Below are positions 1 through 43,988 of a DNA stretch of 43,988 nucleotides, piece after piece. Positions within the stretch are counted from its first letter, which is position 1. The number at the start of each line of letters is the position of its first letter. Under the pieces are notes generated by a model, which did no database searches, was not told where the DNA came from, and worked only from the letters and a program-made list of their open reading frames with translations. The position numbers and the translations under genes are program-made. Source of the stretch: an uncultured Bacteroidaceae bacterium. Its GTDB lineage: Bacteria > Bacteroidota > Bacteroidia > Bacteroidales > P3. The stretch is taken from the NCBI GenBank assembly GCA_964474745.1, contig CAYYUE010000001.1, positions 1 to 43,988 on the forward strand, read 5' to 3'.

Positions 1-62
1 CAAAATTAATCAAATATATTGTATCTTGCAATTTTTGTATAGAAATAAACAAGAACATAATT

Positions 63-164
63 GATTTTACAGCATTCAATAGCCCTAGAGAAATAAAATC
101 ACCATTTAAAACATGGGTTGAAAAATTCGATTACGGCATTCAATAACTATAGAGAAATAAAATC
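63..164 (+). repeat. imperfect direct repeat, two copies (63-100 and 129-164) separated by 28 nt
   Basis: AC[A/G]GCATTCAATA[G/A]C[C/T][C/A]TAGAGAAATAAAATC occurs twice, with 28 of 32 aligned positions identical. No further copy in 1-62. Confidence 0.6.
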
Positions 165-188
165 GGCGGCATTAAAGCGGTAAAATAT

Positions 189-224
189 AAAAAAGTATTG
201 GAAATGCATCCAATACTTTTTTTA
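189..224. terminator. bidirectional rho-independent terminator downstream of rlmD
   Basis: 9-bp stem AGTATTGGA/TCCAATACT (194-202 / 209-217) with a 6-nt loop, an A-run on the left and a T-run on the right. It lies 22 nt beyond the rlmD stop. Confidence 0.75.
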
Positions 225-245
225 TTACTCTGTTTTTTTAGACTG

Positions 246-1679
246 TTATTTCAAAATCAATTCCACAATATTTTCTACATGGTGTGTGTGCGGAAACATG
301 TCTACAGGTTGAATTCGTCCTACTTTATATTTTTCAGACAATAGGGTAATATCGCGTGCCTGTGTGGCAGGATTACAGCTTATATAGATAATTTTTTTAG
401 ATTCGGTCGACAAAAGTTGTTGAATAACTTTGTCGTGCATTCCTGCACGGGGAGGATCTGTAATAACCAAATCCGGCTTTCCGTTTCTAATAATGAAATC
501 TTCGGTAAGCACTTTGGCCATGTCTCCGGCATAAAAAACGGTGTTATCGAAACCGTTACGACGAGAATTTTCTTTAGCATCTTCAATGGCTTCCTCTATG
601 TATTCAATACCGATTACTTTTTTACAGAACGAGGCTATAAAATTGGCGATGGTACCTGTTCCGGTATATAAATCGTATACAATTTCATTGCCCGTTAAGT
701 CGGCAAAATCCGTCGCGAGCCGATACAAATGATATGCTTGTACTGAATTGGTTTGGTAAAACGATTTCGGACTAATTTTGAATTGTAAAGGTTGATGAGA
801 GCTTTTGTATGCCGGCATCGTTTCTATAATGTGGTCTTTACCATGATATGGTATTACATCCAAGTCGGAATAGGAATCGTTTAATTTTGTATTGACAATG
901 TATTGTAGAGAGGTGATTTCCGGATATTTGTTTTTTAAAAAATCCAATAATGGGAACAATTTTTCGGGTATGTATTCTGATACAATCACCACCAACATCC
1001 ATTCTTCGAGCGTTGTATTTCGGATCATGATGTTCCGTAAAAAACCTGTATGATTACGAATGTCATAAAATTCCAATTGATGCTTTATGGCATAATTTTT
1101 TATGCTTAACCGAATTTCGTTGGAAAACTCTTGTTGCAACACACAATGTTCTATGTCTAAAATTTTATCGAATAGATTCGGAACATGAAATCCCAGCGCG
1201 TTCGGAGCCGGTTTGAAATCGGGATTTTTTATATCTTCTACCCGTATCCAAGGACGGTTCGAAAAAGTAAACTCCAATTTATTTCTATAATAGTAAATAT
1301 TTTCCGAACCGTAAATCGGAAGCATCTCTGAGGTATTTACCTTACCAATACGTTCTAAGTTATCTGCAACCTGTTTTTGCTTGTAGTACAATTGATCTTT
1401 ATAATCCATGTTTTGCCAACGACAGCCTCCACAAGTTCCAAAATGAGGGCAACGAGGTTCGATACGTTTTTCAGAATATTTTTTAAAGGTAATTACCTTG
1501 CCTTCAGCATAATTTTTTTTCGATTTCCAAATTTTGAGATCTACAATATCGCCCGGAATAGCAAAAGGAACAAAAATGACTTGATTTTCTACTTTGGCAA
1601 TAGCGTTTCCTTCGGCTCCGGCATCTGTAATTTCAACATCCGGTAGAATAATTTCCTGTTTTATTTTGCGCATTTTCAT
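246..1679 (-). CDS. rlmD: 23S rRNA (uracil-C5)-methyltransferase, RumA/RlmD family
   Basis: 477 aa. TRAM-like N-terminus, Fe-S Cys cluster CPHFGTCGGCRWQ, SAM motif DLYTGTGT, and DPPRAG and ISCNP catalytic motifs. Confidence 0.9.
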   Translation of the reverse strand: MKMRKIKQEIILPDVEITDAGAEGNAIAKVENQVIFVPFAIPGDIVDLKIWKSKKNYAEGKVITFKKYSEKRIEPRCPHFGTCGGCRWQNMDYKDQLYYKQKQVADNLERIGKVNTSEMLPIYGSENIYYYRNKLEFTFSNRPWIRVEDIKNPDFKPAPNALGFHVPNLFDKILDIEHCVLQQEFSNEIRLSIKNYAIKHQLEFYDIRNHTGFLRNIMIRNTTLEEWMLVVIVSEYIPEKLFPLLDFLKNKYPEITSLQYIVNTKLNDSYSDLDVIPYHGKDHIIETMPAYKSSHQPLQFKISPKSFYQTNSVQAYHLYRLATDFADLTGNEIVYDLYTGTGTIANFIASFCKKVIGIEYIEEAIEDAKENSRRNGFDNTVFYAGDMAKVLTEDFIIRNGKPDLVITDPPRAGMHDKVIQQLLSTESKKIIYISCNPATQARDITLLSEKYKVGRIQPVDMFPHTHHVENIVELILK

Positions 1680-1723
1680 CTGTTAATAAGTTTGCTTACG
1701 AATGTGTAGGGAGTTAAATATGT

Positions 1724-2503
1724 TTAGTGTTGGCATCCTGGAATCATATAAGCCAATACAAAGCTGAGAATGATAAGGAGAAATTTCCATTTTGTATATT
1801 TGTTGTTGTCATGGTCAAATAAGATACTTACCGAAACATGAAGTAAAATACCGATTACGACTCCCATGATAGGTTGTTCGATATGCTCGATATTGACAAG
1901 TAAGTAACGATTGACGAGAGAACCCAGCGGAGTCATAATGGCAAAAATGCTTAACAATCCCATTGACTTGGATGTTGAGTATTGGTTATTTATAAAAAGG
2001 GTGATTAGCACTAATGAAATTGGAATGTTATGTAGAAAAATTCCATACAAAAGTCCCCAATGGATTTCATCGTGCCCGAATGTCAGAGGCATCCCTTCTA
2101 AAAACGAATGTAATGAAAGACCAATGATGAGCCCTGAAACAGGATGCACATGATTCGTATGCCCATGCTCACAGCAAGAGGCATGGTTGTGTCCGTGTTC
2201 AATACCTTTTGTTAAGGTTTCCAACAACAATTGAATCAAAAAGCCTACAAGTACCCAGATTCCGGGTTTCAAGAGTGCTATAAAGCCATCTGTATCATGA
2301 ATCGGTACTGCTTCTCCTTCGTGGATATGAGGTAAAAATAAATGTGGTACTAATTGTAAAAAACATGTCGCGAACAAAAAAGCACCTCCGAAAACTGTAG
2401 TGAGTTCAAGTACTGACGGATGAATCTTTTTTTTCGAAGGAAGCAATACACCCCATATTAAAATTCCGATAATAATCAGAAAGTAGCAATAGATAATATT
2501 CAT
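1724..2503 (-). CDS. ZIP family metal (zinc) transporter
   Basis: 259-aa polytopic membrane ORF with the His/Cys-rich loop HGHNHASCCEHGHTNHVH and ZIP-like LHSFLEGMP and LHNIP segments. Confidence 0.8.
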   Translation of the reverse strand: MNIIYCYFLIIIGILIWGVLLPSKKKIHPSVLELTTVFGGAFLFATCFLQLVPHLFLPHIHEGEAVPIHDTDGFIALLKPGIWVLVGFLIQLLLETLTKGIEHGHNHASCCEHGHTNHVHPVSGLIIGLSLHSFLEGMPLTFGHDEIHWGLLYGIFLHNIPISLVLITLFINNQYSTSKSMGLLSIFAIMTPLGSLVNRYLLVNIEHIEQPIMGVVIGILLHVSVSILFDHDNNKYTKWKFLLIILSFVLAYMIPGCQH

Positions 2504-2527
2504 AATTGTATAACTATGATTAGAAGG

Positions 2528-2839
2528 TTATTTCCGCATTCGGTTAATTTTGTCGTCAATGGATGTGATTTTATTTTTTATTCGGTTCTCTTTTCCTTGT
2601 CGAATATCGAATGTTAGGGTTGAATACACTCGCTTGCAATCCGGTTCTAACAATTTATAGCAGTTTTTTACCAAATCCAACGCTTCATCTATCGTGTTTG
2701 TTTCTATGATACTACCCATAGCTGTAAGTTGGTATGGGTATGAAGATTGGTCGATAAATTGAATTATTCGACTTACATATGGACTTACGCTTTCTTCCTT
2801 GTCGGTTGGAAACATAGCAAATTCAAGTAGTACGGACAT
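2528..2839 (-). CDS. MTH1187/YkoF-like small thiamine-binding family protein (UPF0045)
   Basis: 103 aa. Size and N-terminal pattern (LLEFAMFPTDK..SVSPYV) resemble the MTH1187 family. A -7 box lies 24 nt upstream. Confidence 0.6.
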   Translation of the reverse strand: MSVLLEFAMFPTDKEESVSPYVSRIIQFIDQSSYPYQLTAMGSIIETNTIDEALDLVKNCYKLLEPDCKRVYSTLTFDIRQGKENRIKNKITSIDDKINRMRK

Positions 2840-2862
2840 CGGTTGTTTTCTTTTTTAACTTG

Positions 2863-2870
2863 CAAAGTTA
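2863..2870 (-). promoter_or_regulatory. Bacteroidota -7 promoter box TAACTTTG
   Basis: Reverse complement of CAAAGTTA matches TAnnTTTG, 24 nt upstream of the ATG at 2839. Confidence 0.6.
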
Positions 2871-3155
2871 CAGAAAAAAAATGAAATGGAATAAAATCTT
2901 TTAAATAGTTTATAATTAAGTAATTAAGACGTAAAAAGATAGGTTGATTTGGTGTTATTCCGAAGTTTACAAAAGCAAGAGGGTATGATAAAGCGCAAAC
3001 GGGGCAAATATATGCCTGTGAATTTTTCAGGACAATTATATAATACACCTGGGTGATGGAAAATGTGTTGATTTAATATAAATGAGATAAATTCTTTATA
3101 ATTAGAGGATTTTGTTATGTATGAAATTATTCAAGGGGAATTAAAAAACTTCATG

Positions 3156-3163
3156 TATCTTTG
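3156..3163 (+). promoter_or_regulatory. Bacteroidota -7 promoter box TATCTTTG
   Basis: TAnnTTTG match about 90 nt upstream of the pfp ATG at 3253. Confidence 0.5.
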
Positions 3164-3252
3164 TAACTCTAAAATTAGGGTTGAAGCGTATTTAAATGCT
3201 TTACTTATAGTTAATTTGATACAAAACGTACTAGCATAAAAAGAATAGAACG

Positions 3253-4488
3253 ATGAAAAATGCAATTGCAATTATAACAGGTGGTGGTCCTGCTCCGGGG
3301 ATAAATACTGTGATAGCCAGTGTTGCTAAAACTTTTTTACGCGATGGGTATCGTGTTATCGGTTTACACGGTGGGTATTCCTCTTTATTTACCCCCTCGC
3401 CCCGTATGTTGGATATTGATTTTTTAATGGCCGATGATATCTTTAATAAAGGGGGATCTATGTTGAAAATGAGCCGGTTTAAACCTTCCGACTCTGATTT
3501 TGAAAACAAATTTAATTTGGATCTTTTTAAAGAAAATAACATTAAATTATTGGTGACGATAGGGGGTGACGATACGGCTTCTACGGCTAATCGTGTCACT
3601 CACTTTTTGAATAAGAATCATTACCCCATTGCAAATATTCATGTGCCCAAAACAATTGATAATGACTTGCCTTTACCCAATGCAAGTCCGACGTTTGGTT
3701 ACAATTCAGCAAAAGCCCAAGGAACGATTATCGGCGCAGCCGTTATGGAAGATGCCCGTGCCAGTGAAAATTGGTTTGTCGTTTCTGCAATGGGACGTTC
3801 GGCTGGGCATTTGGCAATGGGAATAGCCGGCGCTTGCCATTATCCGATGATTGTCATTCCTGAATTTTTCAATAAAACTCAGATAACGCTTGATAAGATT
3901 ATCAATTTAGTGATTTCGTGTATTATAAAACGAAAAATCATGGGAATATACTATGGAACTGCTATGATCTCAGAAGGTGTTTTTCACGAATTGAGTACTG
4001 AAGAATTGGAGAAAACAGGTGTAAACTTTTCTTATGACGATCATGGACATCCCGAATTAGGAAAAGTTTCTAAAGCCCATATCTTTAATAATATGCTGGA
4101 AGACAAATTGAAAGAGCTGAAAATAAAAGTGAAATCCCGCCCGGTAGAAATCGGATACGAAGTTCGTTGCCATGCTCCCATAGCGTATGATTTAACTTAT
4201 TGTTCGTTGTTGGGTATGGGTGTTAATATGCTTTTCAAACAAGGCCATACCGGGTGTATGGTATATGTAGATCATATCGGAAACATTTCTCCTTTATTCT
4301 TAAAAGATATTCAAGATCCCGAAACCGGAAAAATTCCTCCGCGTTTGGTAAATATTGGTACCAATAAGGTTCAGTCTTATATTGCTGATATTATGGATTA
4401 TATTACCCCTTCGGATTACGAGGCAGCTAAAGAGTATGTTGCGAATCCTGAAGCATATGATTTTATGAAAATTTTGAATTGGAAATAA
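3253..4488 (+). CDS. pfp: pyrophosphate-dependent 6-phosphofructokinase
   Basis: 411 aa with GGGPAPGIN, TIGGDDT and PKTIDND motifs. The Asp in GGDD and the Lys in PKTIDND are the residues associated with PPi rather than ATP specificity in the PFK family. Confidence 0.85.
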   Translation: MKNAIAIITGGGPAPGINTVIASVAKTFLRDGYRVIGLHGGYSSLFTPSPRMLDIDFLMADDIFNKGGSMLKMSRFKPSDSDFENKFNLDLFKENNIKLLVTIGGDDTASTANRVTHFLNKNHYPIANIHVPKTIDNDLPLPNASPTFGYNSAKAQGTIIGAAVMEDARASENWFVVSAMGRSAGHLAMGIAGACHYPMIVIPEFFNKTQITLDKIINLVISCIIKRKIMGIYYGTAMISEGVFHELSTEELEKTGVNFSYDDHGHPELGKVSKAHIFNNMLEDKLKELKIKVKSRPVEIGYEVRCHAPIAYDLTYCSLLGMGVNMLFKQGHTGCMVYVDHIGNISPLFLKDIQDPETGKIPPRLVNIGTNKVQSYIADIMDYITPSDYEAAKEYVANPEAYDFMKILNWK

Positions 4489-4536
4489 ATCGCAAGGTAG
4501 GGATTCTTTATTATAATGTGAAAAACAAATAGCTCA

Positions 4537-4584
4537 AAATACGTTTTTTGTTTGCGTTTATGTAAATGAAAAACGTATTTTTTT
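4537..4584 (+). terminator. candidate terminator after pfp
   Basis: 12-bp AT-rich stem AAATACGTTTTT/AAAAACGTATTT (4537-4548 / 4569-4580) followed by TTTT. The loop is long (20 nt). Confidence 0.45.
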
Positions 4585-4650
4585 GCATGAATTGTTGTAA
4601 AAAAGCGAGGTAAAGTATTATTTGTATTTTGACGTAGTTATAAAAAGATG

Positions 4651-4658
4651 TATCTTTG
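4651..4658 (+). promoter_or_regulatory. Bacteroidota -7 promoter box TATCTTTG
   Basis: TAnnTTTG match 29 nt upstream of the prmA ATG, with a TTTG at 4621-4624 as a possible -33 element. Confidence 0.65.
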
Positions 4659-4686
4659 TACCTTGTAGAGGGAATAATAGTTTATT

Positions 4687-5529
4687 ATGGTATATATTGA
4701 ACTAAAACTAGTTGTAAAACCTTTAGCTCCATACAATGATATTGTAATGGGAGAATTGGGTGATATAGGATATGAGAGTTTTGTTGACACGGAAGACGGA
4801 TTGTCGGCATATATTCAAAAATCTCTTTTCGATGAGGCAAAATTGCAAGAAGCACTCCATATGATTTCGGGTTGCACCGTGGATTATTCGTTCTGTGAAA
4901 TACCGGATCAAGATTGGAATGCAGTGTGGGAGAGTACTCACGAGCCTGTATTGGTGGAAAATTTTTGCTGGATATATGCTCCTTTTCATAAACCGAACGA
5001 CGGTGTTAAGTATAACATTGTTATTGAACCTAAAATGTCGTTTGGAACAGCACATCATGCCACGACTTACTTAATGTTGTGTTTTTTAGAAAAAGAACCT
5101 ATAGAAGGGAAACAGGTGCTGGATATGGGAAGCGGAACCGGAGTGCTGGCTATATTGGCGGAAATGCGGGGAGCCTCCTATGTGGAAGCTATTGATAACG
5201 ACGAGTGGGCATATCGGAATGCATTGGAAAATGTGTCGACGAATCAGTGCCGTAATATTCATGTTTTTTTAGGTAATGCGTCATTGCTTACTCCGAATAA
5301 AAGGTTCGATATTGTAATAGCCAATATCAATCGGAATATTTTACTTACCGACATGAAATCCTATATCAATGTCTTGAATTCAGGAGGAACACTTCTGTTA
5401 AGCGGTTTTTACGAACATGATATTCCAGTGATAAGAGCCGAAGCGGAGAGATGTGGAATGAAGTTTGATTGCTATAAAGAACGGGATGAATGGGTCGTTT
5501 GTCGATTCATAAAAATGACTGAAAAATGA
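4687..5529 (+). CDS. prmA: ribosomal protein L11 methyltransferase
   Basis: 280 aa. PrmA-like N-terminal domain, FGTAHHATT motif, SAM site VLDMGSGTGVLA. Confidence 0.9.
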   Translation: MVYIELKLVVKPLAPYNDIVMGELGDIGYESFVDTEDGLSAYIQKSLFDEAKLQEALHMISGCTVDYSFCEIPDQDWNAVWESTHEPVLVENFCWIYAPFHKPNDGVKYNIVIEPKMSFGTAHHATTYLMLCFLEKEPIEGKQVLDMGSGTGVLAILAEMRGASYVEAIDNDEWAYRNALENVSTNQCRNIHVFLGNASLLTPNKRFDIVIANINRNILLTDMKSYINVLNSGGTLLLSGFYEHDIPVIRAEAERCGMKFDCYKERDEWVVCRFIKMTEK

Positions 5530-6212
5530 CAATAGAAGACAATCTTAAAAAAATAAAGTCCACATTGCCTGAGAATGTACAATTGATAGCAGTGTCGAAA
5601 ACGAAACCTGTTTCGGATATTCAGGAGGCATATAATGCCGGACAGCGTATTTTTGGAGAAAATAAAGCATTGGAAATGCGAGATAAACATGAAATATTGC
5701 CTAAGGATATTGCATGGCATTTTATTGGTCATTTGCAAACCAATAAAATTAAATACATAGCCCCGTTTGTTTCATTAATACATAGCATTGATAGTCTAAA
5801 TTTATTGAAAGAGGTGAATAAAGAGGCTCTCAAGAATAGACGTATTATAGATTGTTTATTACAATTTCATGTTGCCAGTGAAGAAACAAAATTTGGTCTG
5901 AATTACCGGGATGCTGAGGAACTGTTGACTTGTGACGGTTATAAAGAACTGCAAAATATTCGTATTGTAGGTGTGATGGGAATGGCTACCTTTACGGACG
6001 ATATGGATAAAGTCCGTACGGAATTTCGTCGCTTACAAATGATATTTCATCAATTGAAAACGGAGTATTTTGCACAAACTCCCTCGTTTAAAGAAATTTC
6101 CATGGGGATGTCCGAAGATTATCTTATTGCAATAGAAGAAGGTAGTACATTGGTACGAGTAGGAAGTGCCATTTTTGGAGCAAGAAACTATGCTACTCCT
6201 GTAAATGATTAA
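5526..6212 (+). CDS. yggS: YggS family pyridoxal-phosphate homeostasis protein
   Basis: 228 aa with AVSKTKP (PLP lysine), HFIGHLQTNK and MGMSEDY motifs. The start overlaps the prmA stop as ATGA. Confidence 0.9.
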   Translation: MTIEDNLKKIKSTLPENVQLIAVSKTKPVSDIQEAYNAGQRIFGENKALEMRDKHEILPKDIAWHFIGHLQTNKIKYIAPFVSLIHSIDSLNLLKEVNKEALKNRRIIDCLLQFHVASEETKFGLNYRDAEELLTCDGYKELQNIRIVGVMGMATFTDDMDKVRTEFRRLQMIFHQLKTEYFAQTPSFKEISMGMSEDYLIAIEEGSTLVRVGSAIFGARNYATPVND

Positions 6213-6308
6213 AAGGTTATTGGGATAGAATATATAAGATATTGGAATTGTCGAGATGTTCTTATATGAAGAGAACCCGCTTATACAAGGTATTTAATTT
6301 TAATAATA

Positions 6309-6641
6309 ATGTTTTTTATGGATACGTTTACATCCGAAAATAAGATATATTCCCAAAGTATTATAAAAGATACGATGCTTGCCGACGGAGTTCGATATGT
6401 GGAGATGAAACCGCAAGGAGTGTGTTCGCAATTGATTCAAATCAGTACACGCAACGATGTTGTACAGCAAATCCAATATACGAAAAGTTGCAGTGGTAAT
6501 TCTCAGGGAATTGCTGCTTTGGCAAAAGGGATGAAAATAAATGATGTTATTGCAAGGGTGGAAGGAATTCGGTGCGGAGAAAAGTGCACATCATGCCCTG
6601 ATCAGTTAGCAAAGGCTCTTACATATATTCGAGATAATTAA
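6309..6641 (+). CDS. TSCPD-domain small protein (TIGR03905-like)
   Basis: 110 aa with GVCS..I, SCSGNSQG and a C-terminal CGEKCTSCPDQLAKAL pattern resembling the TSCPD/TIGR03905 family. Confidence 0.55.
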   Translation: MFFMDTFTSENKIYSQSIIKDTMLADGVRYVEMKPQGVCSQLIQISTRNDVVQQIQYTKSCSGNSQGIAALAKGMKINDVIARVEGIRCGEKCTSCPDQLAKALTYIRDN

Positions 6642-6738
6642 ATCATAAAAAATACGTTTTCATAAAGTATTAAAAAGGATACATGAGTTCTTGATTGAAA
6701 AATAGGATAAGAGATGTTGTGCTTCTTGAATATGTGTG

Positions 6739-6746
6739 TAAATTTG
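6739..6746 (+). promoter_or_regulatory. candidate -7 promoter box TAAATTTG for the hydrogenase genes
   Basis: TAnnTTTG match 196 nt upstream of the ATG at 6942. This implies a long leader. Confidence 0.35.
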
Positions 6747-6941
6747 TAATGGGTTGTTTTTTCATTACGCATGTAATGCTTTGAAAAAGTAATATTAATA
6801 AAGATTTTCAGATTCAGAAACGAATGTATTAAACGCATGTTACGAAAATAAAATAAATGAGATGAAGAGATGTATGCATTCTTTTTCATTAGAAGATTTT
6901 GGATATGTTCTTCATATAGCATAGAATAAAAATAATTACAT

Positions 6942-7205
6942 ATGAAAATAGAAGTAAAAATATGTATGGGAACCACCTGTTATGTGATGGGTGGAGCAGA
7001 ATTGGCTACATTATCGGAGCATCTCACTCCTGGACAACTTGAATATGTAGAAATAAAAGGGATACCTTGTATTGATGCTTGTTTTGATCAAAAAACACGC
7101 CGAGCACCCTATGCCATGGTTGGAAACATATTAATCGATAAAGCTTCTATTGAAAAAATAAAAGAGGAATTGAATAAACAGATTATAGGATTTGATTTGA
7201 AATAG
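6942..7205 (+). CDS. thioredoxin-like [2Fe-2S] ferredoxin (NuoE/HndA-like small subunit)
   Basis: 87 aa with four Cys spaced C-x4-C (CMGTTC) and C-x3-C (CIDAC), as in NuoE-type 2Fe-2S domains. It sits directly upstream of the hydrogenase-like gene. Confidence 0.65.
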   Translation: MKIEVKICMGTTCYVMGGAELATLSEHLTPGQLEYVEIKGIPCIDACFDQKTRRAPYAMVGNILIDKASIEKIKEELNKQIIGFDLK

Positions 7206-7213
7206 AGTAAGTT

Positions 7214-8653
7214 ATGAATAATGCAATGCAAATACGTCGCGATTTAATAAGTCGAGTGGCTAAGTTGTTAGAAGATAGATGTTTGATAGAGAAGATAGAT
7301 AGGCTTCCATTGGAAATGCGTCCGCGGACGCAAAAAGCAATTCGTTGTTGTGTACATAAAGAACGGGCTGTCCTTAAATATAGGACGATGGCATTGTTGG
7401 GTTTTAATACGAGCGATGAAACCGACGAATTGATGATGTTGTCGGAATATGCGAAGCAAGCGGAAATGCGAACGGAGTATACACCTGTTCAATTAACTGT
7501 GGTTGATGAGGCATGCAGCTCATGTGTAAAAAACAGTTATATAGTATCGAATTTGTGTCGATCTTGTGTAGCCCGCCCTTGTATGTACGTATGTAAAAAA
7601 AATGCCATAACGGTTACCGATAAGGCATATATCGATCATGAAAAATGTGTGAATTGCGGAATGTGCAAAGAAGTTTGTCCATTTCATGCGATTATTTATC
7701 AGCCTATTCCGTGTGAAGAATCGTGCCCTGTCGGTGCCATTAGTAGAAACGAATACGGTATTGAATATATTGATGACAGCAAGTGCATTTATTGTGGTAA
7801 ATGTTTGATGTCGTGCCCCTTTGGAGCTATTATGGAGAAATCTTTTTTAGTGGAGATTATCAATACGATAAAGAAAGGAAAGAAAGTAGTAGCGATGATT
7901 GCACCGGCATTAGCCGGACAATTTCAAACCGATTTGGGTAGATTGATTACCGCTATTAAAAAGTTAGGATTTTCTGATGTGATAGAAGTGGCAAAGGGAG
8001 CCAATATGACCACTGAAAATGAGGCAAAAGAATTGCTGGAACGATTGGAAGAAGGGGCTCCGTTTATGACCACATCATGTTGCCCATCATGGGTCAATTT
8101 GGTTAACAAACATATGCCGGAAATGAAGCCTTTTGTATCTTCTACACCTTCCCCTATGGTATATACTGCACGTTGGGTAAGAGAGCATATGCCCGAGGCC
8201 GTGACTGTTTTTGTAAGTCCTTGTGTAGGAAAACGAAGCGAAGTATACCGAACCCCCGAAGTTGATTTTGTCGTATCGTTTGAGGAATTGGGAGCATGGT
8301 TTGTAGCAAAAAATATTGACGTAATGAAATGCGAACCGGATTCTTTGGATACCAATATTCATTCGGACGGACGAAGATATGCTTATTCTAACGGAGTTAT
8401 GCAGTCAGTGAAAAATTATGTGCAAAATCCGGAAGTTATCAAAGATATTGTAGTTAACGGATTAGATAAAGCTGCTATTCGAACTTTAAAAGGATACATC
8501 AAATCTTGTCCCGGAAACTTTGTAGAGGTGATGTCTTGCCCCGGAGGATGTGTAAACGGATGCGATGTAATAGCTAATTTTAAAGTAGCTACTCGACAAG
8601 TTGATGCATTTGCTAATGAAGTAGAAAAGCGGTCTGAAACCAAAGATAAATAA
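7214..8653 (+). CDS. [FeFe]-hydrogenase-like protein with N-terminal ferredoxin clusters
   Basis: 479 aa. Two CxxCxxCxxxCP motifs (CVNCGMCKEVCP, CIYCGKCLMSCP) plus extra Cys clusters. H-cluster-like motifs TSCCPSW (L1), SPCVGKRSE (L2-like) and VEVMSCPGGCVNG (L3-like). Confidence 0.8.
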   Translation: MNNAMQIRRDLISRVAKLLEDRCLIEKIDRLPLEMRPRTQKAIRCCVHKERAVLKYRTMALLGFNTSDETDELMMLSEYAKQAEMRTEYTPVQLTVVDEACSSCVKNSYIVSNLCRSCVARPCMYVCKKNAITVTDKAYIDHEKCVNCGMCKEVCPFHAIIYQPIPCEESCPVGAISRNEYGIEYIDDSKCIYCGKCLMSCPFGAIMEKSFLVEIINTIKKGKKVVAMIAPALAGQFQTDLGRLITAIKKLGFSDVIEVAKGANMTTENEAKELLERLEEGAPFMTTSCCPSWVNLVNKHMPEMKPFVSSTPSPMVYTARWVREHMPEAVTVFVSPCVGKRSEVYRTPEVDFVVSFEELGAWFVAKNIDVMKCEPDSLDTNIHSDGRRYAYSNGVMQSVKNYVQNPEVIKDIVVNGLDKAAIRTLKGYIKSCPGNFVEVMSCPGGCVNGCDVIANFKVATRQVDAFANEVEKRSETKDK

Positions 8654-8658
8654 AGAAA

Positions 8659-8698
8659 AAGCGGTGGGTATTGTATAAAATCAAAATTACCGCCGCTT
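8659..8698 (+). terminator. weak candidate terminator after the hydrogenase gene
   Basis: AAGCGGTGGGTA / TACCGCCGCTT arms with one G-T pair and one bulge, and a 17-nt loop. The T-tract is poor. Confidence 0.35.
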
Positions 8699-8767
8699 TA
8701 CTGAAAATTTGGGTAGAGCATAACAATGTTCTTACGAACTTTATAGTATAGTATAAAAATACATTTT

Positions 8768-9448
8768 ATGAGTAAAATCTTAGTAGTCGACGATGAACAA
8801 GATTTATGTGAGATTCTTCAATTCAATTTGGAGAGTGAGGGATATGAGGTGGATGCTATAAATTCGCCCGAAGAGGCGTTGAAAATTTTCTCTCCGGAAT
8901 ATGATTTGTTGCTGTTGGATGTCATGATGGAAAAGATTTCCGGATTTCAATTGGCAAATAAAATTCGTAAGGAATATAATAGTCAGGTACCCATAATATT
9001 CTTAACAGCAAAAGATACCGAAAATGATATGCTTACAGGGTTTAGCATCGGCGCCGACGATTACATAACAAAACCTTTTTCTTTAAAAACTGTATTGGCT
9101 CGGGTAAGAGCTGTATTGAAACGAACAGAAAAAAGAGAAGAAGAAGTTTTGGGTTCGAAGCTTTTTATGATCGACAGTTTAAAAATTGATTTGGATGCGA
9201 AGAAAGTGACGATACAGAATCAAGAAATTTCATTGACTCGAAAAGAGTTTATGATTTTAGGTTTGTTGGTACAATCTCCTAAACGTTTCTTTACACGTGA
9301 ACAAATTTTAACTCAAATATGGGGAGATGAATCCTATGTAACCGAACGTAGCGTAGATGTGCACATCGCCCGTTTGAGAAAAAAAATGGGTGATTTTGGA
9401 AATTATATCGTAAACCGAACCGGATTCGGTTATTCATTTGATAAATAA
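8768..9448 (+). CDS. OmpR/PhoB-type response regulator
   Basis: 226 aa. Receiver domain (VVDDE, LLLDVMM acceptor Asp, KPF) and a winged-helix C-terminal domain (RSVDVHIARLRKK). Confidence 0.9.
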   Translation: MSKILVVDDEQDLCEILQFNLESEGYEVDAINSPEEALKIFSPEYDLLLLDVMMEKISGFQLANKIRKEYNSQVPIIFLTAKDTENDMLTGFSIGADDYITKPFSLKTVLARVRAVLKRTEKREEEVLGSKLFMIDSLKIDLDAKKVTIQNQEISLTRKEFMILGLLVQSPKRFFTREQILTQIWGDESYVTERSVDVHIARLRKKMGDFGNYIVNRTGFGYSFDK

Positions 9449-9496
9449 AGATCTGAAAGATCTCAAGATTCATAAGACAACAAAATATCTGAATAT

Positions 9497-10879
9497 ATGA
9501 CTTATAAAAAAAAGATAATAATATATTTTCTGATAACTTTTGTGTTGTATACGACTATTATCGTTTTTATTCAACTTGCTAAAGAAAAACGCTACCAAAC
9601 CAATGAACAAATAGAAGTACTGAAGGCCTATTCTGATATTATACAACACTATTTACAAACCTCACAAGATACGGCATCGGCATTGTTGTACCTTCCGGAC
9701 GGATGCCGTTTAACCATTATGGATAATGAAGGAAATGTGAGTTATGATAATGTATCGATAGTGCAAATCAATCACATGGATCGTCCTGAAATACAGGAAG
9801 CGCTACAACAAGAGACCGGAACAGCTATTCGAAAATCGAAAACGACTCATAGTGAATATTTGTACGTGGCGCAAAAGGTGCCGGGGGGATTTGTACGCAT
9901 TGCTCTTCCTTACGTGACGCGGTTCAACGATTTTTTCCAGCTTGACAATATTTTACTTTATGTGGCTGCATTTTTGTTTTTTACGTCTATATTGTTAGCA
10001 ATTTATTTTTCCGACAAGTTTTGGGGTGTTATGGAGACATTGAAAAAATTTGCTGCATCGGCTGAAAAAGGTACTGTTGATTATAATTCGGTACATTTTC
10101 CCGATACCGATTCGGGAGAAATTGGAAGCCGGATCATTTCTTTATATAAACAATTGGAAACAAGTAAGCTACAGATTATAGAGGAAAAAGATCGTAATCG
10201 AAAAATGAAACAAGAGATGACCAATAATATTGCACATGAACTCAAAACTCCGGTTAGCAGTATTAGAGGTTATTTGGAAATATTGTTGGGAGATAAGCCC
10301 ATTGATGAAGAAAAAAAACGTTATTTCCTAGAGCGATCTTATTCTCAAACATTGCGATTGTCGAGTCTGATTAACGATGTTTCGATGATCAATAAAATGG
10401 AAGAATCGTCGGATCTGTTTAAAAAAGAGTTGATTAATATTAGTACGATAGCGCAGGAAGCTATTGATGAATTGGACGATAAGATCGTAGAACGAAATAT
10501 TACAGTAATAAATAACTTGTCACCCAATATCAAAATTATTGGAAATCATAGTTTGATTTATGGTATATTTCGCAATTTGATAGAGAATGCTATATCATAT
10601 GCAGGAGAAAGCATTACAATAGGCATCGAGTGCCGCCGCGAAGATGTTAACTTTTATTATTTCCGGCTTTATGATACCGGGTGTGGTGTTGCTGAAAAGT
10701 ATCTGACTCGCATATTTGATCGTTTCTTGCGTATTGACGAAGGACGTAGCCGCAAGACAGGAGGAACCGGATTAGGACTTTCCATTGTAAAACATGCCGT
10801 TCTTTTTCACGAAGGGGGCATTGTGGCTAAAAATGCAGAAACAGGCGGATTGGAATTTTATTTCTCGTTGAAAAAGTAA
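9497..10879 (+). CDS. sensor histidine kinase
   Basis: 460 aa. Two TM segments, H-box NIAHELKTP, N-box FRNLIENAISY, G-boxes YDTGCG and GGTGLGLSIV. Confidence 0.9.
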   Translation: MTYKKKIIIYFLITFVLYTTIIVFIQLAKEKRYQTNEQIEVLKAYSDIIQHYLQTSQDTASALLYLPDGCRLTIMDNEGNVSYDNVSIVQINHMDRPEIQEALQQETGTAIRKSKTTHSEYLYVAQKVPGGFVRIALPYVTRFNDFFQLDNILLYVAAFLFFTSILLAIYFSDKFWGVMETLKKFAASAEKGTVDYNSVHFPDTDSGEIGSRIISLYKQLETSKLQIIEEKDRNRKMKQEMTNNIAHELKTPVSSIRGYLEILLGDKPIDEEKKRYFLERSYSQTLRLSSLINDVSMINKMEESSDLFKKELINISTIAQEAIDELDDKIVERNITVINNLSPNIKIIGNHSLIYGIFRNLIENAISYAGESITIGIECRREDVNFYYFRLYDTGCGVAEKYLTRIFDRFLRIDEGRSRKTGGTGLGLSIVKHAVLFHEGGIVAKNAETGGLEFYFSLKK

Positions 10880-10952
10880 TATAGATTGGTTTTCTCTATT
10901 TCGCAATATATTTCGTTTAACCCTGATTAAAATATTGAGTAGGAGAGAGTCG

Positions 10953-13900
10953 TTAACAGAGTTGTTCCAATTTGGAAATCGCAGAGACAATAGTTTGAAT
11001 AGCATTAAAAGTGAGAGATAATCTTTTTTGCGATTCTTTTAAATGGCAAGTTTTCGGATTCTGCTGTACATAACGAATCACTTTAGCGAAACATTCCGAT
11101 TTATAGAAAGGGTTCTCCGGATCGGTAACAAAGTAGCAAATCATCTTTTGTTGCTTTAACACTACTTTTTCAATACCGATTTCTTTTGATAAACGTCGAA
11201 GTTTTATGGTTTCAATCAGCTCGCAGGTCTGTTCCGGAATGGTCCCAAAACGGTCTGTTAGCCGACCACGGTAATCATTCAGCTGTTCGTCCGTTTCTAA
11301 TTCGTTCAGTTCTTTGTATAACAATAACCGTTCGCTGATATTTGTAACATAATCGTCCGGAATAAGTACTTCCAAATCTGTTTCAATAACACATTCTTTA
11401 ACAAACTCACGATTGTCTGTCATTTCATCGGCATATAAATCTTTAAACTCGGTGGCTTTCAATTCTTCTATAGCTTCGTTGAGAATTTTGTGATACATAT
11501 CATAACCGATTTCAGAAATAAAACCACTTTGTTCAGCGCCTAAAATGTTACCCGCTCCACGAATGTCCAAATCTCGCATAGCAATGTTGAATCCACTTCC
11601 AATACTTGAAAATTCTTCGATTGCTTTCAGTCTTTTTTGAGCCTCTTCCGTAAGTATGGAGAAAGAAGGTACTAACAAGTAGCAGAATGATTTTTTATTC
11701 GATCGACCTACGCGCCCTCTCAGTTGATGAAGTTCGCTCAATCCAAATTGCTGAGGGTTGTTGATAATAATAGTGTTCGCATTAGGGATGTCCAATCCGT
11801 TTTCAATAATAGCTGTAGAAACAAGCACATCCGTATCGCCGTTGATAAAATCCAACAATACTTCTTCCAACTTAGCGCCTTCCATTTGTCCGTGCCCGAT
11901 TCCGATACGTGCATCAGGAACCAACCGTTGCACCATGCCGGCCATTTCCGTTAAGTTTTCGATACGATTGCTAACAAAAAATACTTGTCCACCTCGAGAA
12001 AGTTCATACAATACGGCGTCACGAATAATTTCTTCCGAAAAAACAGCCAGTTCCGTTTGTATGGGTTGACGATTGGAAGGAGCGGTGTTAATCACCGAAA
12101 GATCGCGAGCCCCCATCAGTGAAAATTGCAAGGTACGCGGAATCGGCGTTGCCGTAAGAGTTAAACTATCTACGTTGATCTTCAGGCTACGCAGTTTCTC
12201 TTTTACGCTTACTCCGAATTTTTGCTCTTCGTCAATGATTAATAATCCCAAATCTTTAAACTTAATCTTTGAATTGGTTATGGCGTGGGTGCCGATAAGA
12301 ATATCAATTTTACCTTCTTCCAGTTTTTTGTATATTTGATTTTTATCTTTCGCAGTTCGAAACCTGTTAATATATTCGATATTGCAAGGCAGGTCAGCCA
12401 GTCGCTCTTTGAATGTATTGTAATGCTGCAACGCCAAAATAGTGGTAGGCACCAATACCGCAACTTGTTTGCTATCTGCAACCGCTTTGAATGCGGCGCG
12501 TATGGCCACTTCCGTTTTTCCAAATCCCACATCTCCGCAAACCAGCCTGTCCATAGGTGCCGGTGATTCCATATCCGTTTTTACGTCGCGAGTAGCTTTG
12601 TATTGATCCGGAGTATCTTCGTAGATAAACGAGGCTTCTAATTCATTTTGCAAATAAGAATCGTGAGAAAAAGCGAACCCTTTGGATGCTTTACGTTCCG
12701 CATACAGCTTGATCAGGTCTTTAGCAATATCTTTTACACGTTGTTTGGTTTTCTGTTTCAGCACTTGCCACGATGCCGATCCCAACCGATTTAAGGTAGG
12801 CGTATTTCCTTCCTTTCCTATGTAACGGCTAATTTTGTGTAAGCTGTGTATGCTGATATACAAGATGTCATTGTCTTTATATATCAATCGGATGGCCTCT
12901 TGGATTTTTCCGTTATTTTCAATTTTTTCCAGCCCCGCAAATTTACCTACTCCATGATCGATATGCGTAATGTAATCACCCGGCTTCAGCTCAAAGAGTT
13001 CTTTTAATGTAATCGCTTCACGAGCATCCGATAAATCTTTAATTTTATATTTGTGATAACGTTCAAAAATTTCGTGATCTGTAAAACATACTGTTTTTTC
13101 CGTATGATCAATAAATCCATGAGAGAGCGAAATGTCTAAAAAGTCGATGTTAAGATATAAGTTCGGAAGTTGAACTTCAGCAAAAATTTTCTCCAATCGT
13201 TTCAATTGTTGCGTATTTTCTACGCATATGTAGTTTTTATATCCTTGCTCTCTATAGTTGTTTAGCGTTTTCAATAACAGTTCGAAATGTTTGTTGAAAA
13301 CGGGTTGCGCGGTAGAGTCTGTTGTGATTATTTTTGCATCCGAAAAGAAATTCGTATTTCCGTATTCAATAATGTTTAAAGAGATTGCGTGGTGTAAAAA
13401 TTCGTTTCCCGTTGAATACAATTCTTCAGGTTTTTGCCGGCTGACGGTACTTGATAATGAAGTATACATTTTTTCTGCTTCTTTGAAATCTGTTTCCAGC
13501 ATATCTGTTGTATGCATAAGGTTTTCGACCCAAAGAAAATCTTTTTCGGTTAAATAGTGTAATAAAGGAACTTTCTTCTCTTTGTATAATGTGGTTTTGT
13601 TTTCTATGTTGGGAATTAATGTAATTGATTCCAGTTTTTGGATAGAAAGTTGAGAGATAGGGTGGAAGGTTCGTAACGATTCTACCGCATCTCCAAAAAA
13701 TTCAATGCGGAACGGAAATTCGCCGGCAAATGAAAATACGTCGATGATACCTCCTCGCAAAGCATATTGACCCGGCTCTATAACAAAATCGACACGTTCA
13801 AATTCGTATTCCATCAATACATCCATTACAAAATCAATAGAAAGATTGGTGTTGACATGAATCTCAAGTGTATTTTGAGTCAGTGTCTGAGAGGATACAA

Positions 13901-14309
13901 CCTTTTCTGAAAGTGCTTCCGGGTAAGTTACAATAATGGGATGTTGTTTTGAGTTGAGCCGTTTCATTACTTCGGAACGGAGCAATACATTCGCATTATC
14001 CGTATGTTCCGTTTGGTAGGGTTTCTTATATGAAGTAGGAAATATCAATACTCGTTTTTTTTCCAATTCTGTATGTGTTTCATCCAGCAAAGTTTCCAAA
14101 TCATTATAAAAATAAAGTGCTTCTTCTTTGTTGGAGACAATGAATAAATGCGTGAACTCTTTTCTTTGTTGTGAAAGTGCGGCTCCAATAACCTGAGGTA
14201 AAGATCCTGAAAGCCCTTTTAATTTGATACGAAGTTTTGTTTGATTGAGTAGAGTTGACAATTCTTTTAGGATGGCCGTTTGTTGGTATCGTTCGATTAA
14301 TTTATTCAT
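10953..14309 (-). CDS. mfd: transcription-repair coupling factor
   Basis: 1118 aa. Helicase motifs GDVGFGKTEVA and DEEQKFG, with UvrB-homology and TRG-type regions in the usual Mfd order. Confidence 0.95.
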   Translation of the reverse strand: MNKLIERYQQTAILKELSTLLNQTKLRIKLKGLSGSLPQVIGAALSQQRKEFTHLFIVSNKEEALYFYNDLETLLDETHTELEKKRVLIFPTSYKKPYQTEHTDNANVLLRSEVMKRLNSKQHPIIVTYPEALSEKVVSSQTLTQNTLEIHVNTNLSIDFVMDVLMEYEFERVDFVIEPGQYALRGGIIDVFSFAGEFPFRIEFFGDAVESLRTFHPISQLSIQKLESITLIPNIENKTTLYKEKKVPLLHYLTEKDFLWVENLMHTTDMLETDFKEAEKMYTSLSSTVSRQKPEELYSTGNEFLHHAISLNIIEYGNTNFFSDAKIITTDSTAQPVFNKHFELLLKTLNNYREQGYKNYICVENTQQLKRLEKIFAEVQLPNLYLNIDFLDISLSHGFIDHTEKTVCFTDHEIFERYHKYKIKDLSDAREAITLKELFELKPGDYITHIDHGVGKFAGLEKIENNGKIQEAIRLIYKDNDILYISIHSLHKISRYIGKEGNTPTLNRLGSASWQVLKQKTKQRVKDIAKDLIKLYAERKASKGFAFSHDSYLQNELEASFIYEDTPDQYKATRDVKTDMESPAPMDRLVCGDVGFGKTEVAIRAAFKAVADSKQVAVLVPTTILALQHYNTFKERLADLPCNIEYINRFRTAKDKNQIYKKLEEGKIDILIGTHAITNSKIKFKDLGLLIIDEEQKFGVSVKEKLRSLKINVDSLTLTATPIPRTLQFSLMGARDLSVINTAPSNRQPIQTELAVFSEEIIRDAVLYELSRGGQVFFVSNRIENLTEMAGMVQRLVPDARIGIGHGQMEGAKLEEVLLDFINGDTDVLVSTAIIENGLDIPNANTIIINNPQQFGLSELHQLRGRVGRSNKKSFCYLLVPSFSILTEEAQKRLKAIEEFSSIGSGFNIAMRDLDIRGAGNILGAEQSGFISEIGYDMYHKILNEAIEELKATEFKDLYADEMTDNREFVKECVIETDLEVLIPDDYVTNISERLLLYKELNELETDEQLNDYRGRLTDRFGTIPEQTCELIETIKLRRLSKEIGIEKVVLKQQKMICYFVTDPENPFYKSECFAKVIRYVQQNPKTCHLKESQKRLSLTFNAIQTIVSAISKLEQLC

Positions 14310-14386
14310 TTTCGGTTATAAAATGGTAATTTACTTTTATTTCGTATACGAGCAGTTTCAAGAGAAACCATTGTGTTTTCAGAGTA

Positions 14387-14394
14387 CAAAATTA
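14387..14394 (-). promoter_or_regulatory. Bacteroidota -7 promoter box TAATTTTG
   Basis: Reverse complement of CAAAATTA, 78 nt upstream of the mfd ATG. Confidence 0.45.
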
Positions 14395-14557
14395 CGTTTT
14401 TTTTGCGAGAGGGATTCCTTTATTATGTTGAAATGGCAATTCATTACGATATCCAATATTACTTATTGTTACACCGTTTACTTTCTAAGGTCTGGATTTA
14501 TAAAAAAATGAGCGTAATTACGAAAAAAAATATGATGATGATATTATAAAAAGGTAG

Positions 14558-14565
14558 TACCTTTG
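14558..14565 (+). promoter_or_regulatory. candidate -7 promoter box TACCTTTG
   Basis: TAnnTTTG match in the mfd/ybaN divergent spacer, 187 nt upstream of the ybaN ATG. Confidence 0.35.
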
Positions 14566-14751
14566 CACATACTATATCGAAATTATATTACGTATAATTG
14601 AATTTTTGTAAGGAAAGTATAGGTTTCAAATGAGAATAAATATGTGATTAATACATGCGATTTGCAGTATGTATTGGATATATGCCGGTGCGAAATATGA
14701 AAATAGGGTATGAGCTTAAAATAAATTACAGATAAAAGTTTGCATGATTGA

Positions 14752-15120
14752 ATGAAAAAAACCATTTTTATCCTTATAGCGGTTATTAGTTTGCTATTGG
14801 GCATTATAGGAATGTTTGTTCCCATTTTACCTACCACCCCGTTTCTTTTACTTTCTGCCGCGCTGTTTGCCCGAAGTTCAAAAAAATACTATGATTGGTT
14901 GTTAAACCATAAATATTTGGGACCTTATATTCGAAATTTTAGAGAAGACAAAAGTATTCCGCTTAGAGTGAAAATTATTTCTATTTCTCTCTTATGGATA
15001 ACCATATTGACGAGCGTATTTTTTGCTGCAGCAGGAAAATTATGGTTACAATTGGTATTAATTGCTATTGCTATAGGTGTCAGTATTCATATCCTTTCGT
15101 TTAAAACCAAAAAAAAATAG
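14752..15120 (+). CDS. ybaN: YbaN family inner-membrane protein (DUF454)
   Basis: 122 aa with four hydrophobic segments and the GMFVPILPTTPFLLLSAALFARSS motif typical of DUF454. Confidence 0.8.
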   Translation: MKKTIFILIAVISLLLGIIGMFVPILPTTPFLLLSAALFARSSKKYYDWLLNHKYLGPYIRNFREDKSIPLRVKIISISLLWITILTSVFFAAAGKLWLQLVLIAIAIGVSIHILSFKTKKK

Positions 15121-15312
15121 CCATTATCCATGTCGTTGATGGTATAAAAGAAGGTAAAATCAATGTAATAGCTGTTTTTACATAACTTCAAAAGCAGAAT
15201 TTCCACTCTTTCCCGATCCTGTATTTTTCAACAGCATACCTTATTGAAGAGGCTTTAATTTGTAAATAATGTTAATATTTTGAATATACAAATACGTCTC
15301 CTTCTATTCTTG

Positions 15313-15320
15313 TATATTTG
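15313..15320 (+). promoter_or_regulatory. Bacteroidota -7 promoter box TATATTTG
   Basis: TAnnTTTG match 40 nt upstream of the ATG at 15360. It overlaps the TTG that starts the ORF-track model. Confidence 0.6.
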
Positions 15321-15322
15321 CA

Positions 15323-15344
15323 ATTAATTAATCGATTAATTAAT
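15323..15344. promoter_or_regulatory. 22-bp perfect palindrome, probable TetR operator
   Basis: ATTAATTAATCGATTAATTAAT equals its own reverse complement. It starts 3 nt after the -7 box and lies upstream of the tetR ATG. Confidence 0.6.
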
Positions 15345-15359
15345 AATGATAACTGTCTG

Positions 15360-15974
15360 ATGTGTAATAAAAAAGATAAGCAAAAACTGATTCTTGAAGC
15401 TGCCGAATATCTATTTCTAACGAATGGATATGAGCAAACTTCTACTAAAGATATTGCCAAAAAGGCCGGATGCAATGCTGCATTGTTGCATTACTATTAC
15501 CACACGAAAGAACAATTGTTTATGGCCATTTTTGAAGAAAAAGTGTGTCAATTTGCAGAAAGTTTTGTCCATATAGATGATGCAGAAACATTTCAGGAAA
15601 ACATAAGAAGAAGAGTCGATCGTATTTCAGAATGGTTGATATCGAATCCGTTGGTTCCCTTTATGATTGTCACTCAAATTATGACATCGAAACAACATAT
15701 GGATGTGTTGAAAGTGAAACTTCAAGCAATTTTAGGCGATTACTCCAAGATGATACAAAAGAAACTGGATGAGGAGTATGAGAATGGCAACATTCGAAAA
15801 ACAACTTTTTTAGATCTTGCCATTACCGTTCTATCTCAAGTATCCTTTTTGTTTTTGATAAAATACGGAATACAACGTGTATGTGATTTTAGCGATGACG
15901 AACTGGAAGTATTTATTGAGCATCGGAAAGCGGAGAATTTTAGAATTGTCTTGGAAAGTTTGAAACCGGAATAA
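15360..15974 (+). CDS. TetR/AcrR family transcriptional regulator
   Basis: N-terminal HTH (ILEAAEYLFLTNGYEQTSTKDIAKKAGCNAALLHYYY). Start moved to the ATG at 15360 because the TTG at 15318 lies within the promoter box. Confidence 0.85.
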   Translation: MCNKKDKQKLILEAAEYLFLTNGYEQTSTKDIAKKAGCNAALLHYYYHTKEQLFMAIFEEKVCQFAESFVHIDDAETFQENIRRRVDRISEWLISNPLVPFMIVTQIMTSKQHMDVLKVKLQAILGDYSKMIQKKLDEEYENGNIRKTTFLDLAITVLSQVSFLFLIKYGIQRVCDFSDDELEVFIEHRKAENFRIVLESLKPE

Positions 15975-16011
15975 AGCGGGTATATGAATAACGTTGTAAA
16001 ATAAAAAAACG

Positions 16012-16482
16012 ATGGGTAGAAACATAAAATACATATTTATTATACTAGTAATGTGCATGTTTGTAAATGAGTTGCATGCGCAATCGGGAGGAGATCAAAT
16101 TATAGGTATTTATTTGATGAAAACACCGGATACCGGTGACGAATCTCGAATCGAAATTTATAAAACTCAAAACGGAACCTATGCAGGTAAAGTAATTTGG
16201 GTAAAAAATCCGCACAATGAAGACGGCACGCTTCGCCGCGATGTCAAAAACCCCGATCCAAAACTTCGAAATCGAACTGCCGATAATATGATTATTTTAA
16301 AAAACCTGAAATACGATTCCGATAATCAAGAGTGGATAGAAGGGGATATTTATAATCCCAACATGGGAAAATCATTTAAATTGAAGGTTAAAAAGATGAA
16401 GAATCCGGATGAAATAATTGTTCGTTACTATAAAGGAATACCTTTCGCAGGAATGGATAATACATGGAAAAAATTGAAATAA
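16012..16482 (+). CDS. DUF2147 domain-containing secreted protein
   Basis: 156 aa. Signal peptide, then GKVIW...DVKNPDPKLRNR..., matching the DUF2147 pattern. Confidence 0.65.
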   Translation: MGRNIKYIFIILVMCMFVNELHAQSGGDQIIGIYLMKTPDTGDESRIEIYKTQNGTYAGKVIWVKNPHNEDGTLRRDVKNPDPKLRNRTADNMIILKNLKYDSDNQEWIEGDIYNPNMGKSFKLKVKKMKNPDEIIVRYYKGIPFAGMDNTWKKLK

Positions 16483-16541
16483 TAAAGACTGTAACCATTG
16501 AAATGATCCGGAGGAATTTACTTACTACAAAGGGGAACAAT

Positions 16542-16549
16542 TAACTTTG
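16542..16549 (+). promoter_or_regulatory. candidate internal -7 promoter box TAACTTTG upstream of the efflux genes
   Basis: TAnnTTTG match inside the 200-nt spacer between the DUF2147 and adaptor genes. Confidence 0.4.
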
Positions 16550-16682
16550 TAGAACTCGGAAGAGACCGGAGCATGAAACTTGGCATGTTCAGCCTTTTCA
16601 AGGTTGTACCGTATCGGATGAAGGATCGCACTATATACTGCAATCTTTATTGGGTTGCATATGCATTACAGAAAAATAAATT

Positions 16683-17744
16683 ATGAAATATCAACTAATT
16701 GTAAACTTTATTGAGATGAAATTATATATTAATAGCGGACTACTGGCTTTGCTCTTGGTTATGAGCGGGTGTAAAAATGCGGAACAAAAGCATGAAAAAA
16801 CAACCATTCCTGTTCGAGCTGTAACGGTGGGATCTTCAACGGTAAAAGACCGGCAACAATATGTAGGTACTGTTGAAGAAGGGTCTTCGGTTTTATTGAG
16901 TTTTGCTTCTGCAGGAACCGTGAAAACGGTTTCGGCGAAGGAAGGAATCGCTGTTCAAAAAGGGCAATTGCTGGCAACTCTCGACGATCGTACGGCGCAG
17001 AGTGCTTATCATGCGGCAAAAGCCGCGTTAGACCGAGCCGTAGACGGATACAGACGCGCGGAGCAAGTGTATAAAAAAGGGAGTATGCCTGAAGTAAAAT
17101 GGATTGAAATTCAGACACAACTTGAACAGGCTCAATCGATGGCCGATATCTCGCAAAAGAATTGGGAAGATTGTAAATTGTATGCACCTCAATCGGGGAT
17201 AATAGGAGATGTAACGATTCATCCGGGAATGAATGTATTGCCGTATCAACCGATAATGAAGGTCATGAATGTGGCGCAGTTACATGTAAAAGTATCCATA
17301 CCCGAAAATGAGATTACCAAAATTGCATTAGGTCAAAAAGCCAAAATCACCGTAGCCGCATTGGATAATAAGGAATACGAAGGGATTGTTGATGAACGGA
17401 GTTTTACAGCAAATACCCTTTCACATAGTTATCCGGTACGGATTCGATTGTTGGGAGAGACCAAAGGGTTACTTCCCGGAATGGTTTGTAAGGTTGTAGT
17501 ATCTGAAGATTCTAAAACTGTCGTAAAGGAAATTCCCAACAGGGCTATACAGCTCGATAATGACGGGCGGCGCTTTGTATGGGTTGCAGAGCATGGCGTT
17601 GCAGTTCGTAAATATGTTACTATTGGCGATTTAACAAGAACAGGGGTCATGATCAGTAGCGGTTTGGAGGAAGGTGAAAAGGTTATTACCGACGGGATTC
17701 AAAAAATATCTGAAGGAACCCAAATTAGTGTAGAGAGCAAATAG
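16683..17744 (+). CDS. efflux RND transporter periplasmic adaptor subunit
   Basis: 353 aa. Lipoprotein signal LLLVMSGC (an alternative ATG at 16716 is possible) and a biotinyl-lipoyl hairpin/beta-barrel pattern typical of the HlyD/AcrA family. Confidence 0.85.
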   Translation: MKYQLIVNFIEMKLYINSGLLALLLVMSGCKNAEQKHEKTTIPVRAVTVGSSTVKDRQQYVGTVEEGSSVLLSFASAGTVKTVSAKEGIAVQKGQLLATLDDRTAQSAYHAAKAALDRAVDGYRRAEQVYKKGSMPEVKWIEIQTQLEQAQSMADISQKNWEDCKLYAPQSGIIGDVTIHPGMNVLPYQPIMKVMNVAQLHVKVSIPENEITKIALGQKAKITVAALDNKEYEGIVDERSFTANTLSHSYPVRIRLLGETKGLLPGMVCKVVVSEDSKTVVKEIPNRAIQLDNDGRRFVWVAEHGVAVRKYVTIGDLTRTGVMISSGLEEGEKVITDGIQKISEGTQISVESK

Positions 17745-17798
17745 AAGCGCATGTGCAAACATAGAGTTGAGTAACATTAAAATAAATATGCCATAAAC

Positions 17799-20700
17799 AT
17801 GGGAAAAGATAAAAAAGGCATTATCGAATCGATAATGAAATCATATAAAATTGTATTTTTAATCATCATTTTACTGGTCGCATACGGTATTTACGGTTTG
17901 GTAGATATGGATAAACAGGAATTTCCCGAATTTACCATACGACAAGGAGTTATAGGGGCCGTATATCCCGGAGCTACGCCTGAAGAAATAGAAGAACAAC
18001 TCACCAAACCGTTGGAAAATTTTTTGTTTACTTTCCAGGAAGTAGATAAAAAGAAAACCTATTCTTATACACAAGATGGTATTGTGTATGTATTTGTAGA
18101 ATTGAATAAAAATATACACAATAAAAATGAGGCATGGTCTAAAATTCGCCACGGATTGAAAGATTTTAAAATGATGCTGCCTGCAGGCGTTCTGGCACTG
18201 GTCGTTAACGATGACTTTGGCAATACATCTTCTTTGTTGATAACGATGCAATCGAGCGATAAAACATATCGCGAACTCCAACATTACATGGATTTGCTCT
18301 GCGATAAGTTGCGTACCATCGATGCCATGGGAAACATCAATGTTATTGGAAAACAAAAGGAAGAAATTAATGTGTATATCGATAAAGAAAAACTCGCCAC
18401 GTACGGAATTAGCGATAAAACATTGATGGCAAATTTGTATACTCAAGGTTTATTGACAATCGGGGGAACGCTGGCGACGGATGACATGACTGTTCCGTTG
18501 CATGTTGTAAGTCCCTATCGATCGGAAAAGGAAATTATAGAGCAAATTGTTTACTCGGACCCTCAAGGGAATGTAGTCCGATTAAAAGATATTGCACGTA
18601 TTGTGCGAGAAAATGCGGATCCGGATAACTATATTATGAAAGACGGACAAAAGACATTGGTGCTTTCTATCGAAATGCGCTCCGGTAATAATATTGTGGA
18701 ATTTGGGGAAGAGGTAGAAGCCGCATTACAAGATTTCCAACGTACATTGCCCGAAAGCGTATCGTTATATCGGATAACGGATTTACCCGAAGTGGTAGGG
18801 AACTCGGTATATTCATTTTTGATAGATTTGGTAACATCCATTGTTATTGTCATTTTGGTACTTCTGATTCTGTTCCCTTTGCGGTCTGCTTTAGTTGCTG
18901 CTATCGGAATTCCGATTTCCACAGCTATAACGCTTGCTGTAATGTATACTTTCGGTATCGAAATGAATACGGTAACTTTAGCTGTTCTTATTGTGGTGCT
19001 GGGTATGATTGTGGACAATTCCGTTGTGGTTATCGACGGGTATATCGATCTTTTGAATAGAGGATACTCTCGTTGGGATGCGGCGGTAACAAGTGCAAAT
19101 ATGTATTTTTCTCCGTTGTTGTTAGCAACCATTGCCATCAGCAGTATTTTTTTCCCGTTTTTATTTACACTTACAGGCCCGTTGGGCGACTTTATTAAAT
19201 TTTTCCCATGGTCTATTGCCGTAGCTCTGTTTATCTCGTTAGGAATATCCATGTTTTTAACGCCTTATTTGGAATACCGGTATATCGGACTACAGCCTCC
19301 AAATCAAAAGGTTTCTTTTGTAACAAAAATACAGAATCGTTTTTTTTGCTGGTTGCAAGTAGGTTACGAATGGGTATTGGGCCGTTGTTTCAAGCATCCG
19401 TATATAACGCTGGGTATTGGATTCGGGACTGTATTGTCGGCAGTGTTGATATTCTTGAATTTGCCGATGCAGATGATGCCTAAAGCGGAACGGAATTGCT
19501 TTGCCGTGGAGATATACCTTCCGAGCGGTTCTCCGTTGAAACAAACCCGCGCGGTATGCGATAGTGTGGAAGCGTTGCTGAAACAAGACAAGCGGATTGA
19601 GTCTGCTACTGTTTTTGTAGGAACGGGCTCGCCTCGTTTCATGACTACGTATGCGCCCAATATGCCCACAAAGAATTATGCTCAGTTTATTGTCAATACG
19701 GTTTCCGAAAAAGCCACCAAAGAAGTACTGAAAGCATATAAGGATAAGTACGACAATTGGTTTCCGGAAGCTTATGTGCGCTTTAAACAGATGGATTATC
19801 AGGCTGTTAAAAATCCGGTCGAAGTCCGATTTATGGGTAATGACCTACAAGAGTTGGAAATATATTCCGATTCGTTGACACGTTTTATGCACACTTTGGA
19901 TGATGAGCTTTCGTGGATTCATTCCGACCATGACGAATATATGCCTACGGTAAAAATAGAGCTGAACCAAGATGAAGCCACGCGTTTGGGCATTACCAAA
20001 GCAATGGTATCGGCGGGTTTGGCTACTGCTTTCGGCGGGACTCCCTTAACCACTGTTTGGGAGGGCGATTATGCTGTTGCCGTAAAGCTTCGGTTGGAAA
20101 ACGCCGACAGTTCATTTTCGTTCGAAGATATAGGCAATACATTGATATCCGGGGTTGTCCCCGGTGTTTGGGTGCCTTTACGCCAGATTGCAACGTTAAC
20201 TCCTGATTGGCAACCGGCTCAAATTGGGCATCGAAACGGAGTGAATTGTATTACCGTGTCTGCCGATCTGAAATATAACGGTTCACAGCCTAAAACCATG
20301 AAGAAAATACAAAAATACATCGAGAGTAATTTGAAAAATCAGGTTCCCGAGGATATAAAAATCGTATATGGAGGGCTTACCGAAGTCAATGAAGAAACCG
20401 CTCCTGAAATTATATCGGGATTGATTGCAGCCTTATTGATTGTTTTCTTTTTCTTGGTTTTTACTTTCAAGAAAATCAGTTTGTCGCTACTTTCAATGGG
20501 GGCTATGACATTGTGTTTGTTCGGTGCTTTTTTGGGATTGTGGATTTTTGGTGTCGATGTGAGCCTTACAGCTATTTTGGGGATTGTAAGTTTGATTGGA
20601 ATTATTGTGCGGAATGCCATTATCATGTTCGAGTATGCAGAAGAACTGCACAAGGGAGGGGCTTCGGCGCACGATGCCGCCTTCGAAGCCGGAAAACGGC

Positions 20701-20906
20701 GCATGCGCCCGATATTCTTAACGTCTGCGACAACTGCTGTAGGTGTTATCCCAATGATTATCAGTATGAATACTTTGTGGATGCCTATGGCCGTGGTTAT
20801 CTTTTTTGGAACACTGTTTTCCATTTTTATGGTAATAACCGTATTGCCGGTTGCTTATTGGAAGGTATACGCCCATACTAAAGTGAAGGCGGCAAAAAGC
20901 GAATGA
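17799..20906 (+). CDS. efflux RND transporter permease (AcrB/HAE family)
   Basis: 1035 aa with 12-TM architecture, two large periplasmic loops and conserved TM4-type VDNSVVVID. Confidence 0.9.
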   Translation: MGKDKKGIIESIMKSYKIVFLIIILLVAYGIYGLVDMDKQEFPEFTIRQGVIGAVYPGATPEEIEEQLTKPLENFLFTFQEVDKKKTYSYTQDGIVYVFVELNKNIHNKNEAWSKIRHGLKDFKMMLPAGVLALVVNDDFGNTSSLLITMQSSDKTYRELQHYMDLLCDKLRTIDAMGNINVIGKQKEEINVYIDKEKLATYGISDKTLMANLYTQGLLTIGGTLATDDMTVPLHVVSPYRSEKEIIEQIVYSDPQGNVVRLKDIARIVRENADPDNYIMKDGQKTLVLSIEMRSGNNIVEFGEEVEAALQDFQRTLPESVSLYRITDLPEVVGNSVYSFLIDLVTSIVIVILVLLILFPLRSALVAAIGIPISTAITLAVMYTFGIEMNTVTLAVLIVVLGMIVDNSVVVIDGYIDLLNRGYSRWDAAVTSANMYFSPLLLATIAISSIFFPFLFTLTGPLGDFIKFFPWSIAVALFISLGISMFLTPYLEYRYIGLQPPNQKVSFVTKIQNRFFCWLQVGYEWVLGRCFKHPYITLGIGFGTVLSAVLIFLNLPMQMMPKAERNCFAVEIYLPSGSPLKQTRAVCDSVEALLKQDKRIESATVFVGTGSPRFMTTYAPNMPTKNYAQFIVNTVSEKATKEVLKAYKDKYDNWFPEAYVRFKQMDYQAVKNPVEVRFMGNDLQELEIYSDSLTRFMHTLDDELSWIHSDHDEYMPTVKIELNQDEATRLGITKAMVSAGLATAFGGTPLTTVWEGDYAVAVKLRLENADSSFSFEDIGNTLISGVVPGVWVPLRQIATLTPDWQPAQIGHRNGVNCITVSADLKYNGSQPKTMKKIQKYIESNLKNQVPEDIKIVYGGLTEVNEETAPEIISGLIAALLIVFFFLVFTFKKISLSLLSMGAMTLCLFGAFLGLWIFGVDVSLTAILGIVSLIGIIVRNAIIMFEYAEELHKGGASAHDAAFEAGKRRMRPIFLTSATTAVGVIPMIISMNTLWMPMAVVIFFGTLFSIFMVITVLPVAYWKVYAHTKVKAAKSE

Positions 20907-20971
20907 AGGAAATGCAACCGTGTGATTTCAACAAAAGGAAATTCTAGTAATGAATGAAAATAAGATAGATA

Positions 20972-22432
20972 ATGAATAAACAATATAAAACACTCATAGA
21001 ATCTAGTTTTTATAGAATTAAAATAAGTACCGTACTTCTAATTTTCGGAGGTGTCCTCAATACGCTTTCGGCACAGGAGGTGAAAATATGGTCTCTTGAT
21101 TCCTGCAAAACATTGGCTTTACAAAATCAGGTGAAACTTAAAAATGCCGATTTGGAAATTGAGGCGGCAAAACAGACTAAAAATGCTGCTTTTACACGCT
21201 ATTTTCCTACGATAAGTGCACAGGGAGCCGCTTATGTATTTCGGCAACCGTTTGTAGATGTCAATTCTTCGGAATCGGATTTGGATGTAACGCTTTCATA
21301 CAACGGTGTTACATTAAGCGAAGCATTGCAATCTCTTTCCACTCAATTGTCGCCTATTTTAGGTATATTGGGTATCGACCTGAATACGATGATGGAATCG
21401 TTTAGAGAGGGATTTCAAGTGGAAGCTAGCATGATTGAAAGGGGCATGGTAGGGGGTGTAACGGCTTTACAGCCTATTTTTGCCGGAGGACGTATTGTAA
21501 ATGGAAATAAATTGGCGGCATTGGGTATAGAAGCTTCTTTATACCAAAAGGAAGCCATCCAAAAGGAAGTTCTTTTAAAAACCGAACAAAGCTATTGGTT
21601 TGTTATTTCCTTACAAGAAAAAATGAAAACGATAGATCAATTGTCGGTATTGTTGGATACGCTTTATAGAGATGTAAAGACGGCTTATGATGCGGGATTG
21701 GTTCCCAAAAACGATCTGTTAAAGGTAAAACTGAAACAAAATGAGATTCGTTCTGCTTACATAGCCCTTAAAAATGGAATTGCATTGGCTCGGATGTCTT
21801 TGTGTCAATATATCGGAGAAGCCTATACTGAACATATCGTATTATCCGATTCGTTGCGTGAGATACAGCCTCCCTGGGGTTTGAAAACCGATTTTGGGCA
21901 ATCCGTTATGCAACGTACCGAATACAAATTATTGGATTTGAATGTAAAAGTGGAACGTGTGAAGAAAAATATGATTATGGGAGAGGCTTTACCTCAACTG
22001 GCTATCGGCGGAGGGTTGCTGTATAACAATATTTTTGGGGGCGACGCTACCAATGCGGTTTTATTTGCAACGGCATCTATTCCTCTTACTGCATGGTGGG
22101 AAACAAGCCACCAAATAAAAAAACAAAAAATAAAATTGCAGATTGCCGAAAATACGAAAACCGATTTTTCTCAATTGCTGCAATTACAAATGCAACAAAC
22201 GTGGAACGAAGTAGAAGAAACGTATAATCAAATTGCATTAAAAACCGAAGCGGTAGAAGAAGCTCAGGAGAATCTGATTTCGACACAACATTATTATGAA
22301 GCCGGAATGGTGAGCTTATCCGATTTTTTGGAGGCGCAAACATTGCTGCAACAAAGTAGAGATCAGTATATCGAACAATGTATTACGTATAAGGTAAAGC
22401 TGATGCAGTATCGCCTGTTTTTCCATGAATAG
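20972..22432 (+). CDS. TolC family outer-membrane efflux protein
   Basis: 486 aa. Signal peptide and duplicated coiled-coil/beta-barrel repeat pattern. Third gene of the efflux set. Confidence 0.85.
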   Translation: MNKQYKTLIESSFYRIKISTVLLIFGGVLNTLSAQEVKIWSLDSCKTLALQNQVKLKNADLEIEAAKQTKNAAFTRYFPTISAQGAAYVFRQPFVDVNSSESDLDVTLSYNGVTLSEALQSLSTQLSPILGILGIDLNTMMESFREGFQVEASMIERGMVGGVTALQPIFAGGRIVNGNKLAALGIEASLYQKEAIQKEVLLKTEQSYWFVISLQEKMKTIDQLSVLLDTLYRDVKTAYDAGLVPKNDLLKVKLKQNEIRSAYIALKNGIALARMSLCQYIGEAYTEHIVLSDSLREIQPPWGLKTDFGQSVMQRTEYKLLDLNVKVERVKKNMIMGEALPQLAIGGGLLYNNIFGGDATNAVLFATASIPLTAWWETSHQIKKQKIKLQIAENTKTDFSQLLQLQMQQTWNEVEETYNQIALKTEAVEEAQENLISTQHYYEAGMVSLSDFLEAQTLLQQSRDQYIEQCITYKVKLMQYRLFFHE

Positions 22433-22540
22433 GCGGTTCATGTTGGTGCGTTTTTCAGAATTGTACTGTTAAGGACTCGATTCGGGTTGTAGAAATACGA
22501 AAAGAAATAAAATTGAGTTATTAAAGCAAAAATATGCACT

Positions 22541-23884
22541 ATGAGAAGATTTTTTATACTCTTGTTGATTGGTTTTACAACCTATACGTTTGCACAAGAA
22601 ACTACCAAAGTATACCTTTTTAAACTTCAGGAAGAGATTGCGAAACCGGCAGTAATGCGAGTGGAGCGAGCTCTTGAAAAAGCGGAAAAAGAGCATGCCG
22701 ATGTTGTTATTATGCAATTGAATACGTTTGGAGGAGAATTGGAGTCTGCCGATAAAATAAGAACGCTGTTGCTGGAATCGAAAATTCCCGTTTGGGCTTA
22801 TATCGACAACAATGCTGCATCGGCGGGAGCATTGATCTCCATTGCTTGCGACAGTATTTATATGCGGTCCGGATCGAGTATCGGTGCTGCAACGGTGGTC
22901 AACCAAACGGGAGAGGTGCAACCCGATAAATACCAGAGTTATATGCGTTCCATGATGCGTTCTACTGCCGAAGCTCGCGGGCGTAGACCCGATATCGCCG
23001 AGGCAATGGTTGATCAGGATGTATATGTGAAAGGTATTTCCGATAGCGGGAAGGTTCTTACTTTTACTACGGTGGAAGCCATCCAGTATGGTTATTGCCA
23101 AGGGCAGGCCGAAAGCGTAGAGGAGGTGCTCAAACAGGCAGGTGTTCAGAAATATACTATAGAAGAGCAACGGTATTCAGCTATCGAAAAAGTGATCGGC
23201 TTTTTAATTAGCCCCATGGTTAGCGGATTGTTGATTATGCTCATTATCGGAGGAATTTATTTTGAATTTCAGTCGCCTGGAATAGGATTTCCGTTAGCCG
23301 TAGCTATATTGGGAGCGTTGTTGTATTTTGCGCCTTTGTACCTTGAAGGGTTGGCGGCAAATTGGGAAATCATTATTTTTGCTGTCGGTTTGCTGTTGTT
23401 GGCATTGGAATTTTTTGTCATACCCGGCTTTGGGGTGGCAGGTGTTGCCGGCATTATCTGTGTACTTGGCGGGTTGGCTTTGAGCTTGATCGGAAATGTC
23501 GGTTTTGATTTTTCGGGAATACCCGCTATGGATATTATTCGCAGTTTTTGCATTGTCATAGTGGCGTTTACCATCGCTTTTCCCCTTTCCATATGGTTGG
23601 GAAAAAAATTGTTTACGAATCGTTTGTTTGGAAATAAATTGGCGTTAAGTACCGTACAAAATGCTTCTGACGGATATACCGTATTGCAACCGGAGTTCTC
23701 ATCTATCGTAGGAAAAATAGGAGTGGCTCAAACCCTATTACGCCCTTCGGGTAAAATCTTTATAGATGAAAACGTATACGATGCCGTTGCGCAAGTGGGA
23801 TATATAGAAAAAGGAGAAACGGTTCGTATAGTAGGGTATGAAAATTCAAATTTGATAGTGATAAAAACTGAACTGGAGTTGTAA
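22541..23884 (+). CDS. NfeD family membrane-bound ClpP-class serine protease
   Basis: 447 aa. Signal peptide, ClpP-like domain (NTFGGE, AASAGALIS), a multi-TM middle section and a C-terminal OB-fold NfeD domain. Confidence 0.8.
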   Translation: MRRFFILLLIGFTTYTFAQETTKVYLFKLQEEIAKPAVMRVERALEKAEKEHADVVIMQLNTFGGELESADKIRTLLLESKIPVWAYIDNNAASAGALISIACDSIYMRSGSSIGAATVVNQTGEVQPDKYQSYMRSMMRSTAEARGRRPDIAEAMVDQDVYVKGISDSGKVLTFTTVEAIQYGYCQGQAESVEEVLKQAGVQKYTIEEQRYSAIEKVIGFLISPMVSGLLIMLIIGGIYFEFQSPGIGFPLAVAILGALLYFAPLYLEGLAANWEIIIFAVGLLLLALEFFVIPGFGVAGVAGIICVLGGLALSLIGNVGFDFSGIPAMDIIRSFCIVIVAFTIAFPLSIWLGKKLFTNRLFGNKLALSTVQNASDGYTVLQPEFSSIVGKIGVAQTLLRPSGKIFIDENVYDAVAQVGYIEKGETVRIVGYENSNLIVIKTELEL

Positions 23885-23916
23885 ATACACTGTATATAAT
23901 ACATCAATAACCCTAT

Positions 23917-23957
23917 AAACTTCTTATATGTAATTCATACATATAAGAAGTTTTTTT
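23917..23957. terminator. bidirectional rho-independent terminator between convergent nfeD and trkA
   Basis: 16-bp perfect stem AAACTTCTTATATGTA/TACATATAAGAAGTTT (23917-23932 / 23938-23953), 5-nt loop, then TTTT. Confidence 0.8.
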
Positions 23958-23958
23958 A

Positions 23959-24648
23959 TCAGATGGATTTCAACATTTTCCTGATATTTTCTTTGCAGCC
24001 GAAAATAATTATTAAATCGTCTTCTTGCAGTTTGTATTGAGGTAATTTATCGCTCTCAATTGCAACATATTGAAATGATGTTTTATTGAAAATATTCTTT
24101 GAGGCAACTCTTTGTGATATGCTTATAATTTGAACGGCAAATTCTTTTTCAATATTGATTTCATTTATGGTATATCCTATAAATAGGGAGGGTATGGGAA
24201 ATTTAATGATGCAATGTTTGTTTCCCGTATCCATAGATATAATGCTTCTTCCAAACTCAATAGCATGCGCTATTTGCTTTGCGGCAGATATTTCAGGAGT
24301 AAAAATTTGTTCGACATGTAAAGATTCTAAAATAATTTTATGAGTGTCGGAAAAGGCTCTGGCATAAATGCAAGAAACATGTAAGTGCCTTAGTTTTGCA
24401 ACCACTTCGATGGAAATTCCCAAATCTTTTCCAATGGCAACAAAGACGGCGTCGACACTAGGAAAGGGTAATATTTTCAATGCCTCTATATCTGTTGCAT
24501 CCAATTGGTATGCCGATGTAATTCGAGTACTTAATTCATTAATCTTGTTATTTTTAATATCGATACCGATAACCTCATGTCCCAGTTCTGTAAGTTCTAC
24601 AGCCAACTGAGCTCCAAAATTTCCTAGTCCGATGACAATATATTTCAT
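23959..24648 (-). CDS. trkA: Trk/Ktr potassium uptake NAD-binding subunit
   Basis: 229 aa. Rossmann motif VIGLGNFG followed by an RCK_C-like domain. The start lies 5 nt after the trkH stop. Confidence 0.85.
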   Translation of the reverse strand: MKYIVIGLGNFGAQLAVELTELGHEVIGIDIKNNKINELSTRITSAYQLDATDIEALKILPFPSVDAVFVAIGKDLGISIEVVAKLRHLHVSCIYARAFSDTHKIILESLHVEQIFTPEISAAKQIAHAIEFGRSIISMDTGNKHCIIKFPIPSLFIGYTINEINIEKEFAVQIISISQRVASKNIFNKTSFQYVAIESDKLPQYKLQEDDLIIIFGCKENIRKMLKSI

Positions 24649-24652
24649 ATAC

Positions 24653-26425
24653 TTAGTTTATAATTATATTTGTAACAGGTAGACGATAATTCGTTGATTT
24701 TTGAAGTTTTACTATGCCCATAAAGAAGGATAGGAACCCAATTCGCCCGATAAACATCAATCCGATAAGAACCAATTTTGATCCTTGTTCCAAATACGGA
24801 GTAATATTCATGCTTAGCCCCGTAGTAGTCATTGCAGACATGCATTCAAAAACAATGCTGATAAAAGACATGTCGTGTTCTATGCAAAGAAGGATAAATA
24901 CGGATACAATCAGAAGGAGGATCGATATAAATACGGTTGCGAACGCTCTCAGGATGGACGTATTTTCAATTTCATAGTTTTTCATTTCAATGTATGATTT
25001 TCCTTTCAGAATACTTCGTACCGTATACAGAGCGACGGCAAGAACATTTACTTTGATACCTCCTGCTGTGGATTGCGCGCCTCCTCCGATCCACATGAGG
25101 ACAATCAATATAAAAATAGTGGGGAAGGAGAGAAGTCCGATATCCATATTGTTGAATCCGGCCGTACGTGACGAAGCGGATAGGAAGAACGCGTGGGTGA
25201 TTTTATCGAAAACAGGGAAATGGGCAAGATTGTTATTCCACTCCAAAAGCAGAATCAATAAACCTCCGGAAATCAATAGTATTAACGAAAGGGATACGAT
25301 AATTTTGCTATTGAGGTTCATATATCCAAATTTTGACTTGGGGCTGTTTATTGAATTGAATTTAAAGAACTTGCTTATCCTGGAAAAAAGGGATTGTACA
25401 AAATTGGCTAATATGGGGAATCCTATTCCTCCGAAAAATATCAAACCGGATAAGATCCAATACAGAGAGCCGTTGTGTATAAGGGCAGTGCTGCTCATTC
25501 CGTCCGGAAGCGTCGAAAAACCGGCGTTGCAAAATGCCGAAATGGAATGGAATATACAAAAAAAGAAGGTTTCGTCCATCGGCAAATTCAAGCTGCTGCC
25601 CACGGAAAACCAAATTAACAAGGCTCCAACCCCTTCCAGTATTAAAGTAATTCCAAATACGTAAAGCAACATTTTTAATAACGAACCCATAATATCGGCA
25701 TTGAGAATATGGTTTAGTTTGTATTGCGTGGAAATAGAAGTTGCTCCTCCGAAAAATACTCCGAAAAAACTTGTAATGGTCATCACTCCAAGGCCTCCGA
25801 TTTGTATTAATAGCATCAGGACAAGCTGGCCTTGGTGAGTAAAAACTTCGGCTATGTTTAAAGGGGTTAACCCTGTTACGCAAACGGCACTCGTAGCAAT
25901 AAAAAGGCTGTCGATAAAGCGAATGTCTTCTGCGGTAGATCGGGGTAGCAAAAGAAGGCACGTGCCCGCGGCAATCAAAAAAAAGAAGCTTAACGACATG
26001 AGCAGGAAAGGATTCATGCGTTTGGTAACCATCTCTATGACGAATTTGGCTAAAAATGCGATAGAAGATATGTTAACCAATAACAATTTGTACATATGAG
26101 TATTGAAAATACCGAATTCCGGTATATGTCCCAATAGAAATAAAAAATAAGGAATGAATACCCACAAGTAACGTGATTTTCTTTTTAACGTCTTGAGTGA
26201 AAACTCCGTGAAGAAATCGAATAGCAAATAAAAAAAGAAGACGAAAAGAGAGACGCTATTGAGTCCGTATATTATTTCCTTTACATATGGTTCTGTTGTA
26301 AAGCCAAACAATACAATGGCACTGAAAATATTGAAAATACAGAGTGTAATAACAACACGAATGAATACTTTTCGTAATGATTTTGCGATACGTTCTTTAT
26401 ATTTATTCGGATATAAAAAGATCAT
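24653..26425 (-). CDS. trkH: TrkH/KtrB family potassium transporter membrane subunit
   Basis: 590-aa polytopic ORF with repeated pore-loop-like segments (VCVTGLT, RTAGFN, STAGGIKV, TTTGLS). Confidence 0.85.
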   Translation of the reverse strand: MIFLYPNKYKERIAKSLRKVFIRVVITLCIFNIFSAIVLFGFTTEPYVKEIIYGLNSVSLFVFFFYLLFDFFTEFSLKTLKRKSRYLWVFIPYFLFLLGHIPEFGIFNTHMYKLLLVNISSIAFLAKFVIEMVTKRMNPFLLMSLSFFFLIAAGTCLLLLPRSTAEDIRFIDSLFIATSAVCVTGLTPLNIAEVFTHQGQLVLMLLIQIGGLGVMTITSFFGVFFGGATSISTQYKLNHILNADIMGSLLKMLLYVFGITLILEGVGALLIWFSVGSSLNLPMDETFFFCIFHSISAFCNAGFSTLPDGMSSTALIHNGSLYWILSGLIFFGGIGFPILANFVQSLFSRISKFFKFNSINSPKSKFGYMNLNSKIIVSLSLILLISGGLLILLLEWNNNLAHFPVFDKITHAFFLSASSRTAGFNNMDIGLLSFPTIFILIVLMWIGGGAQSTAGGIKVNVLAVALYTVRSILKGKSYIEMKNYEIENTSILRAFATVFISILLLIVSVFILLCIEHDMSFISIVFECMSAMTTTGLSMNITPYLEQGSKLVLIGLMFIGRIGFLSFFMGIVKLQKSTNYRLPVTNIIIN

Positions 26426-26635
26426 AAGTGTAGGTGCTTATTGCTGTATTTTATATGAATTTGTATTTCCTCCAATTCTTTTTTTTATCTGAGAATTGCC
26501 GTATAAAAAAGATGGATACAACATACCTTTTGTACTCCAGATCAATGAATATGGAAGAAGATCCGTTCATGATATATCGTGCAAGTAGTATATTTTTTCC
26601 ATATTCGTTTATTTATATTTTTCTTTATTCCGGTG

Positions 26636-26643
26636 CAAAGATA
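26636..26643 (-). promoter_or_regulatory. candidate -7 promoter box TATCTTTG for trkHA
   Basis: Reverse complement of CAAAGATA, 211 nt upstream of the trkH ATG. This implies a long leader. Confidence 0.4.
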
Positions 26644-26759
26644 CGATATGAAAACGAGAATAGAAGCAAAATAGAAAAAGAATGTTGTAAATAAGAGTTT
26701 GAACGAATCGTTGAAGTAGAGGAAATGCTGACGATAAATAGACTTTCATTTCTACACAA

Positions 26760-26927
26760 ATGGATAACCTGATACCCGCTAGCAGAAACTCCATCTTATA
26801 CAGGGCATGTTTGTCGGATGCGGGTAATTTTTCGGAGCGGATCGAACAAAAGATTTTCCATGCAGAAATTGTCGTCGATAGCGTATGGGTAGCAATCGAA
26901 GGAAAGCTCTATAAGAAAATGACCTAA
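26760..26927 (+). CDS. hypothetical small ORF (55 aa)
   Basis: ATG-to-TAA frame read by hand (MDNLIPASRNSILYRACLSDAGNFSERIEQKIFHAEIVVDSVWVAIEGKLYKKMT). No family recognised. Too short for the ORF track. Confidence 0.2.
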   Translation: MDNLIPASRNSILYRACLSDAGNFSERIEQKIFHAEIVVDSVWVAIEGKLYKKMT

Positions 26928-26939
26928 GGAGAATAGGGC

Positions 26940-27035
26940 ATGGATAGAGTGAAGGAGCAGATACAGGGAAATTGCAACCGTATCAAAGCCGAGGTGAAAC
27001 AGATTGTAGGAGATGAGATACAGCGTATTAAGTAA
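26940..27035 (+). CDS. hypothetical small ORF (31 aa) with Shine-Dalgarno
   Basis: AAGGAG at 26926-26931 lies 8 nt upstream of the ATG. Product MDRVKEQIQGNCNRIKAEVKQIVGDEIQRIK looks like a charged helix. Followed by the hairpin at 27067-27094. Confidence 0.25.
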   Translation: MDRVKEQIQGNCNRIKAEVKQIVGDEIQRIK

Positions 27036-27530
27036 TTAAAATCAGTTCATTGCTTCGCTCTATCTTCATTCTGCGTTACTACTAATGCAGAATGAAAATC
27101 ATGTTTTTAGAGACGAAAAAATCAAAAATCGAAAACTCGTGATCTTGTTAAATCCGGGTGAGGACGGCAGGTTAAGAATCGTTACCAGTATCGAACCGCA
27201 CGACAGACTGAATACGGTCGGTCCGACAAAAAGAATGCGGACAAGTTTCGAACCGCTAACCTGTGTGGCAACGTGTTTAAAAATTTCTTTAGCAAATTTT
27301 CTGCACAGTGTGAAAAACCTTCTCTCACTCGGCTTTATGCCGTCACACCAAGTGCTTTCGACAAAGTAGCGGGCTTCCCGGAGAAAATTATCGGCATTGA
27401 TCCTGATGACAAGATACTCGATCGCTACAAAGTAAAACCGGAGGCAGAGCCCGAAAAGCAATTCCAGAGACAACAGAAGCGAAAACCGCTTAGCCTATGG
27501 TCATTTCGGTATGTGAAGCGATATCGTTAT

Positions 27531-28109
27531 TTATTTTTTTCCGTACATACAGTTCGTCAGGTGATCGTTGATAAACCCGGAAGCTTGCAAGTGGGCGTAA
27601 CAAATCGTAGTTCCGAAGAATTTGAATCCCCGCTTTTTCATATCCCTGCTCATGGCATCGGATTCGGGAGAGGAGGCCGGAATCTCACTCAATGACCGAA
27701 AGGTGTTGATAATCGGTTTTCTGTCGGGAAAGAACGATAGTGTGTAGTCATAAAAACTACCGAACTCCTTTTGTATGGCAAGGAATAGCTTTGCATTGGT
27801 GATGGTCGATTTGATCTTCAGGCGGTTTTTCACAATGCCCTCAAACTGCATCAATCGTTCAACATCTTCATCGGTCATTTGCGCCACCAGTTCGGCGTCG
27901 AAATCACAAAAAGCTTTGCGATACCCCTCACGCTTTCTAAGGATCGTTATCCAGCTCAATCCGGCTTGGGCACTCTCCAGCACAAGAAACTCGAACAGCA
28001 TCTTGTCGTCGGTCACCAATTTTCCCCACTCTTGATCGTGATATTTCACATACAACTCGTCGGTTCCGCACCAACCACAGCGCCCGTTTATTATATCTTG
28101 CATAATCAT
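27531..28109 (-). CDS. tag: DNA-3-methyladenine glycosylase I
   Basis: RCGWCG, YHDQEWG and ESAQAGLSWITILRKREGYRKAF motifs align with the Tag family. The ATG at 28109 is preferred because the TTG at 28130 lies within the promoter box. Confidence 0.9.
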   Translation of the reverse strand: MIMQDIINGRCGWCGTDELYVKYHDQEWGKLVTDDKMLFEFLVLESAQAGLSWITILRKREGYRKAFCDFDAELVAQMTDEDVERLMQFEGIVKNRLKIKSTITNAKLFLAIQKEFGSFYDYTLSFFPDRKPIINTFRSLSEIPASSPESDAMSRDMKKRGFKFFGTTICYAHLQASGFINDHLTNCMYGKK

Positions 28110-28127
28110 ACTATTTGTAATACGTTG

Positions 28128-28135
28128 CAAAGATA
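28128..28135 (-). promoter_or_regulatory. Bacteroidota -7 promoter box TATCTTTG for tag
   Basis: Reverse complement of CAAAGATA, about 19 nt upstream of the ATG at 28109. Confidence 0.55.
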
Positions 28136-28228
28136 CACATATATTACTACAGTATACATTGTTTGCTTAAAATGTTCTTTTTGAGGTATTTCTAATATAT
28201 GGAAGGAACATATGTATAGTATTCTTAT

Positions 28229-28272
28229 AGTACTTCCGTTCATTTTTTCATGAAAAAATGAACGGAAGTACT
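28229..28272. repeat. perfect 44-bp palindrome (20-bp arms around CATG)
   Basis: AGTACTTCCGTTCATTTTTTCATGAAAAAATGAACGGAAGTACT is identical to its reverse complement. Confidence 0.95.
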
Positions 28273-28840
28273 AATATTGAGCATCGGCCTAAAATGGATC
28301 TCGCTTTTTGAATAGGTTTGTCATTTGATACAGAGAAATAACATCATGGAGATTGTATATTGCGGATCGAGAATTTTTGAGAATTTTGAAACCATAACCG
28401 AAAAAACCTCTTTTTTGTAAGAAAACGAAGGGCAAACCTCCGGGTGGAATAAAGGGCAAAGATTTCCCGATCGCGGTATGTGGAAATTCAAACTCTTTGA
28501 AATAGGGTGGGTGCTTCCGGATCCAATTTCATAGCAATTTCTTTTCATTATGATACATTCAGATTGTGGATTTATTTATTTTGTATACAATGACTTATAC
28601 AGATTTTCTAAAGAAATGATCAAAATAAATAGAGGAATACATATACGTCTTTTGCAAATTGAAAATTTCTCTTCGTTTAAGGATGTATCGTTGTATGAAA
28701 ATGAAGAATCGATGGCGTGCCGATTGCGAGCATCGTACGGAACGTAAAAACTGGATATTTGTTGAAAATGAAACAGTTGAATGATTTGTGTGCCGCTTCG
28801 TGAACTTGTGTATATATATAAATGAAATAGCCAAGTATGC

Positions 28841-29405
28841 AGATGGGGACTTGCTGGTGAACAGATGGGGACTTGCTGATGAACAGATGGGGACTTGCTG
28901 ATGAGCAGATGAGGACTTGCTGATGAGCAGATGGGGACTTGCTGATGAAGAGATGGAGGCTTGCTGATGAGCAGATGGGGACTTGCTGATGAGCAGATGG
29001 GGACTTGCTGATGAAGAGATGAGGACTTGCTGGTGAGCAGATGAGGACTTGCTGGTGAACAGATGGAGGCTTGCTGATGAAGAGATGGAGGCTTGCTGAT
29101 GAACAGATGGAGGCTTGCTGATGAACAGATGGGGACTTGCTGATGAACAGATGGAGGCTTGCTGATGAAAAGATGGGGACTTGCTGATGAACAGATGGAG
29201 GCTTGCTGATGAAGAGATGGGGACTTGCTGATGAGCAGATGGGGACTTGCTGATGAGCAGATGAGGACTTGCTGATGAAGAGATGGGGGCTTGCTGGTGA
29301 ACAGATGGAGGCTTGCTGATGAAGAGATGGAGGCTTGCTGGTGAACAGATGGAGGCTTGCTGATGAGCAGATGGGGGCTTGCTGATGAACAGATGGGGGC
29401 TTGCT
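28841..29405. repeat. tandem array, 25 full copies plus one 15-nt partial copy of a 22-bp unit (consensus AGATGGGGACTTGCTGATGAAC)
   Basis: Units counted one by one, head to tail with no spacers. 16 of 22 positions are invariant. Variation is confined to positions 6, 7, 9, 17, 21 and 22. Confidence 0.97.
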
Positions 29406-29544
29406 CCGGATCGATATACAGTTCCTAATCGTGAGTCTGTTGTTATATAAACAGCCTTATAAACCAACCTCTTCCTACAGGAATTTCACATTTTCGTACA
29501 TCACTAAAATAAGCTGGATTTTGCAGTCTGAAGAATAGTATAAT

Positions 29545-30510
29545 TTAGTTAGTGGTTAGCGGATGTGTAGCCTGATAAATAAATACCAACGCATCGATGT
29601 TTCGAGGAACTTGCAAGTCAAGGTATACACTTTCGATGGGGATTACACGCCCCTTTTTTACAGCCGATAAGTTGTTATAAGGATAGGTTTGTACGAAAGC
29701 TTCCGCATCTTCTTTCCGAACAAAAATATATTCCGGATCTGCTTTCAATAAGGCTTCTACGCTGTAACTCCATCCTGTAATGTTCGAGGCAATATTTTGA
29801 GTACCTGCAATGGAAAAAATATCGGTGATAAACGTATTGCCTCCCGCTGTAAAATTTCCTCCTTTTCCGAATCCAACCACGTAATAAACAGTTGGTTTAT
29901 GATTACTATCTGCTTTTAAGCTTGAAGTTATTTTTTGTACTTGATTTTGCAAGTTTTTGTTGAGTTTTGCGGCTTCCTCCTCGTTTCCGATAAGCATTCC
30001 TATTTTCCGGATGTTTTCAAAAAGAGCTTCGAAAGTTGCTTTTTCGCGTATGGCAACCAGAGGGATACCTGCTTTTGCAATTATGTTGGCAGTATTTTCG
30101 GGAACCATGGATCCGATGATTACCAAATCAGGAGCCAAGGCGAATAATTTTTCAACATTTAAATTATTGATTCCTCCGATACTCTCGATAGCAAGAGCAT
30201 CGTTAGGGTAGGTACAATAATCGGTTCTTCCTATTAGGCGTTCATTCCCATGAAGTGCAAAAATAATTTCCGTAATAGCCGGAGATACGGAAACAATACG
30301 TTTCGGATTTTTAGGAACATGTACTTCTCTATTATAGTCATCTACAAACAAATAGTTTTCTTTTTCGGGAAGTGAATTCGTATTTGTTTGGCATGCCGTA
30401 GCCAGTACAACCAAAAATCCGAAACGGAATAAGAGTGTATTTAATTTTTGTTTTATTTTTTGTGCTTGCAAGGGATCAAAAAGGTTTATTATGCGTTCAT
30501 GCCCCCACAA
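29545..30510 (-). CDS. ABC-type periplasmic substrate-binding lipoprotein (BtuF / iron-siderophore-binding family)
   Basis: Lipoprotein signal FLVVLATAC, RIVSVSPAITEI and DLVI motifs typical of PF01497-type binding proteins. The modelled TTG start overlaps the fabG 3' end. An in-frame TTG at 30471 would remove the overlap. Confidence 0.7.
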   Translation of the reverse strand: MWGHERIINLFDPLQAQKIKQKLNTLLFRFGFLVVLATACQTNTNSLPEKENYLFVDDYNREVHVPKNPKRIVSVSPAITEIIFALHGNERLIGRTDYCTYPNDALAIESIGGINNLNVEKLFALAPDLVIIGSMVPENTANIIAKAGIPLVAIREKATFEALFENIRKIGMLIGNEEEAAKLNKNLQNQVQKITSSLKADSNHKPTVYYVVGFGKGGNFTAGGNTFITDIFSIAGTQNIASNITGWSYSVEALLKADPEYIFVRKEDAEAFVQTYPYNNLSAVKKGRVIPIESVYLDLQVPRNIDALVFIYQATHPLTTN

Positions 30511-31235
30511 ATATTAATTACTTGTCCGGTTACATATGATGACAAATCGGAGCCCAAAAATACACATACTTTAGCAACCTCATCAGGGGTTCCGCCTCTA
30601 TGTAAAGGAATTTTTTTATACCATTCGTCTTTAATATTATCAGGTAATACGGCTGTCATTTCTGTAATAATGAAGCCCGGAGCAATTGCATTGTGGCGAA
30701 TGTTACGAGTTCCCATTTCTTTAGCTGCCGATTTTGTGAAACCGATAATACCTGCTTTAGAAGCCGAATAGTTGCATTGATTTGCATTTCCGGAAACTCC
30801 TACAACAGAACTTAAATTGATCACGCTGCCTTCTCCTTTTTTCCACATAATCGGTTGTACGGCTTTTGTTAGATTGAATACCGATTTTAGATTTACATTG
30901 ATAACCATATCCCATTGTTCTTCCGTCATACGTTTCAATGCGCCGTCTCTTGTAATGCCGGCATTATTTACCAATATGTCTATAGTGCCGAATTCGGCAA
31001 CAACTGCTTCTACCAATTCGTTACTGCTTTCGAATGATGCGGCATTCGAAGCATAGCCTTTGGCCTTCACACCATACGCCAATAGTTCTTTTTCGGTTTC
31101 TTCCATGCTTTCGTTGCGTACAACATCAGAGAAGGCAACATTACATCCTTCTTGGGCATAACGTAGTGCAATTGCTTTTCCAATACCTCTTGAAGCTCCT
31201 GTAATAAGAGCAGTTTTTCCTTCTAATAATTTCAT
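30489..31235 (-). CDS. fabG: 3-oxoacyl-[acyl-carrier-protein] reductase
   Basis: 248 aa SDR with TGASRGIGKA, NNAG and YSASKAG motifs. Confidence 0.9.
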   Translation of the reverse strand: MKLLEGKTALITGASRGIGKAIALRYAQEGCNVAFSDVVRNESMEETEKELLAYGVKAKGYASNAASFESSNELVEAVVAEFGTIDILVNNAGITRDGALKRMTEEQWDMVINVNLKSVFNLTKAVQPIMWKKGEGSVINLSSVVGVSGNANQCNYSASKAGIIGFTKSAAKEMGTRNIRHNAIAPGFIITEMTAVLPDNIKDEWYKKIPLHRGGTPDEVAKVCVFLGSDLSSYVTGQVINICGGMNA

Positions 31236-31278
31236 TATGTTCTTTATTTTACGTTGTATTTTTATTGCTTAAAGTTTG

Positions 31279-31286
31279 CAAAGGTA
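31279..31286 (-). promoter_or_regulatory. Bacteroidota -7 promoter box TACCTTTG for fabG
   Basis: Reverse complement of CAAAGGTA, 44 nt upstream of the fabG ATG. Confidence 0.6.
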
Positions 31287-31348
31287 CAACTTTTTTTTGC
31301 ATTTTATAAAAACAGGATTCCTGTTTACAGATTGTGAGTACTCATTTT

Positions 31349-32479
31349 TTATAGCTTTTGTTGCCTTTTTTTAGGGAAGGATACCAGTTTTATTCCATAT
31401 GTCCATTCTATATAATCGGCATGTCCTGCATGTGCTTTTATAGAGACACCTGTGAATTGGGTGTTGTTTTTTCCGATGTGGTATAACACCCCTACACGTT
31501 CGTAATAAGGTAAAAATTGATATTCCCCATTAAATGTGTACACTCCGAATCCGACGCGAAGAGAGACTTTACCCCAAAAACATTCAAACGATGCAAAAAT
31601 AGCTTGTGAAAAATTTTCGATACTGCTGTAACATTCCGGCCTTGTAGCATTGGTTCCGTTATACATAATGTCGATACCGCCTCCATATGCAAAACACGGA
31701 TGAAACCGGCGAGAGTATCCTGCAGTAAAGGTTCCTGCAAAATAATAACTTTCGTTATGCCTGGATTGAACAAACCCCGGAGATAGGGACAAATAAATAT
31801 CGTTTTCTTTTTGGAAAAAGCTGTCTTTGACAAGATGCGGATAAGTGCATGTTCTGTTATCGAAATAATATGAAGCCCCTATTTCTGCATTGATAAAATT
31901 GAGCCCCAAATTGGGTTTTTTTAAATAACCATTCGACGAATGCGAAAATTTGATGCCTCCGAAGACATTTATATTTTCTTGTATGTTATAAGTTCCCACA
32001 AACCCCAAATTGATAAGTACGTTTAAGGGGGAACCAATATATTTGTTATTGCTGTTTGTTATGGGATCGTACCATTTCGAATAATAGGAGAGTCCTAATC
32101 CTATATACCAATCAATACTGTATTTAGGTGTTTTATAAAACGAAGGTTGAACAAAAAACGACAATCCCAATTTATTTCCTGTGAAGGGATTCCGAATATA
32201 ATCATAAGAAAACTCAATACCTGTAAAAGGATAATTCCAGAAAGAATACCAATAATCGTCACCATGAAGTTCTTTTCCTAAAGTAATCGAAAAACCGTAT
32301 GCGGGATCGTTTATGGCATGCCTTGCTTTTTCGTTATTGGGAATGATATGTCCATAACGCAAAGCACCCCCTACAAATGAATTTTGGGCACATAGTACAC
32401 CTGCATGCAGTAATGCAAAACAAATCCATGCGTATCGAATTTTACAAAGTATTTTTTTATTCATGTTCATGAAAGCCAT
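31349..32479 (-). CDS. outer-membrane acyloxyacyl hydrolase / lipid A deacylase (PagL-like)
   Basis: 376 aa. Signal peptide, aromatic-rich beta-barrel-like sequence and an HSSNG...PNLGLN segment resembling the PagL His-x-Ser-Asn active-site region. Confidence 0.5.
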   Translation of the reverse strand: MAFMNMNKKILCKIRYAWICFALLHAGVLCAQNSFVGGALRYGHIIPNNEKARHAINDPAYGFSITLGKELHGDDYWYSFWNYPFTGIEFSYDYIRNPFTGNKLGLSFFVQPSFYKTPKYSIDWYIGLGLSYYSKWYDPITNSNNKYIGSPLNVLINLGFVGTYNIQENINVFGGIKFSHSSNGYLKKPNLGLNFINAEIGASYYFDNRTCTYPHLVKDSFFQKENDIYLSLSPGFVQSRHNESYYFAGTFTAGYSRRFHPCFAYGGGIDIMYNGTNATRPECYSSIENFSQAIFASFECFWGKVSLRVGFGVYTFNGEYQFLPYYERVGVLYHIGKNNTQFTGVSIKAHAGHADYIEWTYGIKLVSFPKKRQQKL

Positions 32480-32555
32480 AGTTTAAGTAAGAATATAAAT
32501 AAATAATTCAAGTGTGCTGATTCTTACTATTTTCTATAAAGATGGAAAAGAGTAT

Positions 32556-33101
32556 TTATTGCTTTATTGCATCTGCAAAATCGAAGAGCGACTTGTATTG
32601 GAAATCAATTCGATTCGGATATCGTAATGCCATTTGGTTATAATTCCCTATAAATACGGTAGTCATTCCGGTACGTTTCCCAAAGTTCATATCTCCAAGA
32701 CTGTCGCCGACCATTACAGATCGGTTGAATCGAATTTCCGGAAAATCTTTTTTTGCCTGCAGCGCCATGCCTATATTTGGTTTTCGGTTGAAGCTGCCCT
32801 CTTTTTCCAGTGCGGCACAGAAGTATATCTTATCAATACGCCCGCCCGCTGAATTCACTTTTTGTATAAATTCGTTGTGTATAAGGTGCAGACCCTCTTC
32901 GGTCATCAACCCTTTTCCAATACCCTGTTGATTGGTAACTATTAGAATTTTATCGAATATGGAATCAAAAATTTGCATAGCCTCCAACACGCCGTCTATT
33001 ATTTCGAATTGTTGGGGAGTTGTTACATAGTTATTTTCAATTCGTCGATTCAGTACACCATCACGGTCAAGAAAAAGCGTATAGCCCGAATAGTTTCTCA
33101 T
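32556..33101 (-). CDS. HAD-IIIA family phosphatase (GmhB-like heptose bisphosphate phosphatase)
   Basis: 181 aa with FLDRDGVLN (motif I), VTNQQGI (motif II) and GDSLGD (motif IV). Confidence 0.75.
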   Translation of the reverse strand: MRNYSGYTLFLDRDGVLNRRIENNYVTTPQQFEIIDGVLEAMQIFDSIFDKILIVTNQQGIGKGLMTEEGLHLIHNEFIQKVNSAGGRIDKIYFCAALEKEGSFNRKPNIGMALQAKKDFPEIRFNRSVMVGDSLGDMNFGKRTGMTTVFIGNYNQMALRYPNRIDFQYKSLFDFADAIKQ

Positions 33102-33112
33102 GATAATATGCT

Positions 33113-34087
33113 TTATTGTTGTTGAGGTTCATTGTTTAATAATTCTTTTTCAATTAAATAGGTGTTTCGTGTGGGGGAATTGCGTCCGATAAGCTCTCCC
33201 AAAAATCCGGTTAAAAAGAGTTGCGTCCCCAGAATCATAAAAATCAATGCGAAATAAAAATAAGGACTGTCGGTTACCAGCCGCATATGAATTCCGTTAG
33301 AGATGGCAATCAGTTTTTGAGCTCCGAGTACGATAGCTGCCATAAAACCTAATAGAAAGCAGATGCTTCCGATAAGCCCGAAAAGATGCATAGGCCGTTT
33401 TCCGAATTTAGAAATAAACATGATGGAAAGTAGGTCCAGATATCCGTTAATAAATCGGTTCAATCCAAATTTAGTAACGCCAAATTCGCGTTTGCGATGC
33501 TGTACTATTTTTTCGCCGATATTTGAATACCCTGCCCATTTGGCAATCACGGGGATATAACGGTGCATCTCCCCGTATACTTCAATGCTTTTAACTACGT
33601 CTTTGCGGTATGCTTTTAATCCGCAATTAAAGTCGTGCAATTGTATTCCCGACATTTTACGTGTAGTCCAGTTGAAGAATTTCGACGGAATATTTTTAGC
33701 CAATTTAGAGTCATGACGAACTTTTTTCCATCCTGAAACCAAATCATACCCCTCCGTTTTTATCATATGGAATAAATCGGGAATTTCGTCCGGACTATCT
33801 TGTAAATCCGCATCCATTGTAATAACCACATCACCTTGAACATGTGAAAACCCTACATTCAATGCTGCCGATTTTCCATAATTGCGCCGAAACTTAATTC
33901 CTTTATAGCATGGATTTTCTTGAGATAATTCTTCGATAACTTTCCATGATTTGTCTTTGCTTCCATCATCCACCATAATGACTTCGTAGGAGAAGCGGTT
34001 TTCCTGCATTACTCTTGTAATCCATTCCGCCAAATGAGGTAATGATTCGTCTTCATTGAATAAAGGAACAACTATTGATATATCCAT
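33113..34087 (-). CDS. family 2 glycosyltransferase (polyprenol-phosphate sugar transferase, ArnC/GtrB-like)
   Basis: 324 aa with SIVVPLFNE, VDDGSKD and DADLQD motifs, plus two C-terminal TM helices. Confidence 0.85.
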   Translation of the reverse strand: MDISIVVPLFNEDESLPHLAEWITRVMQENRFSYEVIMVDDGSKDKSWKVIEELSQENPCYKGIKFRRNYGKSAALNVGFSHVQGDVVITMDADLQDSPDEIPDLFHMIKTEGYDLVSGWKKVRHDSKLAKNIPSKFFNWTTRKMSGIQLHDFNCGLKAYRKDVVKSIEVYGEMHRYIPVIAKWAGYSNIGEKIVQHRKREFGVTKFGLNRFINGYLDLLSIMFISKFGKRPMHLFGLIGSICFLLGFMAAIVLGAQKLIAISNGIHMRLVTDSPYFYFALIFMILGTQLFLTGFLGELIGRNSPTRNTYLIEKELLNNEPQQQ

Positions 34088-34093
34088 GTGATT

Positions 34094-34648
34094 TTATTTT
34101 TTTTCTCGAACAATATTTTTTTGGGTGCGGAAAAACAGTGCCACAATAAAAGCCAATATCAAGGATGTAACTGCGGTTAATATAAACCCCATCATGCTTA
34201 AATATTTCGTAGTTGCCATTTCTTTTAACTGAGTCAGTTTTTCAGCGAGCAATTCGGACGATTCGGCCCAGTTTTGCCGGTAGATAATTTCTTGAGCTTC
34301 ATAATACCGTTGTACAAATTCCGGATCCATGCGATAGCCATAAAAAAGCAAGAAGATTCCGTATACCATCGCGGCTATGATTCCGATACCGATATTCAGA
34401 ATATAAACCTCTTTAAAAAAGATTTTTTTATCTGCTAATTTCTTTCTATACACTAAAGTAAATAACACCATGGAAAGGAATAATACCACATTATCGATCC
34501 AGGAAGAAGGGCTTTCCATCGGATAGGTGAGCCAATATCGAAGCATGGTGGAAAAACACAAAATAAGCCCCGTATACAATCCATATAGGAGCCACGCTTT
34601 TTTATAATTTCCATATACCGTTGATTGGTATCGTCTTAATAATCCCAT
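34094..34648 (-). CDS. DUF4199-like membrane protein
   Basis: 184 aa with four TM segments. Position next to the GT2 gene matches the usual Bacteroidota arrangement. Confidence 0.55.
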   Translation of the reverse strand: MGLLRRYQSTVYGNYKKAWLLYGLYTGLILCFSTMLRYWLTYPMESPSSWIDNVVLFLSMVLFTLVYRKKLADKKIFFKEVYILNIGIGIIAAMVYGIFLLFYGYRMDPEFVQRYYEAQEIIYRQNWAESSELLAEKLTQLKEMATTKYLSMMGFILTAVTSLILAFIVALFFRTQKNIVREKK

Positions 34649-34668
34649 GTATTTATAAATTTAACTTG

Positions 34669-34676
34669 CAAATTTA
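34669..34676 (-). promoter_or_regulatory. Bacteroidota -7 promoter box TAAATTTG
   Basis: Reverse complement of CAAATTTA, 21 nt upstream of the ATG at 34648. Confidence 0.6.
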
Positions 34677-34704
34677 CGTTTTTTTGTCAATATGCATATG
34701 AATT

Positions 34705-35850
34705 TTATTCCCAAACAACAGGTTTGTTGTATATAAAATCCAGAAGCTTTATTACAGAGGTTTGATTGTTATAGAGTTGTAATAATTTCGTATTTCTTAA
34801 TTCTACATCTTGTTGTGTGAATTCTTTTTTGAATAATTCAAACAATTTTTCTTTGAGTTTGTGCGGTTCGTTAGCAACAATACAAAGACTATCGAGTTGT
34901 GTTCCCGAAACCATGGCATCGTTTACCAAACAAAAACGGCCGTTGTAAAGAGCGTTTAAGAGCTTTAATTTGAAACCTGTATCTTGTTGTGTGACCAATA
35001 TATTCACATGGGCATCTTGTACCATATGTTGCATTTCTTCTTCGTTTGGATTGGCAACTAACGTTACATTCGGATATTTTGACAAAAGATGCACTAAATG
35101 AGTTGGGGGATTAAGCCCCGCTACTTTAAAATGGATAGAGGTATGGCGGAAAATATGCTCAATCAAATATGTTACCGCATTATAATTTTCTGCAACCGAA
35201 AGCTGCCCGTGATACAGTGCGTAAGTCCCTTGTCCCGGAGCACTTTTTACCACATTGTAACATTGAAAAGAAGAAACGGTAATCACATTAGAGTAGTATT
35301 GCGAAAAATAATCTGCATCTTTTTGAGTAATGGCAATAATGCCCGATGCTTTCTTTAAAATGGGTTCAAAATGTCGCAATTTTGAAACTTCTTGTTTGAG
35401 ATATAGCTTTTTACGTAAATTCTTTTCTTGCTTTGACAAATGGTAATAGTAATCATGTTCCACGTTATGCATGCGGACATATATTTTTCTATGGGAGAGT
35501 CTTTTTTCTTTTAGCAACATGCAGCAATGCAATCCTTCCAGAAGAATTGGAAAATCGTCTTGAAGTAAATTGCTTACTAATTTTTTCGAATCTCTGGAGC
35601 ATACCATATAAGGGAGTATGCTGAAAAGTTTGGAGATAGAGGTCGTGCGTTTGTAATAATTGACGGAGTGGCAAATGGTATCGAGTATTTTGGAATGCTG
35701 GCGCCCGTATTCAAAACAATGCAAATGAACTTTGACCCCCATTTCCGATATGTGTTTTATTCGATAAAATACGTCGATAACCCCTCCGTAATTTGCAGGA
35801 TAAGGAATGTCAAACGATACAATATGTATATGCTTATCAGTATATTTCAT
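34705..35850 (-). CDS. glycosyltransferase (GT-B fold, family 1/4-like)
   Basis: 381 aa with N-terminal IHIVSFDIPYPANYGGVIDVF. Size and C-terminal half are compatible with GT-B transferases. Assignment is by resemblance only. Confidence 0.5.
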   Translation of the reverse strand: MKYTDKHIHIVSFDIPYPANYGGVIDVFYRIKHISEMGVKVHLHCFEYGRQHSKILDTICHSVNYYKRTTSISKLFSILPYMVCSRDSKKLVSNLLQDDFPILLEGLHCCMLLKEKRLSHRKIYVRMHNVEHDYYYHLSKQEKNLRKKLYLKQEVSKLRHFEPILKKASGIIAITQKDADYFSQYYSNVITVSSFQCYNVVKSAPGQGTYALYHGQLSVAENYNAVTYLIEHIFRHTSIHFKVAGLNPPTHLVHLLSKYPNVTLVANPNEEEMQHMVQDAHVNILVTQQDTGFKLKLLNALYNGRFCLVNDAMVSGTQLDSLCIVANEPHKLKEKLFELFKKEFTQQDVELRNTKLLQLYNNQTSVIKLLDFIYNKPVVWE

Positions 35851-35864
35851 TTTTTTATTTATAG

Positions 35865-36629
35865 TTATACTTCAATAGTTAGATTGTCGTAAGCCAGGAA
35901 TACATTTGGAGGAAGTTCTCTATTTACCGTTTCATGAAACCCCATTTGATGACTGATATGGGTAATGTAGGCCTGTTTCGGTTTTATGGCTTCAATTATT
36001 TCCAGGGCTTCCGAAAGACAGAAGTGGGAAAAATGCTTTTCTTTTCGTAATGAGTTGATTACTAAAAATTTTGACCCTCTTATCTTTTCCAATTCGGAGA
36101 GAGAAATGCTACTGGCATCCGTAATATAAGTGAAATCATGAATTCGATATCCGAAAATAGGCAAATCTTTGTGCAGTGCTTCAATTGGAATAACACGATG
36201 TTGATGTATGTAGAAATCATGTTTACTATCAACGCTCAGCAAATTGGCCTCCGGAAGGCCCGGGTATTCATGTTGAGTGAAAATATATGCGTAATCCCTT
36301 TGTATGCTTTCTATGGCGTTGCAACGGGCATAGATATCCATAGAACGTTGTTGTACATGATTGAAAGAGCGGATATCGTCGATACCTCCGATATGATCCC
36401 TGTGTGCGTGAGTAATTAAAATACCCTCCAAATGCATGACGTGTTGGCGAAGCATTTGCTCTCTAAAATCGGGACCAATGTCGATAAGGATGTTCTTATC
36501 CTCTATAGTTATTAATGCAGAGGTGCGTAAACGCTTGTCTCTGGAGTCGGTAGATTGGCAAACTTGACAGTTGCAAGCAATAACAGGCACGCCCTGAGAA
36601 GTTCCGGTTCCAAGAAAAGTTACTTTCAT
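35865..36629 (-). CDS. MBL-fold metallo-hydrolase (PhnP/YycJ-like)
   Basis: 254 aa with GTGTSQGVP, a CNCQVC Cys motif and HAHRDH (HxHxDH). Confidence 0.8.
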   Translation of the reverse strand: MKVTFLGTGTSQGVPVIACNCQVCQSTDSRDKRLRTSALITIEDKNILIDIGPDFREQMLRQHVMHLEGILITHAHRDHIGGIDDIRSFNHVQQRSMDIYARCNAIESIQRDYAYIFTQHEYPGLPEANLLSVDSKHDFYIHQHRVIPIEALHKDLPIFGYRIHDFTYITDASSISLSELEKIRGSKFLVINSLRKEKHFSHFCLSEALEIIEAIKPKQAYITHISHQMGFHETVNRELPPNVFLAYDNLTIEV

Positions 36630-36697
36630 TTTGGTATTTTGTTAGTCTTTTTGTACTATAACCTTATTCAATTCGGAAAATTGCACGCGGCAGTTGC

Positions 36698-37939
36698 CTA
36701 TTTCTTTTCTCGAAATTCCTTTGGAAAGCATAGATAATACTTTGTTACGGATTTTTCTAAAAAATGCCGGTCGAGTTGATCGGAAGCAATGCTGATGTCA
36801 TCACATGTTTTGTTTTTATACAATATCTTAATTTCCTCGTCCTGAAAATCATATGCATGATTTTCTAAAATACCCGAGGTTATAAACCATTTGCTATCTT
36901 CTTTTGAAATCCCATATCCTTTGGCGATTTTATCCGTATAGTATTCGGTAGTGCTTTCTTCGAACGGCTTATTGGATATGTAAATACAATGCAACTGTCT
37001 GTCTATGAGAAATGCAGATAGTTTCGATAAAATAAAATCCGAATGGTATTTCCAAAGTTTTATTGCTGAAAAGATATCATAATCATCTAACTGTGCGAAG
37101 TTATCTACAATTTCACTTGAAGACTCGAAATCGGAATGTGTATAATTATTTGATAAAAACAACTGTAAAGGTTTCGAACACATAACGGGGACACCGTCAC
37201 GCAATAGTTGACGAGCTCGCTTTATAATGGCGATCAATAGGCTGTCGGCCGAAACAACTGTTTTGTGCAAATACACCTGCCAGTACATGAGCCGACGCGA
37301 AATAATAAATTTTTCAATAGAATAAATTCCTTTTTCATCTACCACCAACGTATCCTCAAATACATTTAGCATATTGATAATTCGTTCTGTGCCTATGATT
37401 CCTTCCGAAACGCCTGTAAAAAAACTGTCACGGCTTAGATAGTCCAACCGATCCATATCCAATTGGCTTGAAACCAATTGATGTAAAAATTTTTTAGCAT
37501 ATGAATTTTCAAAAATGGCAATGGCTTTTTCTAGTGCGCCTCCATATGTTACATTCAGCTTTCGCATAAAGATTTTCGAAATGTCTTCATGTGTAATATC
37601 TTGAATAATGGCATATTCCAATGAATGCGAGAAAGGCCCATGCCCGATATCGTGTAGTAAAATAGCTAATTTTACAGCAACAGCTTCTTCATCGGAAATA
37701 TCCACGTTTTTACATCGTAGCACATCAATAGCCTGGTTCATTAAATACATGGCACCCAATGTATGACTGAATCGAGTGTGTACAGCTCCGGGGTATACCA
37801 AATAGGAAAGTCCAAGTTGTTTAATACGCTGTAAACGCTGGAAGTAAGGATGCGATACGATATCGTATAAAATGTCGCAATCTAATGTGATAAAGCCATA
37901 TACAGGATCGTTGATAATTTTCCGTTTGTTGATTTTCAT
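36698..37939 (-). CDS. HD-domain phosphohydrolase (dGTPase/SAMHD1-like dNTP triphosphohydrolase family)
   Basis: 413 aa with RFSHTLG and LLHDIGHGPFSH motifs and a DRLDYLSRD segment. Confidence 0.8.
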   Translation of the reverse strand: MKINKRKIINDPVYGFITLDCDILYDIVSHPYFQRLQRIKQLGLSYLVYPGAVHTRFSHTLGAMYLMNQAIDVLRCKNVDISDEEAVAVKLAILLHDIGHGPFSHSLEYAIIQDITHEDISKIFMRKLNVTYGGALEKAIAIFENSYAKKFLHQLVSSQLDMDRLDYLSRDSFFTGVSEGIIGTERIINMLNVFEDTLVVDEKGIYSIEKFIISRRLMYWQVYLHKTVVSADSLLIAIIKRARQLLRDGVPVMCSKPLQLFLSNNYTHSDFESSSEIVDNFAQLDDYDIFSAIKLWKYHSDFILSKLSAFLIDRQLHCIYISNKPFEESTTEYYTDKIAKGYGISKEDSKWFITSGILENHAYDFQDEEIKILYKNKTCDDISIASDQLDRHFLEKSVTKYYLCFPKEFREKK

Positions 37940-37965
37940 GATGCTGAAGAGTTGAGATTAACATA

Positions 37966-38310
37966 TTAAGGAAGTATTACGGCAAGAAATACAACAGGTT
38001 TATTGCTTTTATTCGTAATGCTGTGGCTATCTCCGTTTCCTGTAAACACAACATCTCCTTCATGAAGCACCTCTGTAACACCATTATCCGTAACTACAGC
38101 TTCCCCTTCCGTAAGGTAATAGATTTCGGCTTCCGGATGGTGACTATGTTCTTTGATACTGCTTTCAGGAGGAAGAACAATTTTGGAAAACATCAAAGCC
38201 TTGTGCAACATTTCGTTAGGTGTTAAAATGTTTTCTTTTTGTATAATTCCCTGTATATTCCCAATGTTTTCTATATCATTGGTTTCAATAGTTTCTTTTC
38301 GTTTAATCAT
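37966..38310 (-). CDS. cupin domain-containing protein
   Basis: 114 aa with the two cupin motifs (EHSHHPEAEIYYLTEG and GDVVFTGNGDSHSI). Confidence 0.7.
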   Translation of the reverse strand: MIKRKETIETNDIENIGNIQGIIQKENILTPNEMLHKALMFSKIVLPPESSIKEHSHHPEAEIYYLTEGEAVVTDNGVTEVLHEGDVVFTGNGDSHSITNKSNKPVVFLAVILP

Positions 38311-38335
38311 TGTTTACATATCTTAATATCGTTTG

Positions 38336-38343
38336 CAAATTTA
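38336..38343 (-). promoter_or_regulatory. Bacteroidota -7 promoter box TAAATTTG for the cupin gene
   Basis: Reverse complement of CAAATTTA, 26 nt upstream of the ATG at 38310. Confidence 0.6.
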
Positions 38344-38348
38344 CGCAT

Positions 38349-38356
38349 TAATTTTG
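38349..38356 (+). promoter_or_regulatory. candidate -7 promoter box TAATTTTG for the debranching enzyme gene
   Basis: TAnnTTTG match, back to back with the divergent cupin promoter and 147 nt upstream of the ATG at 38503. Confidence 0.4.
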
Positions 38357-38502
38357 AATACATATGCCTTATATAGAATAACGTATTGGGATTGTTGTAT
38401 ACAATTTTATAATGTAAACCATTCTATGAGAAGGAATTCTTTTTTTGATAGAACCAACTTTATATAAAAGTTGTTATAGATAAACCCTTAAAATTCGGTA
38501 TT

Positions 38503-40440
38503 ATGAGTTACTTATGTCTACATGCTGACATGTTGTCCAATAGACAAACATTGATGAGCAAGGAATTATTGCTGAGCAATCGGTTCGGTGGTTATTACAA
38601 TACTACCGCGGTACAATGCAACACCCGGAAGTATCATGGATTATTGGTTGTACCTCAATTGCAAATTGATGATGATAATCATGTGTTGCTTTCGTGTATG
38701 AATGAGACTCTTGTCGATCATCATAAATCTGTCGGTTTACATACCATGCTTTTCCCGGACAAAGTAGTCGTTCCCGATTTGTGTGCCGATATAGAAAAGC
38801 TTGATGTATCGCCGATAATACAGTATGTTTATCGATTTGAGAACATTCAGTTACAAAAAGATATATTTTTGGTTCCTAATCAATCACAACTTCTTGTACG
38901 GTATCAGGTTTTGAACTCACCCGGTCCGATTACCTTACAGTTAAGGCCTTTTTTCGCTTTTCGAAATGTGCACCGTCTTTCACGTTACAGTGACGGAATT
39001 CAACCCCGTGTGGAAAACGTACAAAACGGAGTGTGTGTACAGATGTATTCCAATTATAGTAACGTATATATGCAATCCTCCTTAAATCCCATATTTTACT
39101 ATGCACCCGATTGGTGGTACCGGGTATATTATCCTGAAGAAGAAAAACGTGGTTACGATTGCTATGAAGATCTTTTTACGCCGGGACAATTGGAGTATTC
39201 GCTCAAAAATGGAGATATTCTTTTTGTATCCGCTGCGCTGGACCCTGTTGATCCTTCATTGATTCATAACAGGTTTACAAAAGAATGTTTACATATACCC
39301 GAAGTTACTTCGACGGAGTCTGCATTATTGGCGGCATCTGAACAATTTATTGTTCGGAAAGACGAACAACGGGTTTATATTAAGGCCGGTTTTCCATGGT
39401 TTGGAAATTGGGGGCGCGATACTTTTATCGCTTTACCCGGATTGACAATACATCAACCTGAAGTTTGCCGACAGGTTATAGATACATTAATCCCGTATTT
39501 GCATAATGGACTTTTCCCAAATATGGAATCGAATGCCGAAAGCAGCTATAACGGAGCCGACACTTCTCTCTGGTTTTTCTGGACCCTGCAACAGTACACC
39601 GAAATGACCAAAACTCATCACTTGATATGGGAGGTATATGGTCCCGTATGCAAACAGATACTGGATAGTTACAAAAACGGAACTTTATTTAATATTCATG
39701 CCAACAAAGACGGACTTATATGGCAAGGCGAAAAAGGAAAGGCTTTGACATGGATGGACGCTGTTGTTGACGGGAAGCCCGTAACTCAGCGAGAGGGTTA
39801 TGCAGTGGAAATAAATGCGTTGTGGTATAATGCAATTATGTTTTCGTTAGAAATGGCAACATGGATTAATGATGAAAAATTTATCGAAGAATGGATCGAT
39901 TTGGCTGATCATTTCCCGGATCATTTTGTAGACATGTTTTGGGATAAAGATCATGGATATTTAGCCGATTGTGTACATGAAAACGATAAGGATTTTTCGG
40001 TGCGTCCGAATATGATTTTTGCCGTTTCATTACCCTATTCACCCATTGGGAAAAAAATACGTCAATTAGTTGTGGAAAAAGTAAAATACGAACTATTGAC
40101 ACCTAGAGGATTACGTTCGTTATCTCCCAACGAAGCACAATACCATGGATATTACGAAGGCGGGCAACGTGAACGCGATGAGGCTTATCATCAAGGTACC
40201 GCGTGGATGTGGTTACTAGGGCATTTTGCAGAAGCGTACTTAAAAGTTTATGAAGCTGATGGCAAAGATTTTATAAAAGAGTTGTACCAAAACATAGCTC
40301 CAGCACTCAAAGATATTTGCATAGGTTCATTGTCGGAAATAAGCGATGGAAACCCTCCTTATGAATCAAAAGGAGCTATAGCTCAAGCATGGAGCGTTGC
40401 GGAGGTGTTAAGGATGGAGGCTTTATTGAAAAAATATTAG
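38503..40440 (+). CDS. glycogen debranching enzyme (GDE N-terminal domain plus amylo-alpha-1,6-glucosidase domain)
   Basis: 645 aa with TRKYHGLLV near the N-terminus, GFPWFGNWGRDTFIAL, and ADTSLWF and HQGTAWMWLLG segments typical of the GDE_C family. Confidence 0.85.
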   Translation: MSYLCLHADMLSNRQTLMSKELLLSNRFGGYYNTTAVQCNTRKYHGLLVVPQLQIDDDNHVLLSCMNETLVDHHKSVGLHTMLFPDKVVVPDLCADIEKLDVSPIIQYVYRFENIQLQKDIFLVPNQSQLLVRYQVLNSPGPITLQLRPFFAFRNVHRLSRYSDGIQPRVENVQNGVCVQMYSNYSNVYMQSSLNPIFYYAPDWWYRVYYPEEEKRGYDCYEDLFTPGQLEYSLKNGDILFVSAALDPVDPSLIHNRFTKECLHIPEVTSTESALLAASEQFIVRKDEQRVYIKAGFPWFGNWGRDTFIALPGLTIHQPEVCRQVIDTLIPYLHNGLFPNMESNAESSYNGADTSLWFFWTLQQYTEMTKTHHLIWEVYGPVCKQILDSYKNGTLFNIHANKDGLIWQGEKGKALTWMDAVVDGKPVTQREGYAVEINALWYNAIMFSLEMATWINDEKFIEEWIDLADHFPDHFVDMFWDKDHGYLADCVHENDKDFSVRPNMIFAVSLPYSPIGKKIRQLVVEKVKYELLTPRGLRSLSPNEAQYHGYYEGGQRERDEAYHQGTAWMWLLGHFAEAYLKVYEADGKDFIKELYQNIAPALKDICIGSLSEISDGNPPYESKGAIAQAWSVAEVLRMEALLKKY

Positions 40441-40453
40441 CTGAATAAATAAA

Positions 40454-41848
40454 TTATTTTGTTGTTTGTAAAATCCATTTTGTAATAAATTCTAATGCTT
40501 CTTTTGAAAAGGTTTCTTTGATGATAATATATTCTTCAACAGAGCCCTTTTCACAATTCTGAAACATATGGTTTAGATTTGGAAAAATATGAGAATCGGC
40601 TTTCCCTTGAGTACATAGTGTAATGGCCTCAATGTTTTCGTTGGCCAATACCTGCGAATCTTTGCCGCCGTTTATTGCTAAAATAGGGCATTTTGTTTTT
40701 TTCAGATAGGGGCAGGGGTCAAGTGTGAGAAAAGTTCTCATCCATTTATTTTGCAGTTGTGTAGCCAATGCAAATACTTCGTTTGGAGAAAAACCGATGG
40801 CGCTACGTTGAGCTTTTGTAAGCGTTTGGGTATGTTTTTTGACCACTTTATCAAACGTATTATAGGCATTGGTAGTTGTCAATGTATCGAGTATGTCAAA
40901 AAGTTCCGAAAGAACGGTTATGCGAATTTTTATAAGCGAATCCGGAGTATCGTTAAGTGAGAAAAAAGCTTCGTTCTGAAGGAGCAACGTTTGTTTGCCA
41001 TCCATTCCGGGGCCTGCTAACAATACAATAAAAGCTGTATGTTTATTCTGTGACGCTACAATAGGTGCAATGGCTCCTCCTTCGCTGTGTCCCATAATCC
41101 CAATTTTCTTTTTGTTGATTCTGGGGTGCGACCGTAGGTATTGTATTGCCGCATTTGCATCGCCGGCAAAATCTAATGTGGTTGACGATAGAAAATTACC
41201 CGTCGATTTGCCTACACCGCGATCATCGTACCGCAGTACTGCAATGCCGTTGCGAGTCAGATAATCGGCAATAACTTTAAAAGGCTTGTGTTTGAAAATT
41301 TCTTCGTCGCGATTTTGAGCACCGGAACCCGACACCAGTATAACAGCAGGAAAAGAATTCCCTTTCTCCGGATATGTAAGAGTACCCGATAACGTGACAT
41401 CGGCTTCTCCATTTTGAAAAACAACATCTTCTTCTATGTATGAATATGGGGGCGCAGGTTCTTGCGGTCGTGAAATAGTAAATAATGAATCGGAAGGAGT
41501 TAATAAAATGGAAAATTTATTGCCTCGTTGCTTTATTGTACCCGAAAAAGTAGAATCGGAACGTTGGTAAATCCATAAAATATGTAGTCCTATATTGCTA
41601 ACTTCTACAGATAACGTGTCGTTTGCAAATTGAAACTTGGAAGGAATTATTTTTTCATTGCTTTGCAAAGGACTGCGTAGAATCGGAACCAAAAATTCGG
41701 CGGAATCGTATTCAAATGTTAATGTCATCGGCATGTGAATTCCAGATGCGATACCCATCCAATAACGGTTTGTAAATTCATTTTGAGCATAAATCATTTG
41801 CCATAAGGAAAAGAAGCAAATAATAAAAAGGACATGTTTTTTCTTCAT
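40454..41848 (-). CDS. secreted alpha/beta-fold hydrolase (serine hydrolase)
   Basis: Nucleophile elbow GHSEGG and signal peptide MKKKHVLFIICFFSLWQMIYA. Start trimmed to the ATG at 41848, which has a -7 box 26 nt upstream. The longer model would overlap the purE promoter. Confidence 0.75.
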   Translation of the reverse strand: MKKKHVLFIICFFSLWQMIYAQNEFTNRYWMGIASGIHMPMTLTFEYDSAEFLVPILRSPLQSNEKIIPSKFQFANDTLSVEVSNIGLHILWIYQRSDSTFSGTIKQRGNKFSILLTPSDSLFTISRPQEPAPPYSYIEEDVVFQNGEADVTLSGTLTYPEKGNSFPAVILVSGSGAQNRDEEIFKHKPFKVIADYLTRNGIAVLRYDDRGVGKSTGNFLSSTTLDFAGDANAAIQYLRSHPRINKKKIGIMGHSEGGAIAPIVASQNKHTAFIVLLAGPGMDGKQTLLLQNEAFFSLNDTPDSLIKIRITVLSELFDILDTLTTTNAYNTFDKVVKKHTQTLTKAQRSAIGFSPNEVFALATQLQNKWMRTFLTLDPCPYLKKTKCPILAINGGKDSQVLANENIEAITLCTQGKADSHIFPNLNHMFQNCEKGSVEEYIIIKETFSKEALEFITKWILQTTK

Positions 41849-41873
41849 TGATTTTTGAGCATTTTTATGATTA

Positions 41874-41881
41874 CAAAAGTA
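41874..41881 (-). promoter_or_regulatory. Bacteroidota -7 promoter box TACTTTTG
   Basis: Reverse complement of CAAAAGTA, 26 nt upstream of the ATG at 41848. Confidence 0.55.
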
Positions 41882-41978
41882 CGGTTTTTTTTGAATATGA
41901 GATGGAGAGAGAGTTTTATCTTGTTTTGCGTTTTTTCGATTGTATTTTATATTTGTAAAAATAATTTGGAAATATTTG

Positions 41979-41986
41979 TATTTTTG
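41979..41986 (+). promoter_or_regulatory. Bacteroidota -7 promoter box TATTTTTG for purE
   Basis: TAnnTTTG match 53 nt upstream of the ATG at 42039. Confidence 0.5.
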
Positions 41987-42038
41987 CAGTCTTGAAAATG
42001 AAAACAAGTGGAATATTAATATATTGAAAATAGGCTAT

Positions 42039-42548
42039 ATGAATCCAAAAGTAAGTATTATAATGGGGAGTACATCGGATATGCCGGTAATGGAATCCGC
42101 ATGTAAGTTTTTTGATGAGATGGAAATTCCTTTCGAAGTGAATGCTCTCTCAGCGCATCGTACTCCGGATGAGGTGATTGAATTCGCAAAGAATGCGCAT
42201 GTTCGAGGTATTCAGGTTATTATTGCAGGTGCAGGAATGGCAGCTGCATTGCCCGGTGTTATTGCTGCCGAAACTCCGCTTCCTGTGATTGGCGTTCCTA
42301 TTAAAGGAAGTGTATTGGATGGATTGGATGCTGCTTTTTCTATTATGCAAATGCCTCCGGGGATACCTGTGGCTACAGTCGCAATTAATGGAGCTCAGAA
42401 TGCAGCTGTTCTCGCTTTGCAAATTATGGCTAACGGAGATGCTCGTTTGCAACAAAAAGTGATTGCTTACAAACAGGGATTGAAAAAGAAAATTGTAAAG
42501 GCCAATCAAGATTTGGCCGAGATTAAATTTCAATACAAAACCAATTAA
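42039..42548 (+). CDS. purE: 5-(carboxyamino)imidazole ribonucleotide mutase
   Basis: VSIIMGSTSD, SAHRTP and AGAGMAAALPGV motifs. Start trimmed to MNPKV. Confidence 0.9.
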   Translation: MNPKVSIIMGSTSDMPVMESACKFFDEMEIPFEVNALSAHRTPDEVIEFAKNAHVRGIQVIIAGAGMAAALPGVIAAETPLPVIGVPIKGSVLDGLDAAFSIMQMPPGIPVATVAINGAQNAAVLALQIMANGDARLQQKVIAYKQGLKKKIVKANQDLAEIKFQYKTN

Positions 42549-42613
42549 AATAATCCGATAGAGGTTTGTAGATACTGATTATTTACATATCAAGATCGTT
42601 AATAGAAAAACGT

Positions 42614-43168
42614 ATGATAACGATAGGAATAACGGGTACATTGGGAGCTGGAAAAGGTACTATAGTGGATTATTTGGTAGCTCAAAAAGGATTTGTTCAC
42701 TTTTCGGTACGAGATTTTATAACGAAAGAAATTATACGAAGAGGTATGCCTGTAAACAGAGATTCGATGACGATTGTCGGAAATGCATTGCGTGCCGAGC
42801 ATTCTCCATCGTATATTACGGATATGCTTTATATTCAAGCTCAACAATCGGGAAAAAACTGTATAATAGAAAGTGTACGAACCCCTTATGAAGTGGCTCA
42901 GCTTCGTATTCAACCTCATTTTTATCTGTTTGCAGTAGATGCTGATCCTGAAATTCGATATCAACGTATTGTATTGCGGGGTTCATCTACCGATCATGTA
43001 TCGTTTGAAACATTTCTTGCTAACGAGCAACGGGAAATGACATCAACCGATCCGAATAAGCAAAATATCAAAGCTTGCATGGAGCAAGCGGATTATGTAT
43101 TTTGTAATAACGGAAAAATAACCGATTTACATAGGGAAATAGAACAAGTGTTGAGTCGAATTGTATAA
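42614..43168 (+). CDS. P-loop nucleotide/nucleoside kinase-like protein
   Basis: 184 aa. Walker A GITGTLGAGKGT at the N-terminus. Size and layout resemble small NMP/dephospho-CoA-kinase-like enzymes. Substrate is not inferable. Confidence 0.5.
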   Translation: MITIGITGTLGAGKGTIVDYLVAQKGFVHFSVRDFITKEIIRRGMPVNRDSMTIVGNALRAEHSPSYITDMLYIQAQQSGKNCIIESVRTPYEVAQLRIQPHFYLFAVDADPEIRYQRIVLRGSSTDHVSFETFLANEQREMTSTDPNKQNIKACMEQADYVFCNNGKITDLHREIEQVLSRIV

Positions 43169-43216
43169 AAAATCACCCTCCTATATACAACTGTGTGTTT
43201 ATGTAGGATAAATAAT

Positions 43217-43714
43217 ATGGTTATGGAAGAAGTAGCATACAAACGTCCTTCGTGGGACGAATATTTTATGGAATTGGCTAATACTGCTTCGAAACGTGCA
43301 ACATGTGACCGCGGGCGCAGTGGGTGCGTAATTGTGAAAGACAAGCAAGTGTTGGTTACGGGATATGTAGGTTCTCCTACCGGATTGCCGCACTGTGACG
43401 AAGTGGGGCATCTTTTTAAACAGAGCATACATGCTGACGGGGCTATCACGAACCATTGCGTTCGAACTGTTCATGCGGAACAAAATGCTATTTGTCAGGC
43501 TGCAAGAAGAGGAATTGCTTTGGAAGGATCTACTTTATACTGTAGAATGACTCCTTGCCGGACTTGTGCTATGCTGATCATAAATTGTGGAATAAAGCGT
43601 GTTGTTTGCGAACGGAAATATCATAGTGGAAAAGAAAGTGAAGAAATGTTTGAGGAAGCAGGTATTCAACTGGATTTTTTTTATGATGAAGTACAACGGT
43701 ACGAAAATCAATAA
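43217..43714 (+). CDS. dCMP deaminase (ComEB-type, zinc-dependent)
   Basis: RPSWDEYFMELA start region, HAEQNAI and PCRTCA zinc-binding motifs. The ATG at 43217 is preferred over the GTG at 43193. Confidence 0.85.
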   Translation: MVMEEVAYKRPSWDEYFMELANTASKRATCDRGRSGCVIVKDKQVLVTGYVGSPTGLPHCDEVGHLFKQSIHADGAITNHCVRTVHAEQNAICQAARRGIALEGSTLYCRMTPCRTCAMLIINCGIKRVVCERKYHSGKESEEMFEEAGIQLDFFYDEVQRYENQ

Positions 43715-43789
43715 ATCATTATTTTTTTCATCTGATTTTTAATTGGGAGAATAAAGTTAGGTATATGGTAAGATATGATCATAAAAACA

Positions 43790-43823
43790 GAAGCTCTTGC
43801 TGTGAAACAAGAGCTTTTTTTTG
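43790..43823 (+). terminator. rho-independent terminator after the dCMP deaminase gene
   Basis: Stem AAGCTCTTG/CAAGAGCTT with an 8-nt loop, followed by a run of 7 T. Confidence 0.8.
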
Positions 43824-43988
43824 ATTTGCAGTTCCGGTGTTAATTGTAAAAATAAATATTGGGTTTCTATCTATATTTTTTGTTTAGTTTGTTCAGCTTC
43901 GTATAAATTAGTAAACTAATTTTTTACGTAATATTTTGTATAATTAGTTGTTTTTTTCCACCTTCGCTATCGACATCTATGTCTGGTA

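Follow-up and report, generated by a model that had tools for sequence, protein, structure and literature searches.

A probably neutral, lineage-specific minisatellite of 22-bp units in an uncultured Bacteroidales bacterium

Genomic context

The window, that is, the whole stretch of DNA analysed here, is an entire NCBI contig of MAG type (43,988 bp) from an uncultured Bacteroidales bacterium, with a GC content of ~37%. Pfam searches assigned its genes to tRNA and L11 methyltransferases, PFK, an Fe-hydrogenase, a two-component system, Mfd, a TetR/RND efflux operon, NfeD, TrkAH, Tag, a btuF-like binding protein, FabG, a PagL-like protein, glycosyltransferases, a glycogen debranching enzyme and PurE, which is the ordinary chromosomal housekeeping content of a Bacteroidales bacterium. 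Cumulative GC skew is monotonic across the window, with no turn and no origin or terminus signature.

Between the stop codon of the btuF-like gene and the start of tag lies a gene-free gap of 1.44 kb, and it is in this gap that a long tandem array of a 22-bp unit is found. The order on the minus strand is fabG, the btuF-like gene, the array, tag, a 1.1-kb gene-free stretch and trkH; the distance from the array is 139 bp to the btuF-like stop and 737 bp to the tag ATG. No rep, par or recombinase gene had been seen next to the array when the DNA was read by sequence alone, and this holds for the entire contig, on which Pfam detected no rep, par, integrase, recombinase, transposase, IS, phage or cas genes. 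The features of the locus are as follows.

27531-28103, minus strand: tag (DNA-3-methyladenine glycosylase I), from Pfam and homologues; downstream of the array in the direction of transcription.
28104-28840, no strand: left spacer from the array to the tag start, 737 bp, 33% GC, with a weak terminator-like hairpin and a palindrome inside.
28128-28135, minus strand: TATCTTTG, a match to the Bacteroidetes-type -7 motif TAnnTTTG from a motif scan, ~25 nt upstream of the tag ATG.
28595-29467, minus strand: spurious 290-aa ORF with a TTG start, from the ORF list, stop counts, codon usage and lack of a homologue.
28841-29405, plus strand: minisatellite, 25 full units and a 15-nt partial unit of AGATGGGGACTTGCTGATGAAC, from TRF, a pattern scan, the unit table and composition.
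29406-29544, no strand: right spacer from the array to the btuF-like stop, 139 bp, 35% GC, from a terminator scan and comparison with a second strain (L018), in which 139/139 positions are identical.
29545-30471, minus strand: btuF-like periplasmic binding protein (Peripla_BP_2), 308 aa in L018, from Pfam, the L018 gene call and homologues; upstream of the array in the direction of transcription.

The consensus TAnnTTTG is the -7 promoter element of the Bacteroidetes type, and the match ahead of tag is a predicted promoter box, which indicates that tag would be transcribed independently of the array. Neither a sigma-70 scan nor a scan for TAnnTTTG detected a promoter motif in or beside the array itself. 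The left spacer contains a perfect 46-bp palindrome (28228-28273) and, past the array on the minus strand, the weak terminator-like hairpin (28442-28426); the count of terminator-like sites across the region equals the shuffle expectation, and the terminator scan of the right spacer found none between the btuF-like stop and the array. Short ORFs of both spacers gave no credible Pfam match, and neither spacer recurs on the rest of the contig or in the loci that were fetched.

This arrangement does not favour the earlier proposal of a slippage-prone contingency locus. No real ORF contains the array, the tag start codon is about 740 bp away, and tag has a predicted box of its own. Gain or loss of units would therefore leave every reading frame and promoter spacing as it is. 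The array is like the contingency loci of Neisseria and Haemophilus in that its copy number is probably unstable, but it differs from them in that the tract is outside real coding sequence and promoter elements and in that its unit measures 22 bp as opposed to 1-7 bp.

Structure and internal variation of the array

The sole array reported by TRF in the whole window spans 28840-29405, with a period of 22, 25.7 copies, 89% matches, 0% indels and a score of 817. Scanning the window with the degenerate unit AGATGRRGRCTTGCTGRTGA returned 25 exact matches and the partial copy at 3 mismatches, all in register, as against 0 expected from shuffles; outside the array no match occurs in the 43,988 bp. 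According to the unit table, the spacers between units are 0 nt long and 16 of the 22 unit positions are invariant (GCTTGCTG is an example of an invariant k-mer within the unit), with variation at positions 6, 7, 9, 17, 21 and 22 only. When the partial copy is counted, the cores are GGGGAC (10), GGAGGC (9), GAGGAC (4) and GGGGGC (3). The tails of the units are AC (10), GC (8), AG (6) and AA (1). TRF and the unit table therefore reproduce what had been read directly from the letters, namely 25 units plus a 15-nt partial copy, six variable positions and the core counts. A CRISPR array was also considered and rejected, with spacers of 0 nt between units and no cas genes on the contig.

The array has a GC content of 52% and is purine- and G-rich on the plus strand. 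Its edges are sharp: the adjoining 22-mers, read in register, agree with the consensus at no more than 2-9 of 22 positions. The trinucleotide GGA is present in 22 of the 25 units because the GGAGGC variant moves it by two bases, and this retention could be a hint of a motif.

The 25 units fall into 15 distinct types. Core haplotypes at positions 6, 7 and 9 form a simple mutational chain (GAGGAC - GGGGAC - GGGGGC - GGAGGC), and nearly every site pair among the core, position 17 and positions 21/22 fails the four-gamete test. The interpretation of the mosaic as a product of repeated exchange, made in the sequence-only reading, is strengthened by these 15 types among 25 units and by the four-gamete failures outside the core. 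No higher-order period stands out within the array.

The longest exact repeat inside the array measures 51 bp, and consequently an assembler with k >= 53 can cross the array unambiguously while one with k=31 cannot. The same limit implies an ascertainment bias, in that arrays that are not mosaic would drop out of short-read contigs. Both the total number of copies and the succession of units given here come from the source metagenomic assembly alone.

In terms of nucleic acid structure, 99 of 100 shuffles are more structured than the minus-strand RNA of the array (z = +2.75), whose plus-strand RNA shows mild structure (z = -2.4). Single-stranded DNA of six units forms no significant hairpins, and the unit has no internal dyad. 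Poor folding is to be expected of tandem repeats whose unit is not palindromic. Searches of Rfam 15 returned nothing at gathering thresholds and only sub-threshold chance matches at E <= 1. The array contains no canonical G-quadruplex motif because its G-runs are 18 nt apart. The word GCTGGTGA, present in six units, resembles the Chi site of E. coli; this candidate was dropped because, on the rest of the contig, sub-words of the unit show neither enrichment nor strand skew.

Turnover of the array in a second strain

A second assembly of the same species, from an independent sample and an independent assembler (Logan SRR36284598), provided two contigs, L018 and L046, which were found through the exact FabG and TrkA proteins of the window. 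Exact matching of the btuF-like, TrkH and Tag proteins contributed no further strain. Identity to the window is 99.53% over 7.9 kb for L018 and 99.66% over 13.7 kb for L046. The latter ends inside tag, short of the array, and the former reproduces the array junction and the first 4.1 units (90 nt) before the contig of this k=31 assembly ends. The array therefore exists independently of the source assembly.

The flank beside the array is identical between L018 and the window at 139 of 139 positions, whereas 12 differences occur within the first 90 nt of the array, every one of them at position 6, 7, 9, 17, 21 or 22. It follows that the array turns over far faster than its surroundings. Elsewhere, the difference from the window is about 0.4-0.5%, and the divergence of the array is roughly 30-fold faster than that of its surroundings. 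Two of the three full units of L018 are types absent from the window, one of them with a new T at position 9, and the two strains have no two-unit block in common. From this pattern, the divergence between the strains appears to consist of reshuffled unit variants rather than scattered new mutations. With spacer-less units in the 10-100-bp range, polymorphism next to conserved flanks and no protein-coding selection (see below), the array has the properties that characterize a minisatellite.

Coding potential

The 290-aa minus-strand ORF remains open across the array because the reverse complement of the unit has no stop trinucleotide: stops within the array number 0 in all three minus frames, as compared with 15-17 per plus frame. 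The unit length of 22 is not divisible by three. Codon usage of the ORF gave a log-ratio of -0.065, in comparison with 0.137 to 0.370 for 30 real genes of the contig, and Pfam returned no match. When the translation of the array was compared with a word-indexed collection of 5.8 billion proteins, neither a match nor a self-match was obtained; since the btuF-like protein returned itself, the ORF was never called by the gene pipeline of that collection.

A phmmer search against 1.84 billion representatives yielded 36 matches, of which eight were inspected, and all eight look like ORFs running through 22-bp or 11-bp arrays, with a period of 22 or 11 aa. The best match (P0262) was traced to a 17-copy 22-bp array of TGCCGACCTCCATCTGTTCACG on an AT-rich long-read contig (L057). 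That array has 13 nt in common with one unit variant of the window, which is put down to chance because the library is so large. The 290-aa ORF is an artefact without protein selection. This agrees with the sequence-only reading, in which the stop-free ORF was not regarded as a selected protein, and the codon usage, the lack of a homologue and the arrays behind the inspected phmmer matches now document it.

Distribution and relatives

The unit scan covered 185,579 GTDB species genomes, JGI metagenomes and IMG/VR. Single matches to the degenerate unit numbered 17 in the GTDB genomes, 26 in the JGI metagenomes and one in IMG/VR, which is about the estimated chance rate. The 43 genome and metagenome matches were read, and all lie in unrelated non-repeat sequence, several of them recurring in the same conserved coding motifs. 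No tandem array of the unit was found in the GTDB species genomes, JGI metagenomes or IMG/VR, and TRF detected no tandem array around two Bacteroidia matches of the scan. In addition, the whole 1.4-kb spacer gave no blastn match to plasmids and phages.

The nearest homologues of the btuF-like protein are 58-64% identical. Two such relatives, at 60-64% identity, keep the fabG/btuF pair, followed by a spacer of ~190 bp and then by unrelated genes, and both the array and tag are absent at this locus in the two. Homologues of Tag (~190 aa) show 85-93% identity; the Tag homologue context that was compared (P0003, L047-L052) is not syntenic and does not contain the array. Across the genomes and metagenomes scanned, the array thus appears to be restricted to one lineage. 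A plain minisatellite had initially been named as a fallback explanation, and it is the one that fits best.

Origin of the array

We consider the array to be a non-coding, lineage-specific and neutral minisatellite (VNTR) in the gene-poor spacer between the btuF-like gene and tag, with a probability of about 0.7. Its kind, the bacterial minisatellite, is already known, and the sequence of its unit is new. As judged from the pattern of variants, a 22-bp unit would have been amplified and then continually rearranged by slippage or unequal sister-strand exchange, together with short patches of gene conversion. Approximately 7-8 old point mutations at positions 6, 7, 9, 17, 21 and 22 would have been copied along with the units, and the variants may have been recombined at breakpoints that fall within the invariant CTTGCTG and in the interval from position 17 to positions 21-22. 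The outcome of such a process would be 15 unit types in a mosaic, with the other 16 positions uniform. Transcription of the array is probably passive only and confined to the minus strand, by read-through from the fabG and btuF-like genes, as no terminator is predicted ahead of it.

In the sequence-only reading the variation was described as locked to six positions, but this is not evidence of constraint. For ~8 mutational events, the second strain counted, the probability of falling on six or fewer of the 22 positions is 0.33, and the six variable positions therefore need no selective explanation. If recurrent mutation rather than exchange had produced the combinations within units, one would need to assume hot spots or constraint, and the 16 invariant positions together with the intermediate variant frequencies are also compatible with selection on the unit. 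No function is needed to explain the array.

Non-coding or incidental arrays of 10-100-bp units are familiar from MLVA VNTR loci and from the 40-bp dru repeats of SCCmec. Such arrays change through slippage or unequal exchange, and close strains are polymorphic and carry the variants in strain-specific orders. Compared with most of these loci, the window array is longer (25.7 copies) and more mosaic (15 unit types), and it comes from an uncultured lineage that has no typing context.

Alternative explanations

In Porphyromonas gingivalis, the BrickBuilt repeats consist of spacer-less 23-nt units in 1 to 22.8 copies and are always intergenic (Klein et al. 2015; PMC4596501). Their variation is found at few unit positions, several of them A/G, with expansion, contraction and reshuffling from strain to strain and with spurious hypothetical ORFs (PMC4596501). 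BrickBuilt is defined by its unit AGACCATAGTATCCTCTCATATG, taken here from Additional file 1 of PMC4596501, by a leader and a tail with IS5-type TIRs (GAGACCTTTGCA / TGCAAAGGTCTC) and by 19 dispersed copies per genome (PMC4596501). The window array is similar in its head-to-tail units of 22-23 nt, its intergenic position on a Bacteroidales chromosome, its copy number of ~23 or so, its few variable positions, its reshuffling from strain to strain and its spurious ORF. It is different in that the unit has 22 nt and not 23, with a best cyclic alignment score of 5 to the BrickBuilt unit as against a shuffle mean of 6.2; in that no leader or tail was found; in that one copy was seen on the 44-kb contig, compared with 19 per genome; and in that its edges lack a Bacteroidetes promoter motif. 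The array behaves like the minisatellite part of BrickBuilt and like VNTR loci in general, and is not a member of the BrickBuilt family.

An unrelated element of the same design is unlikely but deserves to be weighed. The array would then be the internal minisatellite of a multi-copy, non-autonomous element (a BrickBuilt-like MITE), possibly with outward promoters acting on its neighbours. The architecture, close to that of BrickBuilt in P. gingivalis (PMC4596501), is in line with this, as are the sharp-edged island of 52% GC in a spacer of 33-35% GC, which imported DNA would show, and the break in synteny with relatives at this locus. However, neither BrickBuilt TIR (GAGACCTTTGCA / TGCAAAGGTCTC) has a match at <=2 mismatches within 7 kb of the array, only weak and unconvincing inverted repeats of 10-19 nt surround it, and neither flank is repeated on the contig or in the fetched loci. 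Further, the unit is no closer to the BrickBuilt unit than shuffles are, the 44-kb contig has no transposase or IS, and the collections scanned hold no second array.

A selected repeat platform in the broader sense is similarly improbable. It would be either a species-restricted mobile analogue of BrickBuilt present at many loci, or a multivalent DNA- or RNA-binding array in which selection would maintain 16 positions and leave copy number and the order of variants unconstrained.

As regards RNA, one strand could be expressed as a functional repetitive transcript that titrates an RNA-binding protein or complementary RNAs. The low structure of the minus-strand RNA (z = +2.75) would leave it accessible as a single strand; the plus strand has GGA/GGAGG in most units (GGA in 22 of 25) and the minus strand is C-rich with CCUCC/CCCC in every unit; and no terminator is predicted from the btuF-like stop to the array. 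Nevertheless, this role is quite improbable. Low self-complementarity is expected of any non-palindromic tandem repeat, the scans detected neither an Rfam family nor, within the array or beside it, a promoter motif of the Bacteroidetes type, the order of units differs between the strains, and no other lineage among the genomes and metagenomes scanned has a relative of the array. To our knowledge, CsrA-type partners are not known in Bacteroidetes.

The period of 22 bp corresponds to about 2.1 helical turns, and a protein-binding DNA array with one site per two turns (an iteron, a centromere-like site or a platform for nucleoid proteins) would be consistent with this spacing and with the 16 positions that are invariant in both strains seen. 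Like iterons and the parC/sopC centromere repeats, the array is built of direct repeats of a unit near two helical turns; unlike them, it has no cognate rep or par gene, no plasmid context, no spacing between units and a far higher copy number. The suggestion of an iteron or centromere array, made on first reading, finds no footing on a contig with no rep, par or mobile-element gene, and with no match among plasmids and phages. The contig likewise has no partition, plasmid or phage gene, its monotonic GC skew gives no origin or terminus signature, the unit has neither a dyad nor hairpin potential, and its sub-words are not enriched elsewhere on the contig. We regard a binding array of this type as very unlikely.

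A collapsed, expanded or chimeric repeat would be a familiar artefact in a metagenome-assembled contig of MAG type, since repeats invite errors and the k=31 assembly ends partway through the array. Such an origin is highly improbable, however, as the junction and 4.1 units were reproduced from an independent sample by an independent assembler and as a longest exact repeat of 51 bp leaves a path that standard k-mers and reads can resolve. Finally, a genuine gene for a protein of 22-aa repeats, or a contingency gene of the frameshift type, is barely conceivable: the 290-aa ORF is indeed open across the whole array, but it has a TTG start, a unit length not divisible by three, a codon-usage score lower than that of any of the 30 real genes, an N-terminus and a C-terminal tail without recognisable protein features, no Pfam match and no gene call, and its inspected phmmer matches (8 of 36) are artefacts of DNA arrays.

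Significance

The array illustrates how assemblies at k=31 break at such loci and how false 'hypothetical protein' ORFs arise from them, and it indicates that variation at few positions of a repeat need not mean constraint. The finding would gain in importance if the array were a binding platform or one copy of a dispersed element, as BrickBuilt, the single described case of mobile elements with a minisatellite in Bacteroidales, would be extended to a second, unrelated lineage and a second unit. As a plain minisatellite, which is the reading that we prefer, it is mainly of practical interest, and provides a ready-made hypervariable strain marker for an uncultured Bacteroidales species.

Motifs and period-22 arrays

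On the plus strand of the 22-bp array (28841-29405), units carrying the GGAGGC core variant read GGAGG-N7-ATG followed by a 14-codon mini-ORF, a spacing that resembles that of a Shine-Dalgarno sequence ahead of a start codon. In addition, six array units contain GCTGGTGA, which matches the E. coli Chi sequence at 7 of 8 positions. Both the Shine-Dalgarno-like arrangement and the Chi-like word are probably coincidental. Sub-words of the unit were not enriched on the rest of the contig, outside the array.

The best phmmer match to the translation of the array originates in another 22-bp array, on a long-read metagenome contig (L057):

L057 3290-3663, 22-bp array of unit TGCCGACCTCCATCTGTTCACG, 17 copies, 99% uniform

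This array forms an island of 58% GC in surrounding DNA of 24% GC, and the contig is probably not bacterial. Its unit and the GGAGGC variant of the window unit have the 13-mer CTCCATCTGTTCA in common, an overlap that we take as chance. L057 also provides a further example of a 22-bp array giving rise to a false ORF with a 22-aa period.

Period-22 repeats were also found in a relative at 60% identity (L056):

L056 2488-2543, 10707-10793 and 14575-14629, three short intergenic period-22 arrays (2.5-4 copies, 74-76% match; example unit CCCAACGGCGTTGGGAAACCTC)

At least the GC-rich units among them (CCCAACGGCGTTGGGAAACCTC, CGCGACGGCGTTGCACCATAGT) resemble palindromic repeats of the REP type, and none of the three arrays is related in sequence to the window's unit.

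Intergenic sequence on either side of tag

A palindrome lies approximately 125 bp from the tag start, on its upstream side:

28228-28273, perfect 46-bp palindrome, 23-nt arms TAGTACTTCCGTTCATTTTTTCA/TGAAAAAATGAACGGAAGTACTA, loop of 0 nt

Its folding energy as single-stranded DNA is -21.4 kcal/mol (z = -10.4). With no T-run after it on either strand, the palindrome does not qualify as a canonical terminator. An Rfam search with the palindrome returned only miRNA-hairpin matches at chance level.

A second long gene-free stretch separates the tag stop from the start of trkH:

26426-27530, gene-free, 1.1 kb
26670-26636, minus strand, Bacteroidetes promoter-like TTTG...TATCTTTG, approximately 210 nt upstream of trkH

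ORFs of this gap gave no credible Pfam match, and the gap is 99.0% identical in a second strain of the species (L046).

Possible exceptional conservation or horizontal transfer of tag

Short-read contigs bearing tag end inside the gene or 60-800 bp downstream of it (L046 1-117; L047-L052), and such breaks occur in this species and one other. Tandem repeats were not found at the ends of these contigs. The breaks probably reflect an assembly-graph tangle arising from very high tag conservation among co-occurring Bacteroidales.

The GC content of tag (27531-28103) is 46%, compared with 37.6% for the contig. Its protein is 85-93% identical to Tag in many Bacteroidales (Parabacteroides, Bacteroides fluxus); the closest homologues of its btuF-like neighbour are ≤64% identical. 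The gene is absent from this locus in relatives. Nucleotide identity to the tag of another organism is 84.8% and ends at the CDS boundaries, and the neighbours there (XusAB/PepSY/CorA) differ from those in the window. Either tag is exceptionally conserved or it came by horizontal acquisition.
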